DNA from: Octopus vulgaris
Lineage: Eukaryota
Assembly (NCBI GenBank): GCA_951406725.2
Contig: OX597833.1
Coordinates: 34,100,001 to 34,164,000, forward strand
DNA length: 64,000 bases
Reading direction: 5' to 3'
The position numbers and the translations under genes were made by a program. Position 1 is the first letter of the stretch. Every line of letters starts with the position of its first letter. The notes under the pieces are model-generated. The model was not told where the DNA came from. It ran no database searches and worked only from the letters and a program-made list of their open reading frames with translations. Positions 1 through 64,000 of the stretch are shown here, one piece after another.

Positions 1-299
1 GACACTAATTTTACAAGTACAAAACTATAGTATTAGATTGTAAACTGTACATAAGGGTAATCACAGACCTGTCTGAGCTCACAATCTTTCTGTCACATAC
101 CTTGAAAAATGGCAAAGTATTCAAAGTAAAAATGTATTATATGTACAAACTATTCACACACATTAATTCCTTCCAAGTGCAACAAAGCCAGTCCAAATCA
201 CATTACTATGTAAATAGTGCAACTGCATTACAAACAGCACTAGCAGCCATCATCCATTGTGAGCTTCATCTGAGCTTTGTAGAGAGTAACTATTAAAGA

Positions 300-1310
300 C
301 TGAAGTATTTTTTGGCTCTAAAGAGGGAGAGCAGTCTTTGTGATGCAATTCTGATTATGATGGAGGCGGGTGTTCACCAGGAGACCCTCAGTGACTGTGA
401 AGCTGAGCCTTAGTAGCAACTTTGATAGTTCTAGTATGCTATTCATATTTAGTAGGGTGAAGTGTGATAATGTTTTCTTGATATGTGCAGTAATTGGGAG
501 TTTGTGCTGTTGAAGGAAACAAGGCTGACACAACTTGATTTTTTTTTTTTTTTTTTTGCAATCCTTTGTTCATGGAGTCATGGCATATATAGTTTGAATG
601 CGAATGATATTCAAACTATATCACATCATGCCTTGCAATTGAGTACAATGGCCAAATTCACCAAATACTCTCTATGTCTTCCATCATCATCATCTTGACC
701 ATGGTTTTGGAAGAGAGCCTATAGTTCATCTTCCCCTGGGTCAGTTCCGGTTTGCAGGTAAATGTGAATGTAGCAAGTAGTACTTGGAAAGATCAGGGAG
801 AAATGAAAGGGAATATCATCTGTGAAGGAGTGGGTATTGCCAGAAGTGATTACAAGTCATTAATGTAAGGAGGGGGAGCATGTGGGGACACTGAAATTGA
901 TAGTTAGAGAGAGTGCCATCAGTACACACTATCATGGTACAATCTGACAGGAATTCACTAATCTGAGCAAAAGAGAGAGAGGTGGAGCTTATAAGCGAGA
1001 TGTTTTGCCAGATTTGTGTTAGGGGAAACAATACTTTCTTCACCAATTTCTCAATAGTGAGAGCCTATGGTGAAGTGACAATGGAGACCAAGTCTTCAGT
1101 AGATGTAGCTTTACAAAAGCAGCACTAATGGTTACTGAGAAGGAGAGAGTTAAAGTTTTAAAGTAGGTGATTGTAAGTGGCTGTTTCTATCAGCTTTAAG
1201 ATGGGAGAAATGAATCTAGTAGGACACTCACTGGCTGGGTTAGAGGAGTCACCCTTCTTGAGAATAACGTTTTAAAAGATTAGATTGTATACTGAGATTG
1301 GAGAGTTTGG
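300..1310 (-). mobile_element. Highly decayed non-LTR retrotransposon RT fragment (CR1/L2/Jockey-like)
   Basis: ORF 816-1046 ISEFLSDCTMIVCTDGTLS resembles the RT segment ISSFLSDRSISVRVDG; many stops. Probably continues beyond the SINE to about 2100. Confidence 0.5.
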
Positions 1311-1318
1311 TTAGGAAT

Positions 1319-1652
1319 GAGGAGACCCCCATTGGTCATGAATGATCATGAGATTGCACCTAGAAAGTTACCCTCCGAGGCACGAGTCCAGGCAAGGTTG
1401 TTTGTGGAAGGCCAGCAGTTGTCCATGCATACCAGCCTCCCCTCTCCACACCATTGATGTTATCCAAAGGAAAGGCAAAGGCCGATACAGCTTGGCACCA
1501 GTGATGTCGTGACTCGTTTCTAGAGCTGAGTGAACTGGAGCAACGTGAAATAAAGTGTCTTGCTCAAGAACACAACACGCAGCCTGGTCTGGGAATCAAA
1601 CTCACAACCTCATGATCGTAAGCTCGACGTTCTAACCACTGAGCCACGCGCC
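1319..1652 (-). mobile_element. tRNA-derived SINE, family C, with 8-bp TSD
   Basis: Minus head GGCGCGTGGCTCAGTGGTTAGA...GAGTTTGATTCCC (A and B boxes), then CORE-like TCTTGAGCAAGACACTT. TTAGGAAT occurs at 1311-1318 and 1653-1660. Confidence 0.85.
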
Positions 1653-3114
1653 TTAGGAATAGTTGCTCACTTTATGATGTAATATATTGCCAGTATATCT
1701 TAACTCTACTCAGTAAAGAGTGAGGGATAGACTTAACTTGAGGAAGAAGGACTTGAGTCTTACAAACTCTTAATAATTTGCATCTGAAAATAAAAAGTTA
1801 GTAAAATTCATCAGTGTAAAATAAATTCAAGTGTTGTGAGATGGGTAAATTCGGATGTTCCTAGCAGTCCTTCAAAGAAATAAGAACTGTTGGAAGAGTC
1901 TGCAGTAACACTCTTCTCATCTTTGAGTAAAGCCATGAGTACAAACAAATGTCCTAAGTCAACATTTTCAGGACACACTGGCAACATCATCAGCACCCCA
2001 AACATGTTGGGTGCATTTTTAAAACCTCATAATGAGTGGAACCATTACTTTTTATTGAGCTGCAAAATAACATCTGTACATGGACAAGGTCTAAGATATT
2101 CCTAAAAGAAGCAAAGTATAGCTTAACTAGCCTAATTTAGTCATCCTTAAAATTATAAAAATGAAAGCATTGGGTATTACAAATGGTTGCAAACAAAGAT
2201 TACATTGGCTTTACCTACAAAATTTTTGTTCAGAGTAATCCTCTCCTAGAGAAGTTGTCTATGTAGCTGAAGAGCAGAAGTCTATATGTCACTTTTTATG
2301 GTCTTCCAGCACACTCCTTCATTATCTTAAGTATTTCTATATCCTTTCAAATTCATGCTAGTTAGCCTTTAACCCTATACTGGATTCGTATTTTATTGGC
2401 AAATTTTCTTTTTGTCTTGCTGGTTTTTTAGCAATCCTCTTTGCCAGGTTATCCTTCTGAGGGGACTAGTTTAATTACCAATGACCTGACTCTACCAAGT
2501 CATACTGGATTGCATGCTACCAATAGCACTCACAGCTGACCTGAAATGCATCTATATACGCATATATACACACACACATACGGTCAGGTTTGCATTGAGA
2601 TGTTTCAGTCTGTAACTCTGGTAATTGTAAAGCTAAAGGCATGACACTCATTTACAACAATTATGTGAAGTCTAGTAAACACGAAATCATACACACTTGC
2701 ATACATATACATATATGTATATGTGAAGCATAAAATCAGGAGGTATAAAAGGTGAAGATAGATTTATTTATCCTTATGATTACAGCTATTTTGTTACCTT
2801 CTTCATGTCGTATTAATTTCAATATGCAAAATCATGTTTTGCATCAGTATCTACACTCAGCATTATACAGTGCAATTGTGTATCCACAAATTTATGTAAA
2901 TAAAGAAAACTAACTCATCAGGTCACCGGAATATCATGTTTACAACTACAATTCAGCTCATTCAAAACATTCATATTTTCTGGATTTTCAGTTACACTGA
3001 CATATTACATTGTAATTGATTATTGATGTAGACTGATAACCGATTCTGTATGGGAAGCTTTCTGTGGTAGCCACACAAGTCTTTGATTCCATGTTTTGTA
3101 CTATTCTTATGACA

Positions 3115-3260
3115 AGTTTCTTTCAGTTTCCCTTAACCAAATCCACTCACAAGGCTTTGGTCAATCTGGAGCTCTAGAAGACACTTGCCTAAGTGCCACA
3201 CAGTGAGACTGAAACCAGAACCAAGTGGTTGGGAAGCAAACTCCTTAACCACACAGCCAT
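3115..3260 (-). mobile_element. SINE family A, 5' part
   Basis: Reverse complement of the head at 4535-4690. Confidence 0.75.
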
Positions 3261-3689
3261 AAGGTGCTTATTGTGAAGAGTTTTGGAGAGCCTTTTAGAT
3301 AATAATACCCTTTTGATAACATTATCTGTGAATATAATAAGCAGTTTCTATTGAGTGTATGTCTATAAAATCTGATACATGGTTACAGATAGCCTCTCTG
3401 GTACTGGTTGTACAATAAAATACATCCAGTCTACAGTGTAAAGTGGTTGGTGACAGAAAGGACATCAAATCATAAAACTTATTCTGAAAAAAAAACACGA
3501 TGCTGCAGAACAAAGATTGTCAGGTTTGCTCTGTTGCTGAATGTGTTAGGTGATGAAGGACCACTGCAAGTGTTAGAATCCACCCAACCCATGTCAATTT
3601 GAAAAATCCAACATAATATGATGAAGATTGATATTTGATACTTATTGTATTGATTTAGAAACGATGATGAAGTTGATTCTATTTGTATA

Positions 3690-4030
3690 TCTTTTATTTG
3701 TTTCAGTCATTAGACTTTGGCTATGCTGAAGGATTTTTGTTGAACTAATCAATCCTAGGATTTATTCTTTTAAAGCTTGATACTTATTCAATCAGTGTCT
3801 TTTGCCGAATCGCTAAATTACGGGGATGTAAACACACCAACACTGGTTGTCAGGCAGTGGAGGGGGAGGACACACTCATATACCCACACATGACATGCTT
3901 TTTTCAGTTTCCATCTACCAAATCCACTCACAAGGCTTTGATCAGCCTGAGGCTATAGTAGAAGGTGCCACGCAGTGGAACTGAACCCAGAATCATGTGG
4001 TTAGGAGGAAAGCTTCTTTCTACATAGCCA
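3690..4030 (-). mobile_element. SINE family A
   Basis: Reverse complement of 4535-4887 (ccaaatccactcacaaggctttg; tgtttcagtcatt tail). Confidence 0.8.
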
Positions 4031-4104
4031 AGCTTACATATATTTATATATCATAAAGTTTAATTGTATGTTAATCATTACATATTTTTTTGTTACAGAT
4101 AGCC

Positions 4105-4299
4105 ATGGAAGGTATAGCCGACCGTAGGGAGGCACGGCGCCCAATGAATTCATTTTTCATCTTTTGTAAACGCCATCGAAGTATGGTTCGAAGTAAGCAC
4201 CCAAATTTGGACAACCGCAGCATAAGTCGCATTTTGGGTGACTTATGGGCAAATCTAGGCAAGGAAGAGAAACAACAATATACAGCAACTGCTAAACAG
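4105..4299 (+). CDS. BBX: BBX (bobby sox) HMG-box transcription factor, coding exon 1 (N-terminal part of the HMG box)
   Basis: Translates as ARRPMNSFFIFCKRHRSMVRSKHPNLDNRSISRILGDLWANLGKEEKQQYTATAKQ, a BBX-type HMG box. Acceptor ttacag ends at 4098, ATG (gccATGg) is at 4105, and the phase-0 donor gttaga is at 4300. An upstream exon outside the window is likely. Confidence 0.93.
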
Positions 4300-4534
4300 G
4301 TTAGACATTGTTACTTTTTCTTTTGCATGATTTAGAAAAGAAAAGATACCAACTTTCACCTTTTTGAGTGCCTCTAAGACAAGTGGAAAGAAAGGAGGGA
4401 GTTATCCTCAGATGAGAGGATTTACTCAAATGTTTGCACTAGTATGTGCAATAATAGCACATGATGGTGTTGAACTCATTGACAGTTTAATTCTTTAGCA
4501 CTGATTTAATTTAAATTAACCCTTATTTATTCAT

Positions 4535-4887
4535 AGGCGTAGGAGTGGCTGTGTGGTAAGTAGCTTGTTTACCAACCACATAGTTCCAGGTTCAGTCCCA
4601 CTGCGTGGCACCTTGGGTAAGTGTCTTCTACTATAGCCTCAGGTCAACCAAAGCCTTGTGAGTGGATTTGGTAGACGGAAACTGAAAGAAGCCTGTCATA
4701 TATGTGTGTGTGTATATGTTTGTGTGTCTGTGTTTGTCCCGATGCTGGTGTGCTTACAGCGCTGTAACTCAGCGGTTCAGCAAAAGAGACCAAAAAAATA
4801 AGTCCTGGGGTCGATTTCCTCAACTAAAGGCGGTGCCCCAGCATGGCCACAGTCAAATGACTGAAACAAATGAAAGAGTAAAGAGAG
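4535..4887 (+). mobile_element. tRNA-derived SINE family A, full length
   Basis: GGAGTGGCTGTGTGGTAAG (A-box) and GGTTCAGTCCC (B-box); internal (TG)n; tail GACTGAAACAAATGAAAGAG; flanked by a ~120-bp direct repeat. Confidence 0.88.
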
Positions 4888-5274
4888 AGATGAGAGGATT
4901 TACTCAAATGTTTGCACTAGTATGTGCAATAGTAGCACATGATGGTGTTGAACTCATTGACAGTTTAATTCTTTAGCACTCTGATTTAATTTAAATTAAT
5001 CCTTATTCACATTGTTTCGAATTAATCATATATTATCTTTTAGCTTTGAGATTTTGATGGTTTGACTATATTTTTGAGACAAACATTGTAGGGTAGGTGT
5101 GAGAGGCTGGACCTGACTGGTTTGAACAGGTAGAATATCTTGGTTGGATGTGGCTGGTCTAAATGCTAAAGGGTTAAACATGGCATTTAAAGAAGAGAAA
5201 TGTCTTCTCTGAGAGGCTTCCACAGTTTCCATGTTAGCAAATTTCACTTACAAGACTATTTGATCCAAGGTCAC

Positions 5275-8200
5275 ATTAGACAATTCCTTGGATAATGGAA
5301 CATTACCTTTAATGATTCTACAAAAAGAAAATAATTTTGTGTATCCTTGTCGTAAATCTGTGTTACCACGTGTAGCAACCACGATTGAAAACACGCCCCT
5401 TTCTACTTTGTAAAGATAATTGTTAGTACATCCCGAATTCTAGAAAAACCATACACACAGTTTTATATATCAGCACGCACCACACATGAATATATACACA
5501 AAGCGAATTTAAATCATACTTTCTTCTTCTTCGCTGAGGCATTGCAGGGAGTATCGTGTGCACATTATAAACACACCAACCATTGAATCCTTACATCTCT
5601 TGATTGTACATATAATTGTATCTTTTTTCATTCATACAATGAGGAAAGCAAGAACAGTTAACAACAAAAAATAAGATATTATTTATTTATCTCCCTAACA
5701 AGTGTGCACATTATAAACACACCAACCATTGACTCCTTACATCTCTTGATTGCATATATAATTGCATCTTGTATATACACATACAATGAGGAAAGCGGAA
5801 ACAGTGAACAACAATAACAACAAAAAATAAAACATCTTATTTATCTCCCTAACAAGTGTGCTATATCTTCACATTTTTTTCTTCTTTGTTTACCTTTGTA
5901 CTACGGTACGGATGGGCAGACAGAACAAAACTGCCACAGTATCATCCATGGATGAGCTGTGCAACAAAACTGGTCGCTGTCCTAAAATAGAGCGTTGCCT
6001 AGCAAATCATCTATGCACAAAACTCAAAAATTCCTTCCGAAATAGATGGGTTGAATGCAGTAAATGTTGTATTTCGATATGCTTTCAATGTGCCACAAAC
6101 TTTCAAAAGATCCCAGGTCAAAAGAAAGGACACCATACTTCTATGATGGATAAACTCTGGGAAATGGTCCAGCTACTAAACTGGTCATTTCAGTGCCTGA
6201 CTTGTGTGTCCCCTGCTACCATTGCTACTGAACAGCAACAACAAAATCCAACAACTGTGTCTTCTGCTGCCATTGCTGCTGAACAGCAAAGACCAACTGT
6301 TATGTCTCCCAAAACCAGTTCTATTGATGAAGAACAACAAAAAAAGTTAAAATCGGCCATTCCTGTTGAAGAACATCAACAAAAACTTAAGCCGCCTGTG
6401 TCTTCCTCCCCTGTTTGCTCTTCAACAACAAAAATTGATCATTCCAGCCGAAGTACATCAGCAGGAACAAAAACTAACCATGCCCTCCTCTCCCAATACT
6501 TCTCAACATCAGCAAAAACCGACCATCAGCACAGAAGTTGCAGAAATTAGACATATAATTTCTGCTTTAAGCCGCGAAATAGCAGGAATCAAAACCAGCG
6601 TCTGTGCTAAACCTCACAATGAGGGGTCATATCGGAGTGCCTTGCTCAGCAATTTACCCGAAGCTCTTATGGAACCTCAACACATCGAGGAAGTTGCTGA
6701 ATCAACCACTCATGAGGTAATTGCCATCGGAGTATCAGAAGATGTGGTAGATCTACAGACATTTACTGGAAACACACCTAAGGACCTAAGCTGTGTTCCT
6801 CCAAAAAGTGCTTTCCGCCTTGGCCGACCAGGATCCAAACCCAGACTGATCAGGCTGATGTTTTCAAACTCTGCTGAGGCGCGGGCATACCATCTAGCTG
6901 CTGATAGGGCTCGACGCGAAAACAGAATTACCTTTAGAACACGTCCTGGCCTACCACCTGATGTACACCCAAAGCTAAGATCTGTAGCTTCCCTAAATCG
7001 CAACTCTGTTCCACAGGAAAGCTTTAGCCTACGCGATGATGGGCAAATATGGAAATTTATCAAGTCTGGTGAGTTGTGGATAAGGGATATCAGTTAGACT
7101 GAGCAAACTGCACCCACAATAACTGGCAATACAAAAATCATGGAAAACTAAACAAGAACAATCAGCCATTCCCTGTATATCATCGCCATCTGAAATCCAG
7201 ATACAAACTGTTGTCCTTGAATGTCCGTAGTTTATGCAACAAGGTACATCTTTTTGACTCTTACGTCAAAAGTATCAACCCAGATTTCATCACAGTCACG
7301 GAAACATGGGCACATTCTGCACTCTGTGATGGGGTTTTCAGCATAGCCAGCTACAACCTGTTCTGCAAAGACTGCATTAATCGCTGTGGTGGGGGTGTGA
7401 TGGTTTATGTTCAATCAAATCTATCGGCAATTCCTTGTGATGATTTGAGCCAATCTCAACAGGAAGTATTTTTCTGCAATATACACATGACCATGTCAAC
7501 ACTTCTGCTTGGAGTTGTTTACCACCCCCCCAAATTATCATCAAGACACACAACTTTTTGATATCCTCAGAGCTGCTGCCAGGAAAACAGCCACTTATGT
7601 TTATATTGTAAGGGACTTCAATTTCCCTGAGATTGACTGGGAGGCCTTCCGTTGGCTGCAAAGTGCAGACAATTTCCTTGAACTGGTGCTGAATTCAAAT
7701 TGGTCCCAAGTCGTTACCTCCCCCACAAGGGGTAACAACACATTGGACCTGCTACTTACCGCTTCTCCTCAAACAATTATTAGTGTCACTACTGACACAG
7801 CAAAGTGTTCTGGAAGTATGTACACTTAAAGCAGAGACCTCGCTCTCCAGTTGGTCCCCTTCGCAATCCCCACACAGGGCAGATTACTGGCAATCCCAAA
7901 GATTATGCAGAAATCATTGCTGGATGCTATGTAGGCATCTTTACTGTCGAAGATCAAAATTTTCCATCTCCATCACCTCTGACACCGGACTCTATAACTA
8001 CTATGAAATTTACACCAGCAATGCTACAACGCCACCTTAAGAATAAACGTAACTATGCCTCTCCTAGTCTCGATGGTGTTACATACCTACTTCTCAAACG
8101 CAGTGGGTACTTTCTTCTAAACCAACTTTCACTATTCTTTCAATTCTGTCTTGACAATGGTGTTATTCCAGAGCAGTGGAAAACTGCCAGTGTTATCCCT

Positions 8201-9629
8201 CTGTTCAAAAAAGGTGACCGTACATCACCTGTCAACTATCACCCCATTAGTCTTACTAGCTGCATCACCAAACTGATGGAATCCTGTGTCAGAGAAACCC
8301 TCTGGAATTTCTGGAAGTCTCACAGCCTCATCCAGCCGTCACAATTTGGTTTTATTCCTAACTCCAGCTGCTGTAATCAACTCATCGAGTTTCTTGAGGA
8401 CATTACCCGAATCACTGATCGCGGATCCAGGGTGGATGTTGTTTACCTGGCCTTTGCTAAGGCTTTTAATTCTGTGCCACACAAAAGACTTATGGTGAAA
8501 CTCTCTGTGATGGGTGTAAGAGACGATCTCTACAACTGGTTGAAGTCCTTTATTATCGGCCAAAAACAGGTTGTCACTGTTCTTGGCCACCTTTTATTTG
8601 TTGCAGATGTTAATGACATAAATGCCAACTTAAAGAATGCCACAGTGCTGAAATATGCAGCTAACATCAAGCTGTACCTCGAAATAAAGAGGTCAGATCC
8701 TATACACTATAGATCTCTATTGCAATCAGACCTAGACACAATGCAGTAGTGGATCATGGACTGGCAACTCAAGCTAGCTGTGGACAAATGTACCACCATG
8801 CATTTTGGGAGGAAAAACCCAGCATCTACTTACTCCCTCCACAACACTAATCTCAAAAAGTCTTCTCATGAACATGACCTGGGCATTATTGTCGACAGTG
8901 ATTTGCGTTGGACAAAACACATCGCTAAAATTGCCAAGAAGGCTGAGGGTGTCTTGGCATCACTCGCCAAGTCCTTTGTGAGACGCTCTCCGGCTATCTC
9001 TCTACGGCTTTATATAGCTATGGTACGACCTCACTTAGAATTTGCATCACCGGTCTGGAACCCCTATCTTGCCCAGGATATTAATCGTCTGGAAGCCGTT
9101 CAGCGACGTGCAACCAAGAGAATACCCTCCATCAGGCATTTGCCATATTCTGAACGCCTTACTTTCCTGGGCATGGATACATTGAAACTCCGACGTCTGG
9201 CAGCTGACTTGGCAGACACCCATAAAATTATTAACCGTTCTTACAAACAATAACTCTGAGCACCTTTTCGAACTCCATCTGTCTAACACCCGTGGACATG
9301 TTTACAAAGTCAGAAAACAGCACAACTCACATGACTTTTGGAAACATTTTTTCATGCTAAGAGTTGCTGAAGCATGGAACAAACTGCCAGCATCAGTTGT
9401 TAGTTGTCGGAACACTTCATCCTTCAAAACTTCCATGCTTCCTGAGATTCGCAAACACTACACCTGATTTTCTCCCCTCCGTACACACGCAAGCATGTAT
9501 CTGACTCATACACTGTTCGCTTTCCAGATATTTGTACATTACTGCATATACTTTATACGCACTTTTGACAAAGTGTGGTGCACCTGAGCACTGTATACAA
9601 TAATTTCTTTATATATTTATATTTATTAT
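5275..9629 (+). mobile_element. Near full-length, inactivated CR1-clade LINE (5' UTR, ORF1, APE endonuclease, RT, 3' UTR)
   Basis: ORF1 runs from 5912 to about 7097 and is frameshifted (Cys-rich N-terminus; FRLGRPGSKPRLIRLMF). APE motifs LNVRSL, VTETW, GGGVMVY, DFNFP, NTLDL (7205-7800). RT motifs PLFKKGDR, YHPISLTS, QFGF, AFAKAFNSVPH; YADD has decayed to YAAN. CR1 C-terminus VRPHLEFASPVWNP, LEAVQRRATK. ATT-type tail. Internal deletions near 7800 and 8580; stop at 8747. Confidence 0.93.
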
Positions 9630-9840
9630 ATAGAAGACGCTTGCCCAAGGTACAACACTGGAATTGAACCTGAAACCACATAGTTACAATGTTAACCTTC
9701 TTAACTACATTGTCATGGCTTTGATTATGTCAAACTAGCAGTAATAGCACAGAAAAGAAAGAGATGTCTTAGCTGTTATATTGTACTTCTGAGCTTGTGA
9801 GTTCAAATCCTATTGATGCCAACTCAAGCTTTATTATTAT

Positions 9841-11129
9841 TTTGGTTTGGCTCAGGTTCGGTTTTGTTCCTGGTGGAAATTATGTGGATAGCAGGTTTAC
9901 TACTTTTAACTATACATATCCACAAGTTTTCAGCAGTCTTTCAAGTGCTTAGAACCCTCCTGATAATCCTTGCTGTTTCTAAGAGACAAACTTTCTATAG
10001 GAGCTAGATCGGGCATTCTGTTTCAATCTCCTTTAGCCATTTGTCTATATCTTGGCTTACTGATCCCAACACACCAATTATTATAGACATGACCATTTCT
10101 GTTTGCATACTCCAAATTCTTTTTGTTTCAAACTTTAAGGGATTATATGTTTTTGTTTTTCTTCCTCTTTACAATCCTGGAATCAAATGGGTAAGGTGGG
10201 TCGATAAGTAAGCAACTTTGTTTTTCCCTATCTACAATTGTTATGTCTGGTCTATTATTTTTTAAATTATTGTCCATTTGAATAGGAAAGTCCCACAAAA
10301 TCTTACATACCACCAACTCCAGTACTCTTTCGACTCAATGATTGTACCATGTGTTTCCAGCTTCAAATCCCCATTTCTGGCACAGTTTCTTGTGTACAAC
10401 TTTTACAACCTGGTCATGCCTCCAGTTCTTATATTCTTCCTGTGCCACCGTCTCATTCCAAGTTCTACAGGCTCTACATTTTCCTGACACATTCTCTCCA
10501 TATATATTTTTCTCAAGTTGTTTGTTTTCATTGGTTGATGTTGGGTTGCTACAATTAGGCTCGCTGTTTCTTTTTTTGTAATTGCCCCTTTTCTAACCAA
10601 GCCCAGGATTTTGTTCCACATACATCTTCAGTGGCTCTCCAAAAATGGCCATGCAGAGGTTTCTCTTCAATCTCTTTGACATGCTCTCTTTGTATTTCAT
10701 TCTTGTCCTTTTCTCCTATTATGTGTTTCATCACCCATTCTTTATTGACTGCCTTTAGTAGTTTTTTTTGTGCTGCTCTGTAAATACTCTACTAGGCATT
10801 TTTTCCATCTGTACATATTCTTCTACTGCTATTAAGCCTCTTCCACCCTGGTCTCTCCTCAAGTACAGCTGGTTGATATCTGCTTTCAGATGGTGGGCTC
10901 CATACATCATCAATAACTTCCTAGATTTTCTGCCAAGTTTCTTTATATCATTTTTGGTCCAGTCTGTAATTTGAACTCCATATCTGATTAAGGGTACTGT
11001 TCTTGAATTTATTGCTTCAGTAAGATTTTTGGAATTCAGCTTTGACTGCAATAATTTTCTGACACTCCTTGTGTACTCACTACTCGTAATTTGTTCATTT
11101 TTTTGTCTTGTTTGCTTCCAGTATTCCCT
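9841..11129 (-). mobile_element. 5'-truncated R4/Dong-clade non-LTR retrotransposon (restriction-like endonuclease)
   Basis: KLNSKNLTEAINSRTVPLIRY...HLKADINQLYLRRDQGGRGL, and downstream ILWDFPIQ and RPDITIVD on the minus strand. (TTA)n on both flanks. Confidence 0.8.
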
Positions 11130-11160
11130 ATTATTATTATCATCATTATTATTATTATTT

Positions 11161-11656
11161 GAGTTCAAATGTCGTTGAGATCACCTTTGCCTTTCATCCT
11201 TTTGTGGTCAATGTAATAAGTACCAGTTGAGCACTAGAGTCAATGAAATTGGCTTTCCTCTCCCCTGAAATTGTTGAGTTTGTACCAGAATATTAAAATC
11301 ATTGTTATTATGGTAAGCAGGCTGAATTGTTAGCATGCCAGACAAAATACTTAGTGGCATGTTTTCTGGCTTTGCATTTCTGAATTCAAATGCAACCCAG
11401 ATTGACTTTACCTTTCATCTTTGTGGGGTCAGTAAAATGAGTACCAGTTAAACACTGGAATCAATGTAACCGACTTAACCCCTACCTCAAAATTGGTGTC
11501 CTTGTGCCAAAATTAGTAAGAATTATTATTTTCCAGTTCTTTGTATTCTGAGTTCAAATCCCATTAAGATGAGTTCCAGTTGAGTACTGGAGTTAATATA
11601 ATCAACTTACTCCCTCCCCCAAACATGCTGGCTTTGTGTCAAAATTTGAAACCATT
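11161..11656 (+). mobile_element. Three tandem decayed SINE family B copies
   Basis: Repeated gagttcaaat...cctttcatc...gtaccagtt...ttgtgccaaaat...attatt units. Confidence 0.75.
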
Positions 11657-13249
11657 ATTTATTTACTTAATCTCTAAAATTGGTGAAGTATGAACAGGTA
11701 TCACCCATGATATGGAAGCAGTGCATTCTTGAAAATCTCATTGCAACATAGTCATGCTCTATTCAACTTTTGTTTTCTTCAACCTTTTTATGTCTACTTA
11801 TCCATGCTGATACAGTTTGGGTGGATAATTTTCTAGCAACTCTTTATTTACTTTGTAAAACTCAGTATCCTGAGATCAACCCCTTACTACTTCTACCCTC
11901 TTGTCTCTACCTTTACCAGTGTTTAGTCAGAGAAAAAATGGTTTGCAACCATAACTTTTGTAGGACTTAGAAATTTGTGTGGAGAGGAGGGAAGAAACCA
12001 AAACCCATGTTACTACTTAAGAAACAACAATGCATCTATCTTCAGATTACACCCCTGCTGTAAATGCTTGCAACCGAGTGGACTCTGCTGAAGATGCCCA
12101 AGGTGTCAAATGGTAGTTAAACTGGGTAACAGATTGGGTTGACAAATTCAAATGTTAGTGTAAGTGTTGTTTAGAGAAAGATTTACTATGCCGAACTGTC
12201 TTACTCCAAGATATACTACAAGGATCTTAAACCAATAATGATGCTTTTACATTGTCACTCAATTTGCTAAAAATGCAAATAAATCTCCCTCAAATCAAAT
12301 TTTACTGGTTGGTTGAATGTAGTGGACAATTCAGACCTGGATATGAAGTGCTAGAAATGAAGACTGGGTAGCATTGAGTGGAATGATGGTGAAACAATAG
12401 ATTCCAACACACATTGTCTTTTAGCTGTCTCCCTAGATACCAATGATTTACTTGATCAGGGTTGATCGGGAGCTACACAACAAGAACAGTGTGAATCTTC
12501 AATTTGCAGGCTATTCAAGCTGAAATCTTGTCTCTTTGGAGAAAACTTTAGCTAATTTTATTCTTTTTTTCACTGTATCATCATTTAATGTCTGTTTTCC
12601 ATGTTAGCTGGTTTGACAGGATCTAGTGATCCAGAGGACTGTGTCAAGCTGCAGTGTCTGCTTTGGTCTGGTTTTTACAGCTGGATGCCCTTCATTTAAA
12701 AGATCTATCTCAAAAGAAATAATACAATTATAATGTCATCATTATTTTTATATTAGTGTGTATTACTTCTGTTAAAGCAACAACAGCTATTTCAATTCCT
12801 TAAAAAAAGGTGGGATGAAGAGGGTAGATTGTTTTGTGAGTCAAAGTTCAGGCAACCATTGGGTTATAAAGTTCTGTCACAGACAGCCTTTTTCCTCTTG
12901 AACAATAAATTGTACCTAGCCTACAATGTAAAATGGTTGGTAATCAGAAGAGCATCCAAACATAAAAGCTATGTCAAAAGAAAACAAACAATGACAATTT
13001 TCTCTATTGTTGTAAAAATGAAACAATAGGAGACAATTTGAGACTCCTATGTAGTTAAAATGGCCTAAAAGTGATGCCGATGATTCCTTAACTAACTTTT
13101 CTTTTATAGTTACAAAATTTCATAATTTACCTTTGTTTTTTGGGGTTTTTTTAATTTAAACTGCAGAATCTCAGAATATTTATCAAATTTTTGACTGACT
13201 GAAAGATGACGTATTGAAACCTTGTGGCTGGTAGTGTTTTTTTAAGTAT

Positions 13250-15400
13250 GCCTCTCACTGTTGCTTCAATAAAACTGAAAACTTATAACTGCAAATTTTA
13301 TGAACAACATCCAACTGAGGATATGTGCGTTGATAATTCCTACAAATATCTGCATTTTCAAAATTATTGATAAATGCTAAATTAGTGACCATAACAAGGA
13401 ATTCTGGTTGCAGCTAATCCAGGCTTTCAGTAATGAAAATATCTGCCTTATGTCCTCAGCCTGGTGGGAGCAAAGATCTCTGCACAAGGTGAAGTTGAAT
13501 TGATGTTGACTGAGTGTTGTGAAGTGACAGCTCAGTAAATGCCTCCTTCAAGATGAATTAATAGAAACCCTACCAGAACCACCATAGTGTTTTACTTGCT
13601 TGTCAATGAGGAGGAGGCAGAGAACTTGTACAAGATATTTCATGCTGCTGTCATAGCTATACCAGCTCATAACTTGTTAGCCATATTCAATGACTTCATG
13701 AAAATCATGTCATACTGACCAAGAAACATGTGGACTACATTCTTGTGAATGAAAAGCAGAGAATTGTTTGACACAAGTCAGACTGAGATCTATAGCTGTC
13801 CAGCACACAAGCCCTAAGGTGAAAATCAATTGGAAAACCTACATCTTTCAACTTATGTTTCAAACCCTGGTTATAATAAGTTCAGAATCATTTCCATTTG
13901 TTGAAAGAGAAGAGATTATTACTGATTACTATTAATGATTCATCAAGGCAAACATGGAAGCAATAAAGTGTCTTCCTCTCACAGCACCCTGACATTGTGG
14001 TGGTACAAAGTAGTGTCAGTGATTACTTTTGGGGAGTTCAGCACGAGCAAGTCAGGCAAGCTTTGGGACAAGTGGGCCAAGACTTAACTGAAGTGTATGA
14101 TCAATTAAAGAATGAGAAACTGGCCCAGAAAATCAGCAAAGTAAAAACAGCTAACAAAGACAAGAAACATAGTGAAGCATATCTTACGAAAGAGGAAAGT
14201 TCAGAGCAAGATGAATCTGTGGGAAGATTAGATGGGGGACATGATTCATTTACTTCAAGAATGTCCAATAATGAGCAATGAGGACTGATATGTGACCACT
14301 GTCTTTAATGGTATTCACATTAATGATGGCATATTAACCAAGGCTGAGCTGAAAAGGATCAGGAACTCTCTCAGCCAAGGAAAAACTGCTAGATTTGATA
14401 GGATCCCATGCTCAAGAATTGATATATGAATGACATCCTACTAAACTTCTGCAACACAGCACCAGTGAATGTTGACATTGGCTCCTTTCCAACATAATTC
14501 ATGTTCCCACATCTGGATCACTTACATGTCAGAATAATGCTGTGACATTAGTCTGACATGTGTCTCATCAAAATTCCATTATCAGATATTCCTCAGCCAG
14601 ATTTAGTGCAACCTTTGAGCCCAAGTTGAGATACTGCAAAAATAGTTTCCTTGAGAAGTGGACAATCATCATACAGATCCTGGTTCTTTGTAGAATAATA
14701 GAAGTAAAGAACAACTATCTACCTGGTGTCGATATTTGTTGACTTCAAGAAAGCATTTGATTAAATTCATTGGGAGAAATTGATCAAGATCTTGAAGGCA
14801 TATGAAATTGCATCTTATATCCTTTGAGCCATTAAGTGCCACATATATCAACACTGTGAGACAGGTGATCATGTGTCAAAAATGGAAACCGAAGTTTTGT
14901 TTCACTTGGATTTCTGGAAGATGGAATACCTGATCTGCAACATAGTTGATTGTGAGCTACTTAATTTGTTGAAGGTGCTCTGCTCAAACAAGTTCCTGAA
15001 AACAAATATCTAGGATCATTCATGCTAGGCCCAGAGAGGGACATCAAGATGCATAAAGGCTTTGTCTGGAAAGTACTCAATGTAATAAAGAATATCTGCA
15101 CCATCACCACCTCCAGCTTTTCAAAAACCTTCTTGGCAGCAATCGATTAATCTTCCTTTATGAGTATGAAATTTGTAACCTCACTAAGTTCAAGGTCAGG
15201 TATGTGACCAATGAATAACTTTATGACCTGTTCTCAGTTGACCAACAGACTAGCAGAAAAACAATTGTCTACCATCTGTGGGTATCAACTCATAGCAGTC
15301 TGAAATATGAGTCTCTTTCAAAAACCATGAAAAAAATCCTGATGGAGGAACTTAAGACAATGATGACTGGATATGTGGCCTGTTCATCATTGTGCCTGAC
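13250..15400 (+). mobile_element. Highly decayed RTE-like LINE (APE-RT)
   Basis: FVDFKKAFD near 14735, plus residual RT-like segments (LTKAELKRIRNSLSQGK, LLNFCN); many stops and frameshifts. Confidence 0.6.
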
Positions 15401-16169
15401 ACAAATACAAATTGTAGTCAATAGATGATAATGATCAAAGGCATTTCAACCCTAATAATCTTTTTTTTTTTACCTTTTTTACCTATGTGTACCTTAGAGT
15501 ACATAATCCATTATATCGTTCTCTTTTTAAAGATATTAGTGTGAGATTTCTATCAGATAGATTGATCACATAATTCTTCATTTGTTGACTCATTTTAACA
15601 ATGTGCAGTAGGGTTTGAAATGTTTGTTTAGATTTTATTATCATTCTCATTGTCTTTTATATATAGACCTATATTGCATGTATTCAGGTATGGCAGTGTG
15701 GTACTTTGTGGTAGTATCTTCTACCATATCCTCAGATTCATTAAAGCCTTTGAAAGACAAACTGTAGGAGCTTGTCTCAAAGACCACTTTTACTCTTAGA
15801 TGTTATACTTAATCCATCACCCACTTTAACACCACCACCTAGTTTTTAGATACTTTGAGCAGAATCTACTCTGTTGCAAGTATTCTGGCCAGGTCTCCAG
15901 TCTGAGGATAACTTCTGTCCTCTTCTGACTAAGCAATTAAAAAACAAAGACTACAGTTTCTCTCCAGTTATCTCCATTTGTTTTATCTGTAAAACCCAAG
16001 ATTTTTAAAGTCTGGTGGTGATATAATCTGCCAGCCAAGAAGCACATATGTCATCTTTTATTATTCTGACTCAGAATTCATCTCCCTTTATCATCAAAGC
16101 ATATATTTGAAAGGATTCGAGTGCTGTAACTTTTCTTTGGTTTCAAAATGATCAACATTCTTGTTGTTT

Positions 16170-16394
16170 TAACCCTATAGCATTTAAATCGGCCACATTC
16201 TGCCCAAATATTCTATGTTTTATGTTCAAACTGGCCAAATCCAGTTTCTTACATCTATCTTACAATGTCATTCTAAGAATGCATAACAGCATCATTGAAA
16301 TCTCTAAACTACAAGATAATACATGATTGATTCAAAATAATGTGAATAAATAAGCTTTACATTTAAGAAAGTAATATGAATGTTAGGGGGTTAA
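16170..16394 (-). mobile_element. piggyBac-type MITE (TTAA|CCC...GGG|TTAA)
   Basis: ttaaccctatagcattt...aatgttagggggttaa; same family as 27577-27802. Confidence 0.7.
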
Positions 16395-16974
16395 AAAAGA
16401 ATGCTATGTACTATGTCAGATTTCCATACAGTTTCTGTCAACCAGTTCCACACACAAGGCATTGGTTGACCAAGTGCCATGCAGTGTGATGGAATTCAAG
16501 ATGATGTATGTATGTATGGCTGTACAGTTAAGAAGTTCTCTTTACAACCATACAATTTTGGGTTCAATCTCGCTGTGTGGCATGTGGACAGAAACTGTGT
16601 AAGCCCATTATATATGTGTAGGAATGGTTATATTTCAATTATCGACATTTGAATGATGTAATGCTAATGTTGCTACCCCTTGTTCATATTAGCACTGGTT
16701 GTTCAGAGCTTTCAAAGACCTATGGTATATATAAAAACCCTTCGAAAACAGGTGAAAGTTTGCACCATGAAGGGTATCCAGTTTTAAAATCAATTCCTAT
16801 CCAAGCCATGTGAGCACAGAGAAATATGTACTCAATGAACACAGAATATATACATAATCGCTTCCTCAAGTTAAGCTTTACATAAGTCAGTGTTCATGAA
16901 TGTATGTGTGAGTATCTCTATCTATCTATCTATCTAGATACATACATACATACAGGCTGGCAGACAGACAGACA

Positions 16975-17345
16975 CAGGCATGGTTATGTGGTAAGAAGTT
17001 TATTTCCCATTTACATGGTTCCAGGTTCAGTTCCACCATATAGCAACCTTGGGCAAGTGGATATGGTAGACAGAAACTGAAAGAAACCTGTCATTTACAT
17101 ATATGTGTGTATGTTACTGTGTCTTTGCTTTGACATTTCATGATAATTGTAAAGGCATGTCACCATCATGTAAGCAATGTCCTTCATTTCTAGTATTCTG
17201 TGAAAATGTATCTGGTTATGGGAAAATATTACCCTGCTTGGAAGTAGTTTGGTAACAGGAAGGGCATCCAACCACAAAAGATGCACCTCAAGAAATTCCA
17301 TTCAGACAATGTGGGCATGGAAAAGTGGTCAGTAAAATAAAAATG
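16975..17345 (+). mobile_element. SINE with a family A head and an RTE-type tail
   Basis: ggcatggttatgtggtaag...ggttcagttcca head; aggaagggcatccaacc...gcatggaaaagtgg tail. Confidence 0.65.
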
Positions 17346-17698
17346 AAAGTGATATACACATGTACACACACAATATATAGAATATATTACAGTGCAATTG
17401 TAAGTTTTCAGTAAACCGAGTCTATTAAGCAGTTTTAATTTCATCTTGGAACTATTTCAGGTGAGTAACTAATGCTATCAAAGAAGCATAACACAAATTT
17501 CCATTTTTGTTTCAATAAACGTTTCTGAAACATTTAAACTGTATATGAAATAAGTTTGTGTGTGAATGAAGGTATCACTGTGTGATTGGAAAATTCATTT
17601 CACAAGCATGTGGTTTTGATTTTAATCTGCTTTATTCTTGGGTTAACAAGTTAATGGAAGCTGTGTGGAAGTTCAACTAAAGGACTGTCTCTGTTCTT

Positions 17699-17930
17699 AT
17701 TTCTTTACTGCCCACAAGAGGCTACACACAGAGGGGACAAACAAGGAAAGACAGACGGATTAAGTCAATTATATTGACCCCAGTGCGTAACTGATACTTA
17801 TTTAATTGACCCCAAAAGGATGAAAAGCTAAGTCGACCTCGACGGAATTTGAACTCAAAACATAGTGGCAGACGAAATACCGCTATGCATTTCGCCCAGC
17901 ATGCAAACGTTTCTGCCAGCTCACCACCTT
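17699..17930 (-). mobile_element. tRNA-derived SINE, family B (well-preserved copy), fused to the 5.8S segment
   Basis: Minus strand GGTGGTGAGCTGGCAGAAACG...GAGTTCAAATTCC (B-box); CpGs retained; homologous to 20184-20397 and 40673-40885. Confidence 0.85.
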
Positions 17931-17955
17931 CTTTTTGGTGGGGGACGATGGGATT

Positions 17956-18067
17956 CCGGGGCTGCAATGTGTGTTCGAGGTGTCAATGTTCACTGAGTCC
18001 TGCAATTCGCATCAGTTCACGCAGATAGCTGCGCTCTTCATCGACGGACAAGCCGAGTGATCCCCTG
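17956..18067 (-). pseudogene. 5.8S rRNA-derived retrocopy, truncated at both ends
   Basis: Minus strand reads GGATCACTCGGCTTGTCCGTCGATGAAGAGCGCAGCTATCTGCGTGAACTGATGCGAATTGCAGGACTCAGTGAACATTGACACCTCGAACACACATTGCAGCCCCGG. This is collinear with metazoan 5.8S rRNA, including the CGATGAAGAnCGCAGC and GAATTGCAG motifs. No 18S or 28S sequence is adjacent. Confidence 0.92.
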
Positions 18068-18321
18068 TCTGTTCTTGGCTAGTAGATTTACTCCTTAACT
18101 TGATTTAACACCACCATTTTGCTCATGGGTACAAATATTCAGGCCAAATCTCTGGTCTGAGGATAACTTACTCCTTTCTTTTCTTGGAGGCTTAACATAA
18201 GGGCCATGGGTGCTATCTTTCTTCCTTTAGGCCATAAAGCAAATACATTCTGCATGTATGATTAATACATATTAATACATCTGAACATAGATTCTTACTT
18301 AGATTAATTTTATCTTTCCAG

Positions 18322-18490
18322 TATAAGGATGCTTTTATGAAAGCCAATCCAGATTATAAGTGGCACAGTTATGAGAAATCAAATTTACTGCTGAATACAA
18401 GTTGTGTTCCTACCTTCAGAGATGATCAACCACTTCCTGCATCAAAACCAAATATCTCTTCAGATATCACCAATAAAGGCTTCAATAAAG
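18322..18490 (+). CDS. BBX: BBX coding exon 2 (completes the HMG box)
   Basis: Acceptor tttccag, then YKDAFMKANPDYKW, which matches BBX YKDAFMKANPGYKW in phase 0. Donor gtaagc at 18491, phase 1. Confidence 0.93.
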
Positions 18491-18968
18491 GTAAGCTGAA
18501 GTGCATTTTAGAAAACTTTAACCCTTTCAAGACCCTATAGTAGTTGTTGTTGATGCTTATTACCTATTAGTAAACACTGATCCAACTCAACTACATAATC
18601 AAAGGTGTTCCAGATGCAACCAACCTGTCTCTTTTTTCAGACATAGCCTATCTAAAACTACATTATCTAATGTGTCCTTCCTTCATTTAAGACAGTAGGA
18701 TCTTGGAGGAGATTTGATTGCTATTTCGGGTAGGTCCAACAAGCCATGTAGCTGTTCATAGTTACAGAAGTATTTTATGTGGTTTGTGACCATGTCCCCT
18801 CTTATTTTTTGCTGTGGGTGTGTACAGAATTTATTTGTGTTCAAATTTAGCCTTTCTTTGCAAAGTATATGTGAGTAACCATCGCTCAAATACCATATTG
18901 ATCAACGAAGCAAAAAATGCACACCATTTTTATTTGCATATTATTTGATATTTTAACATGAAATTGTA

Positions 18969-19240
18969 GTGGAGATGCATGGCCTAGTGGTTAGGGTGTT
19001 GCACTCATAATCACAAGATTGTAGTTGCAATTCCTAGACCAGGTGGTGCATTGTGTTCTTGAGCAAAATACTTCACCTCATGTTGCTCTGTGGTCACTTC
19101 AATATCTGACATCAATTTGATGGAGTGAGTGAGTTAATGTGTGGCACATACATTTGATCACTAAAAACAAATCATTAGTGCAGGTCATTCGACAAAAGCT
19201 GAACACTCATACATTGTCTTCGATAGGAGAGTCCATCATA
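18969..19240 (+). mobile_element. tRNA-derived SINE with a family C-like head and a different tail; 8-bp TSD
   Basis: TGGCCTAGTGGTTAGGG head and TGTGTTCTTGAGCAA core; tail gtcttcgataggagagtccatca. AAATTGTA occurs at 18961-18968 and 19241-19248. Confidence 0.78.
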
Positions 19241-19819
19241 AAATTGTACAATTAATTTCTTCAATTAAGAATATTAGGTTTCACCTTGCAAATATTGTAT
19301 GTGTTTGTATTTTTTTTTTTTTAGCTCTTATTGTAAAATGTGTGCATGTACAAGCTCATGACTCAGAAGAAACACATACTGTTGATAACAGAGAGCTGTA
19401 TTAGGTAACACTCTGACAACTGAGATTTACGGAAAACATAGTTGTATAAGATAACCATTATACTATGTCTTAGGTGATTCAGAAGTGTAAATGGCTTGAT
19501 TTGGTGATATTAGAACAACAGTTGATCAAAATTTTGTCAAAGAAGCCAGTGTTATGAAATTACTGGTGTTGTAACAGTTTCTGTTTCATTGCTATAATGT
19601 TTTGCAGAACATGTATATATATAAATTTTTTTTTAGCTAACATTGTATGTTACAACAAATATAAACAGTATGTTGGCTGATAAGCCTTATGTTCTATAGT
19701 ACATTATAGCAACAGACTGAAACATTTTTAACACACCAGTAATTCAATGTTCAATTTTGCTGCCCTGAAAATATTAAACATGTAAATTGATCTACACAGT
19801 TTACCATACTCTCTAATGT

Positions 19820-20026
19820 CGGTTTCAAATTTTGGCACAAAGCCAGCAATTGTGGGAGTTGGGGTAAGTCAATTATATCAACCCCAATGCTTGATTGGTA
19901 CTTATTTTATCACCCAGGAAAGGCAAGGTTGATCCTGGTGGAATTTGAACTTAGAGCATAAAGACAGATGAAATGCCTCTAAGCATTTTGCCTGGTGTGC
20001 TAATGATTCTGCTAGCTTGCCACCTT
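19820..20026 (-). mobile_element. SINE family B
   Basis: Reverse complement of the family B body. Confidence 0.8.
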
Positions 20027-20183
20027 ATATACCTTCTAACATTAATGGGTTTATATACTGTTTGTGCATAGCTGCTGATGAAGACTCAGAAAAAAATCAA
20101 AACGTACATACTGCTGTTCCCTCTTTTTTTGTCTGCATTCATATTGTACAGACAAATTGTTTACATTCATTATAACACACAGT

Positions 20184-20397
20184 AAAGGTGGCGAACTGGC
20201 AGAAACATTAGCATGCCAAGCGAAATGCTTAGCAATATTTCATCTGTCTTTACATTCTGAGTTCAAATTCCACTGATGTCGACTTTGCCTTTCATCCTTT
20301 TGGGGTTAATAAATTAAGTACCAGTTTGTACTGGAGTCAATCTAATCGACTGACCCTCTCCCCCCAAATTTCAGGCCTTGTGCCTAGAGTAGAAAAG
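20184..20397 (+). mobile_element. SINE family B with 15-bp TSD
   Basis: attata(a/g)cacacagt at 20169-20183 and 20398-20412; B-box gagttcaaattcc. Confidence 0.85.
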
Positions 20398-21722
20398 ATT
20401 ATAGCACACAGTGTTAGCTAAAAATCCCAATACATATGTTGTATGGTAGAGTACAGCAATGACATTTCATTTAGTGCCAGGTTAACCCTGACCGACAGAT
20501 CTATATTATAAAGGTATTATTGTTGTGACCTTTCCATCTATTCAAGCAGTTTTTCTCAGACTACTTTATCCAAAGTCTTTTTTTTAAAGATATTGAGGCA
20601 TGATTTAAAAGAAGAGATGCTTTTTCACTTGCTTGTTTGCCCATCTTTAATGAATCATATGTATTCAACAACACAAAGGAGATGCTCCTCATTATATATA
20701 TATAGCATCTAAGTAACACATTTAAAAGTAGAAATATGTAAATCATAAGCAAAACCCAAAGAATGAGAAGCAAGTTGAACGACCTGCTCCTAGTTTTTGA
20801 GTTCAAACCCACTGCAGTTGTTCTATTGTTTATCTGGACAGAATACTTATTTCTACTTTACCTCAGTCAATCCAGCTGTCAAAAGTGGGTAACATAACCT
20901 TTAGGAGGAAGGGATTTATATGTCTTGGAAATAGATCTCTGCTAAGTTGATAAATTTTAAGATTATTTTTTTTTAAGTTAGATTATTGTAGGGCCTTCAG
21001 TTTTCATGTTGGTGGCATACATATTTTACCATCAGTAATTCACCCAGTTTTGTTTTGACTGACATCTACCTGCTCTTGTTGGTACTTTTTGTTTTGGTTC
21101 ATTATTAAAGATAGTGTGTGTGTGTGTGTAGACATTACAGCAGATATCCAGTAAGCTTTGGAACAGAACATTAAAAACACAAGCCTTTAATCCTTCAGAT
21201 GCAAATCCATCTGAGACTAAATCACTAGTCCTTCAGGACTTATTTTAAAACATCCATTATTTCATGTAAGGACATTTTTAGTTAGGTCCTAAGTATCTGC
21301 TTAATAATGAAAAAGTTGGTTATTTTATTAAATTCCTCAAATTCTCAATTTCAAGCCAAATGAAACATTTGGACTGCAAATAATTGCACCAATCATAACT
21401 TTACAAAGGTAATTATTGAAACAATTTATAAAACAAAGTAACTAAATTACTTTATTAATTGTAATCAAATGATAAAATAAATCTTATTTCAGTGGATCAT
21501 AAAACTTTGATGTACTCAAATATATTGTGTAGAAGACCAAAAGCACTTGATAAAATGTCTTTTAAAAAAAGGGGGTGATGATGAAATCTTTGCAACAAAA
21601 CTTCTATTTGATTTATTTTGCATCTAGTGAAACTAAACTAGATACTGAAGAACAAATTCAGTTTTACTTAAACTGTCACCACACTAAAAAATGCTGAGTT
21701 GTGCTAATTTTTGTAGTCAGTA

Positions 21723-22630
21723 CTAGCAGACATACCGAACATTGCTCGGGATTTAAATGGCATATTTTGTATATATGTTAAGTTGAAACGTGATACGGGG
21801 AAGTGCAACATTGACGACAAAACATTTGTGGAATAAATGAAGGGCTAATTTGACTGACATGTCATGCATCTGTTTGGAAGATTCCAGGCCCTAAGCTTGT
21901 CTTGGTAAAGTGGATGGGGGTATGTGATTTTTGAATGCACCAAAAAACTCTCAGTGGAAATACTCTCCTTTGTACCTGTTAGCACTGCTGCTACCACGCT
22001 GAACAATCAGCAGACATAGGAACTACATCCATGTGATAAATTAAGCCTGTGAGCATGCTCAACAGCACCGCATGAAAGAAATGACATGGTATGGGTGATG
22101 ATTGGCTGAAGTTGTTAATGCAGTATTCCCAGCCAGGTGAATACTACACTGCTCATCACTTTCCATTGCTCTTGTAGTAGCTGTACATGTAGCATTTTGT
22201 GATTGTCTAATTGAAATTTCACGTAACGATTCATTTGCTCTCCTTTTCAATTTCTCTGCTACCTCCATTTTTTGACCAATGGAGGATCTCTTCTTTGGAG
22301 ACATTATGTCAAGAAATATCACATAATAAACTAAGATGACAATTGTATGTTAATAATGAAATGTCAGTAAAAAAAAAAGTAAATAATATCAATATCTTAA
22401 CAAATTTTAAGAAAAGTTACTCTGCAAAGAGTTACCTCCCTTCTCCATAGTAGCCGTACTTACCCAAGGAAAGGGGGTTTCTGGCCTCAGAGGTCCCATT
22501 ACTCATTATGTGAAAAATTTTAAGAGTCTAAAACCACCTCTGGAATATAAGTAATGCATGTTCCAGTTTGAAGGAAATCAGTTGCAAACTTCAGAAGTTA
22601 TGCAGGTTTACACACATACATACATACAAC
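21723..22630 (-). mobile_element. Non-autonomous Helitron with a Rep N-terminal coding remnant
   Basis: The minus-strand 3' end has hairpin CCGAGC-AAT-GTTCGG, then CTAG|T. ORF 22059-22322 MSPKKRSSIGQK...RRANES...RAMESDEQ is typical of Helitron RepHel N-termini. (TACA)n lies near the 5' end. Confidence 0.72.
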
Positions 22631-23419
22631 ACTAAAAGCATGTTGAGAAAAGCTATAGTACTTGTTATAATCATGTTTTTTTTTCTGTTTTACGGGTTAA
22701 TAAAATGTTTATATTACTCTAGTGTCAGTATTGAGCTCTATTGTTTTCCATAACCATAAGTTTATTTTGGTATGTATGGTGTATGTATAAGTTATGCAGA
22801 AAATTATTCTGTAAAATGTGATTGTTGCTATTCCAGATTACTGCAAGCAGTTCAAAAGATTTACATTTAAAATACTTTCAAAGTAGTAGTAGTAGTAGTA
22901 ATTGTGACAGTGCTGTTGTGGGGGGGGTATGCTTTCACAGCACTATCAACATTAAACTAAGAAGTGTTGAAATAATTCTTGAAAAACACCTGTGTGGAGT
23001 TTAAGTCCAGATTTAGCAGTCTTGGTACTTGACATAGGTCAATGTTACATGCCCTGAACCAGTCAAAGGTCACTTGACAATATAATAAGGAAATATGATA
23101 AAAGTCTAAAAGTCCAGCAGCCTGTCCATCAGTATAACTGACAACTGTCTGCCTACAATTTTATGCTATCTGTGTACACACACACACACACACACATAAT
23201 TTAAAGTAATAGGAAAGTTTATTAAAAGCCTAATCTTCATTGAAAACTTGTGATATGAGATGGTTAATCTTCAGTGTGCTGTTGATATTTAGCTTCAGGT
23301 CAGCCCTGACTGAGCAAAATTATCTCAATAGTGTCTACCCAATTTCTCTTTTGGCTGTGATTAGAGAGTGTACTACTTGCTATATATATATATAGAAGAT
23401 CAAGTAACTATGTAAAGGG

Positions 23420-23930
23420 CTATCTTCACATAGCTTTCGTTACCTTGGTGACCAAGTCAGCTGTGGAGGAGGATGCTCTGAGAGTGTAGCTGCTGGAATA
23501 AGAATAGACTGGGCAAAGTTCAGAGCTGCTACTTTTGTTGGTATCAAAAGCCTTTCCCTCGAAGTGAAAAGCAGATTGTATGATGCCTCTGTGCAAACAA
23601 CCATGCTACATTGTAGTGAAACCTAGGCTGTGACTGCAGAAAACATGTGAAGAATTGAAAGAAATGAAGCTAATATGCTTGGCTGGATATGCAGTGTCAG
23701 TGTGTCTTAACACAAAGATTGGGTATAAGAGGCATGAGATGTAGTGTACAAGAGAGAAGACTGTACTGGTATGGCCATGTGATGCATATGGATGAGGATA
23801 CCTGCATAAGGAGGGAACCTGTGGAAGAGGTTGACCCAGAAAAGCATGGGATGAGGTGATGAATTATGATCTTCAGATGTTGAGTCTTACAGAAGAAATG
23901 ACAACTGAGATTTCTTGCAAGTTGCTGTGC
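23420..23930 (+). mobile_element. RTE-clade LINE 3' fragment
   Basis: Decayed RIDWAKFR..L..VKSRLYDA..TMLH.SETW; same family as 53820-56700. Confidence 0.75.
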
Positions 23931-24219
23931 TTGAGTCCAAGGCTTGGTTGACCGAGGACTATAGTAAAAGACATATGTCAATGTACCACACCATGGCATG
24001 GGACTGAACCTGAAATCGTGTGGTTGGGAAGCAAACTTCTAAAATGCATGCCCATGCCTGCTCCTACACACACACACACACACAGATTTGTGTAAATGTG
24101 TATATATTTATTATGTTATATTGTATATATCATGTCTTACATTCAATTTTTATTTATCACTTAATTCTGCACATTATAATGATATATTCCCTCATTCAAA
24201 TTTACTGCGTCTGTTCCAG

Positions 24220-24380
24220 ACTGCTTAGCCTGCTATAGACCCTGCACTACCAACAGCAACAATATGAATTTGTTAATGATGGCTATTGAGCAGAATGCAA
24301 CTGAATCAACATGCAATCATTTATCACAGACCAATATCAAGAAGGAGCTTCCAGAAATCTCTGCTGATTCCCCTGATATG
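24220..24380 (+). CDS. BBX: BBX coding exon 3
   Basis: Acceptor gttccag; open in phase 1 (DCLACYRPCTTNSNNMNLLMMAIEQ...SPDM). MNLLMMA resembles the BBX LSMLLLA motif. Donor gtgagt, phase 0. Confidence 0.8.
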
Positions 24381-26616
24381 GTGAGTGCCTGTGTAATTTC
24401 TGATCATTAAGCTCTAGCTTCCATAATTTTCCTTGGTCTTTCTGATTGTTACCAGGTATTTTAGAAAAATATATTTTTTTAAAAATTTAGAAAAACAACA
24501 TTGAACTCTTATATCTCTTCACTGATGAGGAGCCAAATTATGGCTCTTTACATGAGAATTACTAGAATGTGAGGGGAGTCCTTCACATTTTAGTTAATTT
24601 AGTTGACTGTAAAAGTACTACTGAAGAGTTTATCACTCTGATGTTTTTTAACCCTTCACTGGGTCACACCAAAGATAGTTGTAAGTTGTTTTGAAAGTAA
24701 TGAATAATTTGAAAAGATTTTGTAAAATATCAAACTTTTTCATTAATTGGTGTATTAAACTGACATTTGGAATATAATTTAGCAAAATGTTTTTATATAC
24801 CATATTTATTTAGTGTTAAATCTAGGGAAAAAAATTTTTCATTTCATAAGTTGTACCCAAGTTTTTTCAGTTAAAATCCAGATAAAATAATTAGATTAAT
24901 TTAAATATGGTAGTTTTGTATCATAAAACCAGGAATTGTCTGAGACATGTTGATGTCAAGAGTTAAGTCTTAAGTCATCCTTACAGCACTCACCATTCTC
25001 CTGACTATTAACTACAACCAAAAATAATGAGTGGGTCTTGAGAGTTGATTGCAAGCAAATGAATTCTTGGATTATTATATTTTACCCATGCAGAGGGAAT
25101 TACCCTGCAGTTGAGGACTGATTGAATGTTATCGAGAAGAGTTTTATATCCTGATGAACCCTATATTCATTTCAAACCTTGTCAAAGAATTAGCAGAAAA
25201 AGTTGAAACTTTGTAGTGTCATCTAAAAATCAAAATGGCAAAAACTAAAAGTACTTCCTTGAGTCTCAACATAACCCCCACCTCTCCAATTTTCATCTAA
25301 AAATCATTAATATATTTTATACGCTTATTTATTAAAAGGTAATATTTATCTTCCAAGTGGATATTGTGTTAGAACACAGAATACTACATTATTTACCATG
25401 ACAGAACCTCTCATATGGACTTGTGGTACATAAAAGCACTTGTGTTTATATTGCTGATGGGTGATAACGTCTAGTGCAGCAGCCGGAACTGCCAGATCAC
25501 ATGTTTTCACCCTTCCTTGGGCTTTTTAATGGCAAACGTCTTGCCAGACACTGCAGCCAATTCTCCCATCAGTGATATATAAAATCTCGGTGTCTATTCA
25601 GGCACTGGTGTTGCAAATAGTCAGTGTGCTTATTAAAAAATAATTGATAGTGACAGAAGCAGTATTAATACCGAAAGATAATATTTATCTTCCACTAAAA
25701 GTGGATGTGTTAGAATACAGAATAGTGTATTATTTACGAAAAGGGGTTTATTTACATGAGGTTTTGCATGAAATTTGAAATGTAGAAGATTTGTCAAAAG
25801 TCAAATCCAAAAGTCAGCATGGCAATGACTAAAGTATTATACTGAGGATTTACTAAATATAAAATGTGTTTCTCTAGTTATAAGCAGTACTGCAACACTA
25901 GTAAACAATAATATATAAAGAGAAAAGAATATAAGCATATTAGAAACTAAGAAAAAGAAAATATATCATAGTAAGCAAACCAAATAACTATCACTGTAAC
26001 AATGTGACATGGCAACAAAATCATGCATACACATATGTACACACAAAAATATATTATGTGGTCTACAAGATGTTCTCAAAAATAAGAAAAGAATTTAATT
26101 TCATTTGAACAGATAGTTAATAAAAGTGGGGGTTTTTTTGTGACATGGGCACATTAATTTGTTATGAAGCAGCAATGCAATGGTGATTAAAAATAAACAT
26201 TTGTACAATATTTACATATGTGTAATACAAATGGACTATCAGGTACTGCTATATTTGTTCCATTAAGAATCTTTATTAATCATGGGACAGTCGGGAATGT
26301 AGTATGTACAACATCCATAAAATTATTCTCAAGTTTGTTGTTGATCAGTTATTGATTCATCATCATGCCATTGTTTGGTGATAAGTTGAGAATTGCATAT
26401 TCTTATGGATATTGTGCATACTATACTATGTCCACCTTACAATAAAGTATTATGTTTTTATACCACTCTTAAGGTTCAATTCATCTTTGGATTTTATTGG
26501 ATTTGTGCATTACCAAACAACTGTGAACTTCTCTCCATTGATGCATTCCCTGCTATGATAATGGAACTTTTATTATTAATATATCTGAGTGTGTATCATT
26601 TTTATTTCTTTTACAG

Positions 26617-27104
26617 TCTATGCTATTGAGCCAAGAGAGCGCTAAAGTTTCCTGGTTATCTAAAATCAACCTTCAACCAGATACTGAAAACTCTGAACTC
26701 AGGTTATGTCAAAACTGGGACTTCAAGAACAAAGATATCACTCAATGCTCTTGTGAACCATCTACCAACCCAACCCAACACATTGTAAAGGAATCACCAC
26801 CCCCTAGTACTACTGATAATGCAACAAGTCCTCATCATCATTACAAAGACTGTAATGAATCTGATGGCTACAAAAATCATCAGGGTGATGCTAGTGTGGA
26901 TGTTAATTGGGCTAAATCTGCTGGTTTGGAATTTCAGTCATCCTTTGAATACCCATTGAGAGACAATAATATACCAACACGTAAATCAAAACGAAGGAAC
27001 AAAGGAGCCATTTACAAAAATCTGATTGCTAGTGGAGCTCTTCCAGCATCCCGGGAGCGTCTGGCTGAGATCCAGACCATCTACAAAGTTACCTCTGATG
27101 ATAG
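26617..27104 (+). CDS. BBX: BBX coding exon 4
   Basis: Polypyrimidine tract plus ttacag; phase 0; coincides with ORF 26620-27108, which contains TRKSKRRNKGAIYKNLIASG. Donor gtaaga, phase 2. Confidence 0.85.
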
Positions 27105-27576
27105 GTAAGAAGAAAATGTCATACTTCAGATTCAGTTTAACACTTTGGAGTTTATAGTATTGTTAATAACCACTGGATAATAACTATTATAACTAGCAAG
27201 CCCAAAAGAGGCAATTAGTTTGTAAGCTGTTGGAAATTTTAGAATTCAAAGGGGAATATAACTATATCTTATAGATACATATAACTATATGCAGTTGTGT
27301 ATAAGTTAGATGTAACTATTGCAGAGAGTTATAGCTATATGTACATTTACTTATTTAATGTTAATTTTATTAGTACTAGGTTTACCTCTTTATACACTAA
27401 GATCACTGGTAGCTCAACCATTGAGATGTTCAAATCCCACTGTGGTTGAATTTGCTTATCCTTCCTGAGTCAAATATAATTAGCAAGTGACTCTGGTGCT
27501 GATTAAATTGACTACATACCTTCTATCTCATCTGGAGTTGTTGCTTTGTTTTACAGACAGAAATCATTATTAATCC

Positions 27577-27802
27577 ACCCTTTAGCATTCAAATTATTCT
27601 ATCAAATGTAATGCTTATTTATTCATATTGTTCTCAATTAATTATGCATCATCTTGTAGCTTTGAAGTTTTAATGATGTCATTGTTTATTTTTACAACGA
27701 CATTATAGGGTTGATGGCAAAGGCCAAATCTGGCTAATTTGAACATAAAACAGGTAGAATATTTTGGCTGGATATACATCTGTTTAAATGCTAAAGGGTT
27801 AA
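27577..27802 (+). mobile_element. piggyBac-type MITE
   Basis: TIR ACCCTTTAGCATT...AATGCTAAAGGGT-TAA. Other copies at about 4965-5177, 32420-32585 and 42915-43113. Confidence 0.75.
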
Positions 27803-28433
27803 TGTTAGCAAAAAGGATGAAGTGGCAACAGATGGTAGAGCACTCATCTAATTTCCTTTCACCAGTTAATTCCCTGCCTCCACATCTATCATCGTCATCC
27901 TAATTTTTTAAACATCATCTGTTCCATGTTTGCATGGGTCAGATAGAGTTTATTGAAGTAGATTTTCTATGATTGGATACCCTACCTTCCTATAGCCAAT
28001 CCTTACTTATTTCTGAACAAAGTAATCAACTATCATGCAATGTCAAGATAAGGAGACAGTCTCTCTCTCTCTCTCAAATCTACTCACTTGGCATAAGGCT
28101 GTACTGTAAGATATTTGCCCAAGGTGCCACACATTAAGACTGAACCTGAAATCATTTTGTTGCGAAGAAAACTCCTTAACCACTCAGCCAAGCCTTTGAA
28201 ATTCTACTGCTATTGATTTTAGCCTTTCAATACTCTTAGGGTTGGTTCAGTACTTGTAAGAACTTATAATGAAGTTGACAGTCTGGTGTTGTTTAACTCC
28301 AGACCAACTCTGTTAGGTCAGACCTATATATAATCAAAGGTGTTCTAGTTGTAACCTTTATTTCTGGAAGTAGAGTATCCTGTACTTTTTCTTTTTTAAG
28401 ATGTATTTGATGCAAGTCATACAAAGTTTGAGT

Positions 28434-28436
<3 letters not shown>

Positions 28437-28484
<48 letters not shown>
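28437..28484. repeat. (TA)n microsatellite
   Basis: Directly visible. Confidence 0.95.
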
Positions 28485-28488
<4 letters not shown>

Positions 28489-28982
28489 TGATATCAGAAT
28501 TCTGAAGCAACTTCTCTTTGGCCAGTTACCAACAGATGGAAGGTCACTCTTGCACTTCAAAGACAATCTGAAGCAATGCAACATCCCCCTTTTTTTTTTC
28601 CTGGGAAAACAAGCATTAGAATGCAGGACCTGGTGCCAATCCTGCTTCTCCTCAGTTCAAAGATTTGAGCAAAGTTAATTCTAGCCTTGGAACCAACTTC
28701 ATGCAAGCTTGAAGGCATGCTGGCATAATGCTACTCCTCTAAGTGGAAACCTTACCTGTCATTGTGTTTTGTGGGATGAAGCAAAGCAGGCCTTGCCGTC
28801 AACTCAACAAAACACGTAATAAACAATCCACAAGCACTCGAGCAAACTGAGTCCGCAACCTGTTCCATTTGCCAAAAGGTTTGCAAGGCACCAGCAAGCC
28901 TCAAGAGACATATTCAGGTCCATAGAACATGATTACCACTTTATTTTACTGAGCCCTCGTTTGTTCACAAGAGAATCCATCA
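28484..28982 (+). mobile_element. RTE-clade LINE 3' end with C2H2-like fingers
   Basis: MSDIRILKQLLFGQL...HFKDNLK, then CSICQKVCKAPASLKRHIQVH; terminal gagaatccatca. Confidence 0.72.
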
Positions 28983-30181
28983 AATCAGTATATCAATATA
29001 CAAGGATAAGATGCAGAGATCCAAGTGTAGGAGATTTGTAATCTTCAAGCATGACAAGTATAGAAAACAAAAAGTGGACTCTGTACAGTCAGGAACAATA
29101 ACAATTTATTGGTGTTGAAGGTTATGTACTTTTTCCTATATCAAATTTACAAGGAAATAAAATAAGCTGAATGTTTTTGTATAGGTCACGGTTAGCAACT
29201 AGTGTTGATATGATCTGATTTATATATATATATATATATCTGATGGCTGTAACTCAATTTTGAGGCATGCTTGATAATTCTCTTAAATATGAGTAGCACT
29301 CTTGCAACAGATATTAAAGTTTACTGATCATGCTGACACACACCTTCATGGAACTTTACATTCTATATATATGTGTGTGTATGCCAGTGCCACGTTTAAA
29401 CACCAGCTAGTTGATATGACTGTCAAACTGTACAATATGTGGTTAATGACATTGTAAAGTGGTTGACATTAGCAAGAGCATCCAGCCATACAACCATACC
29501 AAAACAGATGACTGGAGCCTGGGCAGCTTGACAGCTTGACAGCTCCTGTCAAACCATCCAACCCATGCCAGCATAGAAAACAGGCGTTAAATGATAAAAA
29601 AAATGATATACATATATACACAAACACACAAGGTATCATGTTTGGTGTCCTCTCTCACAATAAGTTCCAGTGTTATTTACTGTTGTACATGATTGCTCAA
29701 CTTGTACTTTTTCAGGTTTGATCTGTTGCTAAACAACAACTAGTTGATATGACTGTCAAACTCTGTACAATATGTGGTTAATGACTTCATGTATGGATTG
29801 TGTCCTATGTCCTTCATATCACCTGTGGCTAAATGATCCCTGTTCAGTTTATGGCCAGGGTCTGTTATGCCAGCAGGTAAATGACCTTCATATGCCCTTT
29901 ACTGTTAACATTTCTTTGTGACTATTTTGCATAGCCTATGGCTGATAACCCTTTTTCAAAGTAAAACATCTCTCACCTGCTGAATTTTTACTCATGACCT
30001 TTTGTATGATCTGTTGCTAATTAGTCTTGATCTGTCACTCACAACTTTTTGTACAACCTGTTATTAATGATCTATATGTAACTGAGGATTGATGCCCTTT
30101 ATACATGTTAGAGCCAATACTCTTTTTTAAAATAAATCCCCTCTCATTTCTATTTCTATCTCATGCTGCTCTCCCTTCTAG

Positions 30182-30301
30182 TAATGATGTATATGACTAT
30201 CACCAACACCAACAGTATCGGTCATGTGAACAAACAGGCCGCAAACTGCAACGTACTATGTCAGAATCAGATTCACAGCTAGACAAACGTTACAAAACTG
30301 G
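30182..30301 (+). CDS. BBX: BBX coding exon 5
   Basis: Acceptor ccttctag; open in phase 2 (NDVYDY...RTMSESDSQLDKRYKTG). Donor gtaagt, phase 2. Confidence 0.85.
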
Positions 30302-31005
30302 GTAAGTGTTTTCAGGAATTTTGCTATTTATATAATTTTCTGAGCATTTTTAGCACCTTCTTTGTATAGTTTCAATTTGAAATTTGAGATCTGTTGTTAC
30401 CATAATGATTTAAAGTAAAAATTCATCTTGAAATAGTTTTTATCTTCTGTTTTCTACTCCCTTGTGTTTAAACTTGTCATTCAAATTGATATTGCAAATC
30501 CAGTAGATTTTTCTTCAAATATCAGCCAAATCTTTGTCCTTCACCTGTAAACTTAACCTACTGCCTATTTTAAAATCACCACTTTTTAATGGAGTCGACT
30601 CTTTTATAATTGTTTGGACCAAGGCTCTGTTCTAAGGATAACTTCCTCACTCTCCCACTAGTCACAAACTTGCAGGGCAATGTTCCTTGTTAGCTGTGCA
30701 CATGTACACATTTTACATCTAGCACACAAAGGAAAAAATGTGCCCAAACAAAGTATTCAAGATGAAACGAAATTTTTTTCTAGTTCAAGATGATTTTTCA
30801 CATGGATGTACTCACACTTTGCATAGAGAGACAAAATTTGCACACACATATAGCAAAAAGAAAAAACTAGAGGTAACATTGATCACAGGCATTGTTCTCT
30901 CTCCTCTGACTAAGCCATGTAAAAAGAAAAGAAATTTATCAACCAGTCAGACTCATTAAAAATTTAGAATAAAGCTATTATCATTTTGTGTTTCAAACTT
31001 TTCAG

Positions 31006-31145
31006 AGATTTTGATCTTGAAGCCAGAATTGCAACACTTCCAGCATGTTCAATGGATTCATTGGGAAGATCCCGTAAGAACTCTGGTAAACAGAGAACAT
31101 GCAGTGAAAGTTCCCGTCAGACAATCATGAGTTGTTCAACTCCCA
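31006..31145 (+). CDS. BBX: BBX coding exon 6
   Basis: Acceptor ttttcag; phase 2; reads DFDLEARIATLPACS...STP. Donor gtaagt, phase 1. Confidence 0.85.
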
Positions 31146-32769
31146 GTAAGTAATGAGACATTGTGAATTGGGAGGTAAAGGCCTGAGAAAAATATTGGCT
31201 GATAGAGAGATGTAATTTTGACATAGGGAAGATGATGGCTAACTTCTTGTATTTTTTAATTTTGTTTTAACTAATACATATATTTGTACATTTTTTAAGA
31301 TATCTCATGTCAAGAATGATATGCACTGTCATTCCCAAAGTTATTGATTTGTGTCCTATCACTAGAATTATGACCATGGAATATTATTACCAGCATCAGT
31401 GTCACAAAACATTGTTTTTATCAATATATTTGACACAAGATCTTTCATCATTATCATCGTATAAAAGGTCTATACAACCTATAAATAATTCCCCTCCTAT
31501 CACATCATATTTGTTAGTGTGTTTTTATGTACAGTTGAACTGGTGACCATTGTATTTTGACTTACTTAAATGTTAATCTTCACATTACATGGCCATCAAA
31601 CCACTTGTCATTTATACAGTGATTCTGCCATGTGCAACAATGAACTGTTGCATTTCCCTTAGTATGTTTAGTAGACCTAAAGAAGGTTTGGTATTGCTAA
31701 AATGTTGGTCCTCTTCATATCGTTTATGGTAATCTCCAACACCATAAGTTGTCAGGTGCTGTGATTATGAAGCAATATTGAAAAAAATCAACAAAAAAGG
31801 ATTTGGTTGTATTACTTATCCTTATTCTTTCTGATCTTACTTTATTTAGAAAGACAAAAAGACAGACAGGTATTACATGTCTTACATATTGTGTAAGTTT
31901 TCTGCATGCATATTTAAACTGTTAGCTATTTAAAACTTAAATTGCTATTGTATACTTCTGTAATATTTGAAGTTCATATAATTCTAATTTTTAAATATTA
32001 GATTAAAAATATGAGCTAATATTAAATTTGCTGACAAGTGCATATTAATATTATATTCACTGCAATGATGAGCACCAGTTCAAAAAAAAGTTTGTTTTTT
32101 TTACAGTATTAACTCATATCAACTCATCAAAAAACATGAAACACAATTGTGGTGAGAAAGAGAGATGATAGCATCGGTATAAATATGTAATGCCAATAGT
32201 TGACATAATATTTTTTACACTGAGGAAAGTAGATGTCATCTGCAGCAAAGATTTGAGGGAAAGCTTGTTAAGATCAGAGATATAGAGAGAGCTGCAAGGA
32301 TATTGCTAATGTGTCAAACACATACAAGCATGGAAATAAAAACAATTCTGTTTATCTAATTTTTAATGATAATATAAACGCCTGTGTTCCGATATTTAAG
32401 AATATCATTGATCCAATGTTTAACTTTTTAGCATTCTGATTTTTTTTGTCAAATGTATTGCTTATTTATTCATATTATTTAGAATAACATTGTAAGGTAA
32501 GTGTGAGAGGCTAGATCTGGTCAATTTTAACATAAAACAGGCAGAATATTTGGCCAGATATAGCTGGATTAGATATTAAATAGTTAGAGTTATTACATTA
32601 TTATTGATATTTAGCCCTAGGTAAACTGTGCTTAAGTAGACTATGATTTAAAACATTCCAGTCATGACAACTGTCCTGTTGTTATCTTGAACTGTATTGT
32701 CCAATATATTATCTAGATACACATGTATTTTCAGCAATAGTTTATTTCTGTACATTTCTTTCTTTGCAG

Positions 32770-32919
32770 CAATCAGGACAGATATGCTTCTGGCTCCACC
32801 ACATCGACGTAGACAACCTATTTATCCACCCATTGTTGGAAGTCGGAAAAGGAAGCAACCTCGTGATGGAATCATGCGAATTGTACCCCTTTCTAAAGAA
32901 TACAAACATCCCTTAGCTA
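32770..32919 (+). CDS. BBX: BBX coding exon 7
   Basis: Acceptor tttgcag; phase 1; IVGSRKRKQPRDGIMRI resembles the basic KRKARKTKITHL motif of BBX. Donor gtaagt, phase 1. Confidence 0.85.
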
Positions 32920-34186
32920 GTAAGTTCTTTTGTTTTGGTTTTGATTCTCTTATTGTTGATGGGGAATGAAAAGATTGAAGCCTGAGAATTTAGAGAAGGA
33001 GCAAGTAGACTGTAATAATGTTAATGCTTTTCTTTGGTCGTTATTGAAATGGTATTAATCAAGATCTAAAGTCTGCTTATAGATTTTTGTCACTTCCTGA
33101 ACTTAACGCTACTCTGTGATAATTGCTACAGATGTGAGAAATTGTGATTTCTAAATTAGGCACAGGGCCACAAATTTGTTGGGGAGGAAACAAACTCCAG
33201 TATTTTATTGACTACTGAAAGATAAGATAACAGGCTAAGTTGATTCTGGCATCATTTGAAATCAGAACATAAATACTGCTCAAACATTTTGTCTGTCTCT
33301 ACCAGTTCTGTTAGTCCAATAATTTACCACACTAATACTTACATAGCCATGATAGTTCATAAAACAAAATTGAAAAGTTCTGATTGTCATGCTTTCCTCC
33401 TGTCAAGCATGACCATCATGCAAGTATAGCAATTGGAATTGGCTTCTGAAGCTGGATTGTAGAATTCTTATATATGTGTTTGTGTGTATGAATTAGTCAG
33501 AACAGAATGGCCATGGTATATTGCAGGGCTTCCAAGACTAGTAGGAAGAAATTATCCTGTATTCGAAAATTTGGCTTAAATGTTTGATGCTGAGTGTGCT
33601 TTGCTAAAGGTGCTCAAGAACCAGGTGACTGTTAAACTGAGCAATAGATTAAATCTACCACACAAGAAAAAGAATGGTTCTTTTGATGTACTTCTACACA
33701 CTTTCTGTTTACCAAATTTTACTCACAAATCTTTAGTTGACTTGAGGTTATAGAAAAAGGCATTTGCACAATGTATCATGCAGTAAGATTAAATAAGAAA
33801 CTACATACCTTTAATAAGAACTACAAACCTCTTAATTCTTGCTAGTATATACTGTGATAGATATTGCCTAAGATAATGGTTTCAGTATTAACTATATGAT
33901 AGAGAGGACAAAAAATTTGATCATTGTAACCTCAGCACAAAAGGCAAAGTTGACATCAATTGGATCTGAATTCCTGAACACAAGACACCAAATTTGACGG
34001 CGGGTTTTGTAGATGATTTATATTGGTCATTATTTTCTGGTTCTGTAGCTGAGTAAAGTTAATTACACAAGTTATATTTTTTAAAACTGCAACATGCAGC
34101 ACCCTTTGAGAATCATTCATGTAATTACTTTGGATTTTTTCTTGTTATTTTTACCATTTCTGCCAGACTAGGTTGTATAAAACTCC

Positions 34187-34546
34187 AAAATTATTAACCA
34201 TCATGCACCTTGAGTACCCTTTTGAACTCCGTGTGTCTAACACATGTGGACATACCTACAAAGTCAGAAAACAGCACAGCTCCTATGACTTTCGGAAACA
34301 TTTTTTCACACTCAGAATTACTGAAGCATGGAACAAACTACCTGTATCAGTTGTTAGCTGCCAAGATATTGCATCCTTTAAAACCTCCATACTTCCTGAA
34401 ATTAGCCAACACTACACCTGATATCCCCCCCCCTCCTTATGCATGCACATATGTATATTATGATTCTTACACTGTTCACTTTCCACATAGTTTTATATAC
34501 TATACATGCACCTGAGCACTATACACAATAATTTTGTTATTATTAT
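34187..34546 (+). mobile_element. 3' fragment of the same CR1 family as 5275-9629
   Basis: Aligns with 9223-9610 (tctaacac...ggacat...aaagtcagaaaacagcac...cacctgagcact); ATT tail. Confidence 0.9.
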
Positions 34547-34814
34547 CTAGTCCAGCACTAAAATTCAACCTTTTTCCACTAATTCTATCAACTCCCTCCA
34601 CCCTTCAATAATGAAAACTTCTAACTGGACCAAAACCAATTTTTTTAAGAGAACAGAATTTATGATGAAAAGCTTTCCAACCATGACCACTCCATTTTTT
34701 TTTCCAAACATAGTGTACCTAGGACTATACACGTTATTTTTAGTGTGGATTGCTGGTGAATTTCAATTTTATGTAACAGGCCAGCAATTTTGGGGGAGGG
34801 GTAAGTCAATTATA

Positions 34815-35023
34815 TTAGTTGCAAATTTTGGCACAAGGCCAGTAATTTTAGGGGAAGGCAAGTCAATTATATTGATCCCAGTGTTCAACTGGTACTTATT
34901 TTACCAACCCTGAAAGGATGGGCAAAGTCAACCTTGATGGAATTTGCATGCAGAACATAAAGACAGATGAAATGCCACTAAGCATTTTGCCCACCATGCT
35001 AATGATTGTGCCAGCTCACCACC
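34815..35023 (-). mobile_element. SINE family B
   Basis: Reverse complement of the family B body; partial tail duplication at 34775-34815. Confidence 0.8.
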
Positions 35024-35785
35024 TGATTAATAATAGTAATAATAAATACCAGATATTTGAAGAGGATTGAACAATAATTACCTCTCTAAAAAGTGTGTAG
35101 TCCTTTAGTGAAACCTACACCAGGATGAGGAGTCCATCATCTCCATTAAAACTTGGGACTACCCATTGATGAAGCTGCTAAAAATCTCCTTTGTAAAAAC
35201 TAAAATGGCTTAAGCATTAAAACCAAAACAATAATTTAATATTAGTTATAAACCAATTAGTTTGTAAAATTAAGGATTCGTTATATTTCTTAGCACAGAT
35301 ACACCCCACCACACACACACACATTCGTATGCACTGGTAATTCACCTATAATATTAAAAAGGTTCTTTACCTTTACTCTAGGCAGTCATTTGGCTAAAAA
35401 TAGCTGAATATCCCTCAAGTTATATCCTATTGTCATTAAAAAAAAACATTATGTGATTTAAAAAAGTATGAGAAACACTGAAAAACAGAGCCAAGATAGT
35501 TATGATTGTTACATCTCTGACCATTAAAAAAGTCTGAAAGTTTAGTATGCAGGCTGACTAAATAACAATGACCTAAAAATATAATTTTCAAATCGTTTTA
35601 GTTCACCTTAAATTTTCAAGTTATATAATAGGTAACATTACAGAGAATATCACAGAAAATGTATAGTAAATTCTTTATATGGCTCTACATTTCTATAAAA
35701 CATTTGCTTGTCTTTGCTCTCACATAAACATGTTTGATGTTTGCTAAACAATAAAATTAATTTATTTTTCATTTTCATCAATTAG

Positions 35786-36726
35786 ATGTCATGAAGATCC
35801 CACTTGCTACATTCTATGTACACCCATCTATGAAATCATACCAAGATCTACAGCTAAACAAGAAATCTGATAGTCATGATGCGGTGACCTCTGAATCTGA
35901 AGGCAAAGATGAGGATTGTTATATTGCAAGTTCTGCTACTCCAAATGTTGCAAATGGTGAAGAAACTGTCACAGCTGCACAGGCATTGACAATTGATATA
36001 AAATGCACTGAGGGGTCTGAAACATTGAAATATAGTGAGAATTTACAACCATTATCTACTGCTGCCGCATGTACCAAGACAGGTGGTGGAATACTGACAA
36101 CATCAAATTTAGTGACTCAGTCACGCTTGACTTTCCACTCAAATCATATTCCACTTGCTACAAGCAGGAGCCTAACGAGCAATAATTCCAACCACTGCTG
36201 CAGTGCTACCTATAATAATAATGATAATAATAATAATAATAATAAAAATAGCAACATATACAACAGTTCTAACATTAGCTACACTGCTACATGTAATAAC
36301 AACTATAATAATAACAACAATTTTAACTGCAGTTACAATGCTAGCTACATTAAAAACAACAGCATTTCAGCTAATAGCTGCAATGCTGGCTATAACAACA
36401 ATAGCAATAATAACAGCTATAAAATTACTTTTAACAACAATAATAATGATAACATCAACAAAAACAGCTGCTTTGCAGTTGGTGCCAGTTCAGTGAATAG
36501 AGTTACACACATGGATAATACTAAATGTTCCGGTGATAATAAAGAAAAACCAACCTGTCCAGGTCTGGAAGTGAACCAGAATTTACATGTTACTGGTGAA
36601 CTGAAGGTGACTGTGGAAGATCAGTCCTTGAAGCGAGCTAAACTGGGTGAAAATCCAGACTTCAAAATCTGGATTTCAAATCTTGCAGAAGCTGCTGAAC
36701 GGTCCGGACAGATTCCTGTTTGCTAA
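35786..36726 (+). CDS. BBX: BBX terminal coding exon with Asn-rich low-complexity region
   Basis: Acceptor attag; phase 1 joins ORF 35791-36726; ends ISNLAEAAERSGQIPVC*. The eight exons sum to 2364 nt, which is 787 aa plus stop. Confidence 0.85.
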
Positions 36727-37639
36727 TCAACAATATTTACATAACATGAAATCAAATTTTGAGTGCCTGAAAGAATGTTTTAGAGTGTGTGTATGTGTGT
36801 TTTATTGTCTTTCTTTTCTAACTATTCTACTCACCCATCAGATTTTTATCATTCCTAATGGGTGCTTATATTTGAAATGCATAATTGGAAATGCATATTG
36901 TTTTGTTTTTGGATTTTTTTTTAATTTATGAAGATGTGCAAAAATACTTTGCACACATACAGATGTCCTCTCTCTCGCACACATACATTCATGCACACAT
37001 TCACTCTTTCTTTTGCACACATTCTCTGTTACTCTTACATACAAACATCCAACCTTATCTCATCGCCTGTAATCAAGTAGTAAATTTACATTCTAATTTG
37101 TTTTCTACATACAAATTGCTAAACTACAGAACTCTTTCACTTCAACTTTTGATATTTCTAAAGTTGTACAGAAATATTTCATACACATACAAATAATCTA
37201 TCTTCTTTCTTATACAAAGTCTCTCACTCACACATAGACACATTTAATTGTCTGTCTTTCTCATAAAAATTAAGAGAAAAATTTGAAAAAATACTGAGAA
37301 AAGGAATCTATTAACAATATATTTTGCTAAAATTACAAACAATTTTCTTGTATACACCAATTCATTATTCTGAGATGCCTCACTGATAAACTCCATCCAT
37401 AGAATTTATATCACATACATAGATGTTGCTATGGTATATTCACACCTCTAGCCTGCCCCCTTTTTATATAAATCATTTCTAAGAGTCCAGTTTTTATACT
37501 TCAACAGTAAATGGGTGGGATTTATAGTCTCATGCACAAACATATATATACACATTTAAATGTTATTTTTAATACATTTTTAATAATTGCAGAATGATAT
37601 TGTAGTGTGTAGTAACAAGAATATAACAATGAACTGATC

Positions 37640-37872
37640 ATAGTATGAAGATATGACAGTGATATGCAGAGGTAACAGTGACTCATCATTATCTAAGGAT
37701 ATAAGTGATGTGAAGATGATATATATTGCTATGAAGATGTATCAGTGATGTGAGGAAGATATATTGCTATGAAGATATAACATTGATGTGAGAAAGATAT
37801 ATAGATCTAAGACTATAACTGTGATGTGAAGATATAATAGTGTTGAAGTGATAATATATAATGCCATGAAGA
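37640..37872. repeat. Degenerate minisatellite (unit about 18-22 bp, tgaagatat...tgatg/tgcta)
   Basis: Recurring atgaagatat, gtgatgtgaagat and atattgctatgaagat. Confidence 0.65.
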
Positions 37873-40672
37873 TTAGCTGCCTTGTTATGAACAATGAAAA
37901 TGGTTCGTAATGATGTGGCTAAAACATGAATGCAGTAATGATACCATTTTGATAAGTGGGTATATAATGCCTACTTGTGATATAGTGACAATATGAAAGT
38001 ATAACAATTTTTGTTGTGGCTGAGTCAAAGGAGGAAGAGCAGTGCTTATGACTAGTTGCAGGGCATCCCAGACTGAAAAGGAAGATAAAGAGAGGTGGAG
38101 TGGGGGTCCTTGTAACTGATGAATTATCAAACCAGAGCCCAGTGTAAATATTTGTAGCAGAAAGGACTCTGATAAAAGCTCCCCAGGTACTAGTTTTAAA
38201 CTGAACAGCAAATTAAGTTTACCACCAAAGAACAGATATGGCCCTTCTAACAGGCTTCTATAAAAGTTTCTATCTACCCAATTTCACTGACTACACTTGG
38301 GTTGATGCAAGGCTATTAGAAAATTCTACAACCATGCATTACTGTTGTATGTGTTTATCATATATAAAGTTGTTAAAGCATTTTGATAATGCACACGAAA
38401 GATATTATTATGATTGTCTATAGATCAGTATTTTTCATGGTGGGTGAGATGGGTTTATGAGGATTGAAGGATAGAGTTTGGGGGAGGCAGTCAAATTGCC
38501 TCAGCTACTAAAATTAAGTGATTTTAAACTTGTCCAATGCATAGCAACAAAGAAATATGGGGAAAATGAAAATGAAAAGAAATAGAAGCTAAAATAATGA
38601 CAATGTGAATGTGTTGCTGAGACAAACATGATGGGAGGGAATAAACAATGTTCATGTCTCTGTTTGGTGATATTTAATGGGGTGAAGGAGCCAACCTGCT
38701 GGTTGGCTGGATTACTAACAACTCAGATATACTAAGCTCCTGCCCTCAAAAAAATATCCCACATATGTGAATTGTTTCCATTCAGTAGTACCCCTTTATA
38801 GTCAGACAGACTGAACCGTTTGCGTTTCCCAATCCAACCATAGACACAATATGTCAGAGTACAATTATATATATAATATTATTTTGAGGAATGTGAATTT
38901 GAAATATTTTCTTACTCTTCTTTTCTAAGAGTAATTCCTATTTCTATGTGCCTCTCTTTACCAATCACAGGTAAAACAGAACCACACCATTTTGTGCCTC
39001 AAACACACACAAAGCGTGTTTCTCTTGAGTCAGTTTTCATATTTCTTTTTATGCACTATTAATTATAACTCTAATCTCTCCCTTTCCATTACTAGTACAA
39101 GTCAACATATGGTTGGGATTATTCCAATTTTCAGACTATAGACTATTTTGGGGATATCTTTCATCTTCAACCACAGATGGAATTTGCTCGTGGGAGCATT
39201 TGAAACAAGTCATAAAGACACTGCACAGTGCTCTATGTAATGTGCTTATTTATAACTAACTGGATTCATCCTCAGTTTTGGCAATGGTGATGGAGTGAAC
39301 CTGTGATCAGCAAGCCAATGTACTTATAACTTACCACACTCAACCAAACCACCATTTCTTATTGTTATTCTTTGTACAATACTCCATACAAAGTACATTG
39401 TAATATACACAACAGTGATGTGATGACAGTCTTTTATAGTAGCTGCGATAACAGTTGTGGCCTTAAAGTTCAGTTGTCATGAGTAATGAAGAATCTAATT
39501 AAACAAAATAAGCGCACGCTTAGGGCACCAAGGGAAAGGGGGCATCATTAACATTTTTACATTTACTGTATTACTATAGTGTTGATAGTAAATTATAACA
39601 GCTTAATTTTTGTAGTTTTTTATGATGATGATGGAAAATATGTTGAAGATTTGCACTTTTTCCTGTTACTCTAGTTGCAACATAAATAATTTGTTTATAT
39701 TTCTATTTAAAGTTAAATAAAATGAGAAAACTGGTTGGGCTGTATTTAGGGCGTTAGCTGAACTTCATCTTGTCCTGACTCTTGCCTTTTGTCTGAGTGT
39801 GAAAAAAAGAGAAAATATTGTCACTTTTACTCCATGCTAGTAAATTATAAAGAGATTGAAGTGGGTGAGAACTGTTGTGTCCGTGTCAAAACTCTGAAAT
39901 ACAATGATGTGGATGAAGAGTGAGAAGCCAGAACTTATGTGGCAAGATATAGAAGGAATTAGTGCTTCAATCCAGGTAGAAAGATGTCATGGTATTCAAT
40001 TCAAGATCAAGGGCGTGGGTGGTAGTGCAAGAGGTAAAGGAAATGAGTGACAAAGAACACGCACACAGAATGATATTAAAAAATATTAAAGGGAGATGTA
40101 GTAGTAGTTTTGAATGCAGATCACTTGAGATACCCATCCAATACCTTATACTCACTGCCTTTTCACTTTGTAGTCTCTGTCAATTTTGGAAGGAGTTGGC
40201 TTTTTTTTCCAAAATTCTGTAAGGACAAGGTGTCTGAATGGATAAGCTTCTAGACTTTCTACTCGTAAATTAAAAGTTGAAATAATCAACTGGACACTGT
40301 AACATTGTATTTGGCAATGTTTCAGTTCCCCTACATGTTAGGGGGTTATGTTATATGTTAAGAGATCATCTGAGAATATTACTTGGAAAAAACATGCGTA
40401 CTATCGCCATAGAGAGGTTTAGCTCTTATATGCCATTACACCATGAAACCCAAACTTTACTGGGTCTTAACATGTCTCATTCTCTGAGCCTAGGGTGCAT
40501 ATATATTTATTGCATTTTCAAAATTTCCCTTTTGTTTTGAATAAGATACACTCACTTGTACATATGTATACATATATCTGTTCATTCATACATTAACACT
40601 TCCATTGAAGTCTCTGTATTAGGAGAGGTTGTCAACAACAGTTACCCTTAGTTTTAATATTCAAAATGATAT

Positions 40673-40885
40673 AAGGCAGTGAGTGGATAGAATTGTTAGC
40701 ATGCCAGACAAAATGCTTAGTAGCATTACGTCCATCTGCATGTTCTGAGTTCAAATTCTGCTGAGATCAACTTTACCTTTCATCCTTTTAGGGTCAATAA
40801 AATAAGTACCAGATGTGGGGGATGTGATTGGCTTACCCCCTTCCCAGAAATTGCTGGCCTTGTGCCAAAATTTGAAATCAATATT
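40673..40885 (+). mobile_element. SINE family B
   Basis: aaggcagtgagtgg...gagttcaaattc...ttgtgccaaaatttgaaa. Confidence 0.82.
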
Positions 40886-43800
40886 GAAAGTGATTCTTAA
40901 CTCCAAAAACAAGAGAAAAACTAATACCAGTATATTCTTTCTCTCCTCTTCACACACACATACATTCATCCACATCCAGTTTGCATTTAGAGCTGGTTCA
41001 ATATAACCTCTTCAGTTGGTTCTGTATATTTTCCACTAATTCTGTAAAAAAAATTTTTTATGTTGTAACTATAGGACATGAAATGCTGTCTTATTCAAAA
41101 CACACATAGAAAAAGAGAGGGTTGATTTGAGTTGGTACTGAAAATAGAGAGTCTTTCTGAGATCAAATTGTGCTGGGGTCAACTTGTCTTTCCAACCTCT
41201 CCTATTGAGTATGAGAGTAACACAAGAATTAGTTATCAGATGTCAAAGATGTTGACTCTATTACTGGCCTTCTATATTTCTGAATATTTTATATCAGTAT
41301 ACCAAAATAAACAACAAAAACAACTATAGAAGGAAAAATAACATAATATGATTAATTTTATATATATATATCATAAATTGTTTTGAAATAAGATTTACCA
41401 TAGCATATATCTCAGACATTTCTTAATTTCTATTGACAGAAAATTGTTATGCATATATGTGTGTGTGTGTGTGTGTGTGTGTATATACTCTTCCTGTATA
41501 TATTGGATTATACATGAATTTAAATTTATATATATATAGGTGCATATATATTTTTCTGCTATTGTGAGTGTGTGGGTGAAAGACAGCCTTTATAACTAAC
41601 AGTATTACTAGTGCCAAAGGAAGAATATAGTTGTCAGTACATTAACACCTGCATACTTGTAGCTGCAAAAAGGGTGTTAGTGGTGATTGTAATATATTTT
41701 TACACATTTTTTTTTATATTTTATTACTATTGTTGTTATTATAGTTTTGTCAATAAATTGATGAAAGTTTGCTAGTAAAAAATTAACATATGCACACATG
41801 TACTCTTTTATTGCAAGAACTAAAACTAGATCTATTGTATACCTCACACAAACAAATATCTTGGGAAATGAATGAATGAAAATGCATGAATGTCACATCT
41901 TCCAAATTTCAGCTCTGGTATCTCTTTTATGTATAAAATATATTTATTTCTCTTGTTATTCATTATATTGAGAATCCTCTTTGGGTATATATGAACATCA
42001 CAACTTCAAATATTTTAAACTTTTCCATAAAAATTATAACTTGAAGCCTCGTGGCCTTTCAATTTTTAAAATTATTGATTAAAACTAATAAGTACTAGTA
42101 ATAGATGCCCCTCCCCCCTCTATTATACTCCTGTCTTTGTTCCATGTGAAAAAACAAAATAAGTAATTATTACTTTTATTTATTATTATTATTATTGATA
42201 AAATTAATAAATACAGTTTTAGATTTGATAAAGTTTATTTCCTCTATGAAAAAGTTTTTTTTTTTAAACATTTGCAGTTCCAGACAGAATAAATGCATTT
42301 TTATATTTGATTGCATTTTTTTTTAGTTATTTCAAGCTGAAAGAGAGCTTAAGTTTTAAACCTTAATGCTTCATACCTTGTTTTTCCTTTTCCTCTGACT
42401 TGAATTTTGAAAAGTTGTCAGTCTCATAGAACTTCTTATGTACATACAGTGTTGGAGTTACATGATATAGCAACAGCAGTTACAAAGTATTTATTACTTT
42501 CTTAGTCAATGGCCATAATCCTGGGCTGGTCTATTGGCATTGAGTTTTGCTTTTTACACTAGTTTTAGTCTTTTAGATATACATAACTGCTGCAAATGCA
42601 GATGGCTGAGTAGCAACCAGCTGCGAGGTCAACAGTTTCTATCTTGTCATCAGCCTTGCATTATGTCTTTGACTAAGCTATTTTTCTCTCAAATGTTCCA
42701 GTCTGTAAATAGATGACACAAACTAAGAATAGTTTGTTACTCCAAGCAGCATCAATACAGTAAACTAACATGATTTATTCTCACAAGAGTTGTAAGAACA
42801 CTTACAGTATTTTGTTGTTCCTCCGGTGATTATAATTTAAGGAGGGAAGATGGGCCTCATGAGGCCCCACTTAAGATAGACTTCATATAACACTTCAACA
42901 ACACAGCCACAGCTGGTCCAAATATTCCACATATTTTGCATCCAAACCAGCTAGATCTGGCCTCCCACACCTACTCTACAATGTCATTCAAAACAAAATA
43001 AACCATCACATCATTGAAATCTCTGAGCTATAGGACAATACATGATTAATTCAAAACGATGTGTGTAAATAAGCATTATATTTGACAGAGTAGTCTGAAT
43101 GCCAAAGGGTTAAGTGCCATATCACACAAACCCTCATTCTATTACCTTCACATCTTTTCTACTGCCTTATTTAATTCTAGAATTCTAATATCTTTTAAAT
43201 CATTCCCTGCGGACAAAATGTGTTTTTATCTGCTGGTTAGAGTACTTCTTTTCCATGGCTGTTCACTATTTACTTTTTCCTCATTAACACACATGCATCC
43301 CTATGTTCGGTCTATTAGAGAAAGCTAACCTGTCTTCCTTCCTCATTAAAAGTGGTTGGTCTCAATAAGGTTAATGATAAGTGTTTCAATAATGATGAAA
43401 AATTATTGGCAGAAGATACAATAAAAAGTTTCTGTCTAAAGCAATTTACCCCATTTAACTGTTACTACATATCAAATATGTTAGCCACTTACATATGGAT
43501 GGATTGATTATCCTCAGCACACGTTTTTTGTTTTCCATTTTTTCTTGCAAAGATTTTCTGCTGGGAAGGAGAGATATCTTTACATTTTCTAAAAAGAAGT
43601 TCTTAAAACATGCCATGGATAAGATAAACCCTGCCACCAGCCACTCACTCCCCAAAAGAAACTGACCATTTTTCTCAACCATTGAGTTTGGTGTTTATAC
43701 AGGTGCTTAGATGAAAGTAAAAATATAATTTATTTAAATCTTATCTGCTCAGAATGCATCTTCATTGATGACATAAGCTACCTGCAATTACTGCTTGATC

Positions 43801-46377
43801 TTTTCATTTTAAATGCTGAATCTCATGAACTTGAGTTTATATCATATCTTTGCCATACTTTATGCCATACAAATCAACAAGCTCTGGGTTTCCTTTTTTC
43901 CAATTCAGTTTTAATTATCTACAGAATATTTTCTTCATTTTTGTTATGTCTAGAGTGGCAGAATTATAAGAGTAGATAAGGCATTGCAGTATTTTCTTCT
44001 ATCAAATATCACCATGATTAACTTCACTTTTCATACTCATGCTTTGATAAAATAAAATACAAATCAAATACTGGAATCAATTAAATTGACTATTCTCCTC
44101 TTCCAAAATCTTAAGCATTATATCTATGCTAAAAATTACTACTACTACTATTATTATTATTATTATTACTATAGGCAGAGTCATTAGCATAAAGTGAGTT
44201 GATCAACATATAAAGCCTCACACAAATAAATACATTGCAGTATTAAGTTGTGCTCACCTAGATTCTGACTTCATCTCTCACTGAGATTAAGTTTTCCTGT
44301 TATTTCATAGTCAATAAAATATCAGTAAATACTGGAGCGAGTTCAGTTATGGCTCCACCATTGGAAATATTAGTCTTGTTTGTTAATATTAAAAATGGCT
44401 ACACAGCAAGCCTCCTATGATCAAAGGTATTCTAGCCATGACCATCCCATTTTTTTCTTTCAAAACCTCTGTGCATATAAGACCACAATATCCAATGCAT
44501 CTTTTATTTATTTATTTTTTTTATTATTAAGATGACATGGTGTAATTTGAGGGAGATTGGGGTACTATTTATAGAAGGTCAAGTGGTTCTTTCATTGACT
44601 TGGAAATATGTTTGTATAAGAAAAGTGTTGTAACATGGATTGTAGCCATGTTGCAACTGAAACAAATAAAAGGGTGCCAAAGTCCTACCCCTTTCTGTGT
44701 TTCAAATAAGGCAAGCAAACGGCATACATTACAAAGCCTGTTAATTTACAGATTGGATTGGTTAATATCCGTTATGCATTGTCTTTCTGCCCTAGAAAGA
44801 TATATTTTTTGTTGTATTTTCAGCATGTTAGGAAGAAGATATAAGCAGATCCTAATAAATTCTGAAATAACAATGAAGCCTGTTGATTTGTTCCTCATCT
44901 CATATTACCAGAAAAGCCTCTCGTGAGACCTAATTTTGTAGTGTCACAAAATACATAGATATGGCTCTCTCTCTATATATATTTTTTAAATGAAAAGTCA
45001 ACTCTTTCTTGTATAAAATGAATTTGAAGTGAAACCACTTTGTTATCACCATTCCTTTCTTTATTCTCTCTTTCTCCCTTGCTTTCTGTGTCAGCTGTTG
45101 TCTTTTAGACCCTGATGGGTTTTTTTTTTTTATAAAAATAAGAGACATCTATCTGAAATGCCATGTTGATATGATAATTGTCATAACACAATCGTTTATT
45201 GATTTTTTTTTAAAGAAAAAAGATATTTTAAAACTATTTAAAAATCTAAGCATATGAAATACAATTTTTAACTACCCTATTTTGATATTATTAATGATGT
45301 TATCATCAGTTATTATAATTCTATCAGTAGTTTTTATTAATATTTTCTATTTTCACTGAATTTTTGCCTCAGGTAAATCTAAGCGTATATTATTTATCAT
45401 TTCTTATTTAATAATAATCCACTGTGTAAGGTGTGTATTTGGCTCATATGTGTAAATCCTGAGGGTTTTTTTTTTAAATCCTTTCCAACACAGTTATTAT
45501 CTTGTCTGTTTTCAATATCAATATTCTGGGTTTAAAGTTACTGTATCAAGATAATTTCTTCAGCTCTTTTGTTGTAATTGAAATATTGATAGGGAAAACA
45601 CACTCATATTTAACATGTGCATATTTTAAATTTTATTTCACTAATCATAGTCACAGTTTTCAGTGACATGATGAATGCCTCTGTACTAATTCTATAAAAC
45701 TAACAGATTTTCCAGTACACTAAATCATTTCCCTCTGTTATGTCTGTAAATATATGCCACCAGAAACAGTGTTATTGATCATCTCTTCACATTTAATGCA
45801 AATTTACATAGATTTACAAAAATTCTCCTCATTTCCATTTTTCATTAGTGTAGTGTTTTTTTATTTTAAATATATACTTTCCTATTCTAAACTACTACTT
45901 TTCGTGTGAAATATTTAATGAGATTATTATTGGAACAACCAAAGTAATGCTGCTTATTGTTGGTGTAATTCTATTTGATTGTGAGTGTGTGTGTATATAT
46001 ATACATATATATATATGAATGTGTGTGTAATCATTGTCATCTTCATGAGGTTCACCTTAGACACACACACACACACACACATATTCTAGCTCATCCTTTC
46101 CTAATAGTTCATAAATCTAATCCCAGTCTAATTTTTCTTATTACTATTTTTATTACCTTACATATTATATGATATTGTACGTTTACCTTTCTTCTGCGTG
46201 ACCTTGGAATTTTTTTTACATAATTACTATTATTATTATTATTATGGCAGTAAATAACAGAATCTGTTAATTTGGGTTTTCCTCTGACTCTGCTCTTCCT
46301 CCCAAAGGTGTGACCTTATTAGAAATTATGTTGTTGTTGTTCTTCTTCTTCTTATTATTATTATTATTAAAGAAGAA

Positions 46378-46572
46378 GACAGTGAGCTGGCAGAATCATT
46401 AGCATGCTGGACAAAATGCTTAGCAGCATTTTGTCCATTTATTTTCTGAGTTTAAATTCTGCTGAGGCCATCTTTGCCTTTCATCCTTTCAGGGTTGATA
46501 AAATAAGTACAAGTTGAGCACTTACCCATTTCCCTGAAATTGCTAGCCTTACACCAAAATTTGAAACCATTG
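46378..46572 (+). mobile_element. SINE family B
   Basis: gagctggcagaatcattagc...cctttcatcc...aaaatttgaaacc; follows a (TTA)n tract. Confidence 0.8.
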
Positions 46573-46905
46573 TTTGTTTTCAGTCATATTTGTTTGTCCA
46601 TGGACAGAATAACTCAAGAAATGCTGGATGGATTTGGATGAAACTTTCAGGGATGTTTAGCCTCATGACTGGCATGAACTGATTAGATTTTGGGATCAAT
46701 CTGGTACCAGATAAGGATTCTGGATTATTTTTCCCATATTTATACTTAATTTTTGAGAGCAGTTGGATTCATTTATAGTATTCTCACTTGTGAGAGCATT
46801 CGAATTTATTTCAGATATTCACATTTTAAAAATCATCTCTGGCTAGTCGTTGAGAGGATGTTGGTGTTGTCTTGGCAGAGATTTGTGCTATCTGAGTGCT
46901 TTTGT
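46573..46905 (+). mobile_element. Helentron-associated (HINE-like) non-autonomous element
   Basis: gtttgtttgtcc...ataactcaag...ggatttggatgaaacttt...gattagattttgg...cttggcagagatttgtgctatctgagtgct, the layout typical of these elements. Confidence 0.55.
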
Positions 46906-46974
46906 TATTATCATTGGGCTTAGTGCTGACTCAATCCTACATATTTAATTTAATTCTAATTTGGGCCTTTTGTT

Positions 46975-47258
46975 TTCATTTAGTCAAATGAATTGACCCT
47001 TGTACTTTTCTTTTTTTAAAGTCTGGTACTTATTCTAGCTATCTTTTGCCAAACTGCGAAGTTATGAGAATGCAATCACATCAACACCAGTTGTCAAGTG
47101 GTAGTGGGACACACACACACACATTTAAGATGGGCTTCCAGTTTCTGTATACAAGATCCACTGACAAGACATTTCCCCAAGGTCCTGCACAGTGGAACTG
47201 AACCCAAAACCATGTGGTTGGGAAGCAAGCTTCTTACCACACAGCCACGTCTGCACCT
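46975..47258 (-). mobile_element. SINE family A
   Basis: Ends cttaccacacagccac...gcacct, the reverse complement of the head. Confidence 0.78.
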
Positions 47259-47876
47259 ACTGTATTAAACATTTTATAGCAGACTTAACTTTTGAAATTA
47301 CAGAGGCTAAGCCTATCTTATTGAGACTACTGGGTAGAAGTAAAAATATCAGGCTCCCATGTGCTTAGGCACATGATAGGTTGAGGTAGTTGATATCACT
47401 CCTCACGCACACACTGTCTTTCATCCAACAGAGTAAAAGCTATCTGTCTGCTGGTGGGGCTGACTGCGGCTAATGTTTTTCATACCAACCCAACCGAGTC
47501 CACCACCTCTTGGTATGTGATACAAAATTTCATATTAATTTATACTCATATAATGAAGTTATTTGATATATATTCTTCATTATTTTAAAGATTAACAGAA
47601 AAAAAGACTATTTCAGCAGAAATACAAAAGTTAAAGGAAAACTTGATGGGGGGAATTAACACACATTTCAATGTTTTTACCAAAAATATAGAGAAAGTGA
47701 ACCCAAAGACATTGATAGTGATGCAAGTCTTAATAATCATGGTAATAATAACATGTTCTGTGTTGCAGCTGCTGAATTTTCTTTTCTTAACTGCCCTATC
47801 CTCCGTCAAATCATTGAGGTTTTGATTTAGCTATGATTAGCACTCACTATTCTCTTCAAGTTAACACATTAAAATA

Positions 47877-48025
<149 letters not shown>

Positions 48026-48051
48026 TTTAAATACATATATATATATATATA

Positions 48052-48507
48052 TCAGGTCATCTCATAAGTTCTGTCCAAATTTTGAATAAAGAAAACAAGT
48101 GATCAAATGTTATATTTAATTGAAATTTAATCATCAATGTATTTTCCCTGATGATCTATATCTTCCTTCCATCTATTTACAAGCTTTTTAATCCCATCAA
48201 TGTAAAACTCTTTTGATTTCAAAATCAAAGAACTCTGAAATGTCAGTTTCGACCTCCTCCTGGCTTGCAAAAGTTAGGTCCCCCAAATGATTCTGTAAAC
48301 TATAAAACAAATGCTAGTGTGAAGGAGCAAGGTCAGGAGAATAAGGTGGATGAGGAATTTTTTCCTAACCAAGCTCTTCAATCTTCTATGATGTGATCTT
48401 TGCAGTGTGGGGTCATGCATTGTCCTGGTGAAACATCACTCCCTTTCGATTCACTAGAGTGGATCTTTTTTTTCTTCAAAGCTTGGTTCAGACTCTCTAA
48501 TTGCTGA
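48052..48507 (-). mobile_element. Mariner (DD34D) transposon, 3' part
   Basis: Minus strand HQDNA.PHT...IPHPPYSPDLAPS...LQNHLG; terminus ta|tcaggtcatctcataagttc beside (TA)n. Confidence 0.8.
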
Positions 48508-49230
48508 CAGGGTGCGATGGGTAAATTGTCACCGTTTTATATTTTTTATTTTGCACATGCGCATTGTTTGTTTTTGATTTTGTCGACTACTTAGTATAGT
48601 TGGATCAGTTGGGCACCACCTGTGAGAAAAACAGCACCATGAACAATTCACTCTGCCAGAAATTTGGAAAACGACATGCTGTACGTGCCAGAAGCTCCAA
48701 TACAAACAGATGTAAATGCAGCAAATAACCATTGGTTTGCCACGTCCTCAAAACATGTACCAAGAGTGATACAAATCAAACATCCAGTCAACATCATGGT
48801 GTTTGGAGTGATGGCAACGTTATGCCTCCATTCATCTTCCCACACGGCCTCAGACTTAACATGGAGGCCAACATCAAGTGCCTGGAGGAGGTAATGCTGC
48901 CCTGGGACAAGAGGGTGGCTGCTGGAAGACCCTATGTCTGGCAACAGGATTCTGCACCATGCCACACAAGAAAAAGAACCTAGTCATGGCTGTCAGACAT
49001 TTTCTGTGACCACATCACCCCTATCTTGATTATTATGTGTGGGACGCAGTTGAGTAAGAGACCAACAAAACTTCTTGTAACATCAAAGATGAACTGAAAG
49101 CAAAGATTATGGTAGTATCAACCAACTTAAACAACAAAACCATCCAGAAGAGTTGCAAGAGATTCCAAAGTCGTCTGAAGCCAATGGCAATTTTATTGAA
49201 TAAATTTACTCTTTAGTATTTCAAGATATA
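48508..49230 (+). mobile_element. Internally deleted Tc1/mariner element of DD37D (maT)-like type
   Basis: Starts cagggtg; HPVNIMVFGV..SDGNVMPPFIFPHGLRLN...AGRPYVWQQDSAPCHT; DYYVW remnant. Confidence 0.75.
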
Positions 49231-49867
49231 ATGTAATTTCTTGGTTCGGCCATTGTCCGTGCAACATCTATATTCTTTCCTGTGCCTGTGAAATCTTGTA
49301 TCCCTGCCATAAGGCTTTACTTCCACACACGCCAGCTTAATATAATTCGTCCTTAGTCGAAAGACACCTGTTGTTATGTCCTGTTATTTGTATACATTTG
49401 CTGCTTTCTTCCAATGAATCGAATGCTCTTAGCTTAGTTTTCCTTGGGGCTGGCCAGATTGGAGCAATCTTGATTATAACCAGCCGAAATTGCAAAGATA
49501 ATCTGGAACTCGACTGAGGAAAGAAAACTCCGAATGACCCATCCTTGTTTTCTTTGTATCATCTATCTACATATTTTGTTGTCCCTTTCTTATATCACCT
49601 ATCTGTCTGGATGTTTTGCGTTTTTGTCTCATTTTGTATTTTTTATATATATATATATATATATGCATACACACACACATAAATATATATATATATATAT
49701 ATACATATAGGAGAGAAATGTGTCTGCATGGATGATGGTTCTCTTGCACTAAACAAGGCTGCAAAGAGAGAGGTTTGGAGACGCCACTATGAAAGGTTGC
49801 TCATTAACGAAAATGAATGGGAGAAAGAGAGTGCTGAATGTCGACCCAACAGAGGGACCAGCTATCT

Positions 49868-50190
49868 GAGTTGACAGTACAAGTAGTTGATAGTTTCCAT
49901 TACCTAGGTGACCAAGTCAATAGCAGGGAAGAGTGTGCTGAAAGTGTAGCAGCTAGAATAAGAATAGCCTGGGCAAAGTTCAGAGAGCTCCTACCCCTGC
50001 TGGTGACAAAAGGCCTCTCACTCAGAGTAAAAGGTAGACTCTATGATGCATGTGTGCAAACTGGTGAGGACATGCGTAAGCTTTGCAAGGAATGAAGTCA
50101 GTATGCTCCACTAGATGAGTAATGTCAGTGTGCATACACAACAGAGTGTAAGTGCCCTGAGAGAAAAGTTGAATTTGAAAGAGATCAAAA
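49868..50190 (+). mobile_element. RTE-clade LINE fragment
   Basis: VVDSFHYLGD...ARIRIAWAKFRELLPLL...VKGRLYDACV. Confidence 0.82.
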
Positions 50191-51201
50191 GAGGTGGAAA
50201 TCAGTTGGTGCCAAATCAGGAGAGTACAGTGGGTGTGGCAGCACTTCCCAGCCATATGTTTGAATGGCTTCCTTGATCATATTGGTGATATGAGGGCGGG
50301 TGTTGTCATGCAGCAGAAGAACTCAATGCTGCCGATTAAGTCTTTTCTCTTGGTTAGCCGTGTTGAGTTGTTCAGTCTGCTGAACATAGAGTTCCACGTT
50401 GACTGTTTGGTTCCGTTCAAGCAATTTGTAATGGATAATCCTTTCCCACTCCCACCATACGCATAACATTATTTTACACGGATGAAGATCTTGTTTCATG
50501 CACAGTGTTGCTTGTTTACCAGGACTAAGCCATCATATTGATGTACAGGCACCATTTTTTGTCGCCTGTAACGATTTGGTAAAGAAATTGTTGCTTGTGT
50601 CCATGAGTTGAGCAGTGACAAGCAAGCAAACCAGCAGAGATTGTGGCTCATTGATTTTTGTTGTTGTCACTTAAAGCATGTGGAACCCATGCTCCATACT
50701 TCTGAATCTTTTCCATTGAGTGAAGTTGCTTCTCCATAGCAGTGTGGGAGCATTCCATTTTCTTTGCCAGTTCCCTTGTCGTTTGACAAGAATTTTCATG
50801 CAAAAGTTGGTTTAATCGCTCTTCATTTAACTCAGCTGGATGGGCAGAACGTGGTGCATCTTTGATGTCAAAATTTCCATTCTTAAACTTGGCATACCAA
50901 TCATGAGCAGTTCTTTCACCTATGGCACCCTCTCCATGCACAGCACAAATCCCACAAGCAGCTTTTGTGGCCTTAGAACCTTGATTAAAAGTAAAAAGAA
51001 GGTGTCAAAAATGCTCGTTTTTCTTAACTTGACATTCCATTTTAATGATCTAAAAATTAACTAGAAAAAAAAAACAAAAACAAAATAGATTCCAAAATGA
51101 TTCAAAAATAGAATTCTCGAAAAAGTAGATTCCAAAATTTAAAAACGCAATAAATTCGAAAATTAAAAAAAACAGTGGGAACTTAGATGCCAACCCAATA
51201 T
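50191..51201 (-). mobile_element. Mariner transposon, 5' two-thirds, decayed
   Basis: GEGAIGERTAHDWYAKFKNGNFDIKDAPRS...TTRELA...GAWVPHAL. The minus strand also has LLHDNTRPH and PHP..SPDLAP. TIR ta|ttgggttggcatctaagttccc. Confidence 0.85.
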
Positions 51202-51729
51202 TATAAAAGCCTTGAACTGGCAGAATTGTTAAAGCTTCAAACAAAATATCTTGCATTTGTTCTAACTTGGAATCCTGCTGTGATCAACTTTTCCTTTCAT
51301 CGTTCTGCTGTTGATAAATTACCAGTCAAATAATAAAGTGGATATCATTAACTGTTCCTTGATCCCAGATTTCTAGTCTTGTGCCTCTGTTAGAAATTAT
51401 TATTGATCCCATCATTATCAACTTTGCCTTTTATTCCACTAAAGTCAATAAAATAAATGCCAGTCACAAGCTTGAATCCATTGTACCAACTGTACAAATA
51501 TGTGTGATATATTGAGAGTGGATTCAAGTTAGCAGCTCCTCTGCTTTAAATTTGTAGCCTTGTACCCAATACTAAAACCATAATCATTATGGATTGATTG
51601 AATGTTATACAAAATATCCTTCAGTATTTAGTTAAGGCTTAAAAGAACTGAGTTTAATCCTGACTAAGTTAACTTTGTTCCCATCATTATGAAGGCAATA
51701 AAATAAAGTGTCAATTAAGTATGGTTTAT

Positions 51730-52078
51730 TCTATCTCTATATTATAATTCTGAAATGCAAAAAGTTTGTTTGTCTGGTTTTGACATTAGAACAGGTTAAA
51801 GGCCACTAGATCCCGTCGGATTGACTCCAAAATTTACAGGGACATGTAAAATGAGGTGAGGATGCAAGTGGGCTAGGTTAGAAATCCCCATCTTAAAAGG
51901 TGTCGTTGCTAGGGCCAAAAACGCACACTTTGACAAGTCTACTCTCATTCTTTTATGTGTCTGTCTTTCTCCGTCTCTCTGTTTCCTCCCTTTCTCTCTA
52001 TAACGTCGCTTGACAGCATTTACTATCTTTCCCCCGCCACACTCTTACCCATGCGTAGAGCGGGTCACCTTAAGCTAG
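51730..52078 (+). mobile_element. Short non-autonomous Helitron
   Basis: 5' TCTATCTCTATATTATAA; 3' hairpin ACCC..GCGTAGAGC.GGGT followed by CTAG|T. Confidence 0.7.
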
Positions 52079-53419
52079 TCTCTCTTATAAACTTGTACTT
52101 CTGTGTCAGTGGTAATAAAAATTATTTGAGATTTGATAAAATTATTAGTGTCAGAAATGTCCAGCAGTATTTGTTCTAAATTCAAATCATACACAGTCAG
52201 TTTTACCTTTCATTCTTCCAGAGTTGCTAAAATACTTGTCATGTACTGGGATCAATTTCCTCTCCCCAATTTTATGGCCTTGTACCTATTTTATAAAATA
52301 TTATTAGTCTTAGTAATAATATGATTCTCAGTTCAAATATATACCTTACAGTATTTAGTTTTATCCCTCAGCTTTCCAAGTCAAAACATCTGTGGAGTCT
52401 CTTCTATCAAAAAATACAGGCCTGTGGCCTTGTGCCAATGTGAGAGGTCTCTTAGATTGTAAGATTGTATATATAATTTGTATTATAAACACAAGAGTAT
52501 AATATGAAAGAGATAAACTCCTCCTCAGTGAAGTAATTTTGCAATTTCATTTCCCAGTTGAACCCAATTCTCTTACACTGCTAATGCCATTATCAAAAGC
52601 ATGAACATCACAGAATTTCATTTGTTTTCCTTTATGAATTTGTGGTCCATTTTATGCCTAGATAAAAGATATATATTATTGAGACATCTGCCATTTTAAA
52701 GTAGAAATTAATACAAGGAGAAATTTCAAGATTCTCTTATTTGTAGTAAGGCGACCTTTTCTCTCTACTTTTAAAACTTATAAATATTCCTGAAGTAATA
52801 ATCATTTATTTTTTACTTATCCTGTTATTTTTGTAAAAGTAAAAATTAAAGGGGTTGGTGAATAAATGTTAATGAAGGGAACATTTACAGGTGGTTTTAT
52901 ACATGCGTACATATTTGTTAAATCCTGTCAACTTGTAAATAATTCAGTTTTTCTATCACTTTAGATATGAAGCCTGTTTCAGAAACAATTATTATTATTA
53001 TCATTAAAGCTTGTAGAGTGTCAAGCTAAAAGACCTTACAGTATTTAGTTTCTTCTGTCTGTTTGCCCTGTGTTGAAATCTCCTCAGGGTTAAATTTTGT
53101 TTCTTAATCCTTCGCATAAGCACCAATTTCATAGTGGGGGTTGATTCTTCCTGCGAATTTGTGACTTTATGCTAATGTAAGAAATCATTTGTATGAAAGA
53201 CAGCAGAGTACCAGGCTAAATGCTTCACAACATTTATTTCTGACCTCTATATCTGGTCCAAATTCTGCTAGGCTTCATTTTGCCTTTTGTCCATTCAGGA
53301 ACACTAAAATAAATACCAATCAGATACTGAAGTCATTTCTATTGACCATGTCCTTCCCTACAAACCAATTGTTGTAAAGAAATTATTATTCAACAGATGC
53401 ATATATATATATACATACA

Positions 53420-53431
53420 TACACACACACA

Positions 53432-53469
<38 letters not shown>
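53420..53469. repeat. (CA)n microsatellite
   Basis: Directly visible. Confidence 0.9.
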
Positions 53470-53472
<3 letters not shown>

Positions 53473-53819
53473 TTATTAGTTATACTCTATATTCCAAAAT
53501 TTCAGTTAATGTTTTAAAGAAATTTCTAGCCTTATTTATGGAGATGAATCTTTAAAAGCAATAGTTTTTTAATTAATAAAGATTTATCTCCCCTCCCGTG
53601 TGTATCTAAAATTGTAAACAGATTCCTGAATCAAGTTACTTTTATATGTGTGTGTATATATATCTCAAAGATTATTAAACATTCTTTTACTAATTATTAT
53701 TTGTCATTTGCTTTGATTACTTTGTTGTTGTTTTTTCTACTTGAGTAGTTTTTGTTCTTGCAGAATTAAATTTTTTTCAGGTTCATAGTCACTCATACTA
53801 CTGTGTATTAATGACTATA

Positions 53820-56700
53820 TCATCATCATCATTATCATTTAACATTCGTTTGGACAGTTTTACAGGAGCTGGCAAGTCAAAGGCCTGCACCAGGCTCTAA
53901 TTGTTTGTTTTGGTATGGTTTCTACAGCTGGCTGCCCTTCCTAATACCAGCCATTTTATAGAGTGTACTAGGTGCTTTTTTACATGGCACCAGGACTGGT
54001 GCTTTTTATGTGGCACCAGCATAGAGATCAGCACATTATGCGGGTGTCCTCATCCATACACATTACATGACCATACCAGTGCAGACTTCTCTCTTGTACA
54101 CTACATCTGATGCCTCTCATATCCAATTTTTCTTTTAAATCATTTACACTTTGTTTTACATGCACACTGACATTACCCATCCAGCAGAGCATGCTGGTTT
54201 CATTTCTTCCAAGATTTCATATGTCTTCTGTAGTCACAGCACGTTTCACTGTTATATAGCATGACTGTATGTATACAGGCATCATACAATCTGCCTTTCA
54301 CTCTGAGGAAGAGGTTCTTTGTTACCAATAAAGGTAATAGTTTTCTGAACTTTACCCAGCCTGTTTTTATTCTAGCAACTTCCTCCTCCATTGCTAACTT
54401 GGTTGCCGAAGTAATGGAAGCTATCTACTACTTCTAAGTATCCCCTCAGACATTTGGAGGAAGTTTATTCTATGTGCATGCCTAGTGTTTATTGTACCCA
54501 CATATTTTCCACACAAAAACTACTTTCTCTGATAACTGTCCTGTGATACCACTGCACCTCTTTTGTGTCCATAGCTTGCACTGGGTACACTGTATGGAGT
54601 TTCTACAAACACCTTTTCTACATATCAAGCAGGCCCATCTCCCCGAAGGGACTTGTGCTTTGTCTGTTTTCCTACTTGCTTGGACTTTTGTTTTTGCTAA
54701 ATTGACTCTAATGCCCTTTGATTCAAGACCTTGATTCCACACCTGAAATTTTTTCTCTACTTCAGACAGCAATTCAGCCATAAGAACAAGTCATCAGCAT
54801 AGAAGAGCTCCCAAGGACAGCCAGTATTAAATTCCTTTGTTATGCCCTGGAGGATTATAATAAACAAGAGGGGACTGAGAACTAATCCTTAGTGAACTCC
54901 AACTTATACACTAAATTCCTTCCTATACTCATTGCCAACCCTCACCTTACTGACAGCATCCTTGTACATGGCTTGAACAGCTCTCACCAACCACTCATCT
55001 CTTCCTAGCTTCTGCATTGACCACCAGGTGAGGGAGCAGAAGATCCTGTCAAAAGCTTACTCCATGTCAGCAAAAGCCAAGTACAGGGGCTTATTTTTGG
55101 CTAAATGCTTCTCCTGCAGTTACTTCACCAGGAAGATAGCATCAATACTGCTTCTCCCAAGCACAAAACCAAAGTGTATTTCATCTAGGCTAATTCTCTT
55201 CCTAATTAGTTGATCTATGACCCTCTCTGTAACTTTCATCGGCTGGGCAAACAATATGATACCTCTGTAATTATTTATGTCTAAGGCATCACTTTTATCT
55301 TTGTAGTAATTGACTATAATGCTGCCACACCAGTTGTTGGGTATGACTCCCTCATGGACAACCTAATTAACTATATGGGTGACTGACTAGACCATATCCC
55401 ATTCTGCCAGATATTTGAAGCATCACAGCAGTGATTCCTAAGAGCCAGGGGCTTTCTTTGTCTTCATATCCTTAATTGCTTTATCTACTAGGCAACTTTT
55501 GATTAGGATAGCTGGTCCCTCTGTTGGATCCACATTAGGCAGACTCTCCTTTCATGTATTCTCAATATTTAGCAGCTTTTCATTGTGGCATTTCCAAGCC
55601 TCTTTCTTTGCAGAATTGCTAACTGCAAGTGAACCATCATCCATACTAACACATTTCTCTTCTATAGCATCACAATTTTCTCTCATACTGGAGAACATTA
55701 GCAAACTCTTCCTTTCTGCTTCTTGCTTAGCTAAATATACCTGTCTCCTAACTTCCCTTCAAACTACTTGATATAATTCTCTGCTGTTACCACTCTTTCC
55801 AGGCCTGTTTCTTCATTCTCATGGCCCTGTCTACTTCCGTGTTCCTCCACTATGTCACCTCAGGATTGGAGACAACTTTGCACAAGCCACCAATTTGGTC
55901 AGTGGCCCTCATTAAGTTGTCCTGTAGGAACCTCCAGTTGTTCTCTATATTATATGTTACTATCTCTTCCTTTTTCTTGTCAAATGCTTCAGTTAGAACC
56001 TCTCAAAATCTCTGACTATTCAGAAGATTCTTAAGCTTCCAGACCTTTCTTCTCCAGACTGGTTGTCTTGGCATCTTTCTAGATCTGTGTCTGAAGTCAT
56101 CAGTGACTAGCCTATGTTAAGGGGTGCACTCTTCACCTGGGAAGATCTTCGTATTTATAAGCAACCATATTTCCCATTTTCTGTCAAGAATGTAGTCAAT
56201 CTGGCTTATGTGGTCACAAGATTAATAAGTGGAAAGGTTTACTGGCTGGTTTCCTGAAATTATTATTGCAGTTCACAAGGTCATTTGCATCACAGAACTC
56301 CTGCAGCCTAGTTCCCTCCTCATTGCAGGAACCAACTCTATAGCTTCCATACACCCCATGGAAGCCACTCAGATGCTGCCCAGCATGCCCATTGAGGTCA
56401 CCAGCCACAAAGAGGTCACTGTCATTCGTCAAAATGGTAGTTTGCAAAAAGGTGTCATAAAATTGAGCCTTCTGTTTGTATGGTATCCCAGTTGAGGAGT
56501 GTAGGCAGAAACAGTTGCTGTTAACCCATTTCTCAACAAGAAGTATGCCCACATCACCAACATCATCATTGCCTACCCAGAAGATTTTATGTCTATGTTC
56601 TTTGCCTCTGAGGAACCTGGTAGAAGCCCCACTTCTACACACCTTCATTTCAGCATCTCAACAATTTCACCAAAGGTGTGCCAACTCTAAGGATGAGGAA
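53820..56700 (-). mobile_element. Near full-length decayed RTE-clade LINE (APE-RT) with a (GAT)n tail
   Basis: APE: KIFWVGN..VGILLVEKW, AGDLNGH, GTRLQEFC. RT: WELFYADDL near 54790, GIRVNLAKTKV, Cys-rich insert CLIC..CTQCKLW..C, VKGRLYDAC. Tail catcatcat on the + strand. Confidence 0.9.
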
Positions 56701-57172
56701 GAGGTTGCAAGGGGGGACACAGGGATAGGGGCCATCATATATATATCAATCCAAATACATTGTAGCTTGAAATAACCACCATAACTCCCTCAAATTACAT
56801 CCTACCATCATTCAAAAATAATAAGAGAGATAATGTGATAAGCACCTACTTTTGCCACTGTTACCAGTAACAACTGTGTAAACAAAGAAAAACATGCTTA
56901 TGCTTTTTCTTTTTTTCAAAATATCTGATAAAAGTAGCAAAAAGAACAGTTGACATGATGCCACCAAAACCTGTTAAGAAGTCAGAAATTCACATTTGTA
57001 TCGACAAGCCACCAGACTACAAACATTAACTTCTCTCATAGATGTGAAATAATGTTCTGCAGTTCATTTATTTTGTAAATCGAAATCCCCTTTCTAACCT
57101 TATAGTAAAGAAAGCCTTTCTTAGACAGATGAAATCCGTAATTATCTGATTGTCTACTGAACCAATTAATAT

Positions 57173-57360
57173 CGATTTCAAATTTTGGTACAACACCAGC
57201 AATTTTAGAGGAGGGAATAAGTCAATTAGATCAACTCCATGTTCAACCCAAAAGGACGAAAGTCAGCGTCGACTTCAGTAGAATTTAAACTCTGAACAAA
57301 GACAGATGAAATACCACTAGGCATTTTGCCTGGCATGCTAACAATTCTGCCAGCTCACTG
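57173..57360 (-). mobile_element. SINE family B
   Basis: Reverse complement of the family B body; flanked by repeated gaaccaattaatat (57159 and 57366). Confidence 0.78.
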
Positions 57361-57424
57361 TCTTTGAACCAATTAATATTGTTATAATTGTCAATATAGA
57401 ACGATATAGAATGATGATCATTAA

Positions 57425-57690
57425 TGAGAAAAAATTGGCATAAGAGGAATCAAATTGCAAGAGAAAAGACTGCTGGTTTGGTCATGTAATGTGTATGCAT
57501 AAGGACAGCTGTATATAAAAAAAGTGACAGTCACTTAAAATGAATGGAACCTGTGGAAGACAGAGACTCAGGAAGACTTGGGACAAAGTAATAAAGGCTA
57601 AACTCAAAATACTGAGCCTCATGAAGGAGTTAAGAAAGGACTGAGATTATTAGCAATTGACTGTGCTTAAAAAGATCTATCACAGTAAAA
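57425..57690 (+). mobile_element. RTE LINE 3' fragment
   Basis: Decayed LQEKR.CWFGHV...GTCGR.RLRKTW. Confidence 0.65.
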
Positions 57691-59939
57691 ACGTGATTCG
57701 AAAACCATTTTCTTTATGCTTGTACATGCTGGGCCCTGTCCCATCAAACATTCCCCACAAATCAACCCTTCCCCTAACATCCCCACTCCATCACTCCTCC
57801 ATCAATGGCACTACTCAGCTGCCAAAATCACTTGAGACTAGAATCAGTACATATTACATTACATTCTTCTCCATCCATTCTTTGTGCTACCAGTTACCTC
57901 CTTCACCACTCCCATGGAACCTGTTCCATACCTCACTCCCATCATTATTCATTCCTACACTATTTTCACCTCCTTTCTGCCTCTAGCCATACTTCTTCTC
58001 ATAGCCACTTTCATTTTCAACACCCTCTCATTTTCTATCACACCTGATTCACCTTAGTTACCCATACGTACTTCTACATCTCCCTCCCCACTGCTCTTAC
58101 ACCTTACACATCACCTCCTACTTCCTGCACTATTCTCCCTGGGTTACTTCTGTCTCTCCCACCTTATCTTCTCTTTATTCTGGTATTCCCCATCAACCAC
58201 ATCTCTACTTTTGTTCATCATTCACCTCAACCCCTATCTCCAATCATTTGGCACTCTCCCTTCACACTCTTATATCCCTATCCTCTCTTAGATTAACTTC
58301 CTTCAACCTTGATGGTTTGCTCTGACACCCCATCACAACCATTTTATTTTCTCTACTGTAAGACACCTGCACTTGTCCCACTGTCATACTTTAGCCTCTC
58401 AACACCTAGCATAAAGCCACCCTTTTCCCAAATACCTCCCACCATTCAATCAAAGGAACATTTTCTTTACTTTGTTCCTACTCTTTTCCTGTATTGCAAA
58501 TTACTTAACAATTTCATTTGTGCTGATGGCATGAGAAAATCACTCAGCATACGGTTGGAATTAGGAATGGCATTCAGCTATAGAAACCTTGCCAAAGTTG
58601 ACATTGGAGTTGGACAGTGGAATTGAACCCATGACTACATGGTTGGCAAGTAGCTTCTTAAACACACAACCATACCTGACTCTGGAATATAAAACAAAAA
58701 CTAGTGTGCAGATATAGTAACCTTGTGAGCGGATTTGACAGATAGAGTCTGAAAGAAGCCTGTCATATATATATATAGGAGAACATTTTTTTTATAAACA
58801 GACTTAGAAGCATCAAGTGGGTTGGCATTTTAAAGAAATTTAATTTATTTCCTGTGAGTGTGGGGGTATATGTGTCTCCTTATCTTGACATTCATCCTCA
58901 TCATCATCGTTTAACGTCCGTTTTCCGCGCTAGCACGGGTTGAAGGTAGTAAATGAGCATCATCATTATACAAGCGCTATTGTTAGTTTCCAGCCTTCCA
59001 TGAAAAGCATGTCTGGCCACGAGAAGTCTTACCTTTCTTGGAGAGAGGTGAAGATTGGCTTGGCTGTAGAAAACTTACCTCAACAAATTCCATATGACCC
59101 ATGCAAGCACAGAAAAGCAGATGTTAAACGATGATGGTGGAGTAAATGAAACAAGAAATAATGAGATGATGAGAGCAGTTGACTGGCAGACAGAAAGCCT
59201 TGTGGCTTTTAGATTATGATTTCAAATGCTGTTGTGTTAAGTTCCTAGGGTCAATAGGAAAAAGTACCAGAGAAAAAGGTGGTGAGAAACAAAGTTTACA
59301 ATGTCCTAATGCAGTGTTTCTCATTAGGGGTGTTGTCCCTCCCCTGAGTGGACCGACAAGATTTGAAACTAGGTGTGACAAATTATCACTTTTAACAAAA
59401 TTAAGATGATTTTAAACTTTTAAAACTTGTCCTAACAAAGAAAGAAGAGTGATATGGATCAAAACTCTATTTTGTTTTCTTGTTAATAAGGAGAAAAAAG
59501 TGTTAGTAAATTTCCTTAATAATTTGGTAGAGGGTGGGATTCTGGTATTTCTCTGTTTGAGAACTACCATACAGATGCATTCCTGGTTTCTGTGGGATGG
59601 GTGTCGTTATTTTGAAAGCCAGAGAAGAGAATGTTTAAAAAATTGAAATTTTAGAAAAAGACTTTTCTTCAGAATCATAATTATTATTGTTTTTTATAAT
59701 AGGTCTGATTTTTCTAATACGTTGAACGGGCATATGCCCATGCCTAAATAAAATGAACAAGTTTTAAAACTTCTGGGAAAGGTGATTTTAAAAAAGAATT
59801 TCTTTCCATAATTATAATATCTGTAACGTAAAACGAGTAACTAAAAATCCGTTTGAGAATCTCTGTTTTGGAAAATTGTATTTCTGTTTTTGAAAACGTT
59901 GAGATCCAAAGAAATTCTTTGAAAAAATTATCTAGCAGT

Positions 59940-60241
59940 GCTGTAACTTTCCGACACGCTCGCCTAACCGACCTCACCGTCCCTCAAAATTTGTTTACTT
60001 GGGGAATTGTGCGTGTCTTAACAGCTGTATGAGTGGGTGATGATTTTAAACATTATTTTAACCAGTTTAATATTTTATATATCCTTTGAATGTGAAAAAT
60101 ATCATTTAAATTATTATCATTTTTTATTTTAATAAGTAAAAAACATTAATGTTTTAGTTAGAAATGAGAGAAGTCGAAGCTGCGGCTAATCGTCAAACAA
60201 TAACTTTACATCGGAGAAGGATTTACGCTCAAATCAAGAAG
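59940..60241 (+). promoter_or_regulatory. Probable RRP1 promoter / 5' UTR
   Basis: Local cluster of CpG dinucleotides (ccgacacgctcgcctaaccgacctcaccg; more at 60170-60350) in otherwise CpG-poor DNA, directly upstream of exon 1. Confidence 0.45.
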
Positions 60242-60374
60242 ATGGCTCCTGTTCAGCAAGGTTCCCTGGAAGTGCAACTTGCACAAGGACTTGCAGGCAA
60301 TGAACCAGGGTCTCGAGATAAAACCTTTGCGACTCTACGTAAATTCGTCCGTTTGCAATTGCCACATTTGAAAG
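60242..60374 (+). CDS. RRP1: RRP1/Nop52-family ribosomal RNA processing protein, coding exon 1
   Basis: MAPVQQGSLEVQLAQGLAGNEPGSRDKTFATLRKF matches the Nop52 N-terminus (xLAQxLAxNExxxRD). Start context aagATGgc; donor gtgagt, phase 1. Confidence 0.88.
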
Positions 60375-61099
60375 GTGAGTGAAAATTTCGAATATTAAGT
60401 GCTTACTTTCTAATTTCTGTTTTGGCTGTTTAGTTAGACACGTGCTCTAGCTGCCAACTTTGTTCATTAAGAAAAAGTTGAATTATTTTTTACTTTTCTT
60501 ATTTTATTTCATTTAATCATGTAGTTTTACGGAATTGAAGATTGCCGATCTGCTTAGATATAAATTAATTATAAACTAAATCATTTTCTTTTTTCTTTTA
60601 GCCCGCAGGTCGACACGTGCAAACCGATGATCAGATGCGTGTGTGTCGTTGCTATGTTTTTCCAGATTACATTAACTATTGTTCTTTTTCTGTTTTAAAA
60701 CAATATTGTGTATTTTGAGAACAATTTACTTGCTGTTTTTAGCATGTCGAACGACCATTTCCTGGGTTGGTCGTTTTGTTTTTGATACTCCAGAACAATA
60801 TACGTTATAAAACGTATATTGTTGAAAACACTAACTAAACTTAGTCATGAACTTAGAAAGCCAAAGTTTAGTATATCGACACTGCTTATAATCACAATCC
60901 ATACACACTTTTTTATGTTTCCAGACTTTGTTGTTACGCTTTACATCGCGTATTTTTCGGTAGATGGAAAGGTACATTATTTACATCTGATGGATATTTG
61001 TCCTCATCTTGTTTGTTGTTAACAATAATTTTCGAAATTATTATTATTACTGAAGTCTGGAATCGAACTCGGAATCTTGGAGTTAGTATCCCACGCTGT

Positions 61100-61920
61100 T
61101 AATTAAACACTACTGGTTCCTATATGCTATTCATATCTACACTTGGTCTTCTTAGGAGGTTGTTGTGTCCTAACATATGTGCTGCTTCTTTTAGTTTCCG
61201 TGTTTCCCAGTGGTGTTCTCTGTCTATTATTTTAACTTCATCCCACAGGAGGAGGTGGTCTCCATTTTTCCATACATGATCAGCTACACCCGATTTATCA
61301 ATATCTCCTCGTGTCACAGCTTTGCGATGTTATTTTGAGGGGGCGGCATGTTTCGCCTTTGTATATCCTACCACAGCAGCATGGGATGGAGTACACGCAG
61401 TCTTTGGTCATATTCTCTTCTATTGGGGGTTTTACTCAAAGGAGATATTTGCGAAGTATTGTATTACTCTTGAATACCGTCCTGATGTCATATGGACATC
61501 TTCCTGGTGGGGCCAGAGTATGACGGTGTCATCAACATATCGCAGCCATAGGGTTGGTTTTAGTGGTGTTGATCCTAAGGCCAAATTCTCAAAGTATTTC
61601 ATGTATATATTGGCTATTATTGGTGATAATGGCGAACCCATAGCTAAACCTTCTCCTTGTCGATATATATCAGTGTTCATACTGAAGTAGGTAGTTTCTA
61701 TACAGAAGATCAACATTTCCATCAGGTTTCTTATTGGTATACTAGTTTGTTCTTTTAGATGGGACTTTGGTGAACAGACTCACCATCTAGTTGGATTCAA
61801 TGGGGGGGCATCCTTGATCAATTCTGTGAAGTGGGTGAAATTCTTCACGTACGATGTTGACTTTCCTGCTAATGGACTGGTTATATCCACAAGGAAGCGG
61901 CTCAGTGGATGACATAATTC
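61100..61920 (-). mobile_element. Penelope-like element fragment (RT plus C-terminus of the GIY-YIG region) in RRP1 intron 1
   Basis: YRQGEGLAMGSPLSPIIANIYM..FE...WLRYVDDT; SGVADHVW..DH...WDEVKIIDRE..W..RKLKEA. Confidence 0.85.
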
Positions 61921-62499
61921 CTCATCTCTTAAATATAGAACTGTATTTGGAAAGGGTTTTAAAATAATCATTTTTAACATTGACACGTGGACACAATTAG
62001 TCTTTTATAGGGTGGGGGATGCTCAATTAGGTCAACTTCATTACTTGGATTGTATTTGAATCTATGCCAAAAGGATTGAAGTTGATTCTGGAATATGAAC
62101 TCAGGATGCACAAGGACTTAATTAAATACCATAACATTTAATTACAGCTTTAGGCTGTAATATTTGCAATTGCTGTTAATCTTGGATCAGCTGTGACCAT
62201 CCTGCCTCTATTCCAGAAAGTCTATTTCTTATTGGTCTTGGGACCATGTAGAGATACCCTTGTGTCGAATAATAATGGTAGTAAGTACGGAACAAAATGC
62301 ATCTTTTCTAAATAGTTGTGTGATCACTCTTTAAAATCAAGTCATGGTTATGAATAATGTTAAATTCTCAAATAGGACGAATTTATGAACTAGAAATTTT
62401 TTTATTTCCAACTTCACACCTTAATTGAGCCCAACATATCCACCCCATTACTATCAAAAACATTTACCATTGTATTTCTGTCATCTCCAAACCTTTTCT

Positions 62500-62860
62500 T
62501 CACCCTCAGTTTTCAGAGTAAGTTCTCTACTATGTTGTGAAGCTACTATTCATATACATCATGCCAATTTGTTCACTAAAGTTGGCCCTGAAAATCATTC
62601 TGAAGCTGGATGTAAGGAATGCTTTTATTCTATCTGATGTTAGGTCCTTTTAGGCAATATGGTCAATTTGTATATGATTCATATTTCTGTTCATCTGACC
62701 ATTATCATGGCAATTATAAAAGTTCGATCAAATGTGTTGTACAGCAAGGAGATCCTTTGAGGTCCATTCGCTTTTTCACTTTCAATCAATGACATAGCAA
62801 AATCTGTGGGCAGAGAACTCAACATGCAGTATCTTGCTAACATGAACTTATGTAAACATC
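62500..62860 (+). mobile_element. Decayed CRE-clade-like non-LTR RT fragment
   Basis: CEATIH; NAFxSI; VQQGDP*GPFAFSLSIND...LNMQYL. Confidence 0.55.
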
Positions 62861-63578
62861 CTTTGCAGTGGATGACACGTTTTCTTATGATACTTGACCA
62901 TGAACTTAATGAATAAAAGTGAGCTTCACCTTTTCAATCACATTAACAGAAACAGTATATTCTGTAACATCATGTCTCTTCACATCCCAGAAAGTTTGAA
63001 CTGGTTTTTGCTGGTTGTCCTTATCCTTCCTTCACACTTTATCTCTTTTGTTGAACTACAAAACATCTGTACAATGCATGACCAACAATTTTATACACCC
63101 CAGCCATTAAACCTGGCTACTCTGGTTAATGACTTCTTGTCTTCCAGAAAAATGAGTCCTCATCCCCAGGCAGAGTGTGTACAGTCAGCAGGGTTTTACA
63201 CACAAGTCCATTAATGAGGAAAAATAGAAATTGTGGAATGATGATGTTAGTTTAGAGGAAAGCTATTGTCATTGATGCTGATAATACAAAAAGTTGAATA
63301 TTCACAAATAGATGTCCAGAAGTTTGGTCAATTTGTAAGGCTTTTATTACATTTAAATGGTTGGTTTTCTTTTCATTGGTACAGAATACATTTAATTATC
63401 AAAATTATGTAGTTTAACCCATTAAGGAGTGATATGTAATGTCAAAAATATTGGAAACTCTAACACAACTATTTCACTTGTTTGCAACCCAACAATAAAA
63501 CTGTTTTACATGTATTCTAGATGCTTTCTACCATAATTTATACTTCAAGTAATGACATTTTTCCTTCCCAATTTCTAG

Positions 63579-63661
63579 AACCTTTAACGCAAGATGATTT
63601 TACAAAGATATGGAAAGGAATTCATTACCGTTTGTGGATGCAAGACAAACCTCTTATACAA
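63579..63661 (+). CDS. RRP1: RRP1/Nop52 coding exon 2; the gene continues beyond the window
   Basis: Acceptor tttctag; phase 1; KIWKGIHYRLWMQDKPLIQ matches the Nop52 motif WKGLFYCMWMQDKP. Donor gtaagt. Confidence 0.9.
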
Positions 63662-64000
63662 GTAAGTAAAACACTACACTTATATACATTTAGTGGATCT
63701 AATTTTAGATTGAGATTCAGTTGAAGAAATTTAGAGTTACTGTTTCCACTGGTGATAAAACATTAAAAACTTACATTATATTATACCAATCATCATCATT
63801 GTTGTTAATTTACTTCATTGATGTAATAAAGTGGATCTACCACAATTCAAGAAAATGAGCACAGGTCAATTGAAAGAGTAATTAGAAAATAAAGGTACAG
63901 ACAGGTACATGCTGAAGGGGTAAGTGTGCTAGAATATTTAGTCATCATTTAACATCTCTGTATATTTTTTCCCCCTGCTGGTAGAAGTTGGACAGTTCAT

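Follow-up and report, generated by a model that had tools for sequence, protein, structure and literature searches.

A 5.8S rRNA-SINE chimera in an octopus genome is one of dozens of independent small-RNA fusions

Chimeric retroposons with a small cellular RNA at their 5' end are known from vertebrates, in which U6 has been found joined to L1, to L2 and Mon-1 in platypus, and to AnolisSINE2 and RTEX in the anole (Doucet et al. 2015, PMC4476161). We describe fusions in the octopus that resemble these U6-LINE and U6-SINE chimeras in having a 5' small RNA, a 3' retroposon of the same polarity, one duplication and many independent junctions, and in that SINEs of non-L1 partners can form the 3' part (PMC4476161). 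They differ in their acceptor, which here is 5.8S rRNA, a Pol I product; the term "5.8S" is absent from the main text of that paper (PMC4476161). Further differences from the vertebrate U6 chimeras are the invertebrate host, partners that are usually full-length SINEs, and linkers that vary with the state of the captured RNA.

The Drosophila element R2 makes template jumps in vivo to U12 snRNA and tRNA (Eickbush and Eickbush 2012, PMC3414825). As in those jumps, the octopus fusions connect the 5' end of a full-length element RNA with the 3' end of a small stable RNA, and post-transcriptional additions (CCA in the R2 case) were preserved in DNA, as they probably are here; R2 is site-specific and autonomous, with few cases described, whereas the octopus events involve non-autonomous SINEs at dispersed sites and number in the dozens (PMC3414825). 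Human U6/L1 chimeras ligated by RtcB have the same product layout (Moldovan et al. 2019, PMC6789731), but that reaction uses a cyclic phosphate and a 5'-OH and involves 5'-truncated partners, whereas the partners here are mostly 5'-complete. Tailless retropseudogenes are likewise retrocopies of structured RNAs, often 3'-truncated, and 5.8S was among the queries used to find them (Noll et al. 2015, PMC5322556); they have no retroposon part, whereas most of the 5.8S copies described here carry one.

The octopus fusions have the features of chimeric retrogenes, namely a 5' part of mature RNA sequence without gene flanks, a 3' retroposon part of the same polarity, a single duplication and independent junctions. 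SINE3 is a SINE family whose head derives from an RNA other than tRNA or 7SL. SINEU (Kojima 2015, PMC4494074) and SINE28 (Longo et al. 2015, PMC4994717) also have such heads, as do the fusions described here, and template switching has been proposed as the origin of new SINE heads (PMC4494074, PMC4994717). Both were described as families, whereas the 5.8S set lacks the marks of a family. By Kojima's criterion, under which independent chimeras imply many plain 3' partners and families share structure (PMC4494074), the 5.8S set falls among independent chimeras. The table of rDNA-derived elements in a 2024 review includes 5S, 28S and spacer cases and none from 5.8S (PMC10946416). In the open-access literature we found no report of 5.8S as a chimera acceptor; an earlier mention elsewhere, for example in subscription papers, in supplements or in the repeat databases Repbase and Dfam, is possible. 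This kind of chimera is itself known, and what is new is the 5.8S acceptor, the invertebrate host, the whole-SINE partners and the informative linkers.

The locus lies in the window, by which we mean the entire 64-kb stretch of DNA that was analysed, on contig C20, which also carries an rDNA array near 24 Mb. Its 5.8S part matches Rfam RF00002 on the minus strand (72.9 bits, E 3.6e-16), the sole gathering-level Rfam match in the window. Alignment to the genome's own 159-nt 5.8S, taken from the C20 array, showed that it comprises nt 8-135 at positions 18069-17942 with 93% identity, and that it is mature 5.8S sequence without ITS1 or ITS2. It carries nine substitutions, seven of which are CpG transitions, the pattern that a copy residing in the genome would acquire, and one of which is a C at nt 127 that is probably the older state. 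A first-pass annotation had recognized 5.8S on this strand, but assigned it about 110 nt, too short, followed by a linker of about 25 nt, more than half of which is 5.8S in our alignment. The true linker is the A-rich 11-nt minus-strand sequence CCACCAAAAAG at 17941-17931, which matches neither the continuation of 5.8S nor the start of ITS2, so the comparison with the species' own 5.8S and ITS2 that the annotation had proposed found no source for these letters.

Behind the linker is a full-length SINE, here called family B, at 17930-17699 (about 232 nt, alignment 6-232 of 232), with an intact 5' end, an A-box-like motif and an A-rich 3' end. All parts share minus-strand polarity, as first annotated. 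The sequence TCTGTTCTT stands at both 18068-18076 (upstream copy) and 17690-17698 (downstream copy) and so brackets the whole 5.8S/SINE unit, again in agreement with the first-pass annotation; the last two minus-strand letters of the upstream copy also fit 5.8S nt 8-9 as microhomology. A longer, 14-nt duplication with a 2-nt indel had been offered as well and was rejected, because its additional letters belong to 5.8S and the empty site described below gives nine.

A long intron of a putative HMG-box (BBX-like) gene likely contains the chimera, in antisense orientation, judging from a likely plus-strand exon at 18322-18420 that has a weak PDB match (BBX 1wz6, E 0.15). A second likely exon, an HMG-like frame found by its motifs, lies near 4150-4290 on the plus strand, about 14 kb away from this exon, and a donor-like site at 17459 falls within the span between the two. 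Pfam gave no match above the cut-off for four frames of the window, and the chimera at this locus is without sign of function.

Four of 24 listed DNA sequencing runs were compared with positions 17200-18700. In each of the two runs from organism E, one contig joins 17689 directly to 18068 and skips 378 nt; these contigs are at single-copy depth, nine of their letters fit either side, and the shorter side is 255 letters long. Contigs from organisms B and D cross the 5.8S/SINE junction (17901-18001 and 17906-18002), and in both organisms contigs also cross the left flank into the SINE, with B additionally crossing from 5.8S into the right flank; among the contigs listed, none spans the entire insert. 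The empty site, with one target copy, thus stands beside a filled site common to three organisms. Since the flanks are joined without the insert in one organism and the junction is present in others, the window chimera is one retroposon insertion with one 9-bp duplication around both parts. The single integration event that had been proposed at first pass is therefore upheld, and the empty site it had suggested looking for carries the nine-letter target once.

The genome (2.8 Gb, 227 contigs) was searched for dispersed 5.8S copies with three sequence patterns, which gave at least 69, at least 91 and at least 56 matches, or at least 113 places together. From 112 loci examined we obtained 114 aligned 5.8S segments, 38 with spacer sequence and 76 without. 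A SINE partner aligning to one of five references, each of which is itself one of the 5.8S loci, was found within 60 nt of 58 of the 76 spacer-free segments (B 43, C 6, D 4, A 3, F 2), a count that leaves out four self-matches to references (G, H, I) defined from single loci. SINE types A, B, C and D recur elsewhere in the examined DNA, F only in its two chimeras, and the unclassified partners matched no Rfam family. A stricter test for the head alone placed a SINE-type head at most 60 nt behind 53 of the 76 spacer-free segments, compared with 24 of 1500 random positions and 1 of 76 mirror-image upstream positions; no SINE was found behind any of the 38 spacer-bearing segments.

Some loci have other structures. 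A 265-nt element of no recognized class, with a TAC repeat at its end, stands behind 5.8S at L098:2135-2399 (minus strand) and L124:1655-1919 (plus strand), with two different junctions, and occurs nowhere else in 1.1 Mb of examined DNA. Four 5.8S copies (L103, L083, L076, L131) have internal repeats or an inverted pair at their ends, which suggests slippage or repeated jumps. At L126 a duplication lies 28 nt after 5.8S; this locus was considered as a 5.8S-LINE chimera and rejected, because a duplication at that position indicates insertion into an older LINE. The rDNA array itself (C20, about 23.94-24.08 Mb; L003-L009, L069-L071) has an 18-kb unit in which the 18S match of about 2,640 nt and the 28S match of about 4,890 nt are long for animals, and further rDNA units or fragments lie on C1, C2, C5, C29 and C33.

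Family B is a repeated element: the window copy is 87% identical over 227 nt to another copy, and family-B matches of at least 80 nt occur in 145 of 332 examined sequences, many of which were chosen because of B. The first-pass annotation had called it a complete tRNA-SINE, and its full length and repetition stood, while the tRNA origin found no confirmation. ARAGORN reported 0 tRNA genes and Rfam no tRNA match at E up to 10, and relaxed ARAGORN gave weak matches only on the examined loci. The fold of the head (z -1.82) is not cloverleaf-like, and an A-box-like motif was matched, with the strict B-box pattern unmatched. OK is one of the named octopus SINEs. Others are OR1, OR2 and Ceph-SINE (PMC4758252, PMC4824008, PMC5786205).

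Between a family-B SINE and its duplication there are often one to five tandem partial copies of the SINE body (L014, L026, L039, L072, L074, L095, L127, and the ordinary copies L038 and L040). No partner LINE with a family-B tail was found in 70 LINE-bearing loci, made up of the 30 top RVT_1 matches, 20 of an RTE-like window fragment and 20 of an R4-like fragment; by their motifs, we take the LINEs examined to be CR1-like, RTE-like and R4-like. A very abundant young LINE with near-identical copies, frames of up to about 950 aa and an ATT-repeat tail (L263, L266, L269-L291) dominates the reverse-transcriptase matches, and the window holds an older, broken relative of it at 5831-9477.

Other RNAs have been captured as well. 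A SINE or SINE tail stands behind 19 of the best 30 of 48 U6 matches (L143-L172) and behind 9 of 13 dispersed 5S matches, picked outside the C4 cluster from 47 (L175, L182, L233-L241). For 18S, a SINE follows 4 of 20 examined 5'-end pieces (50 matches) and 2 of 30 examined 3'-end pieces (39 matches), 22 of which have spacer. Capture is thus not peculiar to 5.8S, which often serves as the acceptor. The U6 partners are mostly short tails of types C and A and the 5.8S partners mostly whole B elements, a contrast that we do not treat as a preference because the two samples were drawn differently and differ in age. The U6 and 5S fusions often lie inside TA repeats. Several 5S copies have a common 3' extension unlike the trailer of the examined C4 5S gene, which suggests that precursors were captured from another type of 5S gene.

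The ends of the captured pieces follow a pattern. Among 55 copies spanning the middle of 5.8S, 50 start at nt 15 or earlier, mostly at 5-9, a clustering partly favoured by the 5' search pattern, and the 5.8S start overlaps the duplication by 0-3 nt in 11 of 19 cases. Of 28 truncated chimeras, 8 have their 5.8S end within nt 56-66 (L092, L106, L119, L120, L104, L138, L121, L127), a cluster that may mark a preferred cleavage site or decay stop. Linkers of at least 3 nt begin with T in 17 of 20 cases (A in 3) where 5.8S ends at nt 150 or later, and with A in 13 of 17 (T in 3) behind shorter 5.8S; the cut-off between full-length and truncated 5.8S was picked after the data were viewed, with p 1e-4 for the contrast, 7e-5 to 6e-4 for cut-offs of 140-155, and a rank correlation of 0.65 (n 37). 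Because the linker base depends on the length of the acceptor, and bases that the enzyme added before reaching the acceptor should presumably show no such dependence, the linkers likely include tails of the captured RNA. The U-tail half of this reading is weaker than the A-tail half, at about even odds, since an untemplated A on the cDNA would also read as T. The window linker, likely an RNA tail and/or untemplated additions, is A-rich behind a truncated 5.8S, yet atypical in its first bases, CCACC, which are the reverse complement of the SINE's first bases; these may reflect chance, fold-back copying or CCA addition, which are inseparable from one case.

The window chimera, a 5.8S piece and a full-length SINE in one insertion, is one of dozens of independent small-RNA/SINE fusions. 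We consider it probable that it arose by end-to-end template jumping during target-primed reverse transcription, in which a LINE enzyme, having reached the end of the SINE RNA, continued on the 3' end of a 5.8S molecule. The first-pass proposal for the class of mechanism, in which retrotransposition joins a small RNA to the 5' side of a retroposon, is supported. The data show the single insertion, the recurrence, the independence of the events, the intact SINE 5' ends and the linker bias, whereas the jump, the RNA tails and a lack of amplification due to promoter position are inferred. One insertion produced one 9-bp duplication around both parts. Target-primed reverse transcription would have run from the 3' end of the SINE to its 5' end. 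The enzyme would then have switched to an abundant RNA with a free 3' end, in this case a 5.8S molecule that stopped at nt 135 and probably bore a short A-rich decay tail, the source of the linker. The copy lacks the first few bases of 5.8S, and at that point the cDNA would have been joined to the target through 0-3 nt of microhomology. The resulting fusion would be a dead end that does not multiply, because transcription from the promoter inside the SINE would begin downstream of the 5.8S part, and it would later decay at CpG sites.

Alternatively, 5.8S or a cyclic-phosphate piece of it could have been joined to SINE RNA by RtcB or another ligase before retrotransposition of the product, a route demonstrated for human U6/L1 and considered for small RNAs with truncated 3' ends (PMC6789731). 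Such ligation would leave the same genomic anatomy, one duplication with variable junctions, and a genomic product cannot directly show the RNA-level step; the U6 chimeras in this genome also have mostly short SINE tails, as from cleaved RNA. An RNA 5' end made by Pol III would carry a 5' triphosphate. Since a triphosphate much reduces ligation by RtcB (PMC6789731), and 41 of 43 family-B partners retain the family's 5' end (start at nt 12 or less), which would be triphosphorylated, these partners count for jumping over ligation. In addition, tailed 3' ends would be 3'-OH ends, which RtcB joined with low efficiency (PMC6789731), and the microhomology in junctions without a linker fits annealing during a jump. 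We therefore regard ligation as unlikely for the window chimera. It fits as well as jumping where the partner is a tail only (for example L022, L061, L086, L135 and most U6 cases), and ligation first remains an explanation for chimeras with truncated partners.

The first-pass annotation had left a choice between a one-off chimera and a composite SINE family that amplifies with a head derived from 5.8S. A one-off does not agree with the 53 spacer-free segments that have a SINE-type head just downstream. An amplifying family would be in keeping with the predominance of family B (42 of the 53 heads), with the clustering of 5' starts at nt 5-9, and with one junction common to five copies, yet it would be expected to show one common junction of head and body and the diagnostic substitutions of a master copy, and the 5.8S chimeras show neither. 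Among 52 chimeras (one flank duplicate dropped) there are 47 distinct junctions and five partner types; variable junctions were the outcome that the annotation had linked to recurrent template switching. The repeated junctions are an end at nt 153 without a linker, seen five times, and an end at nt 74, seen twice. The five end-153 copies start at nt 4, 7, 8, 9 and 14 and include both states of nt 127, no pair of them has two common non-CpG substitutions, and their junction sits on an AGG common to the 5.8S end and the SINE start. Apart from two flank duplications, the 5.8S copies do not form lineages marked by shared non-CpG substitutions; in a few further pairs two or three substitutions are common to both members, with no nested groups. 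The window linker did not recur among the 40 best matches to the junction. A 5.8S-headed family is thus very improbable, and the 5.8S-SINE fusions are dozens of independent events, neither a one-off nor an amplifying family.

Insertion in two steps, in which a tailed 5.8S retropseudogene came first and a SINE later entered its A- or T-rich tail, might be expected where SINEs are dense, with 10 family-B matches in the 64-kb window, and where a few 5.8S copies have no SINE behind them. It predicts duplications around the SINE alone. In 33 of the 43 family-B chimeras the 3' end is complete, so that duplications could be sought, and at a score of 8 or more the whole unit was flanked by a duplication in 19 of the 33 and the SINE alone in 0 of 33, with none reaching the cut-off in the other 14. 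Mismatched pairs gave 18 of 1056, and ordinary SINE copies with a complete end 15 of 22, with five further copies lacking a complete end left out. At the window locus, the empty site is without both parts and holds one 9-bp target, and polarity is the same throughout, so two-step insertion there is largely refuted, and we regard it as extremely improbable. Both parts are very abundant sequences that an assembly or library artefact might have joined, but such an artefact has a negligible probability given the nine substitutions in the 5.8S part, seven of them at CpG, the presence of the junction in contigs from organisms B and D, and the empty site in organism E.

The 5.8S copies also bear on the history of rDNA. 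One change is widely common among them, a C at nt 127, present in 37 of 48 dispersed copies and in the window copy; the present rDNA array has T. Median divergence is 7.5% in the 37 C copies versus 3.9% in 10 T copies (p 0.007), and spacer-bearing fragments split in the same way by nt 127 (10.4% for C, n=9, versus 0.35% for T, n=22). Because both the C copies and the spacer-bearing C fragments are more diverged, C at nt 127 is likely an older rDNA state and a record of rDNA turnover, and captures of 5.8S appear to span time. U-tails of 1-6 nt on 5.8S have been reported in C. elegans (PMC7472701), and truncated 18S and 28S in human cells carry mixed A-rich tails (PMC1474067). We advance more tentatively, at slightly less than an even chance, the broader proposal that the SINE-mobilizing reverse transcriptase routinely jumps onto the 3' ends of abundant RNAs and that the linkers form a dated record of germline rRNA quality control, in which full-length 5.8S would have carried U-tails and truncated decay intermediates A-rich ones, across the change from C to T at nt 127.

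With dozens of natural events, these findings add an invertebrate host and a Pol I product to what is known of small-RNA/retroposon chimeras. Because most partners are 5'-complete, the set can inform the question of whether such fusions arise by template jumping or by RNA ligation. It also makes visible the raw material for new SINE heads, while those derived from 5.8S have not amplified. Should the linkers be RNA tails, past rRNA tailing, decay and rDNA states would be readable from genomes alone.
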